From positions 22,382,001 to 22,446,000 of the forward strand of contig JAQFVV010000005.1 of the NCBI GenBank assembly GCA_028023455.1: a DNA stretch of 64,000 bases, written 5' to 3'. Position numbers and translations under genes: made by a program. Below are positions 1 to 64,000 of this stretch, piece by piece; the first letter of the stretch is position 1; each line of letters begins with the position of its first letter. The stretch is from Epiperipatus broadwayi. Its lineage: Eukaryota > Animalia > Onychophora. The notes beneath the pieces are model-generated. The model was not told where the DNA came from and did not search any database. It was given only the letters and a program-made list of their open reading frames with translations.

Positions 1-330
1 TTCTATCCCAATCCTTACCACTATAACACTTAATCATCCCATCTTTTGTATAAGTATACTAACATAAATTCTTTATCTAAATCTTCTGCATACCCTGCTA
101 TCTTTCTCACCCATCTTGTTGCCTGCCATTTACTCATAACCCAATTAAATACTATTTTTGCTATTCTCTTATTATTCATAAATTGCAATCTACCGAATAT
201 TTTAATTTTGCTTTTTGCATCTCTCATATAAAAACTTGACCATCCCATTTCTCTTTAATTTGCCTCCTTTGCCATCCACACATCTGCGATGCATTTTTTC
301 CTACTTCTCTGTACAATATAATACAAGAAC
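1..330 (-). mobile_element. Decayed non-LTR retrotransposon (LINE) ORF2 C-terminal fragment
   Basis: ORF 30-248 (GWSSFYMRDAKSKIKIFGRLQFM...RWVRKIAGY) resembles post-RT LINE sequence. A clearly homologous copy lies at ~63570-63745, so it is an interspersed repeat. Confidence 0.55.
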
Positions 331-334
331 AGCT

Positions 335-750
335 CTCTATGTTAGTGCCATCTACTGTAAGTTTGAATAGTCAGTGATTATTGGACGCTTTATAGCATTT
401 AAATACCAGATCTTTGTCTTTTGCCTTTATTAATGAAATTTGGGATTCAAAGCTGGAAGAAATGCAGTTCTGCATCTAGTAACTAACTTTAACTCCATTT
501 ATATAATTGTTTAAGTAGGTTGTCTTGAGTTCAAAACCTCTATCTGATTTGAATTTCAGATTGTTAGCTTGAATAGTAAAATGGAATTAATGATGGTTGC
601 TGGATGCATAACTGCGTTATTTGCAACTTTGAATCCCAACATCATTGATGAAGACAAGAATTAGAAACTGATCTAGGGAGGGGAATTTTAAAAGCAATAG
701 AGCATCTGGTAATCACCGATTATTCTGGCTGTCAGTAGATAGTTACTACA
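335..750 (+). mobile_element. Old degenerate fold-back element (family F4, distant relative of F1)
   Basis: Imperfect inverted arms (GTGCCATCTACTG... vs ...CAGTAGATAG). Decayed hammerhead-like string TTGATGAAGACAAGAATTAGAAACTGATC near 645-675; downstream sequence aligns with F1. Confidence 0.45.
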
Positions 751-1233
751 ATAGAAAGCTGCCCTCGTTTTACTAAACTAAATCGATCACTGATACTCTC
801 TCATCCAATTAGTTTTATTCATTTATTCCAACCAGCATTATTTTATCATCATTATCATTCATTTTTTGATAGTTTTTTCATATCATTATATCAACAACAG
901 GCAAATTTGCTTTGTAATTTTTTTTTCTTATTTTCTTCTTCTATGATTCATATCACCAGCACTTCTTACCAAAGTCTTTCCAACATTTTTGTCTTCCATT
1001 CTATCCAAATTCACTTTTCTACACACATTTCTCTGTAATAAAATAATTCCTTTTCTCTCTTCCACCTTAAATCTTTTTTATGCATTGATAAAAGTTATAA
1101 ATAATTAAATAAGTCCATTTTTCTTTTATTACTATAACAATGCTTATTTATTTTAATTTGGTCAATGTGACAATTTTTACTGACCAACATTCTTTTTCTG
1201 AACTAATATATATATATATATATATATAATGAA

Positions 1234-1581
1234 TACACAGAGGCTAAACTCTTCACACAGTAGCACTACTCAGTGCAAGCCAGAGTAATTAATGGATGCA
1301 AGAAGGTTTGTGCATAAAATTCCTATCTAGTATCTCTGCCTAATATCTAGATGCAGTGTGCACAGATCTAAAGTTCCTCACTGATGAAAACCACAAGCTA
1401 GAAAGTAGTCTGGGGATATTGGATGAGTAGGTACTAGATAAGAATTTTATGCCCAAATCTTTTTGTATCCATTAATTAGTCTGCCTTCCACTGAGTCACG
1501 CTATTGTATGAAGAATTTAGCCTCTGTGTAAACAGCTTGTGTAAGCACAAAAAATGGTGATCATGTGATGTTTAGTGGTTC
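1234..1581 (+). mobile_element. F1 fold-back element (PLE-type non-autonomous), with hammerhead
   Basis: Inverted arms plus ~50 nt tail ending TGATCATGTGATGTTTAGTGGTT. Direct repeat ATATAATGAATACA at 1224-1237 and 1582-1595. Confidence 0.8.
1375..1416 (+). ncRNA. Minimal type I hammerhead motif (F1, mutated copy)
   Basis: TCCTCA-CTGATGA-AAACCACAAGCTA-GAAA-GTAG-TC-TGGGGA; stem II and stem III carry substitutions relative to the family consensus. Confidence 0.55.
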
Positions 1582-1659
1582 ATATAATGAATACATAAAT
1601 AGTTTTATCATATAAACATTACAAGTATCCCATTACAAATTGAATCCTTTTTATATCAT

Positions 1660-2310
1660 TATATATATATATATAATTATAAGGAATTTGAACCCAGACT
1701 TTCAAGTTCTCTTCGGCTATCCAATCTATCTCATACAACCGATAGCCATGACCACACACATGTGTATAAGATAAATGATCTCCAATATACATATTTAATG
1801 CTGAACCAGCACTCATCACTTGGTCCAGAACATAATCTCCCACACATATATATAATCAGTGCTTGGTTTACATTAGGATAGCAAATCTTCAAACTTTAGT
1901 GGACAGGCTTCATTCTACTCCAACTCTTCAGCCATCCATACCATTGAAAGTGATGATAGAAGGCTGAAGAGTTGGAGGTGGAGTAGATTGAAGCCTGCCC
2001 ACTAAAGTTTGAAGATTTGTTATCTTAATATAAACCAAGCAATGATTATATATATATGTGTGGAGATGATGATTTGGACCACAGTGCTGGTTCAGTGTGA
2101 AATATGTATATTAGAGATCATTTATCTTTTTTCACATGTGTGGGCATGTGTTCGGTTATATGAGATAGCAATTTACAACTGTTTTTAATACTTTAACAAT
2201 AAGAAAATTATATGAGATAGATTGGATAGCTGAAGAGAGCTTGAAAATCTGGGTTCAAACTCCTTATAATTACATCTAAACTCTAGGGATATAAGGATAT
2301 GTGTAATTAA
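1660..2310. mobile_element. F2 fold-back element (~600 bp imperfect palindrome plus tail) in a (TA)n tract
   Basis: Arms ~1660-1930 and ~1965-2275 are reverse complements. Contains a B-box-like GGGTTCAAAYTCC; a related copy lies at ~35895-36125. Confidence 0.65.
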
Positions 2311-3051
2311 ATATATATATATATATATGGATATATTAGTGTATGGAGTTGTCCATTTATAATTATTTAGTTAGAAAGCTCTTTATCTAGGATAGAAGCC
2401 AATCAGTGTTAAGGGCTCCAGGCTAAGAGTGAAAATAAAACTGTCAGGCTATTTATATATTAAATATTTACCTCTCAAAGTCTATATTACATTTGTATCA
2501 TAAAAAGTCAAAGGCAGTAAATCTTTAGTATTTTATAAATGTTTTTTATTTTGTTTATATTACTTAATGTCAAAATTATAAAAATAGATCTAACCTAAAA
2601 AATTCATAATCTTTTATTTATTTATTAATTTTCTATTGCTAATCTAAATATTAATGTATATACTTTTGGTTTAATATTTATTATTAGCTAATTTTATAAA
2701 TCATTTTTATTAAAAATGTTTTTATAAATATTTTTAAAATTCTTGTCTAACTAATATTCACACCCATCTTCTACTTATCCAGCTTTTCAACTATCACAAA
2801 TTTGAATTTTAAATAGCTTTTTTTTTTTATATTGTATAATAGTTTCCTTTTTTTTTTTTTTTTTTTTATAATTTTATTGTTTGAAAATTATCCCAATCTA
2901 ATTTATATTACAATAGTTTTTAAACCAAAATCTTTAATGTAGATTTAATACTATTTCTAAGGATAGCTTCTCTCTCTTTTTTCCCTCTTATTTAATTAAT
3001 TTTTGATTCTGAATATTTTATTAATTATTGTTTATTTTTTTCATTTTTCAG

Positions 3052-3060
3052 AAAAATCTG
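3052..3060 (+). CDS. 9-nt microexon of the EGF-repeat gene (x-K-S)
   Basis: Long T-rich tract ending TTTTTCAG, then AAAAATCTG, then GTAAGT. Phase 1-1 like all other exons; joins in frame to the 8406 exon. Confidence 0.6.
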
Positions 3061-3483
3061 GTAAGTTATTGTTTTTTCTTATAAATTTAACTTTAAATAA
3101 TTTTGATTGTACATTTAATTTTATTATGAGAATTTATTTTTTCTTCTGAAAATTCCTTTTAAATTTGAGATAGGTATATGCATCAATTAGGAAAATCAGC
3201 ACAAAATCGTTAAAATTCCAGGTATAGATGACTTTGTGTTACCATGCAGTGGATGTGTATTGCAGTTGTATAATGATAATAATTTTTTGCGGCATAATAA
3301 AAAAACAATAAATGAACAGATTAAACTATATTGTATCAAAATTAAAAACCAGAAATATGACTTTGAATGATGTAAAGATGATCAAGACTCTAACAAGGAT
3401 GTTATATATTGCCTACATTATTAAAAAGATACTTAGCATAAGTCCCTAAAATATGGAAATGCAAGAAAATAAGAACTCTTCTT

Positions 3484-3839
3484 TATAATATTGAATTTCA
3501 AAAATCTCACACATTTCACTTTTCAGCAAAAAAACTTTTAATATTGATTACAGTTTCGACTATAGCATGCAGTTTTCATCAGATCTACAAAATTTGAACA
3601 CACATAAAAATACAACCATTAAAATACACTATTTTATATAAAATTATTAAATTCCTATCATAGTGTATTTAATAATTGTATTTTTATGTGTGTTCAAATT
3701 TTGTAGATCTGATGAAGACTGCATGGTACAGTTGAAACTGTAATCAATATTAAAAGTTTTTTTGCTGAAAAGTGAAAGCGTGTAAAATTTTTGAAATTCC
3801 ATATTATATATGAAGACAGCAAAAACAGAGGAGGAAGAA
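3484..3839 (+). mobile_element. F5 fold-back element with hammerhead in both arms
   Basis: Arms 3484-~3630 and ~3660-3808, tail 3809-3839. Direct repeat AAGAACTCTTCTTTATAATA at 3471-3490 and 3840-3859 (7 nt overlap the arm). Confidence 0.8.
3706..3745 (+). ncRNA. Minimal type I hammerhead motif (F5)
   Basis: GAT-CTGATGA-A-GACTG(catggta)CAGTT-GAAAC-T-GTA-ATC. Antisense counterpart at 3546-3585. Confidence 0.7.
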
Positions 3840-3883
3840 AAGAACTCTTCTTTATAATAATAACACATTTTATATGTTAAACT

Positions 3884-4570
3884 ATGCTGGTGATCAAATA
3901 GCTTTGACTCAGGATCATGATGATTTGGACTATATGGTTAGAAAATTAATAGAAGAATATGAAAAATAGGTCTTGGAAGCAAATATTCACAAACAACAGA
4001 ATATAATGTTAGAAGATTAACAGTAAATTGGAAAATGTGAAAAATATAAATATCTAGGTATAAAGATCACACAAAAAGGAACAATATATGGTTACATGTA
4101 AAAGAAACATTAAAAATCTAGAGCAATGATAAATGGAATATTATAGGATTGGAATATATCAGAAATCACTAAGTGATAAATATATAAAACAATAATGAAA
4201 ATTATCATTGTATATAAGGGTGAGGTTTGACAGATGAAGGAAAGAATAGAAAGGGAATTTATGATTACAAGAATGGAGTACTGCTGAAGATCCACATGGA
4301 AATCAAGGAGAAAATGAATGTATTATTAAAAGAATTTAAGAAATAATGGATATTTAACTGTAAAAAATGAAATCACAACAAATAATTGAAATGATATAGA
4401 TATCTATAGAAAATCTTTCAAGAAAGTTTATCAAAATAAATATTAACTTGGATGCTACTGGAAAAGTCAAAAGCATACATCCAAAAAGTAATTGGAAAGA
4501 ATAAGTAGATAGAGACATTAAAGAAAAAAATTTGTGATAAGATTTATGCACTATCATAGAGACATGGCAA
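3884..4570 (+). mobile_element. Decayed RTE-like LINE reverse transcriptase fragment
   Basis: Translates with stops to YAGDQIALTQDHDDLDYMVRKLIEEYEK...KYKYLG, i.e. the YADD region and downstream RT motifs. Confidence 0.6.
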
Positions 4571-5164
4571 TTGTGAATCAAAAGACATCATTGATTATTA
4601 TAGACCGATAATGTTGCTGTAAAAATTTAGAACATTTAATTTTATCTGGACTTTCCAAAAATATATTTAGAAAAGACCTTAAAACAAAAAGGAAGAAAAG
4701 CTATTCCACAATAATTGATGAAAGTTCATATTTTGTGTGGGCTAAAATGTGATTGTAATGTTCAGTAAATTTTTTCAGTTATAAAATATCAAATATAAAA
4801 GTCTACTAATTTTTGAACAAGTATAAATTTAATTAAACATAAATTCAAGTACCAGCTGATTACAAAAAGATCTGCTAGTATAAAGAAAGAAGTCAATGTA
4901 GTCTTCAGCATTAGATTAAAAGCTGTTCAAACGTCAATTTAGATTAACAGATCATCAGGATGGGTATACAAAAAGATGAAATTAATTCATATGGTTACAT
5001 TATTGGTGACAATCTGATTCAAAATGAATATTTTTATCCAAAAGATAATCGAAATTGATTTCATCTCACTGTCCAAACCATAAATATTCTATTGCCATGT
5101 CTATTGGTCAAGCAATATTTCTAATTTTTAAAGCCAGTATATTTGAATTGTGCAAATAATCAAG

Positions 5165-5970
5165 ATATGACAGTGCCATCTATCATAAGCTTGAGTAATT
5201 AGTCATTACTAAATATATTTTAAATCTCCATTCTTAGGCCACTTTCTACCTTTTGCCTTTATTGATAAAGCTTGGGATTCAAAATTTAAAAGGAGGCAGT
5301 TGTACATCCATTAATAACTTTTAACTTCCATTTTATCTATGAAGTTAAAAATCTGAAATTCAAATCAGTCTAAAGTAAAAACTCAAGTCAACCTGCTTAA
5401 ACAATTATACATATCTGAATATAATATTCATTAAGGCTGTAGCCTCAATCACATGCGTATAAAATGCGATAGTAGGGACCTCTACAGGTCTTAAACCACA
5501 TGAAGAAGCATGTGGTTTAAGACCTGTAGAGGTCCCTACTATCGCATTTTATACGCATGTGATTGAGGCTACAGCGTTAATGAATATTATTTACGTAATG
5601 AATGTGCATTTAAATAAATTTATAATTATATCTGAATATAGTAATTATATATATTTTAGTACTTTCAGTTTTTCATCTTATCCTACTGGCTAGGAATGTT
5701 GATAATCACAGCTGGATTCACATCTATATAACTGTTCAAGCATGTTGATTTAGGTTCAAAACCTTAAGTTAAATGAAATTTCAGACTTTTAGTTGATGGA
5801 TAAAATAGTATTAAAGACAACTTGTTGGATATATATCTATATTTTTTATAATTTTAAATGCTGAACCTACAATGATAAAGACAAAAGACAGGAACCAGCT
5901 TTTAGATAGGGCTTTAAAATGTATTTGGTAATAACTGATTACTCAAACATATAGTAGATGGCATTAGAGT
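5165..5970. mobile_element. Old F4 fold-back element with a younger F3 hairpin nested in its centre
   Basis: Degenerate arms (AGTGCCATCTATCA...GAGTAAT vs TGATTACTCAAAC...GTAGATGGCA); same family as 335-750. Confidence 0.45.
5421..5627 (+). mobile_element. F3 near-perfect hairpin insertion
   Basis: ~82 bp arms (5421-5502 / 5509-5590), one mismatch, loop AAGAAG, 37 nt tail. Direct repeat ATATCTGAATATA at 5411-5423 and 5628-5640. Single-arm copies at ~19889-19985, ~29565-29640 and ~56450-56540. Confidence 0.8.
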
Positions 5971-6239
5971 GGAAAACTGTTCTTGTCTTTATCACATTTT
6001 TTAAATTAGCTGTGTGTGTTAAGTAACTTATTACTATTATATGCACACAGTTACTATTTAAAAATGATTTTATTGGTAAATTACTGTCCTTTTATATAGT
6101 CTTTCTATGTAACAATTTATATTAAAGTATTGGTTTATTTCCTCATTCAAATCTATACCATTATGGCAGTCTGTTAATATTTTTAAATGATATACAAGTT
6201 CTAGCTTAAATTCCTTAGAATATTTCTTCTATTGCTAAA

Positions 6240-6420
6240 AGAGATGTCTGTAGATGGACAACTCAACTCTCAAAATAGATCCCAATAGATTATAAAATAT
6301 GCAAGAAGAAACCATGTGTGAGATGGTTGAGTCAGGCAAGGAAATATTCTTGTTTGAAATATAAGATATGACTTGGAAAAACTGGATTAAATTTGGAGAA
6401 ACTTTGTCAACTTTTTAGAG
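6240..6420 (+). mobile_element. Old RTE LINE 3' remnant
   Basis: PIDYKICKKKPCVRWLSQARK-like translation matches the WIPRDFKRHRKRPHMRW end of the RTE copy at 36401. Confidence 0.4.
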
Positions 6421-8405
6421 AGTCACGATGTTTTTCTTATGAGATCTTTGCAAGAAATATCATTTAGATTCCTCACCATATTGACAATAAGCACCATCTT
6501 TAATATAATGTTTCTATGACAACCACGTAGTTCCTATGCCATATTACTAATATCTAAACTGTTTTTTATTTGTCAACTGATCTTGCTTATGTAAAGTGAC
6601 TTTTCTGTCCTCTTTTAATACATTGTTTTACTTTGTTACTGTATGTGAGGTAGATTGTGTTGTCTTTTGTTGGTTAAGATTTAAAGGCGTGAAATACAGT
6701 AGTGTTGTACATTAGAGATGATGCAAAAATCTTGGCAGGCAGCCAATAGTTTTGATAACCATCTAGTATTAATCAGTAAATGGGTATTTAGTTATTTATA
6801 ACTAGATGATAAAACAATTGTTGGAAAAGTGTTTAAACCTTTATAATTTGGGAATTGGAATGATTAGTGGGTATTACTTCCATCTTCACTGTTCTTCTAT
6901 GAGGGATTATTGTAAGGCCAATGTACATTTCAATTTTTAGTTACTATAAAATTAAATATAGTTTAACTAATAATATTGTATTGCAACTGACTACCCAGAG
7001 CAATCAAAATATGTTTGATTTTGTATTAAAAAGTATATAATTAAAAAGATTTTTTTTACAGGTTTTTATAATATAAACTAAAGCCTCTAAAATATATAGA
7101 AAGTGATCAGTTGTTAGATCTATATAACTATGTGAGTGAGTTAGCTTCAGTGCAAAACTAGAATTTTTTTGTAGTATCAGGCTATTAGCTTGAATGATAT
7201 AAAGGAATACAAACTGATTGTTAAATATATAAGTGCATTAGTTTTAGCTTTGAATTCTAATCTTCGCTAATTGAGGCAAAGGCTAGAAACATATTTGATG
7301 ATCAAAATATAGACCATTTGAATCTATTGATTACTCAGTCTTGTAGTGACTGGCCAAGAGTAATGTGAAGAGAATTTGCTCTTGGAAGCATATGAATAAA
7401 CATATAAGGAACTCATGTTATGTTGGTGTTTATAATTTAATATTCTTATGGTAGAAGAATAAAATTTATGAAATAAGATTATATGTTTTGTTTGGTTGAG
7501 CAATATTTGATTTCCAAGAAGAGTGAATATATAGCTCATTCTATTTTTTTATTGGTTAAGAGAAATAGTTAGTATGCTGTTGTCCTACAATGAATTTGAG
7601 AAAGCTGTGTTTATAATTTTAATACAAACGTTGCTATGGATCTAAAATGTGTATTAAAATCTATAAACTTGTTCGTATTAATCTGTAGATGAAATTTAGG
7701 AACTATATGTATTTTTGCTCATTAACTTATACATTAACCACAAAAATGCCACTCCTGTCTTCCAAAAAGTATCAATTAAAGCAACTACTTAGGTTGTGGT
7801 ATAATTTCTACATGAGACTAAAATTTTGAGTTATTTGGTTTTCAAACACTAACAGAACAATACATGATCTCTGCCTACATACATATTAATTTTAAATAGC
7901 AAAGCTATTTCTTATTTTCCAGTTCTGCCATCTAATATAAACATAAGTAATCAATAGATACTAGATTTTAGAATTTAATACATTCCTATCATTATAGTCT
8001 TATTAATATCCCCAGATTAGTTTCTAACTTAAGACTTGGATTAGAATCTAGGGCATATATCTTTTCTCCAGAAGTCATTGTTTCTTTCTTTTTTTATTAT
8101 CAATCTATCAGCCTGAAATTCAAGAACATCTTAATATGATGTGATAATAAAAAAGGGACTGATAGAAGAAAAGTGCATTACATCTGAAAATCCAGGTAGG
8201 TTAATCCCATAATCAAATATCCCCAGTGATGAAAGCCATAAGCTAAAAACTAATATGGGTTTCTCGATAGGGCAGCATTACTATTTCACATCTATTGATT
8301 ACTCAAGTGCCTAGGTGACAAAACTGGAGTAGAATAAATAGATTTGTTTTTTAAATCAAATGAATTTGTATCTACGATTTTAAAACTATTTAATCTTTTT
8401 TTTAG

Positions 8406-8534
8406 ATGATAGTTGTAGACATCGTAAGTGTCCAGAGAACATGGTTTGCGTTAAAAGAAACAACGTAAAAGATGATTCATCAATTTGTATCTGTAAACCA
8501 GGATTTATTGGAGATAATGAACTTGGCTGTAAAG
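8406..8534 (+). CDS. EGF-like exon 1
   Basis: tttag|...|gtaaat, 129 nt, phase 1-1: DSCRHRKCPENMVCVKRNNVKDDSSICICKPGFIGDNELGCK (6 Cys, EGF spacing). Confidence 0.9.
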
Positions 8535-8683
8535 GTAAATATAGTTTCTTCATATTAAATTAATGATGTTATTTTTTGCCTTCAATTCAAGAAGTCAAAC
8601 TCTAAGCATTGAATAAAATTACTGGCACTAGATGTGTCTCATGGTTAAAATCTGTGAAAGTTAAATTTGAAATTAGAGTGATT

Positions 8684-9200
8684 CTAAGAGAATGGGATGT
8701 TGAGGTAAGAAGATTGGGAATAAGGATGATAATTTTTATCAAGTAGAATCTGTAATATGATGATGACCCCCCTATTTATAAATGGTATAGCATTTTTGAC
8801 AAATTGCTTAAAACTGTTTTTAGAGAAGGGTGGAGAGATAGAAATATGAAAAATTGAAATAAAAAAATTAAATTCTATGAGGAAAATATAAAATAATAGT
8901 ATTTTATAGAAAAAGTAAAACTGAAGGATAGGTAATGAAGGATATTTGCCTAGAAAAAGTAGAGGAGTAAGAACAGAAAGGTGAGGAAAAAAATACTGTA
9001 ATGAGATTGATAAGTAGAAAGCCTGCAAAAGCTATTGATACCTGCCTTCATATTTTTAATGAGGCATCTTGTATTAGCCAAATGTCTCAGAAATTTTTAG
9101 ATGGAAATCAAAAAGAAGTAAATAGATATGCATTAGATGATATACTACAGAAAGCAAACGAGGTTATTCAAGAGGAAATGATTTGAAATTTACGAGAGAA
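8684..9200 (+). mobile_element. Highly decayed LINE-like fragment
   Basis: Purine-rich + strand; resembles the reverse complement of the window start (GGTAAGAAGATTGGGAATAAG vs GGTAAGGATTGGGATAGAA). Confidence 0.3.
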
Positions 9201-9544
9201 ATCAAAAGTTATATTTTGAAGACTTCAATGCTTGAATGAAAATTGATTAATAAATGGATTAAATGCCAAATATTGGACAACATGGTTGCTAGATAGAGGA
9301 TTTATGTATTTATATAGCAGGTATATAATTATGAGGAACATCCTGCATAGTTTGGAGCCATGATAGAATGGCAAGTTTTGGACTGTGAATCACAGTCCAA
9401 CTCTGATATCTTCCCATACTGTAACATGAACTTTTGAGAAATAAACCATTTGATGATTTATTTATCTTATTTATTATGAAGATTGGAATAAATTGTGAGG
9501 ATGAATAAATCGGTTAGAGGCAAGAATTGGACCTTGCAGAAAAT

Positions 9545-10750
9545 GAATATGAATGCAAAATATAAAATTATATAAGAATAATAAATATATAACTCATGTA
9601 AAAATTGTCATACCATTGTATGGGGTAAGAATAGGTGCTTTAGATGCCAAAGTTAGAAGACAGAAATGGAATAAGGATTTGGATTGCAGATATGATTCAT
9701 TTTAAAATCGAAAAGTATTAACATTTACTTGTAGGATTAGATTGTTGAAAGAGAATCAAAATAAATTGGAGAATAGGTGAAGCATAAAAATGAAAGATAT
9801 GAAAGTGATTGTTTTTATATTTAACTTTTTTTTACCAAGAATGAAGAATATGAAAATATGATATGAGAAATAATTGTTTTTTTAAATTAAACAGACAAAA
9901 CAAATATGTCAGTGATAAGAGAATTTGTTTGGGATACTGGTTGTTTGTAAAATTTTCAATATATGTTTTATTCTCCTTAGAATAATATAATTCCTCCTTT
10001 TCATTCATCAACATTTTTGCATTGACTATATTACTACTAATATAAATAATGAAATCACTTCCCTTATGCATTTTATATAAGACAATCATTTATTTTTTAC
10101 ATTTGCAATATTTTTAAATAGTAGAAGCTCTGAGAAAGTCTGTTGAATAGTTGAAACTGTAAGCAATTTTCAAATGTAAAAAATAAATTATTGCCTTACA
10201 TAAAGTGCATAAGGGAAGTGATTTCATTATTCATATTAGGAGTAATATAATCAATGCAAAAAAGGTGCTGAATGGAAAGTAGGAATTATATGATTCTAAG
10301 GAGTAATAAAACATATACTGAAAATTTTACAAACAGGCAATATCCCAAACTAATTCTTTTACCACTGGCACATTTATTTTGTCCTGTTTAATTTAAGAAA
10401 AACAAAAAATATTTAATTAATTCTCATATCTTATTTTCGTATTCTCCATTCTTGGTAAACAAAAGTAAATATAAAATATATCTCTTTCATACCTTTCATT
10501 TTTATGCTTCACCTATTCTCCAATTTTTCTTGATTCTCTTTCAACAATCTAAATCCTAAAAGTAAATGTTAATACTTTCCCATTTTCAAATGAACCATAT
10601 CTACAATCAAAATCCTTATTCCATTTCTGCCTTCTAACTTTGGTATCTAAAACATCTATTTTTATCCCATTATTTATATTAGTACTCATTTTTACTTGCT
10701 ATCATTCACAATCAACAATAATAAACTATTATTGTTTAATTTGCAGTCAT
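9545..10750 (+). mobile_element. ~1.2 kb degenerate fold-back with an F5-type hammerhead in the loop
   Basis: Arms ~9590-10115 and ~10170-10700 are reverse complements (~85% by eye). Loop holds GCT-CTGAGAA-AGTCTGTTGAATAGTT-GAAAC-T-GTA-AGC at 10127-10164 (G8 mutated). Confidence 0.7.
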
Positions 10751-10862
10751 TGCATGAACTTGGACTTATGTACATCTTTTTTTCTTATTGTTACTTATCA
10801 TTAAATAAAAATAATCGAATGATTCTTTGCTTAGGAGTTCATAAAAAATTCTAGCAACAGAA

Positions 10863-11044
10863 GTTCAATTTCGATGAAATGATTCCAGCTTTGTCACTTC
10901 CAATATTTAAGCTCTTATGGGCTACTTACCAATAGATTGCACCAAACCATGTAGGGTAATAACCAATTAGTCTATTGGTAAGTAGCCCCTAAGAATTTAA
11001 ATATCGGAAGTGACAAAACTGGAATTATTTCATCGAAATTGAAC
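10863..11044. repeat. Inverted repeat, ~75 bp arms
   Basis: GTTCAATTTCGATGAAATGATTCC...CAATAGA vs TCTATTGG...CATCGAAATTGAAC, ~90% identity, ending ~130 nt upstream of an exon. Confidence 0.8.
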
Positions 11045-11176
11045 CCCAGAATCCCCTGCATTAACCATTCTAGACACTACGAAACAATATGTCTATTTTT
11101 TAATGAAATTACTAATGAGTTTTTAATATAAAATACATCTTTTTTTAAATTTAAATCTTATTTTATTTTATTGCAG

Positions 11177-11302
11177 TAAGTGATCATTGCAAAAAAAACA
11201 GTTGTGGAATTAATGCTGATTGTCAAGAGACGGAAGTGTCCTTTACGTGTGAATGTAAGCCAGGGATGATAGGAAACCCTTACTCATATATAGGTTGCAG
11301 TC
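11177..11302 (+). CDS. EGF-like exon 2
   Basis: ttgcag|...|gtaagt, 126 nt: SDHCKKNSCGINADCQETEVSFTCECKPGMIGNPYSYIGCS. Confidence 0.92.
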
Positions 11303-11680
11303 GTAAGTTGAAATATTTTCTCTCTTTATACATGTGTATATGTGGGTGAATGTTTATATTTATGAAGAGCAACATCTTTAAGCAGGTTTAGTGTTTTTAA
11401 AAACACTAGATCTTATTTCCTAATTAACAGTGTCTCTGTAATTAAGAACAACTGAATAAAACATCCATTAACTATAGACGCCTTTTCTATTTCTTGTTTT
11501 GAGTTTCTCTCTCTATAGGATGAAGTTGTTTCCCAATTTAATCCAATTTTTTAAGTTCATAACTTCAAATCTTTCTGCTGAGCACTTGTGATCTCTTTCT
11601 AGTTTTTTTACAATCTTTTAATGATCCAATTTAAGAACTTGACTTGTCCATTTGCTATCATTATTTCTTTTTTATATGAC

Positions 11681-12093
11681 TGAAGTGTTTGATAAAAGAA
11701 AAAGAAATATTTCAGAAGTGAAATTACAACATATGTTTTGCTTTTTGGAATGGCGGAATATAAAAATATAAAACGGATTATAGAGGACAAAGGATTACGT
11801 TTAGAGAAATTGAGAACAAGCCGGACCACAGAGAAATTAGGAGTACAATTTGATTGGTAGAAATGCAGAAGAACAGACGAATTGAAATGGTGAGATAATT
11901 GAACCAATGAACTGATAAATCCGGAAAGGTGTGAAATTTTCAACACACAGCAAATAAAAAGACTTTTTTCATGTATATATTTCTGTAGTAATTAGTTTTA
12001 AAAGTAGAGTGTACTGTAGAAGTTTGTGTTTAAATAAAGCATTATGGTATTATAAAAAATAACACGGAGTAAAGATTTTGTTAATACACGGCA
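11681..12093 (+). repeat. 5' LTR
   Basis: Matches 15832-16244 with two substitutions seen (GGCGG/GGCAG; TTTCATG/TTTTATG). Confidence 0.97.
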
Positions 12094-12098
12094 AATCT

Positions 12099-12109
12099 TG
12101 GCGCAGTCG
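12099..12109 (+). other. Primer binding site, tRNA-Ser
   Basis: TGGCGCAGTCG is complementary to the 3' end CGACTGCG-CCA that I recall for insect tRNA-Ser; 5 nt after the LTR. Confidence 0.75.
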
Positions 12110-12145
12110 CCGTGAAAAGTTGAACCTACGGACGGACAAGTTAAA

Positions 12146-14563
12146 ATGTCTTTAGGACAAGGAAGCATCTTGGAGTTCGACGTCGGAAATGCGGGTGAAT
12201 GGCCGTTATATGTCACTCAACTCGAAAATTTTTTTAAATTAAATAACATTACGGAGAATAATAAAAAAGTAGCAGCTCTTTTATGCCTCGCGGGATGAAA
12301 AGTAATTGAAGTGATACATAAACTAATGAATGGGCCAACAACGGATGAAACAGAATACGAAAATATTATAAACAAGTTATCCAATTATTTTAGCCCACAA
12401 CCATCGAAGTTCATGGCTCGATTAACCTTGCGGAATAGAAGACAACAGAGAGGTGAAAACATAAGAGATTTCGATATAATTTTGAGACAATTAGTAAGAG
12501 ATTGCCAATACGGAGAGTTCGCAGAACAAGCCCTACTGGATCAGTTGTTATGGGGAATGAATGAAGACCGGCTACGGCAAAATTTGTTAATGGAACCAGA
12601 TTTGACCTACGACATAGCAATACGGAAAGGGATAGCGTACGAGCTCGTAATGGAACAAGCAATGTGTTTCAGAGGAAAGATAAATGATGAACAGTCATGG
12701 GAAATACATAAAACAGAAGGGAAAAAACAGAGCACAAATACGAAAGAATGGAATGACCGAGGAAAACAAATAAAGTGTTTCTGTTGTGGAAAACAAGGAC
12801 ACATATCGAAAAACTGCAAATGGCGTTCATATACCTGTTATAATTGTGGAAGGAAAGGACATCTAATATCAGTCTGCAGAAACCCAAAAACTCAAGATAA
12901 ACAACATACGGAATATGAAGTAAAAAAAAATGTGTGCGCACAAATCCAAAACCAATACATGATAACACTGAATATATATGGAAAAGACATAGAAATGGAA
13001 ATCGACAGTGGTTCGGCAATATCACTCTTATCAGAAGAAAAATGGAACGATATTACCAAAGGTCATAAAAGATGCATAATACAGAAAACGAATATTAGAG
13101 TCAAAGACGTCAGCGGAAACACAGTAATAATAAAAGGAAAAACACAGATTCCAATTAGGTACAAAGAAGAAATATTAAACCTACCTATTTATATAGTAAA
13201 AGGAAGCATAGCCCTGATAATAGGAAGAGAATGGTTCGAACAACTAGGAATTACGGTAACAATCATAAAAAACATGTCGTTCGAACAGGAATACATTACA
13301 GCGTATCCGGAACTTTTTTCAGAACAAGTAGGAGTTTTCAAATCAGACCCAGTAGACATAGAATTAAGTAAAAACGCCCGACCAATTGTGTGCAAACCCC
13401 GAAAGATTCCGTTTGCACAACATGAAAAAGTAAAACAAAAAATTCAGAAACTAGTAAGCAAAGGAGTTTTGACACCGGTAGAAGACGCTCAATGGGCCAC
13501 ACCGATTGTAATAGTGACAAAGCCAAATGGACAAGTTAGAATTTGTGGGGATTACCGAGTAACGGTAAACAAATTTTTATCCAAAGGGGCATATCCAGGT
13601 CCAAACGTTGGCGAGCTGTTAGCCGGTTTAGCAAATGAAAATTTTTTCTTTGCAAAGTTAGATTTAAATGCCGCCTACCATCAAATAAAGGTAACGAATA
13701 GAACAGCTCAAATGTTAACACTAACCACGCCTTTTGGTCTTTTTCAATGCAATAGGCTACCGTTCGGAGTGACAACAGCACCTAATATTTTTCAGGCAAA
13801 ACTCAGCACATTATTACATGGAATACAGGGAGTGACGCCATACTATGATGATATTCTGATCACAGCCACAACAGAAAGTGAGTTACGGAAACGATTGACT
13901 AAAGTATGTAATAAATTAAAAGATGCGGGGATCAAACTGAACAAAGAAAAATGCTTATGGAAAACGCAAGAACTAGAATTTTTAGGACACGTGATTTCTA
14001 ACAATGGGAAAAGACCAATAAAAGAGAAACCCAAGAATGTCAAACAATTGCAAGCCTTTTTAGGGCTTATTAATTTTTTTGAAAATTTTTTAAAAAGCAA
14101 AGCAATGATAGCAAATCCATTATATCAGTTGTTAAGAAAAGGACAAAAATGGGAATGGACACAAATACATGAAGAAGCGTTTGAAAAAACAAAAGAACTA
14201 CTTTCTGCAGATACACTGTTGACACATTTTGATAACGCGTTAGAAGTAAGAATTACGACGGACGCGTCTGAAATAGGTGTGGGAGCGGTTTTGGCACACC
14301 CACACCCGATTACATACGCATCACGGACATTATCGAAGGCAGAACGAAATTATAGTCAGATAGACAAAGAGGCTTTGGCAATTATTTTTGCACTAAGAAA
14401 ATATCATCAGTTTGTTTTCGGTAGACCTTTTCAAATCATCACAGATCATAAACCCCTCCTAGCGATATTAGGGAATGACCGACAGGCTCCAGAACATATA
14501 AGCCCACGCATGTTAAGATGGTGGAACATACTGGCTGCATATGACTACGTGCTGATTTATTAA
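12146..14563 (+). pseudogene. gag-protease-RT-RNase H with premature stops
   Basis: ATG 12146 (MSLGQGSILEFDV), in-frame TGA at 12296. CFCCGKQGHISKNC and CYNCGRKGHLISVC knuckles; IDSGS protease; YYDD RT; RNase H TDAS/TDHKPL. TAA at 14561 replaces K of YKPG, and the frame resumes as PGKEIAHADALSRLP. Confidence 0.93.
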
Positions 14564-14697
14564 CCAGGGAAGGAAATAGCTCATGCCGATGCTCTATCAA
14601 GATTGCCCGATATAGATGAAACAGGAAAGGAAGAATTAGAAATTAATTACATTGATGCGATGAAATCAAACAAATTAAATAGTAAAACTGTGGAAAT

Positions 14698-15795
14698 ATG
14701 GGCGATAGAGTGCTAATACCAACAGCGGGAAGAGAAGCAGTACTAAAATTACTACATGAAGGACATCCAGGAATTGTGCGTGCTAAAGCTCTAGCTCGTA
14801 GTTACGTATGGTGGCCAAAAATAAATGAAGACATCGAACACTATATAAAGAAATGCGCTTCATGCCAAACATATGCTGCAATGCCACAAAAGAACCTGAC
14901 ATCATGGCAGCCAGCAAAGAAACCATGGGAGAGAGTACACATAGATCACGCTGGACCAGTGGATGGGAAAATGTTGTTGATACTTGTAGACGCACAATCC
15001 AGATGGATAGAAGCACATAAAGTACGAGACACGACGGCGAATGAAGCAATCAAATGCCTTAAAAATATTTTTGCGATTCATGGATACCCGGAAGTATTGG
15101 TATCAGACAACGGTGCTGCATTCACTGGAACAGAAATGCAACAATTTTGTGAAGAACATGATATTCAACAAGTGTGGTCACCACCATATCATCCTCAATC
15201 AAACGGGCTAGCGGAAAATGCAGTACAACAAGTGAAACAAAATTTGAGGAAAACTGGAACAAAAAACATACAAGAAACGCTACAAATGTTCATGATGACG
15301 CAACACACAACACCATCAACAACAACGGGTAAATCACCAGCAGAAATACTATGCGGACGGAAATTGAGAACAAAATTAACTGCATTATATCCAAAGGAGA
15401 GCAATATAATACAACATGACGAAATGGATAAAGAATTTAGGAATGAAGAACCAGTCTGGTTCAGAGACATATTAAGGAAGACATGGATTCAGGGAACAAT
15501 TAAACAACGGATGTCAAACAAGATATATGAAATAAATGGTCCAAACGAAAGAATACATAGAAGACACATAAACCACATGCGAAAAAGAATGTCAGAGGAA
15601 TGGGATTGGATACCAAGCGAGGATAAGAAGTTTGACACTAAGGAGAGTGGAATTAATAGTACAGGGAAAGAGGAAGAAGAGAGACAAATTGCGATAGCAA
15701 CAAATGGTGAAGACAAACACGAACAATACAAGAATAAGTCACCCAGGCCTACAAGAAATAGAAGATTACCCGAACGATTCAAAGACTATGTGTAA
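14698..15795 (+). pseudogene. Integrase (frameshifted from pol)
   Basis: HEGHPG...CASC zinc-binding motif; HIDHAG, VSDNG, GLAENAV (DD35E). A frameshift with apparent deletion lies just before GDRVLIP. Confidence 0.93.
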
Positions 15796-15819
15796 TGGGA
15801 ATATTTCGACTTCTGAAAT

Positions 15820-15831
15820 GAGGGGAGGAAG
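15820..15831 (+). other. Polypurine tract
   Basis: GAGGGGAGGAAG immediately before the 3' LTR. Confidence 0.9.
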
Positions 15832-16244
15832 TGAAGTGTTTGATAAAAGAAAAAGAAATATTTCAGAAGTGAAATTACAACATATGTTTTGCTTTTTGGA
15901 ATGGCAGAATATAAAAATATAAAACGGATTATAGAGGACAAAGGATTACGTTTAGAGAAATTGAGAACAAGCCGGACCACAGAGAAATTAGGAGTACAAT
16001 TTGATTGGTAGAAATGCAGAAGAACAGACGAATTGAAATGGTGAGATAATTGAACCAATGAACTGATAAATCCGGAAAGGTGTGAAATTTTCAACACACA
16101 GCAAATAAAAAGACTTTTTTTATGTATATATTTCTGTAGTAATTAGTTTTAAAAGTAGAGTGTACTGTAGAAGTTTGTGTTTAAATAAAGCATTATGGTA
16201 TTATAAAAAATAACACGGAGTAAAGATTTTGTTAATACACGGCA
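15832..16244 (+). repeat. 3' LTR
   Basis: Direct repeat of 11681-12093. Confidence 0.97.
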
Positions 16245-18559
16245 ATGACTATTCCTTTTTCAGTTCAATCTCTTACCTGTTTCAGTGATAAAAAAATACC
16301 TAATTGCTTTTTCATCTATGCATTTTTTCTCATTCTCTCTTTGTTATTTCTAACATACATTTCTCCCTATTTTGCTGTGCAGTTAAAGTTTCCTTTTTTG
16401 CTTTTCTATTAAGTGTTTGAGACTCAGATCCATAAATACGTGTTGGTCTTGAACTTTTTATTTTAAAAATCTTCCTTTTGAAACACAGTTATATTACCTT
16501 TTCCATGTTTACTTGTATAATTAGTTTCATCAATTATGTTTCCATCTCGGTCCAGGATATTTGTAGTTGATTAATTCGAATTGGTCACTATTAATCTTTA
16601 TTTTCTTCTTCAAATCACTGAACATTACTTGAGTTTTTTTTTTTTAGCATTTATCTTAGTCATACTTTTTAATTTTTACTGATTGCTCTTGTAATTTTCC
16701 TTAACCACTACATCTGCAAAGTCTAGATAACTTAAGTAATGCTTCACATTTCAATCCACAAAATACTTTCAATAAAATTGCTATAAAACTTTTTAGAGAA
16801 ATGGGATCTTCCTACTTATCATTGACAATTTTAGAAGGTGCCTTTTTTTTTTGTTTTATTCTTTAACTATGATAAACTCCTTTATCTACCAATAATTGGG
16901 TTTACAGATGGATTGGCTGCAAGTTGGCACCAAAATGAAATCATAAATCCTCAAATGCATAAAATAATTCAAGTTTCAAGCCTAGATTATAGTTAAGCCA
17001 AACATATGTGTAAACTATGAGGTTCTCATCTCACATACCTATATATGCTTATATAGATTAATTCCTAACAAAATTGAAATAAATCAACCAATCACTTCAT
17101 CTTGTTGTTTTAGTATGATGTCATTAATTGTTAAGAGTTTGTTACCATGGATTGATTGACTGATTAGTTTAAACTTTATTTAAAATTTTTTTTATTATTA
17201 CTATTTCAGCAATATCCACATTTGGCTTATACAGATATACATACACATACACACACACCTATATATATATATAATATCAAAAGCTAAACTAGTTAGTAAA
17301 AATAAACAAATTATACCAAATTCACATTTTAAAAAAACTAACTAATATTTTAAAATTAAAATTTTACAACCAATGGTACCCAAACAGACCTCAAGTGCAA
17401 AGAAATATAAACATATGCTAAATAAATTTCCAGTAATTTCTAATTACATTCCAATTAATTTAAGAATTCTTGATATTAAAGGTAATTGCAATGTAATTGA
17501 GAATTACAGAAAATTTATTTAGTATATATTTATGATTTTGTTTTTTTATATTTGAGAAGTCTATTTGGCAGTGAAACCAATTCATTGTGAAATTTTAGTT
17601 TTTAAATTTTAGCTAGTTTTTTTAATTCTGAATTTGGTTTAAATTATTTATATATATATGTATATAAAAAATAGTCTTTAAACAACTCTTTTCAAAGGTA
17701 AAGGTCTCTCCAACCACTGCTCTTAGAGGCACTACTCATGAGGTTTTCCAATTTCTAGAGTAGTGATGGTTTGAAGAATAGCTAAATATTTATTTACTAA
17801 CCAATACTGGATGATTAGTTGGGCTGACTATGAGCCAGCTACCTAAAAAAAAATTCTAAGCTTTGTGAAAAAAATGTTCAAATTCATTCAGCATTAATTT
17901 GAACCTATATGCTACCATTGCTGCCATTAAATTCTTCACAATATATATATCTAAAATTTAACACATACATATATATATTGTAACACTAGTGAGAGATATG
18001 TTTTACAAAACAAACCTTAATATTTAAAAATATATGATCAAATTTATTTGAAAGAATTGTCAAAAAGTTATAATTAATTAAGGAGTGGTTTTAAAACATA
18101 GTTTTAAAAATAAAAACAAAAAGATTGCATTATATTTTCTTTGACAAGATAATAAAGCTTTGCCTTGAGAATGTGGCAGGGAAAGATTTATAAACTTTTT
18201 AAAATAAGTAAATATGCAAAGTTAGAATAAAATTTGTTTGTAAAAGAAAACTTTTGAAAATGTAATTAATTTAAAATATGGCTGATTGAATTAATTAAAA
18301 GAAAAATATGTAAACTATCTTGATAGTAGATTAATCTAAGCAAAAGATTAGATTAAAGCAAATGTAAAAATAATTAAAAAGAAAACAGACTTAAAGTAAG
18401 ATCAAAATTAAAAATAATGATAAGGAATTTGAAACGATGAGAGAGAGAAAGTATATAAAGTTGCTATGGCCTGTTATTTAGTTGGGATTGCTATTAGTGT
18501 TATTTCTATATAGTCAGGATTGCTATTAGTGTTACTGCTCAGGGCTGTAATATGTAATT

Positions 18560-18790
18560 TAGTCAGGTCTTCAATCTGTTAGATCATTCCACTCTTCAGT
18601 TTGTAAATGAGTCTGGTCTGCATTTTGTGATTGAATTATTCCGTGCTTCATTTTGTTATAGAATTAGTCTGGTCTTCGATCTGTAATTCAGTCTGGACTG
18701 CATTTTGTGATTGAATAGCTCCAGCCTTCATTTTGTGATTGACCTAGTCCGGTCTTCATTCCATTATTGATTCAGTTCGGACAGAATGCA
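18560..18790. repeat. Degenerate ~25-30 bp tandem repeats in an unclassified element (~18438-19354)
   Basis: Recurrent AGTCTGGTCTKCATTTTGTGATTGA. The block is bracketed by GATGAGAGAGAGAAA and TTTCTCTCTCTCTCATC, possibly terminal inverted repeats. Confidence 0.4.
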
Positions 18791-20679
18791 GACTCAGAAT
18801 TTTTCATTGAGAATCCAAACAACCAGAGATCCAGATATTCAGAAATTGCAAATACGGTACAAAGCCAGTCAATTACTGCTGGGTCTACATATTGCAGAAG
18901 CTACATAAGCCATAGGAGTATTCATCAGGGCTTCATGCCCCAAAGTCATCAACTATCCTGTCTGAACCAATACCTGGAACTAATGCCTAGATTGTGAAGT
19001 AAAAGCTGCTGCATACTCTCTCTCTTTCTCATTATTCGATAGAAACCTGGAAGGAGAGCCATGAAGCCATCGATGGAGAACCAAAAACCCAACCGATTGG
19101 AAAGCAAAATCAAATGGAAACCAAAACCATTGGACAATATGCACAAAATGAAAACCTCGGTAAATATACTTTTAAATAACTGTGTACACACTTGATTTTA
19201 AATGAAATGAACGGACTATTATAACTATAGGCTAAAGTCATCATTTATATTTTTTGTGTAAAATTTATTGTTATATTATGTTAAATATATATGTGCATAA
19301 TTAAATAATAATGTTTGCTTAATTGTTATTTTGTCTATTTTCTCTCTCTCTCATCAGTGTATCCCCAGTAAATTAGTGTAGAGTTATTTTAGGTGTTAAG
19401 TAAATGCACTGGACTCTGAGACAGAGTGTGAGCTAGCAATGGGATATTTCAAGTGTTGGATTGTGTGCCTGTTGTCCGAAGTATGCTGATTATACAACCT
19501 ATGGTTGACTGGTGTCTGAGGTTGATCCTCAAAACAAATAAAATGTTTTGAATGGCAGGGGTTTGATTCCAGCAGTCGAGGTGGACCATGGTCAGAAAAT
19601 GTGATCATGTTATGCTTTGTATAGCTTGATCTGGCCATGTTTATCATTGATGGCTATGCTATCAATGGTACTCTTTTCTCTGCTTGAAGGGCCGGTCCAT
19701 TCCTGTAATATCAAAAAGTTATTATAAAAAGTATTCCAACCTAGCAAGAACAAGCTTTTTATTCGGGGGACCCAGTTCAATATTGATAATCATATTAAAT
19801 ATGTATGCAATGTAAGTGTGCAAGTAACTATATATATATGTACAGCAAAAGCTATTTTTCTCAATTTCTTTAAATTTTGTATATTAATATAATATTCATT
19901 AAGGCTGTAGCCTCAATCACATGCATATAAAATGCGATAGTAGGGACCTCTACAGGTCTTAAAACCACAAGCTTACTCTTGGAAGAAAAGAGGGGAACCC
20001 CTTCTTTACTTCAACCTACTTTCTATTTAAATAGGTGAAGCTGAAGCGGTTCGATCTGAAAGTGTGAAGCTATTTAATACTTCATTAATTAAGTCCACAT
20101 TTCTTATTACACCTTAATATAAGAAATTGATGTAAATCAAATACAATCCATGATTTCTCTAATCTTTGTTTAATAATTATTTGGCAGCAGTAATTTATTT
20201 TGCATTGCTCTAAATGTGACACATCTCTGAAAGGTTAATCATTTTATGCAGAGCCAGACAGATATGTAGATTACCTTCTCACTATTGGTTTGTGGCCAGT
20301 CAACAGAAACTTCTCTAATAGTAATCATTAATTATTTATGCATATATAAATAGCTCAGGAGACAAACTGCTATCCAGTAATATGAATAATTTAAGAGAAT
20401 TTTTTTTGTTTTGTTTTATGTATATAGTAACAACAACTGTTTCAATATAATAAATAAGTTACCAGCTGATTAGACTATGCATAAAAAAATATAGATTTTA
20501 GCCATAAATGCCTAGAAATATTTTTATTACTTTAATGTAAGGCTTTTTCTGAAAGTTTGGTATGATGGCATTTTATTTGTAATTATGTATTTGATTACTT
20601 CCATTATCTCGTTTTAATTGGTAATTGTTATTAGAAAAAAATTGTTTAAATTTTTCAAATACATTTCAACTTTTTGTAT

Positions 20680-20825
20680 TAACACACACTTTCAAGTAGT
20701 AGTATTTTTCTTTCTTTTCCAGATGTTGGCCTAACCAGTGATAGCATATAAATTGAGTTGACATTGTTTAGATTCATGATTTACTGAATTTAAGGCAATG
20801 CTCTAATCAACTAATCCTTTGCCAG
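20680..20825 (-). mobile_element. Older copy of the tRNA-like head plus hammerhead module
   Basis: Aligns with 32860-33017 (GATTAGAGCATTGCCTTAAATTCA...CACTGGTTAGGCCAACATCTG). Confidence 0.5.
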
Positions 20826-20837
20826 AAAAGTCTAGAT

Positions 20838-21680
20838 CAGGAATGGCCAACTTCATGTTTGTAAGAGCCATATGTTAAAATTGAAATATATTCGAGATTG
20901 CAATTAAATTTTTGAAGTATAAATAGAAGCAAATATTTGACATAATTTTTTTATTAATATGATTTATTAATTGTACAAAAAAATCCATGAAACAAAATTA
21001 ATAATCGAGAACAAAATCAATAAAAATTATTTATTATTCACATATCCGATTATATCTGATTAGAAAGAATCTTAAAATTTGGCAAATAATTTGTTAACAA
21101 AGCACACAATAATTCTGAAAGGTGTTCAACCATACTTGATGTTTGATTTTACAAACTTAATTGTTGAGTATAATGATTCACAAAATTAATTGTCTCAAAA
21201 ATTGGCATTAGTTTATAAGCAGCTTTTTTAAAAATGAGAATACTTATTGCAATTATTCTTTATTTTTCTAAGAATAAATTAAGAATAATTACCTGAATTG
21301 CTCAGTTAAAATAATGGAAGTTAATGTTTGAAAGTCAAAGTAGAGGAACACAGTCATTGATATTTGATTTAAAATTGTACAAAGAATAACCATATGACCA
21401 GTGAAGTCCAAATGAAAACTGAACTGATAAATTCAAACAGCGCATTATATTTTCAGGAATTAATGACAATAAAACCATCAAAGTTAAAAATATAAACCAT
21501 CATTATAAAATAGCCATCACAAAAGAATAAAGCATGTATGCTTTCAAAATAAAATGTAAATACATTATGATAATATAAATTATATCATGATTTTATTTTA
21601 AAAGTTTCATTAGAGCTGCATTGGAACATCTAGAGAACTGCATGTGGCTCTGAATCACTTGTTGTCCAAGAAAGGCTTAG
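20838..21680 (-). mobile_element. hAT (Charlie-like) DNA transposon remnant
   Basis: CAGGAATGGCCAAC-type terminus with a degenerate counterpart near 21640-21670. Minus strand 21120-21215 translates CESLYSTIKFVKSNIKY, resembling the hAT C-terminal dimerisation region. Confidence 0.55.
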
Positions 21681-21920
21681 ATAGTTAGAGCATTAGTATT
21701 CATTAGATTGATTCCCATACTAGGCCAACAATACTGAAAAAGGTAGAAGAATAATACATTTCAAAATATTGAATCATATACTAACTTGCATGTTATTACT
21801 AATAGTTGAATTATATTTGAAAAGTTTAAATAAAATTTGAATTTTTCTAAAAACACTTGAAAGTTAAAGCTAGATAATGGAAATTGTCCAACATATTATT
21901 ACAAATTAATATCGAAATTA

Positions 21921-22070
21921 AAACAGGTAAAACTCTCTATACGTATTGCCACTCAGTGCACAAACCAGAGTAACCAATGGATGCTAGAAGGCTTGTGCAT
22001 AAAATTCTCATCAAGTGCCTACTCATCCAATATACCCAGTCTAGTTTCTGACTTGTGGATGTTTATTGAC
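21921..22070 (-). mobile_element. F1 single inverted arm
   Basis: Starts at the family's fixed arm start. Direct repeat TTAATATCGAAATTA at 21906-21920 and 22071-22085. Confidence 0.75.
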
Positions 22071-22245
22071 TTAATATCGAAATTATTTTATCTTAAAAAC
22101 ATTAGAAGAATGTTTGTGATGATTTTAAAATTGTATTTTTTTCAGTCTATATTGTCTTAGATTTTTTAAACACATACTTTCCTCTTGATTAACTTTTTAC
22201 TATTATTGGGTAATGAGCATAATATATTTATATTATAAAATTTAG

Positions 22246-22368
22246 CACCAGTCAAATGTAGTCCAGATGCTTGTGCAAAAGGTGCTGAATGTTCTGTAAA
22301 GAATCAGAAAGTTGTCTGTGAGTGTCCTCCAGGTACCAGCGGTGACCCATTCAATGAAGGATGTAGAG
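22246..22368 (+). CDS. EGF-like exon 3 (type A)
   Basis: tttag|...|gtaaga, 123 nt: PVKCSPDACAKGAECSVKNQKVVCECPPGTSGDPFNEGCR. Confidence 0.93.
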
Positions 22369-22794
22369 GTAAGATTTCCTGTAAATACTAAAGTAATATT
22401 AAAAATATAAGTTTATATTATTTTTAATTTGCCCTTGATTAATGTGTCTAGTCTTGGACCAGTGCACTGGGATCTTGAAAAAGTTGTATAATAGTCGTAC
22501 TTCTGTCGAGGATTTATTTTATATGACACTATGCTTTTGAACTTTTTCATCACTACCGTGCATTTTGTAAATTAAGATTTGTTAATCTAAATTAGAACCC
22601 CTGAATATTGTATTTGTTCTCAGTATAATAATGTAATAATTGTATGATTATTATGTAATCTTTGAACATTCTGATGGGGGATTGAAAGTTTAACAGTTCC
22701 ATTTAGTCAATCTGTGCCGAGTTTTTTTATTTTATTTATGTTACTCACTTATCATTTGATTACTTTTTCTTAAAGATTACTGTTAACATTCAGT

Positions 22795-22850
22795 ATAAAA
22801 CAGGCAAAACTCTCCATACAGTAGTGATCATGTGATATTTAGTGGTTTAA
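22795..22850 (+). mobile_element. F1 minimal derivative (arm start fused to tail)
   Basis: AAACAGGCAAAACTCTCCATACAGTAG joined to TGATCATGTGATATTTAGTGGTTTAA; CAGTATA on both sides. Confidence 0.7.
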
Positions 22851-22979
22851 CAGTATAGTTATTTTTTCACATTTGTTTGTTCACTCACTTTATTATCTAT
22901 TCTATTTTAATGTTACTTTTTATTTAAACTCATGTCTATTTTAAAAATAATAAAAAATTAACCATAGTTCAACTTTTAG

Positions 22980-23114
22980 GTATTAGTATGTGTGCTGCAC
23001 ACCCATGTGCTCCTGGTGCTGTATGTACAGAAAATAAGATTGACCGTATCTGCAACTGCCCTTCTGGGATGACTGGGGATCCTTACAACAAAGGCTGCAT
23101 TGTTATCCCACCTC
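22980..23114 (+). CDS. EGF-like exon 4 (type B)
   Basis: ttttag|...|gtaagc, 135 nt: ISMCAAHPCAPGAVCTENKIDRICNCPSGMTGDPYNKGCIVIPP. Confidence 0.93.
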
Positions 23115-23692
23115 GTAAGCTTAGTTTCTACATATTATAGTAGTTAAGATTGTTTATTTAAAAACTAGTTTAGTGAATGTAAAAAATTTTAAAAACAGAA
23201 AATTCTAGTTATATTAAAAAAATAGAAAGATTAATCACTTAAACGTCATGTGACTCTACCGATGTGCTTTATAAACTGCAAAGAGTTTATAATTATGAAG
23301 TTTAGGTTAAATTAATTTATAAGTATGTATATATGTAAAGTCTTTATAAAATTAGACTCCTCCTAATGTATTTTTTACAATGCTTTATTTAATATCCTAT
23401 GATAGTTTTGACTGACTAGCAATCTTTTTGAGAACTTAGAATATACTTTTCAAATTATCAAGTAATCATTTTTAAAGATTTATATAAGAATATAATAAAG
23501 TGTAAGAGGTTTTGAGCATAAAATCATTTCCAATTTAAAGATGATATGATTGGTTGTGCAAACAATGTTTCAAAACTGCAGTAAATCTTAGAACTATCCC
23601 ATAATGCAATGAATTATTAATAAAGATAAATGCTAAAAGTTTAAAGTAGTGTTAAATAGATTTTTAAAAAAAAATTAATTAATTAATGAAAA

Positions 23693-23888
23693 AAAGGCAA
23701 AACTCTCCATACAGTAGTCCCACCCTGTGCCGACCAGAGTAATCAATGGATTCCAGAAGGCTTATGCATAAAATCCCTATCTAATGCCTACTCATCCAAT
23801 ATCCCCAGACTAGTTTCTGGCTTGTGGCCTTCGTCAGTGAGGAGCTTTGGATTATGTGCTAGTATAAGAGATGGTGATCATGTGATTA
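23693..23888 (+). mobile_element. F1 element: long inverted arm fused to tail
   Basis: Direct repeat TTAATTAATGAAAA at 23679-23692 and 23889-23902. Confidence 0.8.
23802..23843 (-). ncRNA. Minimal type I hammerhead motif (F1 consensus-like copy)
   Basis: Minus strand TCCTCA-CTGACGA-AGGCCACAAGCCA-GAAA-CTAG-TC-TGGGGA: 6 bp stem I, GGC/GCC stem II, palindromic ACTAGT stem III, GUC site. Confidence 0.8.
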
Positions 23889-23940
23889 TTAATTAATGAA
23901 AATTGATAATAATGTATTCAAAAAAGTTAGTCAATATAAA

Positions 23941-24355
23941 TACCTTGGTTACATAATTAACAAAGATGGAAATCTCATGGATGAAATTAATCATAAAATT
24001 AAATATAGTTCATTGCTTTGGGAAGAAACTATTTAATGTTATATAGAAGTATGCCTAAATGTTTGAAAAAGAAGATTTTTAACAAATGTGTACTATCAAT
24101 GCTTACTTAAGGATCCGAAACACGGACATTTAATAGATCGATACAAATTTTATAAAACCATGTAGTAAAATACGAAAAATATATTTTGAGAGTTAACATG
24201 GATAAAGAAAACACAAAGCAATAATTGAATGTCATTTGTGTTAGTGTAAAAAATTGAAAGATTGAAATAGAATTAAAGTATGGACATGCTGTAGAAGGGA
24301 TAGCCAAATGAAGTCTTAACTAGATTCCAAGATAGTCTGAGAAATTTAGAAAAAG
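23941..24355 (+). mobile_element. Decayed RTE LINE fragment
   Basis: Homologous to 36385-36800 (YLGYIINKDGNLMDEINHKIK...CLKKKIFNKCVL). Confidence 0.65.
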
Positions 24356-24375
24356 ATTATGTATGAAACAAATAG

Positions 24376-24466
24376 ACAGAGCCTAAACTCTCCTTACACT
24401 AGCACTCTGTGTAAACAGCTTGTATAAGCATAAAGAATAGTGATCATGTGATGTTTAGTGGTTTAA
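24376..24466 (+). mobile_element. F1 internally deleted derivative
   Basis: GACAGAGCCTAAACTCTCC...AGCAC fused to TCTGTGTAAACAGCTTGTATAAGCATAAAGAATAGTGATCATGTGATG tail. Confidence 0.7.
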
Positions 24467-24490
24467 TAAAACATATATATGAAATAAGAG

Positions 24491-24643
24491 TATTATGTAA
24501 ATCCAATTTATCCAAATCACTTCGAACACTTTTTAGCAAAAACCTTTTATTGTACATATATACACAAACACCTACATTAATATGAAAGGTTTTTGCTAAA
24601 AAGTGTTTGAAGTGATTTGGATAAATTGGATTTATATAAGATA
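24491..24643. repeat. Inverted repeat, ~60 bp arms
   Basis: AAATCCAATTTATCCAAATCACTTCGAACACTTTTTAGCAAAAACCTTT vs its reverse complement at ~24585-24635. Confidence 0.8.
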
Positions 24644-24648
24644 TTATA

Positions 24649-25391
24649 AGTAAATAAGCAATTATTTTATCTAGCGCCATGTTTACAATTATATTACATT
24701 CAAATATCAGCCATTCAAGCTAATTGAGCATGCACTAGATAAAATAATTGCTTATTTACTCATAATTAAGTTTCAGTAAGAATGACGTTTAGTAAATTCT
24801 AAGTAATTTTACCGACATCATTCAGTCAAAAAACATCGTAAATAGTAATTTAAAGTGAGAATTCTACTCATGCTCTCCTCAACAGTACTTCAGATTTGCT
24901 CACATAAAAGAATTTGAATCATAGGAATAAGAGGATCCTTTTTATTTCTGCATAAATACTATATCTTGGATTGAAGAGGAAAATATTCATTTATTTAACA
25001 CTCTCAAAAGGCGTGTGCTCAATTAACTTGAAAGGCTGATATTTGAATGTAATATAATTGTAAACATGGCTCTAGATAAAATAATTGCTTATTTACTCAT
25101 AATTAAGTTTCAGTAAGAATGACGTTTAGTAAATTCTAAGTAATTTCACCGACGTCATTCAGTCAAAAAACATCGTAAATAGTATAATTTAAAGTGAGAA
25201 TTGTACTCACGCTCTCCTCAACAGTACTTCAGATTTGCTCATACAAAAGAATTTGAGTCGTAGAAATAAGAGGATCCTTTTTATTCCTGCATAAATACTA
25301 TATCTTGGATTGAAGAGGGGAAGTATTCATTTATTTAACACTCTCAAAAGGCACGTGATCAATTAGCTTGAAAGGCTAATATTTGAATGTA
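24649..25391. mobile_element. F6a: ~337 bp unit, inverted piece plus ~1.95 tandem copies
   Basis: Units start 24735 and 25072; 24649-24735 is the reverse complement of the unit-unit junction. Direct repeat ATAAGATATTATA at 24636-24648 and 25392-25404. Confidence 0.85.
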
Positions 25392-26199
25392 ATAAGATAT
25401 TATAGTAAAAATAAAGGAAAAGGTGATTTTGGTAAATAAGAGTATTGTTTTTTTTCTTATTCCTCATTGTCAAAATCTATTGTCGTAGTGCTTCTTTTAT
25501 CTTCAATTATCTCTGTAAGATTGTGTAAACATTATTTTCACATATAAGTTAATATGGCTTGGTTGTAAATTCATCATGCTTCATTACCCAATTTCTTATC
25601 AGCGATATTACACTTAACCATATGTAGTAAATGCTACTTTTTGGAATAAAATAATCATAGATCTTGTTTCTCATTGCTTAGCATGTGATTATGTTTTACA
25701 TCATCTTTATCATAAATACTGCCTCATATCATTTAGTATATTAATAAAATTTTGAACTCAAGCTAAAGTTTCTGGATCAAGGCTCATTCTGCCACTTCTT
25801 ATGCTCAAACATCACATGACTCTGAGCAAATAACATTTTGATTATTTATTTATTATTAAACCTTTACATAAAATATACTGTAGTTAAACAATAGAAAATG
25901 GGGCATAGAAGACTTTTTTTAAAATATTTAAATCTCTACCATTCTTATTCTATTGCATTGCTTACTTTACATCTTTAAAAACCAACTCTTAATGGGCTTA
26001 TGTTTAATTTAATTTATGTCATACAATTGTTTTTTGTAACTGAAAAACTTTGTTTGGTATTCAAAATTGTAAGAATTAAGTAAAGCATTATTAAAAGATT
26101 TTTAGGATGATTGTGGTTTTAAAGATTTTTTTTTATTTTACAATATCTATTTTAAGTAATAACCTGTAGATTTATACTTTACATTTGTCTTCAATATGA

Positions 26200-26558
26200 T
26201 AATATTAAATCGTGCTATCACACTTCCAACGTAAAGCTGTCAACAAATAGAAAACTAAATTAAATGGCTGAGTGCTTTTAAAAAGATGTACTTCTCATAT
26301 TCATAGCCAGTTATGATTCTTTCTTTGAAATCATTATATAAATAAATAAATACCATATGCAAATTCTATGCAAATGAGTAACTAAGACCATCTTTTAGAT
26401 ATAGCAAAACAAGCATCCTTACGATTAATGGTGAAGGAGTCCTCTGCTATAAAGTAAGCTTCTTTTACCTTTGCCTAATAAAGCACTCAGCCATTTAATT
26501 TAGTTTTCTATTTGTTGACAGCTTTATGTTGGAAGTGTGACAGCACGATTTAATATTA
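26200..26558. repeat. Inverted repeat, ~80 bp arms, ~200 bp spacer
   Basis: 26200-26279 vs 26480-26558, two mismatches seen. Confidence 0.8.
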
Positions 26559-27474
26559 TAATATCTATTTTAATACTTCTATTATCATTACATAATTGTT
26601 ACATACTCCTATCTATACATGAAAATCAAGATCATGTAAAGATCATTATGATGTGAATAATAAAATAATGTTTACAGAAGTACTTCCTAATTCATTAAAG
26701 ATTCAGTGGAACATTTTTTCTTTTCTTTGGTCACTAACTTGATAAGAGTGAAAGGATTTACATTAAATCCTTAAACTAATCTTTGATATATTTTAATTTG
26801 GCATAATCTACATTATAACATCAGTAATTCAATTAAGATTTTAATGATGATAGTTTAATTATATGTTAATTAAACACTTGAATGACAATTATGAATAATA
26901 TGCAATATAAACATTAGCTTGTAACCCATGTAATGGATTTGCTAATAATAAATCTTTTCCATGATTGGTCACACTTATTACTTATTAATGTGAACTGTAG
27001 CATTATGTTTTGGCTATGCAAATCATGTATAGAACAATTTTCTTCATTGCATTCCAGAGCCATCTGTGTGAGCTTGAATAATTAAGAAAATTAGATGATA
27101 ATGTTATTGTACTCACATTCAGAATTATTCTATCCATGTGTGGATATGGGAAAAGTTTGTTATTGTATATTTATACTAATAAGCTTATTTTACAAATTTA
27201 AAATAATGAATATCTATTTACAACAATATTTGCCTAAATTTAGGCATTGTTTTGTGAATTTGAAAAGTACTTTTTAAATTTACTCAATCCATTAATTAAT
27301 TAATTGGTTGGGAATGAAAATAGAAGTTGTCCCTGTCTAATGAAGGAAGTTAGTTAAATAAGTCATGTGATGAAATACTTTAGCATAATCGTATTTTTGT
27401 TGTCACCATATTGTTAATATTTTAATCATTAGATAAATTTATTTGAGGGTTAAACTGAATTGTTATCATTTAAG

Positions 27475-27597
27475 CTTCACCCAAATGTACTCCACGATCT
27501 TGTGCTAATGGTGCTAAATGCTTAGTTAAGGGTCAGAAAATAGTTTGCAAATGTCCACCAGGTACATCCGGTGATCCATTTAACTCTGGATGTAAAA
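27475..27597 (+). CDS. EGF-like exon 5 (type A)
   Basis: taag|...|gtaagt, 123 nt: SPKCTPRSCANGAKCLVKGQKIVCKCPPGTSGDPFNSGCK (AAG acceptor). Confidence 0.88.
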
Positions 27598-27688
27598 GTA
27601 AGTAATAATTTATTAAAACACTACATTTTAAAATTACTTTATTATAAATTCTATTTTAGAAAAAAATTATTATTTTTTTATTATTTAG

Positions 27689-27823
27689 GCATTAACATGT
27701 GTGATTTAATATCATGTGGTCCAGGAGCTCAGTGCGTTAATGGCTATGGGGGTCATAAGTGTGTTTGCCCTCAAGGAACAACTGGTAACCCTGATAGAGA
27801 AGGATGTATTATTATTCCTCCCC
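27689..27823 (+). CDS. EGF-like exon 6 (type B)
   Basis: tttag|...|gtaaga, 135 nt: INMCDLISCGPGAQCVNGYGGHKCVCPQGTTGNPDREGCIIIPP. Confidence 0.93.
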
Positions 27824-29254
27824 GTAAGAAATTTTCATTTTTAAAATAATAATATTTTAATAGAATTGATGTATTAATTCAACAATTTTTTTTCAAAATT
27901 TTTTTAATATATTTTTATTTTGTCATAAAGTAAAAAAAAAAAATTAAATATTTTTATTGTCATCTTTTATTGCACTCATAAAAAGTTAGCTGTCTATATA
28001 TATTCTATAATTTTTATACATAAATAGTTTTTTGAAATCTTGCCGTTTCTATATATGCCTATATAACACCAGAGGAAATGCTAATATATTGGACATGTAA
28101 TCAGGTGCTACATATTTATGCCCTCTTTTCTATTTGTAAACTTAACATTAACACATATATAAAAGTTTATATTAAAAGTTTTCATGATAACAGATATAAA
28201 GGATATACTTTTCAGGTTTGTTTGTGTGCCATTACCACTAATGCTGCACTAAAATTTATCTAGATTATATCTTCTGCCTTTACCCAAATGATGGCAAAAT
28301 GCAGTCCAACTGCAATGTTAGTGCAACATTAGTGTTAATTATATATGTATGAACCCAAAAAATATATTATTTATAAAAGTGTGTGTGAGTCTATATAGAA
28401 AAGGTTTTAATAGTACGATAGTAGAATACTTACTTGTCTTTCTAAACTTGGATTTGAACTAGGATTGAGTAAACTTGAAAATTTTTTTAACAAGCTTGGT
28501 ATTTTTTAATTAGGCCATTGGCATGTAGCCAACCCAATTATCTATCCAATATTAATCATATGTTACTTTTAAACAAGTATTTCAAATGGAATGAAATTAA
28601 ATTAACAATTTTTTATTTTCAAAAAGAGTACATATTTCAATGAGCAAACAGTTTAGAGTTGATTATGATTGTTTCCTAATATTACATGTTTTGATAACAA
28701 ATAGTAAAACAGCAATGTTACTGGAAACAACTATTATTGGTCAGCTCTGATTCTCATATTATTATGGCTAGGTTAATGATTACACATTGGTCTATTTTAA
28801 TTGCTTTACAGTTACTAGCTTTTTTATTACCAAGCATATTATTTGTATCAGCACTGTAGCCTATGTTTTTAAATTGATTTTTGTAATGACTGTTATTTTG
28901 CAAAACACAATGTTAAATTGAATTTGGTGGCCTATTGCTTTGATTAATTAGTTAAAAATATTGGTTGTTTTACTTCTCAACTAATAATGGGATTGGTTTT
29001 TAGTCTTGCTTTTTCAATCCATACTTTTATATTTGATAGTATACTAAATAAAAGCTGTTTTTATTTATCGCAGCAATCAATAAATGAATATTTAGCTATT
29101 TTTAACTAAAGCATAAAGCAATGATGAAAAATCATACAAACGTTCACTACCTGAAAATTAGCAACCCTGGCAAGTACTTTCTCCTTCATTATTCTTCTAT
29201 AACAACTATTGGAAAGGTCTTCGCTTTGCAGTTGGTTATTTAAAATGTTCTTTA

Positions 29255-30820
29255 TATCTACTGTAATGTTTTACGTTTTTATATAGGTCTTTTATATTAC
29301 ACACTATAAAGTGCTAGTTAATCAAACTATAGAAAAAGAATATGTATGAGTTTGGATACTTCATGAACATAGTTATATTTCCTGATTAACTGACCTAATA
29401 ATATTATTTATGATTTGAAATGCTGACTAAGTTAGTTTTTAATTTGTTTAACAGGGCACCAAAATCCGTAGACTCAGTAACTTTCATCGCATATTAAATG
29501 TTGTAGATTCGCAGCAAATAACTAAAATGTAATATTTTAGAAAGTGCACTTTTTTTTATCACTAAAACACCTGTAGAGGTCCCTACTATCGCATTTTACA
29601 CGCATATTATCGAGGTTATAGCCTCAGTAAATATTATTTAATCATTTATATGAATTTTTTCTGGGCTTAACTATTAACAAGCATATTGGCAAACGTAATT
29701 TATATATTTCTTAAAACAATCTTTTTAATAATAAAATCTAAATAACTAAAATTAAGAGCATATACGGAAAAGTTGATATTAAAAATAAATATTTTATTAC
29801 GACAAATTAAAGTATTTTAAAAGATAAAATGGAAAGAACTTACACATGCTCACAGGTAATATTAATAAAATAATTAATCTTTCCTATTACAATTTTTTTC
29901 TTATGTTTTTTCTAGAAGTAATCCATGGATAAATTGAATGTCTCTTTGAATAATAAATAAGTGAATGTCTCTGTTGGTGTTAGAAGTTTCTAGTTAAAGT
30001 TTATTTGCAAACATTTAATTAGGCACAAATCAGAATATGAATAATAGTAGCTTATTGGTAAGATATGCGGATCTATGTAGATCGTAGATTATTGTAGCAT
30101 ACATGTATGAAAGTGCCAACAGAAGACATCAAAATTAACTACTGAGCTTTTTCAACACAAGAAATACATGTGTGCTACAATAATCTATGATCTACATTGA
30201 TCCGCATATCTTAACGATAAGCTATTGTTATTCATGCTTTGATCTTTGACTAATTAAATGTTTGCAAACTAACCTTAACTATGAAGCTTATAATACCAAT
30301 ATAGACATTCACCTAGAAGATACTTAAGTGTAATATGAACGTTGAATTATTTGTTGTAGCATGTGTATGTTCTTTCCAATTTTATTAATAATTTATCGTT
30401 AAATATTCTAATTGGTTTTAATAAAATATTTAGCATTAATATAACACTTTTGTTGTACACTCTTAATTTTAATTATTAGAATTTATTCAGTAGAAATTAC
30501 CTTTGCCAATATGATTATTTAATAATTAAGTCCACGGAAATTTCTTAAAAAATATTAAATTTAGTTATTTATTGTGAATCTGCTTGATGAACGTTAGTGA
30601 GTCTACAGACTGGTGCCTTCATAAATAAATTAAAAATAATTCCATCGGCAATTCAAGCTGCAAGAAATTATTAGGTCAATTATTTAGGAAATATAACTAT
30701 GTTCTTGAGATATCTAAACTCATACATGAACGGAAGATTTTTCTTTTTCATAGTTTGATTAACTAGCACTTTATAGTGCGCAATATAAGACCTAAATACA
30801 AATGTAAAACATTACAATAT
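29255..30820. mobile_element. ~1.6 kb old degenerate fold-back with a nested F3 fragment
   Basis: Arms are reverse complements around ~30135 (e.g. CACTATAAAGTGCTAGTTAATCAAACTAT vs ATAGTTTGATTAACTAGCACTTTATAGTG). Confidence 0.7.
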
Positions 30821-31510
30821 GTGTATATTAAAAATTCATGTAATATTAAGTCTTAAAATTTCCTTCTACTTCTCTTTCTAATTAAGTATTCATGCACCAT
30901 CTACACTACTTTCTAAAATTCTATCACCTATTGATAAAATTAATTAATTTTTGGTCGACATATATTTCAGGCTCTGTTCTCCAGGGCAGTTTTGTAGTTA
31001 TCTCTGCATTATTTTTGAATTATCTATCACAATATGGAAGCATAAAAAATAAAAAGAAATATCCTTACAGTTTCAATGATTACAAATTTATTCTTGTTAC
31101 TTTCAAATATAAAAATGTTTTTTCAATATTGTCTAAATCTAAACCTTTACATATTTCATGTTCTATACTTGTAATAGAAAATTTATAAGTTGTTCTTGTG
31201 TTGTGTTTGAATATAAAAAAGTTTGTTATTAATTTCAATTTAGAAAAGATCTTTCCTCTAAAGCAATTAACTGTTAATGACAATGCCAGAAAAATAAGTA
31301 ACACTATTATTAAATTTGAAAACAATACATTTAAATGTAACAAAAATCAAATGACTTTATAGTTTCTAACACAGTTTGTAAGTAAATGAAAATAAATTCC
31401 TTCTCATTTAATAACATGAGAGAAATCTTCTTTATGCATTAATAAAATTATAAAAAAATTAATCAAACCACTTTTCGTATTGCTTTTACAATGCTTATTT
31501 TATTAAAATT

Positions 31511-31550
31511 AATCTGACAGTTTTGATTGACCAGCAGTCTTCTTCAGAGC
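31511..31550 (-). ncRNA. Degenerate F5 hammerhead motif
   Basis: Minus strand GCT-CTGAAGA-A-GACTGCTGGTCAATC-AAAAC-T-GTC-AGATT (G12 mutated). Confidence 0.5.
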
Positions 31551-31917
31551 TATAACATATATATAAATATATGAACCATTAGAAACCAATCAACATTTAG
31601 ACAATCCCAATATAGATAACAATCAAGAATTTCAAACTGTTGTCAAGGCAACCTCCTTTTAGTAATAGAGGTAGAATCCACTTTCATTAATGGTTTCATA
31701 TATTTATAAAGACACTAAAGATTGTAACTTCTATTACAGAGATTGAAATTAAATATATGAATACACAAATACTTAATAATAATAATATAAACAAAACATC
31801 ATACTTCCTTATAAATGACTCATTTTCTCTATATCTTACTATGTTTAGATATACACATATATAATAATTAATAAAACAAGACAAAAATTGTGTAACTTGC
31901 TTTTTAGCTTGTACTAA

Positions 31918-32024
31918 ATGTTCACTAGGTGGAGCTTAGCACTATCTCTTAATAAGCTTTAAATTATAAGTGCCGAAATTTAAAGTTTGTTAGGAGCTAG
32001 TGGTAAGCTCCACCTAGTGAACAT
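31918..32024. repeat. Short inverted repeat (~33 bp arms)
   Basis: ATGTTCACTAGGTGGAGCTTAGCACTA / TAGTGGTAAGCTCCACCTAGTGAACAT. Confidence 0.75.
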
Positions 32025-32866
32025 ACACATATATGTATGTATACATCCCAAATGTACTTATTGATTATAATAATATATGCATATATTGCTGGATGGTGAA
32101 AGTTTGAATGGTTTTTCATCCATGTTCTTACGCTCTAGCTAGGGATAATTAGATATCCATTTATCAACCAATATTAGATCATAATCTGGTTGGTTATAAA
32201 CTGTTAGCTGAAAACAAAATCTAATCTGGTATGTGGGTATATATACATACACATATCCATTGCAAATTTTTGCAACAATTATAATGATAAAATATTTTCT
32301 TTATAATTATAATGATAGAATATTACAATGCAGGAACAGGTATAAGAGCTGAGGAGATCTCTGAGCACTATCAGTATAAACAAGCTGACTTCTAGTTATG
32401 CTGGTAATTTAATAAATTTGTTACAAGATGGCCCTGACCATTTCTTTCTGAGTTCCCAAGATGTCATATGGGAAATTGATTTGAATTATAACAGAGGAGT
32501 GAATATTAAATAAGCACATATATTAAAGCATACACTATTGGTTTTATTTAAATTTATATGATAGAACTTTATTCACTCACAGTAATCCTATTAAAATAAT
32601 TGTGCTCAAATAAGGAAATCTAAAACCCAACCTTTTAGAAATATCATCTATTTAGTGGATCATATTATTGAGCACATTGCATTGTATACTATGCATTTAT
32701 GTTCTTAACTGAAATGAATGAAGAATAGAAGGACTTGTATTTTTATATTGAGCTATTTCCATCATCTAATATATGTATTGAATGACTTTAGAAAAATTTA
32801 ACTTTATTTAAATATTCCAAATACATTCAACTGTTAGTAATAGCACATCAAACAGGTTAGTATATG

Positions 32867-32909
32867 CACAACATTTCGAGAGCTATTATTCTCCCCTCTT
32901 CTTCAGGTG
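32867..32909 (-). ncRNA. Hammerhead motif in a PLE terminal repeat (probable CpG decay)
   Basis: CAC-CTGAAGA-A-GAGGG(gagaataatag)CTCTC-GAAA-TGTT-GTG. Restoring TG to CG gives palindromic ACGT stem III, GUU site and CAC/GTG stem I. Confidence 0.6.
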
Positions 32910-32934
32910 TTGCTGGCCTGACCAGTGACAGTAC

Positions 32935-33017
32935 TAGCATGGGATTTGAATCTGGATCCTTAGATTCTTGAATATTGAATTTTAAGGTAACGCTCTAACC
33001 AAGTGAGCCATCCTGCC
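32935..33017 (-). promoter_or_regulatory. tRNA-derived head with Pol III A and B boxes
   Basis: GGCAGGATGGCTCACTTGGTTAGAGCG (A box) ... GATTCAAATCCC (B box). Confidence 0.65.
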
Positions 33018-33054
33018 AAAGGCAACAGTTAATAGAAATCTCATATACTTACCT

Positions 33055-33250
33055 ATGACATTCCTCCTGATTTCTCCACTTTTTCATAAGAGCAAAGTTG
33101 ATTAGTGGTTTTCATACCTTATGTATAGTCACATTAGGTTGGCTTATGGGAATTTTTGCCATTGTAATGTGAGCAGCTTCTTGAAATTTTCTTCTTTGTA
33201 CCTTTTCTTCTCTATCCAATATTTTTGCATTTTCCCAATTGAACATGTTT
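33055..33250 (-). pseudogene. Penelope-like element GIY-YIG endonuclease C-terminal remnant
   Basis: With one frameshift and W>stop: MFNWENAKILDREEKRYK/RKFQEAAHITMAKIPISQPNVTIHKV*KPLI, matching the PLE end pattern F.W.N..IL..E...RK..EA..I...W.PLI as I recall it. Confidence 0.7.
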
Positions 33251-33442
33251 ATTGGAAATAGTCCAATATAAAAATACAACTAGAACACCATCATCACAAA
33301 CCTTTAGGAAAACAATAGAAGGACTTATTTTCTATGAGTCAATATGCTGCAATTATAATGCTAAAGTTGAATAAAGAAATTAGTAAAATTAGATTAGCAT
33401 ACTTGTTTTTTAACTTATTGTCTTGTTTTTTTTATATTTTAG

Positions 33443-33565
33443 CTCCTGTCAAATGCACTCCAAATACATGTGCTTCAGGTGCTCTATGTTCAATGAATTA
33501 TCAAAAAATTGTTTGTAGATGCCCAGTTGGAATGACTGGTGAACCATATAGAATTGGTTGTAAAG
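33443..33565 (+). CDS. EGF-like exon 7 (type A)
   Basis: ttttag|...|gtaaga, 123 nt: PVKCTPNTCASGALCSMNYQKIVCRCPVGMTGEPYRIGCK. Confidence 0.93.
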
Positions 33566-34647
33566 GTAAGAGTAATAAAAAAATAAATAAAATTATTGCT
33601 TATCAAATATACTGAATTTTAGATGCATTTATTTGAAATTTCAATTCAAGTATTTTTATAAAAATAATAACATTATTTCAATTTTTATATTTGTTTTTAA
33701 ATAAATAACACCTTATTAGGAACAAGTGTTATATTATTTCAATACAAAAAACTGTTTTCAGTAACATTTTGTTATCTTTTTCAATGTAAATATGTATAAA
33801 TGTTAATACCTATATATAAATAGAGAGAGAGAGAGAGTGACATGTGGAGTTTGTTTTTTTTTAATTATAATTTTTTAAATAATATATTCCACAGTGAATA
33901 AAAACATGGCATTATTACTTATATTTTGTATATAATTATGCAGACAGACTGAAATTATTTTTCAGATGATGGAGTGTTTTGGACATATTTTTATAAATTG
34001 TTATTTTAAAATAACTTTAAAAGAAAAAAAAATCAATAATGGTGAAAATCTGGAAAAATGATGGCCAGGTGATTTTTGATCTACATGTAATTAATCTGCC
34101 ATTAAATGTTCAATAACGGCACTCCATTGTTCCTATATGCAGTATGGATACTGTTTCTCCTTGTGAAAATCTCATATCAAATCTGTGATCTTATGTCACT
34201 CTCCAATCACTTTATATGCATTCACTTTAACATTTTCAAAGAGTTAAGGGTCACTAATTTGTGGCTCAGTACTAAATTGTATATTTGAAGAGATTAAGTT
34301 GTTGTTGGAAGCTTGTATTTTCACCACCCAAATCCAGAAATTTAGTTATTAATAAAACCATTTAAGTGGAAATGGACTTAATTGAATATCATCAGTCCAC
34401 TGAATAAACCCATTTTTATTATAATGGTGATTTAAAAATAAAATTAAATAATCTTTGTCATTTGTTTGGGCAGATATTTAATAGTGAAAAATTTCTTGGA
34501 TTTTTATTGAATTCTTGTAATATAAATAAATAGATTATAATTTAAAAAGTCATTTTAGTTTTAATATATGGAAAAGCTATTATTACCATAATCTCTTGGA
34601 AGTATATATTTACAAAAATATATAAAATATTTAAATACAAGTATATT

Positions 34648-35878
34648 GAGATATTATTTTATATAGCGCTATGTTTATTTATGTAATAGTAATATTAGCG
34701 ATTAAGCCAATGCACATGCGCTTTAAAGAGATTATATAAATGAATACTCAATTTTCCAGACACGAGATATAGTATTTTTAGAAAGAATGGAATGAATCCA
34801 CCCATTCTTTCTGACCCAAACGTTTATGTATGGGCAAATCTTAAGTGTGTGGAAATAAGAGTGTGAGATGTTACACGATCACTTTAAATTACATTTGTTA
34901 AGTTTGAACGAATGACACTTTGCAAAATCTTTACAATTTACGAACCGTCATTCTTTAGTTGAAATTAAACATATATAATGAGATATTATTTTATATAGTG
35001 CTATGTTTATTTATGTAATAGTAATATTAGCGATTAAGCCAATGCACATGCGCTTTAAAGAGATTATATAAATGAATACTCAATTTTCCAGACACGAGAT
35101 ATAGTATTTTTAGAAAGAATGGAATGAATCCACCCATTCTTTCTGACCCAAACGTTTATGTATGGGCAAATCTTAAGTGTGTGGAAATAAGAGTGTGAGA
35201 TGTTACACGATCACTTTAAATTACATTTGTTAAGTTTGAACGAATGACACTTTGCGAAATCTTTACAATTTACGAACCATCATTCTTTAGTTGAAATTAA
35301 ACATATATAATAAGATATTATTTTATATAGTGCTATGTTTATTTATGTAATAGTAATATTAGCGATTAAGCCAATGCACATGCGCTTTAAAGATTTGCCC
35401 ATACATAAACGTTTGGGTCGGAAAGAATGGGTGGATTCATTCCATTCTTTCTAAAAATACTATATCTCATGTCTGGAAAATTGAGTATTCATTTATATAA
35501 TCTCTTTAAAGCGCATGTGCATTGGCTTAATCGCTAATATTACTATTACATAAATAAACATAGCACTATATAAAATAATATCTCATTATATATGTTTAAT
35601 TTCAACTAAAGAATGACGGTTCGTAAATTGTAAAGATTTCGCAAAGTGTCATTCGTTAAAACTTAACAAATGTAATTTAAAGTGATCGTGTAACATCTCA
35701 CACTCTTATTTCCACACACTTAAGGTTTGCCCATACATAAACATTTGGGTTGGAAAGAATGGGTGGATTCATTCCATTCTTTCTAAAAATACTATATCTC
35801 GTGTCTGGAAAATTGAGTATTCATTTATATAATCTCTTTAAAGCGCATGTTCATTGGCTTAATCGCTAATATTACTAT
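34648..35878. mobile_element. F6b: 332 bp unit, ~2.2 tandem copies then ~1.5 inverted tandem copies
   Basis: Units start 34648, 34980, 35312; strand switch at ~35390 through AAGA microhomology. Direct repeat TACAAGTATATT at 34636-34647 and 35879-35890; units ~99% identical. Confidence 0.9.
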
Positions 35879-35894
35879 TACAAGTATATTATAT

Positions 35895-36125
35895 ACTGAA
35901 CTTAATGTGTTTAGAAGGGATTTGAACTCAGACTATCAAGCTCCCTACAGCTATGCACACCATCTTATACGACTGATATACATGACCACATACATGTGAA
36001 AAAGATAAATGATCTCCAATATATGCATTTCGTGCTGAACCAGCACTCACATGTATGTGATCATGTGTATCGATTGTATAAGATGGAGTGGATAAATGTA
36101 GGGAGCTTGAAAGTCTGAATTAAAA
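35895..36125. mobile_element. F2 fold-back copy
   Basis: Shares AAGATAAATGATCTCCAATATA...GCTGAACCAGCACTCA with 1760-1820; palindromic arms. Confidence 0.6.
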
Positions 36126-36384
36126 TATAGAAATATGGTTACTGGCAGTAGAGTAATAATAAATCAACAGTTTCCATGTACAATAAATTTAAATGAAGTT
36201 GTGATGTTGCTAACTGAAAAATGAACATTTTACTAAATCTAAATTTAATCTCTAAATTGAAAATCATTACCGATAAACACAATTTATCAATATCAGAATT
36301 CAAGAATGTATACAAGTTTATCACAATTAAATGTGTTTATCAAATTTTGACTTGATATTACTGTTGAAGTTATTTAAATGATAC

Positions 36385-36945
36385 TACAGATGGAAACATA
36401 ATGAAGGAAATTAATCATAGAATTAAACTTGGTTGGAGTGCTTTTGGTAGAAATAACTTGATACTAAAAGGAAATATGCCTATGTGTTTGAAAAGGAAGA
36501 TTTTTAACAAATGTGTTTTACCAGTTCTTACTTATGGATCTGAGACTTGGACACTTAATAGAAGAGCAATACAGAGACTTCAGACCACTCAGAGAAGTAT
36601 GGAGAGATGCATGTTGGGAGTAACAAGAAGAGATCGAAAACGCAATGTATGGGTAAGAGAACAAACAGGTATTACTGACCTTATTGAAAAAATTAAAAGA
36701 TTGAAGTGGAGTTGGGCTGGACATATTGCTAGAAGAGATGATAGTAGATTGACAATTGAAATCTTAAACTGGATTCCAAGAGATTTTAAAAGACACAGAA
36801 AGAGACCACATATGAGATGGATGAAATAAGAAAATGTACAGGGGTGATGTGGAGAAAAGAAGCTAAAGATCAGAGAAGATGGATTGAACTTGGAGAGACC
36901 TTCATCCTGTAGTGGATTGATAATGGTTGTTGATAATGATGACGA
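36385..36945 (+). mobile_element. RTE-clade LINE 3' fragment
   Basis: ORF 36401-36829 EINHRIKLGWSAFG...VLTYGSETWTL...KWSWAGHIARR...RW is the typical RTE post-RT region; ends in a (TGA/TTG)-like tail. Confidence 0.88.
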
Positions 36946-37497
36946 ATAAAGATATACTTTAAAGTTTATTAAGTTCATAAAATAATATATAATATTTATT
37001 TAATAAAAAACTGTTATTGATAAAATAAAATCATGTTTTGAATATAATCATTATGATTGACATAAATGTAAACAATTTTGAATTCCAATAATTGATGAAA
37101 TGCATTTGATCAGTGATGATTGATAATCATCTCTTTGGTCCAGTAAAATGTCATTAGTAATTTGAAATTTTAGTCATTTCAATTGTTTATATATTATTAT
37201 ATTCATGACATCAACATTATTTAAGCATTTTATACACACATACATATATATGTATTGTAGTTAATGAGAACATTTTAAGATCTTTAAATTTTAATATCAT
37301 TAATTGTTGTTTAACATAAAATAAGTAGACTGATTCGCATATATGTTTCAATTACGCCAAATCCTCATCAGATATGCTAGAGACCTAAATATCGACCATG
37401 TTAGAAAGTGACCAGAATTTCTCACATAAATATGTTCTTATGATATACTTTATTTTTAAAATGTGAATATAATTAATTCAGTAAATTTATTTTTTAG

Positions 37498-37605
37498 ATA
37501 TTTGTGAAACAATAGAGTGCGGCAAAAATGCTGAATGCATCTCCGAAAGCCAGGGAAAATGTCAATGCAAAGATGGATACGTTGGAGATCCTGATAAAGA
37601 ATGTC
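37498..37605 (+). CDS. EGF-like exon 8 (type C)
   Basis: tttttag|...|gtaagt, 108 nt: ICETIECGKNAECISESQGKCQCKDGYVGDPDKEC. Confidence 0.92.
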
Positions 37606-38134
37606 GTAAGTAACATGCTAGAATTTCAATTTTTTTTATAAAAGTGTAGTTATAATCACAATTTTATATATATATAATAAGATTTTCCCCTACTAATCTT
37701 GATTCTAAAAGTTGCTTATTTATAACAAATAGCACAAAATAGCATTACGATTAACATCATAACTAATGAACAAATAACTTTTTTTAGATATATGTTGTCT
37801 AATGTCAGCAACATTTTGGAAAATAAAATTTCAATACAGGTTCATAATTTACTTAAATCTTTTTGTTATTATTATTTTTACAGAAAATAAAATCTTTCAA
37901 TATTTTTTCTTTTTATAGCATTATTTTCTATTATATGTTTTAATTTACAATCAAATTTGTTAATATGACATCTCTTAATACAGTCTTTGTTAGTAATAGT
38001 CCTTGATTTTTAAACTATTTGCAAAAAATACTTCTTCATTGACAAAAGAAAGCTGCCATATTATGTATTTTCAACAATAATGTCACCTGACTATCACATG
38101 CTTACTTAGGCTTCAAGAGCAGTTATCAGTTTAT

Positions 38135-38986
38135 TCCAGAGTCATCTACTGCAAGCTTGAGTGGTCAGTGGACATTGAATGTACAGTACTATAAAATCCC
38201 CATTTCCAGAGTGACTAGTATCTGGCTTTTGCCGTCAGCAGTAAATCTAGGATTTGTAATTACATTAGTTCCAGCTTTGATTACTAGTCTTTACTAAAAA
38301 AGATAAAATCTAGAAATTGGTTAGTCTGACAATGGGAATTTTGTAGCTGCTGTGTTCAATTAGCAGCAAGTCAATAATTGACAAAGGCAGAATTGAAATG
38401 GTAAGCTAATAGTTTAATTTAAATAACATATGAACATATTTACAAATGTACATAGCCTATTTAAGGCACATTAAAATAGTAAAAGGTCATGGTGACCTGC
38501 AAATAATAGATTCTAATTTTGCTTTTGAGCTTATAAAGACAGGAGTCTCTGAATTTTTTACATTAATACCAGAACATATAAACCAGATTCTGGGAGTTTA
38601 TATATCCCTGAAGACAAGTCTTTACAAACTTGATCAAATATGGCATTTTTACATACACATGGTATTTCTTATATACCTCACCATATATGAGGTTTTTAAC
38701 AATTCTCTGACCTTATAAGGCCAGGTATGCAACTCTATGACCTAACAACTATTGCTACACATTTATTGTTACTCACTTATTTATATAATCATTACATTAC
38801 ATACAATTATTCCACTCAATCATTACACATAATTATTGTACAAAGTTATTATTTTTATTGTACACAATTATTATACATTTATTGTTGCACACACATTTAT
38901 ATTCCTTGCTTGACTTTGAACTCTGCAATAGCATTATGGCATCTGGAGTCCACTGATTACTCAAGTTTACAGTAGATGGCTCTGGA
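38135..38986. mobile_element. Old F4 fold-back element
   Basis: TCCAGAGTCATCTACTGCAAGCTTGAGTGGTCAGTGGAC vs GTCCACTGATTACTCAAGTTTACAGTAGATGGCTCTGGA; decayed F1-like hammerhead on minus strand ~38200-38245. Confidence 0.55.
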
Positions 38987-39460
38987 GTAGGGTGAAGATA
39001 ATTGCTTTTAGTGTATTCTCCTGGTTTTCTTTTATGAATTCCCATCACTGTCCTTCCAATTCTTTTAGAAACTATCAGTTTCTCATAATCTGGATTGGTG
39101 GTCATATGCTGTGAAATAGATTTCAGCTGACAAATTTAAAATAAAATTACATGACTTATTTTCAAAATAAAATTCGTCATGATAATATATATAGCAAATT
39201 TTTTTTCTGAATAGTATGGATTGAATTAGTAAAAAAAGTTTTATGATTGTCAGGGGCAAATTTTTTAGTGTTAATTCTCATCAAAGTATTATTTTGAAAT
39301 ATGTTCACATTGAAAAAGACTGAATTTTAAATGAAATATGTTTTAATTATTACTGAATTCATTGTATATAAAACTAATAACAATGATAATGGACACTTTC
39401 TGTATGACCTTAATACATGCTATTTATTTATTTGTTAACATTTTTTGCTAAATCTAAAAT

Positions 39461-39502
39461 AACCTCTGAGGAAGATTGTTGTACAATCGAAACTGTCAGA
39501 TT
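39461..39502 (+). ncRNA. Minimal type I hammerhead motif (F5 variant, stand-alone)
   Basis: AACCT-CTGAGGA-A-GATTG(ttgta)CAATC-GAAAC-T-GTC-AGATT. Stem II covaries with GACTG/CAGTC of other copies. Confidence 0.75.
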
Positions 39503-39604
39503 TAAAGTAATAAATTAAATAAGTTATGATGGTATGTATTGAAAATATGTGGCTGAATAATTTTTTGAAACTTGAGTGTACTCTTGTTAGCATCCACTAT
39601 TTTG

Positions 39605-39981
39605 CGCAAAGGAAAAACTCTCCATACAGTAGTGCCACTCAGTGAAAGCAGAGTAATCAATGGATGCTACCAGGTTTGTGCATAAAATCCCTATCTAATG
39701 CCTACACATCAAAATCCCCAGACTAGTTTCTAACTTATGGCCTTCATCTAGGTGCAGTGTTCTCAAATCCAAGACCCTTCACTGATGAAGGCCACAAGTT
39801 AGAAACTAGTCTGGGAATATTGGATGAGTAAGCATTAGATAGAGATTTTATGCACAAACCTAGAATCCATTGATTATTCTGGTGTGCACTGAGTGGCACA
39901 ACTGTATGGAGAGTTTTGCATCTGTGTTATCAGCTTGTGTAAGCATAAAGAATGGTGATCATGTGATGTTTAATGGTTTAA
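39605..39981 (+). mobile_element. F1 full fold-back element; hammerhead at 39776-39817
   Basis: ~140 bp arms plus tail. Degenerate direct repeat CATCCASTATWTTG at 39591-39604 and 39982-39995. Confidence 0.8.
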
Positions 39982-40133
39982 CATCCAGTATATTGTTTGA
40001 AATGTGAAGTAAGTTTTTAAGATTATGAGGGTAACGTCTTTAATGTTAGTAGAGATCATAATATACTTTAAAATATGTTCCCTTTGAAAAAGGCTAAATT
40101 CTAATGAAACCATTTATTAATTATTATTAATTT

Positions 40134-40551
40134 TATAAATCTATAAATGCTTTGTGCACAGACAATGAAGCTTTGGATTTAATTGTATATTAAGCTAAGC
40201 GCTTTTGTAAGATACACACTCCCATGTTCATAGCTAGGTGTGTAATGAGAAAATATCTGTAATGCATATGATATGCAAATATGTGTAAATTTGAGTGCAT
40301 CATTTACAACGTCCATTTTCTTGATATGAAGAAGCAATCTCTTCATATCAAGAAAATGTGTAAATAATGTGCTCAAATTTACACATATTTGCATATCATA
40401 TGCATTACAGATATTTTCTCATTACTAGCTATGAATATGGGAGAGCGTATCTCCTGAAAGCACTTAGCTTAATATACAATTAAATCTAAAGTTTCCTTGT
40501 CTGCATGCAAAGCACCATAGATTTATATACATCATTGAAGTCAAATCTTAT
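40134..40551 (+). mobile_element. F7 fold-back element
   Basis: Arms 40134-~40332 and ~40342-40527, tail 40528-40551. Direct repeat TTATTAATTTTATA at 40124-40137 and 40552-40565. Confidence 0.8.
40427..40469 (+). ncRNA. Hammerhead-like motif with A3-U8 core variant
   Basis: AGCT-ATGAATA-T-GGGAG(agcgtat)CTCCT-GAAA-GCAC-TT-AGCT. The opposite arm (40193-40235, minus) has GCGC, giving palindromic AGCGCT. Confidence 0.5.
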
Positions 40552-40941
40552 TTATTAATTTTATAGTAAATATAAGTCACATTTTGCAGAAAATTTAATA
40601 CATGCAATTTGTTCATTATTAAACATTTTTTGCTGAACAAAATAAAAGTTTGGAGGAAAACCATTGTATAATTAAAACAATCAGTTTAGATTTGAAAATA
40701 ATAAACAAATTGGATATGAAATCATTGTAGTTATTATTTATATTTGCTGTAATGCTGTGCATCTGGAAAGGGCAGACTAAAAAAGTAGATTTTATTTATT
40801 ATTTCTAATTTTATCAAGCAAGTAACAATAAAATATCATTTGACTTCCATTTACTTTTAATCTTATGTAAGATGACAGGAATGAAATAAAAGAAATAGAT
40901 TTGCTACTTAATTTTACTAAAGGTAATTAAAATTTGTGTAG

Positions 40942-41067
40942 GTATTGTTTCTGATGTTTGCCAACCGAAAAAATGTCCTGTAAGATCAAGATGTCAAGTC
41001 AGAAATAAAGTGGCATTTTGTATTTGTGATAATGGCAAAATTTTAGAAAATGAAGATGATTCGTGTG
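40942..41067 (+). CDS. EGF-like exon 9 (type D)
   Basis: tgtag|...|gtgagt, 126 nt: IVSDVCQPKKCPVRSRCQVRNKVAFCICDNGKILENEDDSC. Confidence 0.9.
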
Positions 41068-42070
41068 GTGAGTATATTTTCTTTTGTTATTTATTTGAAA
41101 TAAGTAATATTCTAAGTATGCCAAAACCCATGATAGTGATAATATAAATTGTTTTTAACATACCACAAGTATCTGAAAACCATTGGCATAGATAGATTAA
41201 TTATTACTTGGTTATAATTTTATATTTTATAGACCTTAAAATGTAATGTGTGAACCTGTCCAACTTGTTACTACACACAATTTAGTTTAATTGTCTAATG
41301 GTGGATTCAAGGATTTAACATTTCTGGCTAGAGATTTAATTCATTTATGGTGGTTGAATATCTGATCTTCAGAATCAACTAACATTTAATTATTGTTTTA
41401 CTAAATAGAATGTTATGTTTATATAAGAGTCATATTTGGGAGTTGAATCAATTGCTAGTAGAGATTATTTATTGTTATTATTTTTAACTTCGATTAATGT
41501 GAACCTTCCAGTTGCACTTTCATCATTGCATATTGGAGAAACACAACATGTCTTCTATGATATAAGATCTACAGACTGTGGATGATAGAAAGACCACTAG
41601 TTCTATAATGAATTGCAGTTATAATTATTTAGTTTAGAATAGTTAACAGAGAGTATCCGTAGATCATAGTTAATTATTAGCAGGCATTAGCTGTATGAAA
41701 TTAAAATATTACTGTGACAATATGAATTAGATAATATTATTTTCTAGCCAAAAACATCAGCTCTTTTAGAAGTAAATAATTTTCTAGCAGAGGGCAGCAA
41801 TAGTGTCTGTTCTGTATAAATGCAATAGAAAAATGACTTCATCTGGGCTTATAATAAAAAATGGAAACTAAGGTTATAATGCCTTTTCGATTGAAATACT
41901 AAGATATAGAAAGCAAGAATAAAATAACACTTTATTTAAATTAATAATATAATAATGAAAATAGTTCTAATTTATAAATGAGTGTGTTTAGTTTTGTAAT
42001 ATATTTATTTGTTTAACATTATTTTGTGCTATTTTTTAGTTATACCATTAATGGTATTATATTATTCTAG

Positions 42071-42193
42071 AGCCTCTCAAATGTACCGCTGATTCCTGTG
42101 CCAAAGCAGCAAAATGTTTTGTGAAGGGTAATACGATTGTCTGCATTTGTCCCAATGGTACAGAGGGTGAACCTTATCATGAAGGATGTAGTG
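42071..42193 (+). CDS. EGF-like exon 10 (type A)
   Basis: ttctag|...|gtgaga, 123 nt: PLKCTADSCAKAAKCFVKGNTIVCICPNGTEGEPYHEGCS. Confidence 0.92.
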
Positions 42194-42705
42194 GTGAGAC
42201 TTAATGTTTTTAAACCATTTTAATAATACATATTTAGACATGGGTTTATTCATGACTGTAGTAGCATTCTACTCATATTCATGTAAATAATAAAATATTT
42301 TTAGTGCTGAGAAATATATACTTCAGAGATATATATTATATCAGCATAGCCTTCATAAATCAGTAGAATATTAGCAATTACTTATTAAGGCAATGATCTT
42401 TCATATATAAAATCCAATAAAAATATTATCCTTTTTTATTGTTATTAATTTTATTAATAATAATTGTGATAGTTTATAGATAAATTATTACGGCAATATT
42501 ACAATTAGATAGTAAATGGAATCCTTTTATTGCTAAGTCTTAATAATAGAAAATTGATATTCTATTGGTTTGTTTAAGCATGAGGACAGAGCTATTTGGC
42601 ACTTATGGTTTGTTATTTAGAAATTAATTTAAGTAGTTCTTTGGGAATTTAGCTTGAGAATTAGCTTAGTAATATATTCAAATATATTTATTTCAAAAAT
42701 AAGTT

Positions 42706-43030
42706 TATATTGCTTATAATACTTCATTCATATACACTTTAATGCAAGTAATTTTCTTAACCTTCTTTATTTTCTTACAGTTTCGACTGTCCAGCAGTCA
42801 TCGTCAGAGCTATATCTTCCTTAGTTTTAACTTTAATTAAAATGCTAAAAACTTTAATTAAAACTAAGGAAGATATAGCTCTGACGAAGACTGCTGGACA
42901 GTCGAAACTGTAAGAAAATAAAGAAGGTTAAGAAAATTACTTGCATTAAAGTGTATATGAATGAAGTATTATAAGCAATATATATGATTATATGAAGATA
43001 TGCAAAGAAAGTGAAGGAGAAGAATAACAT
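42706..43030 (+). mobile_element. F5 near-perfect fold-back with hammerheads on both strands
   Basis: ~120 bp arms (42706-~42826 / ~42860-42982), one mismatch; tail 42983-43030. Direct repeat AATAAGTTTATATT at 42698-42711 and 43031-43044. Confidence 0.88.
42879..42914 (+). ncRNA. Minimal type I hammerhead motif (F5)
   Basis: CT-CTGACGA-A-GACTG(ctgga)CAGTC-GAAAC-T-GTA-AG; mirror copy on minus strand 42774-42809. Stem I is only 2 bp here. Confidence 0.65.
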
Positions 43031-43349
43031 AATAAGTTTATATTCTCAATATTAGTTATTTTATAAACCAACGCATACATAGAAAATATTTCAATTGTTT
43101 AATCTGTAAATTACAAGTGTTCTAATATAGATATCTTATAATTTAATATAAACAAACATTTGATCTTTATTTGTAGTCATATATATTTGCTAATTGTAAA
43201 ATTTGACAATTGCTTACGTTGAATATAACTGTTAAACACAATGAAATATAGATTTAGTGTAATTATAAAAGTATATAAGACTAGTATATTTAGAATTGAT
43301 TTTACTCCATTCTAATTAAGTAAATTTAATTCATAAATAAACTAAACAT

Positions 43350-43604
43350 TATTAACACAGGCAAAACTCTCCATACAGTAGTGCCACTTTGTGCCAACCA
43401 GAGTAATTATTAGATCCTAAGATCTAGGTGTAGTGCTCTCAGATCCAAAGCTCCTCCCTGATGAAGGCCACAAGCCAGAAACTAGTCTGGGGATATTGGA
43501 TGAGTAGGCACTAGATGGGGATTTTATGCACAAGTTTTTTGGCATACATTGTTTATTCTGGTTGGCACTGAGTGGCACTACTGGTGATCATGTGATGTTT
43601 AGTG
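43350..43604 (+). mobile_element. F1 element with short inverted arm; hammerhead at 43452-43493
   Basis: Direct repeat ATAAACTAAACAT at 43337-43349 and 43605-43617. Confidence 0.8.
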
Positions 43605-43776
43605 ATAAACTAAACATAAGTGTAAAACATCTATCATAACAAATCATATCTTTTTTTTTCTTCTGTCATAAACATTAAATTAAAATTCTTTATTTTCATT
43701 GATTTTGTGTTTACATTTTTGACTATAAGTTTATTTGGTAAAAGATTCTATTATAATATATTTGTTCATAATATAG

Positions 43777-43899
43777 CTAAAAAAGTGGACTTGTGTTCTC
43801 CAAATCCCTGTCCTCCAAATAGCAGATGTGCTCACCAAAATGGAAAGATTTTTTGTATATGCCCAGATAACAAGAAAGTCAAACCAGGAGAACAGTGTT
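43777..43899 (+). CDS. EGF-like exon 11 (type E)
   Basis: atatag|...|gtaagt, 123 nt: KKVDLCSPNPCPPNSRCAHQNGKIFCICPDNKKVKPGEQC. Confidence 0.9.
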
Positions 43900-44199
43900 G
43901 TAAGTAAAAGCTTATAAAATAAATCAGTTTGCAAACTATAACATTTTGTAATCTTTATTAATTATTGCTCATTATCATGTGACTTCTCTAAAAAGCTTTT
44001 CTCATACATTACATTGGCAGATCCATTCTGTTCTTCACTAATACTACCATAAGTATTTCTATAAAGTCAACTATTAATTTCATTTTCCATTTATTTTAAT
44101 TATATTTTTTATAGAAACCTCTAAATCTGTGCATATAATCTCCATATCTCTAATGTGTTATTGTAAATTTCCTCTGTTAACTATTGCTATTTTGCTTCT

Positions 44200-44960
44200 A
44201 CTAATTACAATATGTGAATTTGTTTATTAATGTTATTTTTATTATTCAATCTAGTTGTGCTGTTATTCTAGTGTGGCTGGTTTCATTATTATATCTTCTA
44301 TTGTTGCAATTTTTATTTCAGTTATTGCTATAATATTATTATTGCTTTCTACTATTAATCAAGGTGGGGTGTTACTTCTATTTTTGTTGCTTTTGGTAAC
44401 CGTTTCTATTGTTGCTATTGATTTATGTCTGTTTGTTCTTGCTCTATCTCTATTACTGTTATTGCTTGTGTTTTAATTCTTGTTTTTGCTATTTGTAACT
44501 GTTGCAATAACTATTGTTGTAGACTTATATTTTATATATTGTTATTGTTGCTTTTTCTTTTAATTCTATTGCTAATGCTCATGATATTGTCTCTGCTATT
44601 GTTTTTTAGTTCTCTTCATTGGTGAATCTACTATTACTGCTGTTATTCTTTTCTAACTGAGTTTCTTGTGTTATATTTCTGTTGCATGGTTTTTATTGGT
44701 CCTTTTATTACTATTGCTTCTGGTGTTATTTTTTATTATTGTTGCATCTAGTCATTTTTACTATTTTATTGTTACTGCTTCTTCAGAGTTGTCATTAATT
44801 GCTATTGAAGTTTTAGCTATTTCCTCTGTTAATTTTTCACCACTGTTTTGCTACTTTTCTTCCATTGTTACTACTGTTTTTTCTTTTAATTTTGTTTTTG
44901 CTGTAGTTTCTTGGTTATTATTTTTACTCTTTTGATGTCTTCTAAAGTTATCTTTTTTAC
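44200..44960. repeat. Degenerate T-rich trinucleotide (TTG/TTA/CTA) low-complexity tract
   Basis: Visible 3-nt periodicity with no long open frame on either strand. Confidence 0.6.
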
Positions 44961-45027
44961 TTTTTCATTTTTAACATTATCACTACTATAATTCGATTGT
45001 CAAACTTAATTAATGATTATATTTTAG

Positions 45028-45156
45028 GTGAAAATATTGTTTGTGAGCCTGATTCTGACTGTGGTGATGAAAATGCTATTTGTGAAGTTAATTGCAATGA
45101 TGTTATTTGTAAATGCCCACCTGGAATGATAGGAGAACCTCCGGATATAAGATGCC
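45028..45156 (+). CDS. EGF-like exon 12 (type F, extra Cys)
   Basis: ttttag|...|gtaagt, 129 nt: ENIVCEPDSDCGDENAICEVNCNDVICKCPPGMIGEPPDIRC (7 Cys within the exon). Confidence 0.9.
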
Positions 45157-46874
45157 GTAAGTAAATTAGAAATTGTTTTATTTTCATTTAATAAAATGTA
45201 GTATTAGCATAAAACTGAAGTTACAAAAATGTTTATTTAGTTCCTGTTGGCTTAGATTTAAAATTTTACATCAAATTTTAAGATATTAAATTAAATGTTA
45301 TAAAGTAATTGCTAAATGCATAAATACGTTAGTTCCAACTTTGTATCTTAAATCATCACTAGTGAAAGCAAAAGACAAAAATCATTCTAATGGTATGGAC
45401 ATAACAGCATTATCATTGAGAGTCCATTAATTACTCAAGATTCTAATAGATGGAGCTAGATTAGAGCACTGCTCTTGGAAGCATATGTTAATATTTATGC
45501 TAATTAAAGTCCTGATGTTTTGTTATATTTTTGCAAGCTAATATCAATAAAGTCCATTTTTTAGTTAACAGTTATTCATAGGCACAAAATCTAGTACCCA
45601 TATAAGAACTTTTTTCTCTTATTAATAATCCTTCTCAAAGTTATTGATTATTACTACTAACTTTATCCTTATTATTCCATTTGGAAAAAATGATGTCAAT
45701 GAAGTATAAGTGATCAGTCACACAGGACATTTGTCTTTATTCATATGTTTCATGAGTTATTAAAATGGGAAAAGTTCTCTATGCAGTAGTGCCATTCAAG
45801 AAATGATGATCATGTGATGTTTCAAGAGTATGTGATGGAGTGGAGATTAATAAGTACATCTATATGTGATTCCTTTATCATTTAATTAAAACATTAGTGA
45901 AATAATTGAGAAATGATCACATGTATTTATAATAGATTGCATTGTTCAGTAACCATTAATATGTGCTATCAGATATAAAATATAGCATGGAGTTATAAAG
46001 GTCTTGAATGATTCATTGAAGTATACATAGAAGTCAGTGTTTACACATTCCTATAATTTTATTTATTGTAGAGTATTCGTTGGTATGTTTTGGGCATTAT
46101 AATTGCTCAATACAGTGATATTACAAGACTAAACTGATCAATGAAATATTAGATATAATAGCATTTTCATTTTACAATAGATGGCTCTGAAATAGAGTGA
46201 AGAGAAATGTCCCTGCCATATTTATTATATCTAAGCTAAGATAATCATGTATTATTTGTTAGTTTAATAATTACTATTACAACAATTTTGATAATGGCAA
46301 TCTTTTTTATTTTATTTTAGAATTCTGGGTAGTTGAGACTTATGCCCAATGTGGCCACTTGATGGCGCTGTTGCTTGAAAAATAATGAAATGTAATGATA
46401 CCAGGCCGATAATTTTTTGTGTTCTGTTCTCCGACAATTTTTCAACATATTTTTCAAAAATTTATGAACCAACAAAATCATTGAGCACCAGTTGGCAGTT
46501 CAAATTTATTTGTATAGTGATAACTAGTCTAGTAAGTTTTCTTGGGTTCTCAACCTTAGGAAATTTAAAAATGTTAAGCTATTATCTTGAATAGGATAAT
46601 ATGAACCATTGAAAGACTGCTAAGTATAACAGCACTTTCTAATTAAAAGAAAGCTGAAGTTCAAAAAGTAGTTATAGAAATTAATTGTTCTGCCTTCTGT
46701 GTAATTGAATGCTTATATCTATAGAGCTGGCTTTAAACGGAAGACAAAAAGGGAATTTTATAGTCTGATGAGCTAATTCAGTTTAGGACATTCTTTACCC
46801 TCATTGGAAACTACAAATACACTTTTAAATGAGTCCTAAATATTAACCTTATTTAATATCTGGATTAATTATTT

Positions 46875-47125
46875 AAATAAAAGCTTAAATTATACTTCAA
46901 ATCACACATTCTATGAGTAAAAATAAAGGTCACTATTGTTGTCTAATGCATGAAATAACTAATGAGATAATGTGATCTTGAATTGGTGCACTGTTCAATT
47001 TTGCTGTTGAAATAAAATAAAAGCTTGAATTATACTTCAAATCAAGTATTCTATGGGTAAAAATAAGTCACCATTACTGTTTAAAGTATAAAATAACTAA
47101 TGAGATTTGTATGATCTTGAGTTGG
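46875..47125. repeat. Old 140 bp tandem duplication
   Basis: AAATAAAAGCTT.AATTATACTTCAAATCA...AATAACTAATGAGAT...TGATCTTGA at 46875 and 47015. Confidence 0.7.
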
Positions 47126-47647
47126 TATAATATATATTTGCAATTTTTCTGCCATAAGATTATAAGATTAATTTGTTAAGATATATAGATTGTGGATTAA
47201 TTCTTAGCCAAAGAATTGAACAAATGAATTGGCTTGTGTTCAAATTATTGAATTTCTGAAATAAAGAAACAGTATGTGATGCGCCAGTTCACATGTGTGA
47301 ATAAAGGCTAACTAGTCCAATATCATCATGAGAATCAGTTGGCATTGCCATTAGTGTTCATTGAGTAAACGATGTTCATGTAACTGGTTGTAAATAGAGG
47401 TGACCACTATTTATCAATCCATTGTTTATATCATAAGGAAAAAGTAGAATTCTATTGCTTTTAACCATGGAGTTTGCTGGAAATCTAATTGTTGTATTAA
47501 GTTTAGAGATTTCATATCAAAGACTAAGATCTGTTGAATTAATATAAAGTGCCATAAAGATTTATTGTTAATCAGTTAGTTTTAATGTAATTGTTAACAA
47601 TAAAACTGAATGCTAGAGTGAGCAAATATAATTTTATTTTTTGTCAG

Positions 47648-47770
47648 AACTCAAGTGCAGTAATACATCATGTGCACCTGGGGCCATTTGTAAGGAAGAT
47701 GGTTATGCCAAGATCACTTGCACTTGCCGACCTGGAACTATTGGTGATCCTTATAAACAAGGGTGTCGAG
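47648..47770 (+). CDS. EGF-like exon 13 (A-like)
   Basis: ttgtcag|...|gtatga, 123 nt: LKCSNTSCAPGAICKEDGYAKITCTCRPGTIGDPYKQGCR. Confidence 0.92.
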
Positions 47771-48542
47771 GTATGACTTTTTATCTTATTTTTTGTTGTT
47801 TTTTTTTAAAGAAACCAAATGCCTGAAAGTTGGTCAGTGGCTCTGAATTATCTATTTAATTCATCATAAGTACTTAAATATTGCAATTGGGTTAGAATGA
47901 TATATTAAAAAAAAAAAATTTTGTAACTAATAAACTTCCAATTCTGTCTTTGTTTTTATTTTTCATTTAAAATGATAAAAAAAAATCATGTGACATTTTA
48001 AATTGCGTCATAAAAAAATATTTTTTTTCATCTGTAAAATATTTTCAATTTTTCAAAATATTAAAATGTATCAAGTTATATTAGCAGTTTTTTTTTTTAA
48101 AAAAAAAATACTTAAGAAGATAAGATAATTCTTCAAGACATTTTAAAAAAGATTAACAAAGAAAAGAAACCACAGGAATTAGATTTCAAAAAAGTAACCT
48201 GCTATGTGCTGAAATCAAAACAAAAAACAATAACTTTATTAAATTAAATAAATCAATTTAATCCAGATAATTTACAGAACTTTTAAAAGTTAGGCAGTGA
48301 AAAATGAAAATAAAGTATATGTTGATTACAATTACTTAGATATAGACCCAAAGTCTACAAAAAAAAAAAAAGATCCGGATAACTTATAGCAAGCATTAGG
48401 TTTCTTTTGGTATCTATGAAGAACAGGATTACTAGGCAAATAAATCTCTCATATTGGTTTAATTCATCTTTTACATTCTTGTCAATTAAATTTTAAACTA
48501 CGGATGTTTATTAATTTTTAAGAATAATATAATGCTGTTTGA

Positions 48543-48889
48543 TATTAAACAGGCAGAACTATCAATGGATGCCAGAAGACTTTTGCATAAAATCCCCTCT
48601 AGTGCCTACTCATCCAATATCACCAGACTAGTTTCTGGCTTGTGGCATTTGCCAGTGAGAAGCCTTGGATTTGAGATCCTAAGATCTAGCTTCTCACTGA
48701 CGAAGGCCACAAGCCAGAAACTAGTCTGGGGATATTGGATGAGTAAGCACTAGATAGAGATTTTATGCACAAGCCTTCTGGTATCCATTGATTACTCTGG
48801 TTGGCACTGGGTGGCACTATTGTAAGAAGAGTTTTGCCTGTTTAATAACAGTTATGTGCTAGTGTAAGAGATGGTGATCATGTGAAGTT
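48543..48889 (+). mobile_element. F1 fold-back element; hammerhead at 48691-48732
   Basis: Direct repeat TAATGCTGTTTGATA at 48530-48544 and 48890-48904. Motif TTCTCA-CTGACGA-AGGCCACAAGCCA-GAAA-CTAG-TC-TGGGGA. Confidence 0.85.
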
Positions 48890-49425
48890 TAATGCTGTTT
48901 GATACCTTGTCGCAATTGGTCACTATTAGTAAAGAATTAACTTGGTCAGTTACTGAAACTTACATTTTATGTTTTGATGAAATAATATTTATTGAAAGTA
49001 GATCTGGTAGTGATTGTAAGGTTAATAGTAGTGTCATTCTACGAAAAAATTCTGGGGTTTAGGATAAAGCGAAAAGGTTAAAAAGCATTATGAAAGCTGA
49101 GGTCATATGATGTTTTGGTTTTCACTTAAACATTACAAATAAATTATCTCAACTGATCAAAGCTTTTTAAACAATGAAAAAATCTAAAAAAAATAAATAA
49201 ATTATAATATCAATCACAATTAAAAAAGGATAGTGTAAAGTGTATTTTAGCATTATTTGAAAGTAAATTTATAATGCTCATAAATAAGTATTCTATTTCA
49301 GTATTGGATTAATCTGTTGGGTTTTTTATTTTATTTTACTATGCAATAATTATTTATTGTGATCATTGAATTCAGTGTATATTTGTTTTTTTATTTTATT
49401 ACATTTTTCACTTGTGTTTTTTTAG

Positions 49426-49545
49426 AACAACCCGGTCCTTGTGAATTAAAGAGCTGTGGAAAGAATGCCATTTGCATTGTTCGCGGTAATCGAGGTGAAT
49501 GTCGATGTGGAGAAGGGAGTACTGGAGATCCCGATAAAATGTGCA
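49426..49545 (+). CDS. EGF-like exon 14 (type C)
   Basis: tttttag|...|gtaagt, 120 nt: QPGPCELKSCGKNAICIVRGNRGECRCGEGSTGDPDKMC. Confidence 0.93.
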
Positions 49546-50284
49546 GTAAGTAAATATATCAGAATTTAATTCAATGTGTTTCATATAAAAGTATTTACCA
49601 TGATTATATCAGTTTGCATTTTAAATTCATATTACTGGCTGACTTATTGTTTAAGTACCAAACAATAGGGATTTTATATGCTTCTGGTAGTCATTGATTC
49701 ATCAGGTTTACACTAGATGGCACTAGAGTAACGAATTATTGTTATCATAAGCTTTGACTGCTTTGCTTGTGCTGATGTGGATGATTTATTCCACAAGATA
49801 AGTTAAAGTTTTACGTTTTTTAATAACATTTAGATAAAAAAAATCTGTTGGTGGAGAATATTTGTTTAGTGAGTGGATGAGAAAAGAGAGTTGGAGTTCA
49901 GAGAGATAGATTTAATTGGATTTGGAAAGATCAAGAAAAATACTGCTAATGTTTGGAAAGTGATTTGATATGCAGACATTTTAAATATAAACAGAAAAAA
50001 TATTTTTGTGTGTTTGTGTTTATTGCAAGAAGGCTTTAAAACTAAGTCATCCATAAGATTAGTTGGATTTTAGGAGGTTTGCTGCTAAAAAAATTTTTCA
50101 TTTAATTATAAGAATGGGTTATTTGAGAAAGAGTGTAACGTTTGAGGTGTAAGTTTAGGGGAGCAGGTGTTTTATCTGTCATCATTTTAAAAAAAAGTTT
50201 TTTCCTTTTGTATAAAGAGGCTTGAGGAGTGGTAAAAATTTATAAATTTTAATATAGACTAGGGGAATTGAAAAATAAGGAAAT

Positions 50285-50470
50285 ATGGATTGTATTGGTA
50301 TCTCACAATGTATGTATGATGGTCAGAAGGAAATTAGGCATGCTTTGGTAGCATATACAGTACATAATAAGATTTTCCATTTGAAATGCTTAAATAAGAC
50401 TAGAAAGAATGTAAAATTTGTATGGTTGTGTAGGTCATGTACAAATGTGAGAAAAGAAGTGAAAGAATAG
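50285..50470 (+). pseudogene. PHD-finger-like remnant, probably ORF1 of the LINE resuming at ~52140
   Basis: FHLKCL...VWLCRSC matches the H-x2-C...W-x-C-x2-C half of a PHD finger; PHD plus esterase ORF1 is known in CR1/L2-type LINEs. Confidence 0.5.
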
Positions 50471-52139
50471 TTTCTAAGTGAAGATAATTTTTAAAAAAAA
50501 TCAGGAGAAATGGAGGAAAATAGAGATAAGGATGATAGATTTTCTATCTTTTCTCTAGCCTACCCCTCTGTGCCATTACTTTTCGTATCTAAAAGTTTGT
50601 AGGCCAAGAATCAAAGATTTTACTTACAGCAGAAATCATATCATATGAGGGCGCCACCAGTAAATAACCTGGAGCCACGAAATTAGAAGAATCTTATATC
50701 ATGGCTGTTAATTTTTATATGTATGACAGATTCAGCTAATCTCCCTTGCAATTCCTTTTTTCTTTATATATATGCGTGTATATGTTTTATTATTACATAC
50801 AAACACTAAAGGAATAAACGCGAACACTTACATACGTTTCAAATAATAAAAAGTTTTATTATAAAATCTTTTTTTTTTTATACCTTTCCTTTATTCAAGA
50901 CTATTGATAGAAACAAATCATTTATAATTACCTCCTCTACCTTCCTCTTTTCTATAGACTTAACACGACTAACATTATTATTCTTTTTCTTTTTTTTTTT
51001 ATAAATAAAAAAAAAACAACACAGGTGAAGAGTAACATATTTTTCGTTCTCGAAGGAACATGCACTTTTACTTATATATATAAGCGTCCCAGACTGGTAC
51101 GAATCTTGACCAGTGCAGAGGCTAAGCGGCTTACTATTAGGAGACAGAAATTACTCTGAACCCCTACCCTCTCTTTCAATATTTACTCCACTCTTAAACA
51201 TTTCATTTGCTTTCTTAAATCATTTATATTTTTAATCTCCCCTATAGTCTTGAATCATATCTAAAACTAGTTGAAAACCCTCTTTAAAGAAAAATTCAAA
51301 TACAAATGAAAATAAATTACGAATTTCAAATAAAATTAATTGGACAAAGTAAACATAAGCATTATAAATATATGCATATAAAAAAAAAACTTTCTATTGT
51401 CGCAACTTATAGTTCATGGCTGATTAAATATAATCCCAATTAGAGGTGTTTTGAAATTTAGCAATCAATAGTTCAAGCAAAAAGCAAAGTTTATATTAAC
51501 CTGATCGATCAGTGTCCGTACGCGTTCCTTGGGATCCTTTGGGTGTTGATTCACTATAATGAATTTTGTCCACCCGGATAACTTCGGTTTACGGTGGTTT
51601 CTCGGTAATGAAATCCAGGATTCGGCTAGTGTACCGGCTGGGGACGGATTTTAGTTGTTTAGCCTTCTAACATTTTTATTTTTCAAAAATAGCTCTCTTC
51701 TGTTATAAAAAAAAATAATAATTAATTAAACAATAGGTTTGTCTCTTATTTATAGTCCTTTTTCCATTGTCCTTTTATCTGATCACGTTCCCATCCAGTG
51801 ATTGCATTTCTTTAATTAATTTTTTTTTTTAGTTTTTTAACACCAGCTAACTAGAAGCCACGGCAATAGAATTAATTATAATTCTTTTGTCTCTTTCCCC
51901 CACCTTTTCAGATCAGAAAATTTAATTATGAAATTGTTTTAAAAAACAAAATTTTCTTTAATTAATATCTCTTTCGATGTAATCTCAATCCAATTAAACA
52001 AATAACTAATCTACCATTTTGTCCTTTTTTCTTCTTTCTATTCTGTTCTTTTAAAATCCCATTAAAAATAAAACAATAAATAATGCCAAAAACCCACTAT
52101 ATATATATAAACTAATAAATAATACTCCCAAAAAACTTT

Positions 52140-53760
52140 CTATAATAGAATGGAGTATATATTTAGTGGAATGACAAGAGATATAGATGACAAAGTAAGT
52201 AATGCAATGGAGATATTTAGGTAAAGAATAATTAAGATAGAGGAAGTGGTAAAGGATGTAGAAGTAAAATTAAAAGTGTTAGACATGAAGTGTGAGCAGA
52301 TCAAGAAATTAATGAAAAAAACGATAAGGAAGAAGTAGATAAGGAAGTCCAGAAGGTGGAAGAGAATGTTACAAGATGAAGTAGGGAAAGTAAAGTATGA
52401 GACAGTTTTGATATGGGGTTAATTAGAGGATGTGGAGATGTAATTGCAAGGAAAAATAGAAATAGGTATGTAAGAATATGTTTGCCTGGAGCTAGAATTT
52501 TGGATGTTACAGATAAGGTTAAGAAACAAGGGGGTAGAGATGTTTATGTTATAGTGGAGACAAATAATTTGTCAGAGCTATTGGAGAGAGTAATGGATGA
52601 GTACAAAGAATTGATTTGAAGTTTGAGTAAGGTTAGAGGAAGAGTAGGAATAATTGGATTACTATTAAGATTCAACAATAGGTATATGTTAGATAGGGTG
52701 TATTCAATAAATGAGAGATAGAAAAAATTATGCAAGAGAAATAATGTTATGTTTGTGGATGTGTGGGATTTTTTTATTAGTAAGAGGGAGTTATATAGTA
52801 GAGTTGAATTGCACTTAACAAAACAAGGAAGTAAAACATTAGGGAGTTTGATTTATGAAAAATATTATAGTTTGGAAAACTTATAAAGGGTGATAGGGTT
52901 TTAAGTTACAGTATTATCAAAAAGAAAATTAAGAATGAGTGGGATGTAAAAAGTAAACAAAGAATAATTTATTCAGATATAAATGTAGATATGGAGAGGG
53001 AGTGGATCTATAAAACTAATGATAATCAAACTAATTATAAATGTAATGGAGAAGAAAGAGTCAAAAGAATTTATAAAAGGGTAGTAAGAAAGGAAGAAAT
53101 TGTTAAAATTGGATATTTGAATATGCAAGGTGATAGGAGACCAGAAAAGTAGTTGGAATTAAACTTAAAAATGAAGAGCTGGAGTATTAGCAGTAGTGGA
53201 AACACATCTAAGAGAAATAGAAGAATCAACCCTTGAAGATTTGGTATGGTAGGATATAAATAAAAAAGAGAAAAGGGGTGTTGGTATAGGAGTTAAGTCA
53301 AAAAAAATATTTAAATATTGTAAAGTATCACATTTGTGGGTTGAGATAAGGTTATGAAAACAAGAATGGATGGTATGGCCATTGGAGATAATCAGACTAT
53401 AATAGAGTGGAACAATAGCATATATGAATGCCTAATTAAGAATATACATATACAGAGTTTCAAAAAAAAAGGGGGGGGAAATAGTGGTTATAGAGGATAT
53501 GAATGGGCATATTGAAGAAATTGATGATTTGGATAACAAAAATTGATAGCTTTTGAAAATTTTTTGTCAGAGAGTGAATTTGAACATTGGAATTTATCAG
53601 ATATTTCTGAGAGACAATACACATGATCTAAAAAATAAAATAATTTTACACAATAGATTATATATTAGTAGAGAAAGAGGGAATGAATAAAGTATGAAAA
53701 ATTAAAAGTGTTTGATAATGAAGAGAGAGTATGTAATAGTGATCATAATTTCTTTATAAT
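52140..53760 (+). mobile_element. Decayed CR1/L2-type LINE 5' part (SGNH esterase ORF1 plus APE endonuclease)
   Basis: 52400-52880: LIRG...ICLPGARILDV...TNNL...FVDVWDFF...LHLTKQG. 53100-53750: VKIGYLNMQG, VETHL, DMNGHI, TIDYIL, SDHN motifs with stops and frameshifts. Confidence 0.75.
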
Positions 53761-56096
53761 AGAAATGACATCACATGATCATCATTTCATTTGCTTGCTT
53801 AAGTGCATGCATGATTATCAATTCATATGGTAACTGGCATTACGATATCTCAATATATTCAGTGAGAATCTCATTATAATAATAATATACTTGAAGTCAC
53901 TTATCTTCCTGATAATCACATAAATGGCATTCTGCTTATTCATAAAAATTTTAACACAATATTTTATGATTACTTTCTCCCGTGCAGTTAAAGTGACGTT
54001 TGCTGATGGTTCAGTTGGGGCAACTATTACCAACATCTTATAATGTACCTAATCAATGCCTATAGTAATTTTTGATAAATCTTTAAAAAACAACTAGAAG
54101 AAATCTGAGCAGAAGAGAAAATAAACATAATTCAAACTGTGTATGAAGCATTATTATAGAGGAAAGATGGCAAAATTTAGTATAAGGTGCATGATTTCAA
54201 TTGACAACCACTAGTTAAGACTTTCATAATCCTACAGCAAATTCTATTTTTTTTTATTTGTGTAATCAACGTATTTATTTATCAAATTCTTTCATTAATT
54301 TTACTATTAGCTAAGAATCTAAATCGGCATCAATTTAATTGAACAAAATTGTAATCTTTATTCATTTACTCTTTTTATTTACCAAGAACCATTACAATTT
54401 TAAACTCTTTCTTCAAATCAATGCATAAATTTAAAGCATAGACGACAATTTTAGATTACTCCAGAAAATAGATGAGTTTTGTGCAGTTTGACTATTATTT
54501 CATGAGGACAGTGTGGACCAGGTACTGCTTCAAACCAAATACTATTAATTTTCTTTCTTTTTTTTTTTGGCATTTTAATCTTCCTTTTATATTCTCTTTA
54601 TTTTTTAAAGTGAAAATTCATTGCATCATTTCTGTTACCTTAATTTTCCTTCATATTTCATCTGCTCTTTTAAAAGTCCCCAAATTGCGCACAAATAATG
54701 TTATTTGTGCCAACTCTATTATTCCCAATCTGTTATTTTATTACATAAACATATCACAATCCTGATGCAATGTTTTTCCACATAGACAGTTTGAAGCAAT
54801 GTGTAGAGTCATGCTTCATAGTACTTGGATATAAGCATTTATTTTTGAGTTTTTGTTTACTGCAAAATGCTTCTAATCATATAAGGTGTTTGATTTCATT
54901 TATTACTCTGGTTTTTATTATATTTTATTTCTGTCATTATTATAATATAATATTTATTGTATTAAATAAATGAAAAAGAATATCTTGATGTTATGCTGAA
55001 ATAAATACAATACTGATACAAACATTGCATCCTTTATGTGGAAAATATTAATGTAATGTGATGACAAAGACTGTAAAATTTTCTAGATCTTGAAAGATGT
55101 GTCTATTCTGAGTAGAGGCATATAGTTTGCACAAAACAAATATTAATTAAGGATTTTTCAGCAAATACTTTAATTTCGCTACATAATGTTGTTATGGATG
55201 CTAACATATTTTCCCCCCAAGTTTTCTATGTTTTTAGTCCATATCAAAGTCAAAAGAATATTTTTTAGCAAGCACTTATTTCTCTAAAATAAAATTTAAC
55301 AAAGTAGATCAATTCCATTCACTTTTCTTCAGCATTATAGAGCAATAATTAACACATATATACCAAAATTCCATATCTTCCCAATAATAAAATCAAAGGT
55401 ACATTTTTTTTAAATTTTTGAAGAAAAAAAGCAATTTTATCTTTTTATTTGGCCATTATTAATTTTAATATAGATGGAACACCATTATTTTAAAATCCTT
55501 GATCTTTGACTCATTTTAGATTAGGAAATTTTATGGATATAATTATAATGATGAAAAGGGGAAATGCTTAAAAAATATTTCCATATTTATTTTTTTAAAA
55601 AGATTATTAATTAAAGAAAAATTAAAATTATTAAATGAACAAAATCAAATGTAATTTATCAATATAATTTAAATATAAATTATTAGATATAATTTAAGCA
55701 AATTTTACTTAAAAAGATTAAGAAAAATAAATTGAACAAAATTAAATATAATTTATTATCATAAATATTGTTAAAAAATTGTGGCCTTTTTATATGCCAT
55801 TTAACAAATTATAATCTTTGGGCATCGTATAAGTGACTAGATAATAGATGATTCATTATTGTTTTTTCTGTTATATTTCATTCGATGACATGTTTATTAT
55901 AGAGGTAGTAAGTTTTTATCATATGATCATCATTCTGCATATTGATTGCATTGCCATCTGGCGTCCAATGACTAATCTGTTTTCACTGTGAAGGAATAGA
56001 ATATAGATATCATTACAGTGTAATTAAAGATTGTATATAAAATTTTCTTTTCTAATATTAATTAATTTGTTAATTTTTTTGTATGTTGATGTTTAG

Positions 56097-56222
56097 CTAC
56101 CATTGATGATTTATGTCGTGCCAGAAAATGTCCTGTGAAGTCAAAATGTCGAGTCATAAATAAAGCTGCACAATGCTTTTGTCCAGATGGATCAATAATG
56201 CTGAATGGTGATGATTCGTGTG
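56097..56222 (+). CDS. EGF-like exon 15 (type D)
   Basis: gtttag|...|gtatga, 126 nt: TIDDLCRARKCPVKSKCRVINKAAQCFCPDGSIMLNGDDSC. Confidence 0.92.
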
Positions 56223-58212
56223 GTATGATTTTATTATTATTATTTATTTATGTAAACTAAATTAACAGTTAATTAATTTTGAAAGCCATTGTGTTTGAAA
56301 TATAATTTAAGCTATCAATCTTTATTTATAATAAAGAATTATGTTTAACAGTTTGGCAAGTTAATTATCTGACCAACATTTAACTAGGAATAGAAATTTA
56401 CTAACTATTCAGTTTTATTTTCTAGTTACCATTAATAATTTCTAATATTTACTAAGGCTGTAACCTTATGAATAAGCATCTGAAAAATTCGAAGGTAGGG
56501 ACCTCTACAGGTCTTAGCCACAAGCTTATGCTCAGAAGAGATATAACTAGGTTGCACTTGTGATTTGTAATTAATTAATGAAAATTTTTCATGAGATTAT
56601 TTTATGTGTCATTATAGTAATGGAGCTTATACTTCAAATACCTTAATTTTGTTTGTAACTATATTAATAATACGGATTAAATCTCATTGAGTAACCAATT
56701 TTCTGTAATTTTGATTATCATTTTGCAGTCAGTGTGGTTATGTTTATTGATAGCGATTCATCTGTAATGGTAATGATGAAGTCAATGATTATCAGAGTTG
56801 GTAATAAATATACTGAGCTTCAGCTCTTACTTAACTATAAGACACTGACTACATCTTATTGGTTGCTTTAACTTTAAGCTGATAAAGGGTTAATTGAAAG
56901 AATGATTAGATATGTTAATTTTAATCACTACTGTGTGTCCCCAAAAATAATAAAACAACTGTATAATAAAACTTGACAGAATAGCAACACATATATTTAG
57001 CAATAGTAATTTATTAAAAATTTGGAAAAATAATTACTATATTCATCTTTAACACTAATAAAAAGTCTGCATTTGAGCGAGCTTAATTTACTGGTTAATT
57101 ATTGAATAGCGAATACTGATTGTACAATTAAGGAAAAGCTACTAATTAACTTTATCTTCACAACCATCTATAGGCTTTATAATACAATCCTCAATGAGTG
57201 TCTTGAGGCGTTTCAAAATAATAATAAGACCGAGATGGTTTATTAAAAGTACTAGTCAGCTTGGTAACCTACAGGAGCCGAGATCCTGGGAATGAAGTCG
57301 TCCGATGATGATCTTCACTGCTCTTCAATTTACAGAAGCACTAACAGTAGCAGCTACCACAGAAAAAGCAAGCAGACTTTTTTCTCTAGCTTTTTTTACC
57401 ATCTCTTCTTTTGTCTCTCTTATCTTTTCTGGAGTAAATTTTTTGGCTTTTAATCAGTTCATATTATTTAGAGTTTATTTTCATACAATGAAATTCCTCA
57501 GCTTTTTAATTGTATAATTAATTACACTCTTAGGAATTTATTTCCATACATGGTAATGTTTTTTAGATCTATAATATTAATTAATCTTAGGAATTTATTT
57601 CCGTATCTGTAAGGTTTTAGATCTATAAAAATTCATTTCTATATAAGGTAATTTATAAAGTCTATTTCATTAATCAATATATACATGCGACTATGTTTAT
57701 TTAAATTACGTTTAATTGAAACATTTCTTTTCAACGATATATTTATCAGCACTCTTACATTTAAAATATTTAATGTTTTGCAACTAAATTCAAGCTCTGT
57801 GATGGGTTGCAAATAGTTTATTGAAAACTTGTATAATAATGGTATAGATTTTTTTTTTATTAGAAATATTTTCAAAAAAAAAATAAATTTGTTTAGCAAA
57901 AAATAATGACTATTTGAAAGTAAAATATGATTGTTGCTCTATTTAGAAAATAAAAACTTAAAAATTTCAAATTTAATTTAATTACAATAATAAATAAATT
58001 TAAAAAAAGGTTAAGAAAAAAAATCAAATGGATTATTGCTTGGGAGCTTATAAGAAATTTGGGTACCAGAAATGACAGATCTGGGCCATGACTTTTGCCA
58101 CTGTCCCTGCATCAAACCACATGGTGTGAGAAAAAAAAAATTATATGATGAAACTGTAACTTTTGTCAGATTTGCACATTGAAGTGCTAAAGGTCAAGCA
58201 AGAATATATATG

Positions 58213-58683
58213 CTTGTGTATAACTGTTGTTAAAACAGGCAAAACTCACTATATATATTGCCACACACAGCAAGCTAGAGTAATCAATGGATGCCAGAAG
58301 GCTTGTGCATAAAATTCCCATCTAGTGCCTATTCATCCAATATGTATGGGTACTGAACTGGCTTCAGACCCATATGACTATATAAGCTGGTGGGCTTGGA
58401 TTGAAAACATTAAGGTGTTTTCAGTTTAAGACTCATGGTTTTGTAGTTATATGGAGATAAAAGATGGTTGCTGGAGGGTTGCATTAGATCCTAAGATATA
58501 GATGCAGAGCACTCAGATCCAAGGCTCCTCACTGATGAAGGCCACAAACCAGAAACTAGTCTGGGGATATTGGATGAGTAGGCACTAGATGGGGATTTTA
58601 TGCACAAGCCTTCTGGTATCCATTGATTACTCTAGCTTGCTGTGTGTGGCAATATATATAGTGAGTTTTGCCTGTTTTAACAA
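58213..58683. mobile_element. F1 fold-back, reversed polarity (partial tail on left); hammerhead at 58526-58567 (+)
   Basis: Direct repeat CAAGAATATATATG at 58199-58212 and 58681-58694. Both arms share a private variant block. Confidence 0.85.
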
Positions 58684-61285
58684 GAATATATATGTGTGCG
58701 CAAAAATAAGGCTACCATTTCAATTTTTGCTAATTTTATTTATTATTTTCTTTTTTTGCATATATGAATAAAACTGTTCTGTATGTTCATTATCATGAGC
58801 TTTTTTTTAATTATATATAATGCAACCTTGTTTGTTTTTCTAAGTCATAAGTTGTTTGTTCTAAGTCAAGACTTTTATTAACAGTTTAATTTCATTAGAA
58901 ATAATTTTACCTTCATCTACTATAGTATTGTTGTTTTTCTTAGTAATTTTGTATATCTTATTTAAAATCTGTTTTGGAATTCTCAAGAGTATTAAAGTGA
59001 GCCTATTGCATTTCACTACTAATAATTGTCTAAGTCTTATTTTTGTCATTAGTCACTAGAAGGCAGTGTCATAGCATTTCCATAACTTTACCAGTTAAGT
59101 GATTATTGAGATAGGATAACAGATTTCATCCATCCCTTGCTCTGAATTATGGCATCTTCTATTATTCATTGAGTAAATCAAAGCCTTCTTAAATATCTGT
59201 ATCAGAATGCTAGTATATAATGCAGAGAAATAAATCAATAGAATCATTTGGTTTTTAATTTGGTAGAGTCCATTATTCTTTCAAAAGATGACTGTAGAAA
59301 GCTAACAAAAATATCTAATTACTGAACTAGTTTTATTGTTTTGTGGCTGAAGAAGAAAGATAATTTGGATTCAAAAACTTTCAACTCATTAGTTTGAATA
59401 TCAAATGATTTGATTGAGTGATTGGAAGTAATACTTGAATGATGATAGGCTAGTACAGATTACGAGCATCTTAACCTTTTTCCTTAATGATTATCAGTTA
59501 AACAAAAGCTTATATGACTGGCTATCAGTGAAATAGGGATTATTAGTGTTGAATGAAGAGAAGTGGATTTGAGTTAAAATATATGTAAATTAAGCAAAAA
59601 TAATTTCTGAAAACTAAGAATGATATGCTCATACATTTGTTGGTCTTTCTGGAAATAAAGTATTAAGTTTATTTATTAGCCAGATTTTAAAAGTGGTATA
59701 AGTTATATTGAAATTATAATTAAGTATTATGAGGTGAAGAAATATCACCTTATAACATTAACATAAATTTAAGCTAAGCACATCACTTATCAGGCTTATT
59801 TTCTAACATATGTAAATTATCCTTTTATATTGCTTTGACAATTTGTAAAAGAGGTTGGTATATTGATATACCTTATCAACAACATTTGGAAAGGTGGTCG
59901 TTCCAATGTTTATATATAATTATACTGGATTAATTTATTATATCATATTTATTCATAGATTGTTAGTTATTTCAAACTGATTTAAAAATGAGCCAGGATT
60001 ATCTCTGCCGTGTGAAGTTTAATGCATGAAAATTTTAAGAGGTCTTGTTCACATTTGCATCTAATTCAGTGCTCAGCCTAAATAATATCACTTATCGATA
60101 GATTTGTTTTCTCTATAAAAGTCAGAGCTATCATGTGTAAATGGTCATTTTATTTTGCTTTGAGAGTTTGATAAAAAAAAACCCTGATATATTGACATTA
60201 CTAACAGGATTACAGACTTATGTATATCTACACAGACACATATATAATTCTATTTATTATCATAATTATATTATTTCTTTTTCAAATAACCTGAGATGTT
60301 TTCTGATCTTTATCAGAAATTTAATTAATAGTAATTTCTGTTTAATCCAAATCTCACAATCTGATAAGTTTTTACTTAAAGAACTCATTCTTTGATCTAA
60401 ACATGTTCTAATTGTATCTACAAATAAACTTTCTGGTCTTTAAAATTATATTATCCAATCATTTTGCCAGTACTAGTCATAATGTCTTAGCATATAACAA
60501 TATATATATAAATTTGTGTCAAAAAAAATTTTATGGTAATAAAATAAGTAATTAAGTGGTTTGATGCTTCGGAGCTCTTTTATATTTAAGTACAAGATTG
60601 AGCCACAACTCAGGGACTTTTAATTGTTGAACGCATTATTCTGTCACTGGACTAAATCATGGAATTTAATTGACAGACTCAAGAAATAAATCTTTTTGGA
60701 TTATCACTTAACTTTGCCACTTCTGATATTAAAAATATCACATGATCTCCAGAATGATAAACCATTTGCCTAAAATAGACTTATTCACATGCAAGATCAT
60801 GTCATGTTTGAGCACAGGAAGAGGCAGGTTGAGTTTGATTCAGGAACCTTTAGCTTCTAAATCTAATATTTTGCTGCTGCTTTAAAATGTCCAGAGAATT
60901 TTTGATAGATTATTTCCATCTGACTAAAGTGAAAAAAGTCGAGTCATTGGAAACTTATTAGAAGTATTTATGCACTGTCAATTATCTGCCAATCATCATC
61001 CAAGCATCTTCTTATCTTTCATTCTAATTTTAAAGATTGTATGTTTCTCCTTATTTTAAAATTATTTATTTAACTTTTTTTTTTCTTCTTTTTTTTTTTA
61101 TACTGTTGTGTAGCAATATATACTTAGATTTTTTCATGGGATTGCATATAACTTTAAGCATAATAAAAAGAATTTAATCAAAAGTTTCGCATTGCAATGT
61201 TATTTTTAGATTTAATCAAAAATATTTATAAGCATTAAGTATGTAAAGGTAAAATATTATTTAAAGGATCTTTTTTTATTTTCAG

Positions 61286-61324
61286 AACCTTCTTCACCAT
61301 CTCCCACTACACCCACTATTATTG
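61286..61324 (+). CDS. Ser/Thr/Pro-rich linker exon
   Basis: tttttttattttcag|...|gtaagt, 39 nt, phase 1-1: PSSPSPTTPTII. Confidence 0.8.
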
Positions 61325-62999
61325 GTAAGTTTGTTTGTTTTTTTTTAAAAAAAGACTGTTAATCTTTAATGCAAATTATTATAGCTATAATGGGCTTGTT
61401 AAATAATATTCTGGAAAAAGATTTATTGATTTCAATGAGGCTGTTTAAGAAATAAGAATGCATTTAATCATTATTTTGTTATATCATATAATGATCTTTT
61501 AAATGGCTAGCCTCGTCACATGATTATCTCATGCTTTTTTGGTAGAATTATTTAATGTAAGCTTGAGATCATATGGATATAATGCTACAATATCCTCCAT
61601 CTTAAGTCTATGTTCTGATCACAGGATTAAGGATTCAAAGCTTGAACTATTTTATTTATACATCTAACAGAAATCTTTTACTCCTTTATACTATTCAAAG
61701 TAGCAGCCTGAAATTTAAAAAAAACCATGAGGTTTCAGGTGCAAGCCAGTTCACAATCATAAATTTTATAGATTAGATATTGGATCACTTTTTATATATT
61801 TTAGATAACTCAATTTTATTCCAACTGTAAGCCTCTTCTACTTTTTGGCTAAGGAGGTTAATATTATAATAATATCACAATACTTTCTCATATTCATCCA
61901 AATCATATGTTATTGCAATACAAGATGTTATATGTTGAACTTTGATCCAAGAACATTTAACCCTTCGTTCTACTACTACACTAATCCATACAGAATATAA
62001 ATGAATGGTTTAATTGCCCAGAAGGTCCTGTGACAGACAAACACTGCAAATGGCAGGTAGAGCTTCTATTCAAAATCCTTTGAGTCTATCATCTTTCTAC
62101 TGCACTAGACTGCACATCCCAATTAACATCTTTATAATAATTGCTGTTTAATAAAATTCCTATTTAGAAATTATTTTATTGTTTAAGAGTCATTGTAATA
62201 TAATGATCTTTTTTTATAAGATGAGAAAATTGTTTTTGGAAAAGTGTTTATAGAGAGTGGTGAGCGGGGAAAGTTCTCATGAAGGCTGATTAAGATTTAT
62301 CGATATACTTTGTTTTATTTTATATATATATTTTATGCTTTTTCCCCCATGTTACAAAGGTCATCTTTGTGGCAACAGATGGAAATTGTTGATGCTAATC
62401 TACTTTAATTTTTGTCATGCTAAGATTTCTTTTTATATTGGTCTAAAATAAATTGTTACATGTTCCAGGAGTTGTGCTTTTTTATAATTTTAAACTTTCA
62501 TTCATATATATATTGCAGTGTTATTATCATCATTAATATCTAAAGTAGCCATTAAATAAGCTAATTCAATCATCCTCATAGATGAATAAAGATGGAAGAA
62601 GCATCATTAGCCAGACTTCTTTCCTAGTAATAAAGGGATACTTTTTTTTCTTATTTTACTCTATAACTAAAAATAGCTAGATTTCCATTTAAACTGATTA
62701 ATATCATATGGTTAAAATCTTTTATTTCGTATATGTCATAAGGATGGAGACTGATTCATTGCTTGTATTGCATAAAGTCCTAATCACTGAATTCAGTTCC
62801 AATATTTTCTGTGGATAATAGCAAATCTCTATATAATATACGCAGGTAACATACACATTCCAATAATAGTATCAAATTAAGAAATTGGGCACAGAAAAAC
62901 ATCAACAAAAATATTTAATAAATAAATAGAATAATGCAGTTATGAAAAAGGCAATACCTAATTACGTAATTAATCACACTACAGAGATATATCTTATAG

Positions 63000-63745
63000 T
63001 ATTGCGGTGCGATGTACTGTCTCCTTATACAGAGTCAGTAATCTCTGCCACTATGCCCAGAGAAACCTGTTGGCCACTTTACTTTCACTTTCCATTTCCT
63101 GCCCTAAGTTTTTCCATATTCTTCTCTATCCTGCTCCATCCCATTTCCACAACATAATCTTTGTCAACTCCATGACCTTTATATCTAAATTCCCCTTTTT
63201 GCCAAACTCAACATAAAAACCAATAACCCACATTCTGTATAATCACTTTGTTTATATTTATTTTTTCACAACTTCATTATTTGTACTCTTTCTGCTTTCA
63301 GGAAATTACATTCAATTAACAGATGCCTAATATTTTCTATGCCTTCCTTACACAACTTGCAGACTAAATCACCCACATTTTTCCATCTATGTGTATATTT
63401 CCTTGTTGCTAAAGATCCTGTTCGAGCCTTAAACCATAAACTATTTTTCTTTCTATTATCATAAATTAACTGTCACCCAATATTTTGTTTACTTCTATAT
63501 ATATTTAAACTCTTTTTACTCTCCATACTAGTTCTCCATCTCTCCAACTCCCTATTCTTTATTAATGCATCTATTCTTCTATCCCTTTCCTTACCACTAT
63601 AATACTCATCAATTCTCCTAATACAATAATCTCACCTTTTGTATAAGTATACTGATATAAATTCTTTATCCAAATCTTCTGCATACCGTACTGTCTTTCT
63701 CACCCATCTTGACACTTTCCCTTTACTCATAACCCAATTAAATAC
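63000..63745 (-). mobile_element. Decayed LINE ORF2 fragment (same family as 1-330)
   Basis: 63570-63745 aligns with window positions ~1-150; the pyrimidine-rich + strand continues upstream. Confidence 0.6.
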
Positions 63746-63957
63746 TGTTGTTAATGAAACCATTTATGCTTCCTCTATTAGTTCTTTATTTAACTAAGAT
63801 CTAAGATGCTGTATAATAGCTAAATTTTTAATTATAAACTATGACAATATAAAGTTTATGGGATTAGTTTTAGGGTAATCCCTCTTCACCAGTTGCTAAA
63901 TCCTAACATCACTAACCACAAATAAGAATAAGTTTAAATCTTCTTTATTTCAAACAG

Positions 63958-63980
63958 ATTTTACTTTATTTCAAAGGTGA
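63958..63980 (+). CDS. Possible terminal coding exon (DFTLFQR-stop)
   Basis: TCTTCTTTATTTCAAACAG acceptor; phase 1 reading gives D F T L F Q R TGA. An alternative AG at 63975-63976 gives G E G stop. At the window edge and unverified. Confidence 0.35.
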
Positions 63981-64000
63981 AGGATGAAGACATACATTAT

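Follow-up and report, generated by a model that had tools for sequence, protein, structure and literature searches.

Two blocks of short repeated DNA in a 64,000-nucleotide window of the Epiperipatus broadwayi genome raise the question of how a non-coding unit without a recognisable ribozyme comes to be copied into tandem and inverted arrays. The original prediction took each block to be a single insertion of head-to-tail units (337 bp in family A, 332 bp in family B) with an inverted arm, and this is the structure that we recovered (Table 1). Homology over the whole unit, put at about 60–65% by eye, was measured at 68% identity (218 of 322 aligned positions). One arm ends at a common point in both blocks, while the other extends 38 nt (block B) or 45 nt (block A) further, and the expected target duplications of 12–13 bp were read directly, 12 bp at block B and 13 bp at block A. 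The short 3' terminus closes the sense arm at ...TTTGAATGTAA in family A and at ...AATATTACTAT in family B. In block B the inverted repeat has 493-nt arms that are 98% complementary, and TRF on the inverted arm gave a period of 332 with 2.3 copies and 98% matches.

Table 1. Features of the F6 and family-G insertions in the window.
Feature	Position	Strand	Evidence
Family-G copy, 5'-truncated, single-arm, with ~9 bp target duplication TTATATTAA	19890..20113	-	R1 match 35.7 bits, E 1.6e-5
Five-helix domain in family-G copy	19942-20083		R1 model
Left target-site duplication, 13 bp ATAAGATATTATA, family A (locus L031)	24636..24648	.	direct reading and script recovery
Family-A inverted arm, 82 nt	24649..24730	-	inverted repeat, HSP map (L031)
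One-sided tail of family-A inverted arm, outer 45 nt, to long 3' terminus	24649-24693	-	
Family-A sense arm, 1.96 head-to-tail units of 337-340 bp	24731..25391	+	direct repeats
Five-helix RNA domain (model R1), family A unit 1	24852..24990	+	cmsearch 125.5 bits
Five-helix RNA domain (model R1), family A, second copy	25191-25330	+	cmsearch 134.8 bits
Right target-site duplication, 13 bp, family A	25392..25404	.	direct reading and script recovery
Left target-site duplication, 12 bp TACAAGTATATT, family B	34636..34647	.	direct reading and script recovery
Family-B inverted arm, two full 332-bp units, 44-nt partial unit and tail	34648..35393	-	
38-nt tail of family-B inverted arm, at long terminus	34648-34685	-	
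Five-helix RNA domain (R1), family-B inverted arm	34740-34885	-	cmsearch 136.3 bits
Five-helix RNA domain (R1), family-B inverted arm	35072-35217	-	cmsearch 136.3 bits
Five-helix RNA domain (R1) across family-B inversion junction	35355-35492	+	cmsearch 97.2 bits
Family-B sense arm, 1.46 units	35394..35878	+	repeat analysis
Five-helix RNA domain (R1), family-B sense arm	35679..35824	+	cmsearch 130.4 bits
Right target-site duplication, 12 bp, family B	35879..35890	.	direct reading and script recovery

Both blocks belong to a superfamily, F6, that numbers more than 10,000 units in the 5.6-Gb genome. A two-block F6 pattern had 10,381 exact matches genome-wide and 0 for the reversed control, and the first-look candidate loci came to 2,104 for family B and 3,260 for family A. 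At least 7 subfamilies, mutually 65–90% identical, have units of 322–338 bp with a GC content of about 0.30–0.35, arranged in arrays of 1 to more than 8 units. An autonomous Penelope-like element (PLE) was ruled out, as neither RT nor endonuclease is encoded and the units hold no ORF longer than 39 aa. Satellite DNA, with its long homogeneous arrays, few loci and no duplications, was ruled out because F6 consists of thousands of dispersed, short, duplication-flanked arrays, and a SINE because ARAGORN found 0 genes, Rfam gave no match and the termini are not A-tails. A distant sister, family G, has a full unit of 346 bp and is arrayed both in tandem and in inverted orientation elsewhere in the genome, and one truncated copy lies in the window. 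In sequence runs, F6-like words were present only in contig sets of two other organisms, for which the library type is uncertain, and in none of the runs recorded as RNA.

Across the genome the arms follow a regular plan. Among 87 distinct insertions, 53 were laid out minus-then-plus, 33 were single-armed and none was tail-to-tail. At both outer sides an insertion terminates in a 3' end of one and the same strand, at either of two fixed points 38–45 nt apart, a sharply bimodal distribution that bears out the shared termini which the original prediction had proposed to look for in other genomic copies. Of the 39 two-armed insertions in families A and B, at least 36 pair a short with a long terminus, and none combines two long ones. 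Inner arm junctions and 5' ends, by comparison, are broadly spread along the unit, with arms reaching 5–8 units in some insertions. The target duplications span 10–17 bp with a mode of 13 bp (12 of 27 insertions) and are accompanied by a weak target motif, a T-rich sequence immediately upstream and GTAAA directly after the duplication on the tail side (T at −3 in 22, G at 0 in 10 and T at +1 in 19 of the 27 insertions). Since units are only slightly more alike within an array than between arrays (98.2% vs 97.1% in family A; 97.3% vs 96.8% in family B), it is mainly the flanking duplications and the fixed termini that argue for each array having arisen in a single event.

Tandem repetition with long inverted repeats, in a window where palindromic MITE-like elements are plentiful, might also be produced at the DNA level, by a satellite expanding through unequal crossing-over or by a foldback/MITE-type DNA transposon. 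We consider such an origin extremely unlikely, given that the loci number in the thousands, are dispersed and are each flanked by a duplication of variable length, that the 3' termini are fixed while the inner junctions vary, that the tail makes the ends asymmetric, that arms never meet tail-to-tail and that, as described below, selection acts on one RNA strand.

Published insertions of PLEs combine partial tandems with a neighbouring 5'-truncated copy in inverted orientation and carry a tail of 30–40 bp at one end (PMC8557442), which is attributed to RT starting at two adjacent internal sites (PMC11167929). The proposal that the F6 arrays are cDNA-type insertions made by PLEs agrees with this footprint in layout, tail and target duplications; all the insertions examined display it. 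A truncated PLE-2 insertion in the window itself (40138-40551) is laid out as the F6 insertions are. Another PLE of the genome, L062, forms a partial tandem of 2.5 kb and has 96,089 first-look candidates. Its ORF carries YVDD and a VVYRI...YYGET motif, with a score of 0.97 against Atlas GIY-YIG/HTH_animal clusters and only a weak RVT_1 match in Pfam. We therefore favor, with a probability of roughly 0.8, the reading that F6 elements are non-coding, non-autonomous retroelements copied by PLE reverse transcriptase and GIY-YIG endonuclease, and so hammerhead-less analogues of retrozymes. The template would be a plus-sense RNA of several units, read through from an array or supplied by a circle that is copied repeatedly. 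Nicks made by the PLE enzyme in the two target strands would lie about 13 bp apart and would each prime a cDNA at one of two internal start sites near the 3' region of the RNA, and the two cDNAs would be joined at an arbitrary internal point.

A second possibility within the PLE world is that F6 is the pseudo-LTR of another autonomous PLE family, the arrays being 5'-truncated copies of it. Retrozyme families of Xenopus are sister to PLE pLTRs (bioRxiv 10.64898/2026.07.22.740005), and our comparison covers two PLE families of this genome, PLE-1 and PLE-2. A truncated autonomous PLE, however, would carry an ORF between its repeats, as L062 does, and all 87 insertions were seamless multiples of the 322–338-bp unit with no coding remnant. 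F6 also had no similarity at z>3, on either strand, to the non-coding ends or 3' UTRs of PLE-1 (L061, L062) and PLE-2, and the R1 model had no match in the 3' UTRs of either family. This origin is consequently very unlikely, as is the form of it named in the original prediction, in which intact copies of the autonomous PLE would carry an ordinary hammerhead: neither coding sequence nor a hammerhead was present in any of the 87 insertions.

Searches for ribozymes were negative throughout. With cmscan against Rfam 15 at E<=10, none was found in F6 (12-kb region and 501-nt dimer) or in family-G arrays, and HDV-like, twister, twister-sister, pistol, hatchet, hairpin and VS ribozymes had no Rfam match at this threshold in F6 or G. 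Regex and helix-II scans of both strands of 25 units detected neither CUGANGA...GAAA nor its A3-U8 variant; together with Rfam, they confirmed that the hammerhead core is absent from both families A and B, as had been noted by eye for the array at 34648. As a positive control, Hammerhead_1 scored 31–40 bits in each unit of two arrays of the same genome (L108 and L109). True retrozyme arrays in this genome have 414- and ~430-bp units and the same inverted-plus-tandem layout as F6, and the five-helix fold of F6 is absent from the genome's hammerhead arrays.

This fold was predicted on the plus-sense strand by RNAalifold from 25 copies of 7 subfamilies, which recovered the helices first seen in the two blocks as a five-helix domain with 13 of 50 predicted pairs compensatory. 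The C-G to U-A swap between the blocks (GCCCA/UGGGU vs GCUCA/UGAGU) was confirmed, U-A being counted 14 times and C-G 11 times. Over 89 distinct copies, 95.4% of the cells were paired, compared to 88.3% in shuffles and 33–52% in slid controls, and 24 of the 33 pairs tested showed double changes, compared to 12.9 expected, so that covariation, set as a check from the outset, holds over many copies. The wobble bias toward one strand was also upheld: the core contains 119 G-U cells and 6 A-C cells, an asymmetry that shows selection on one RNA strand. All helices are kept in family G, a much more divergent sister, and F6 subfamilies that are 65% identical still share invariant blocks. The single-stranded block AAAUACUAUAUCU is invariant within F6 and not kept in family G; its absence there, with the helices retained, is more easily reconciled with a scaffold or a protein-binding fold than with a catalytic core. 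The conserved fold is probably not catalytic; most likely it would allow the PLE protein to recognise or package the RNA, or would stabilise the RNA.

The covariation could also be read as the mark of a new or unusual self-cleaving motif that cuts and circularises F6 RNA, with the arrays as rolling-circle cDNAs of a ~332-nt circle. A retrozyme-like layout that lacks a known ribozyme, and a compact multi-helix domain with strong covariation and blocks invariant across such divergent subfamilies, are what this reading would predict, and arms of up to 5–8 units with broadly spread 5' ends are expected where the template is circular or multimeric. Multi-unit arms, however, would follow equally well from read-through transcription of an array. 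The same layout is seen in autonomous PLEs and in Naiad PLEs that lack a hammerhead and still show PLE-type tandem insertion (PMC8557442), while hammerhead mutants of a Poseidon element still insert in vitro, making cleavage dispensable for PLE insertion under those conditions (PMC11167929). The most conserved single-stranded block of F6 is, moreover, not kept in family G, where the helices are. We judge self-cleavage of F6 RNA to be unlikely, and it is quite unlikely that the modelled domain of F6 and G is a self-cleaving or self-ligating RNA of a new class that replaces the hammerhead in making unit-length circular PLE templates.

As PLE-copied elements, F6 insertions share features with several known systems. 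Animal non-LTR retrozymes are AT-rich non-coding units of 150–450 bp in dispersed dimer-to-multimer tandem arrays, have target duplications of more than 4 bp and occur alongside PLEs, which are believed to mobilise them (Cervera and de la Pena 2020, PMC7229834; Li, Clavereau and Pollet 2026 preprint). F6 matches them in its short, AT-rich, non-coding units, dispersed tandem arrays and duplications above 4 bp, but both F6 and G lack the type I hammerhead, canonical or minimal, that defines retrozymes, and have another fold instead; a circular F6 RNA like that of retrozymes is putative. With PLEs such as Naiad/Chlamys and Poseidon, F6 shares an insertion anatomy of partial tandem units next to a 5'-truncated copy inverted head-to-head, with a tail on one side and duplications of varying length, and like the hammerhead-less Naiad/Chlamys elements it proliferates without a hammerhead, although it encodes neither RT nor endonuclease and its unit is ten times shorter. 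Similar to SINEs mobilised by LINEs, the non-autonomous F6 RNA is proposed to borrow the target-primed reverse transcription of a retrotransposon, and, as in the twin-priming inversions of L1, priming from both nicked strands would give inverted segments. Unlike SINEs and L1, F6 has no tRNA, 7SL or 5S head and no A-tail, inserts as multi-unit tandems, and starts both arms at defined internal sites rather than at poly(A).

To our knowledge, retrozymes have so far been discovered solely through hammerhead searches, which hammerhead-less counterparts would therefore escape. That hammerhead arrays share one genome and the same Penelope-type footprint with at least two families lacking a hammerhead, F6 and G, constitutes a natural experiment, which addresses both whether ribozyme cleavage and circularisation are required for tandem retrotransposition and which feature of the template the PLE enzyme recognises. 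The pairing of a short with a long terminus and the conserved fold provide concrete features that can be tested at the bench.

The original prediction described two blocks of tandem units with an inversion, target duplications and a one-sided tail, and repeat, alignment and end mapping agree that this description is accurate. The blocks, A and B, are insertions of families A and B of F6, a superfamily of short non-coding tandem elements. The inverted arms of block B are 493 nt long and 98% complementary, and its target duplication, TACAAGTATATT, stands in one copy on each side; block A is flanked in the same way by ATAAGATATTATA. Representative copies of the two families are 68% identical in an alignment that spans the whole unit. 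In both blocks the arms end unequally, one at a homologous point common to A and B and the other 38 nt (B) or 45 nt (A) beyond it. We refer to these two fixed outer 3' ends as the short and long terminus and to the stretch between them as the tail. Palindromic MITE-like elements directly adjoin both insertions; the sub-threshold matches of these palindromes to plant and animal miRNA precursors in Rfam are hairpin artefacts.

Coordinates of features in the window and at other loci (L-numbers) fetched from the same genome
Feature	Coordinates	Description
Ty3/Gypsy-type LTR retrotransposon	window 12311-15795	2 ORFs; zinc knuckle, protease, RT, RNase H and integrase domains
Match to F6 RNA model R1	window 19942-20083, minus strand	35.7 bits, E 1.6e-5
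MITE-like palindrome	window 24493-24639	58-nt arms
F6 block A	window 24649-25391	82-nt inverted arm plus 1.96 units of 337-340 bp
F6 block B	window 34648-35878	2.3 head-to-tail 332-bp units (TRF, 98% matches), then 1.5 units in opposite orientation
Tail palindrome region, family B	window 35560-35580	columns 14-34 of alignment A1
MITE-like element	window 35911-36049	depth in thousands in two contig runs from other organisms
MITE-like palindrome	window 35946-36100	54-nt arms
PLE-2	window 40138-40551	two-armed, 5'-truncated fragment of PLE non-coding 3' end; 24-nt one-sided tail
PLE-2 target duplications	window 40124-40137 and 40552-40565	14 bp
PLE-1	L062:2581-5964 and L061:6500-6953	2.5-kb unit; partial tandem at L062
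Hammerhead arrays	L108:1-2101 and L109:974-1997	minus-arm-plus-arm, tandem-plus-inverted layout
Adjoining F6 insertions	L035:1168-2345	A-family and C-family insertions side by side at same target

Families A and B each returned thousands of first-look candidates, and the copies scored were 94–97% identical to those in the window. A pair of 13-mers shared unchanged by A and B, 80–110 nt apart, gave 10,381 matches in the 5.6-Gb assembly, compared to 0 for the reversed control, with many sub-lineages and more than 20 subfamilies visible among the matches listed. When 40 fetched matches were clustered with A and B at a distance threshold of 10%, they fell into 7 clusters with 65–90% mutual identity and units of 322–338 bp; family C (338 bp) was first noticed adjoining the A insertion at L035. 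F6-B-like pieces with 80–99% identity were also present in contigs of two runs from two other organisms (the library type is a guess), with breaks precisely at the long terminus, 34648, in many of the contigs. These matches show the presence of F6-B-like sequence in relatives, not its expression; among the sequencing runs searched, none recorded as RNA contained F6.

Whether genomic copies are multimers with shared termini, a check proposed with the original prediction, was answered by mapping 87 distinct F6 insertions: once binned, their outer (3') ends were sharply bimodal at fixed positions, while the inner ends were scattered along the unit. Arms were arranged minus-then-plus, head-to-head, in 53 insertions; 33 had one arm, 1 was complex and none was tail-to-tail. 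Exactly one short and one long terminus were found in at least 36 of 39 two-armed A/B insertions and two long termini in none, counts that rest on BLAST maps, the script for short tails having under-called them in family B. A defined 5' end of the RNA was rejected: an apparent excess of arm starts around unit position 250 vanished on binning the 87 insertions and the inner ends proved broad, and an inner-end gap at 301–340 and a peak at 1–10 are detection artefacts. Snap-back synthesis was also rejected, the inner arm ends lying within 10 nt in 6 of 50 cases compared to ~3 expected, a weak signal. Similarity between units is slightly higher inside one array than between arrays, and variable columns are mostly CpG sites.

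The tail contains a CpG-rich palindrome, AGCGCT, inside ATAGCGCTAT, then a TATA-like TATATAAAA, which is followed by AATAAA in subfamilies C, D and A2. Before CGCT, an indel polymorphism (CATAG/CATG/CAG) is present in both A and B. A seam or junction at the palindrome was considered and dropped, as there are only two alleles per family and the variable columns, mostly CpG, give no evidence for one. Judged by sequence, the palindrome could be a candidate recognition site for a protein dimer or an endonuclease, and the TATA-like stretch and AATAAA could be a candidate promoter or polyadenylation signal.

F6 had been predicted to carry no recognizable ribozyme, and the searches bore this out. Rfam scans of the 12-kb region, a 501-nt dimer and three arrays of family G, a distant sister of F6, found no ribozyme in F6 or G at E ≤ 10, and a separate custom scan, which looked for a helix II next to a canonical or A3-U8 hammerhead core, found none in F6, which together rule out a hidden hammerhead there. 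The motif CUGAAGA is confined to a single A sub-lineage, on its minus strand, and has no GAAA partner there, and ARAGORN found no tRNA-like head in F6. Hammerhead_1 matches above the Rfam cut-off exist elsewhere in the same genome. In the true hammerhead retrozyme arrays used as a positive control (L108 and L109; 414-bp and ~430-bp units), each unit carries a hammerhead of 31–40 bits. Because these arrays were detected, F6 truly lacks a hammerhead; the search did not simply miss one. The L109 array has a duplication, AAAATAAAAC(TA), of 10–12 bp and a one-sided extension of ~73 nt, compared to the published 30–40 nt.

F6 does share a conserved RNA fold. With 25 copies drawn from 7 subfamilies and aligned in MAFFT, RNAalifold predicted 50 pairs, and 13 of these show compensatory changes. 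A covariance model of the conserved five-helix domain (R1; 141 core positions, 33 pairs), the check that had been suggested, was aligned to 89 distinct copies; with the alignment fitted to the model and the copies related, 95.4% of cells were paired compared to 88.3% in shuffles, 24 of 33 pairs had changes on both sides compared to 12.9 expected, and double-change cells numbered 212 compared to 65 expected. A slid-partner control was 33–52% paired. Compensatory switches occurred in H3 between C and C', at the base of H4 between C' and D, and at the top of H4 and in P1 between B' and C; since they fall between different subfamily pairs, they represent several independent events.

The plus strand formed 50 pairs compared to 42 for the minus strand, and in the core 33 pairs (−13.8 kcal/mol) compared to 20 (−8.6). 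In a single unit, each strand folds better than shuffled sequence (z −4.9 and −4.4), and what decides between the strands is therefore the wobble asymmetry: the one-strand G-U bias noted earlier held in the R1 core, where G-U outnumbered A-C by 119 to 6 in favor of plus. This is also the strand with its 3' end outward in every arm, the predicted template sense. Most simply, the modeled fold would be a recognition, packaging or stability module; a catalytic role is less likely, and nothing supports it.

The R1 model also matched the window outside blocks A and B, at 19942-20083, in a stretch that is part of family G. This family is GC-richer than F6, with 346-bp units, >2,400 first-look candidates, and tandem and inverted arrays like those of F6. 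All G copies align to the full model at 32–42 bits with every helix kept, and the block AAAUACUAUAUCU, invariant in F6, is replaced. R1 found no match in the genome's hammerhead arrays.

The genome also contains resident Penelope-like elements (PLEs). The reading frames of PLE-1 at L062 include a YVDD reverse-transcriptase motif and a C-terminal VVYRI...YYGET stretch; L062 features score 0.97 against Atlas clusters named GIY-YIG/HTH_animal, and Pfam gave only a weak RVT_1 match. With 96,089 first-look candidates for a 67-aa piece of its protein, PLE-1 is the most abundant PLE. A homologous-protein search with a 331-aa ORF piece returned no match in a search length window that excluded full-length PLE proteins. 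Rfam found no hammerhead in the PLE-1 copies read (L061, L062), and this canonical-type PLE may lack a standard hammerhead or carry a minimal one missed by Rfam. PLE-2 has CTGAAAGCACTTAGC in common with PLE-1 (z 5.7); an A3-U8 hammerhead candidate in PLE-2 was recovered neither by the custom scan nor by Rfam, since an additional U shifts its helix II (GGGAGA/UCUCCU) out of place. Comparison of F6 with the non-coding ends of PLE-1 and PLE-2 by BLAST and Smith-Waterman with shuffles found nothing, nor did R1 match them.

PLE insertions are partial tandems, often with an adjacent inverted 5'-truncated copy and a 30–40-bp tail at one end only, and Naiad PLEs lack a canonical hammerhead (Craig et al. 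2021, PMC8557442). Reverse transcription by purified PLE protein begins at two neighboring positions inside the RNA, the tail being the sequence between them, and hammerhead mutations leave insertion in vitro unaffected (Frangieh et al. 2024, PMC11167929). Animal non-LTR retrozymes are considered non-autonomous elements derived from PLEs; their AT-rich tandem units are 150–450 bp long and carry a type I hammerhead (PMC7229834; preprint 10.64898/2026.07.22.740005). The F6 footprint agrees with that of PLE insertions point by point, and the best-supported reading is that F6 arrays are made by PLE-mediated target-primed reverse transcription of multi-unit plus-sense RNA. The template would be either a read-through transcript or a circle, and priming from the two nicked strands of the target would begin at two fixed internal sites, one per strand.

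F6 target duplications are 10–17 bp long (13 bp in 12 of 27). With the tail oriented right, 27 A/B insertions (L001–L059) have T at −3 in 22 cases and a weak motif, TTT at −5 to −3 ahead of the duplication and GTAAA immediately past it. At L035, the 11-bp AAATGTAAATT is present in three copies, one to the left of the A insertion, one separating it from the C insertion and one to the right of the latter. The arrangement suggests that one element inserted into a target already duplicated by the other, in which case the endonuclease would cut one sequence repeatedly at identical positions.
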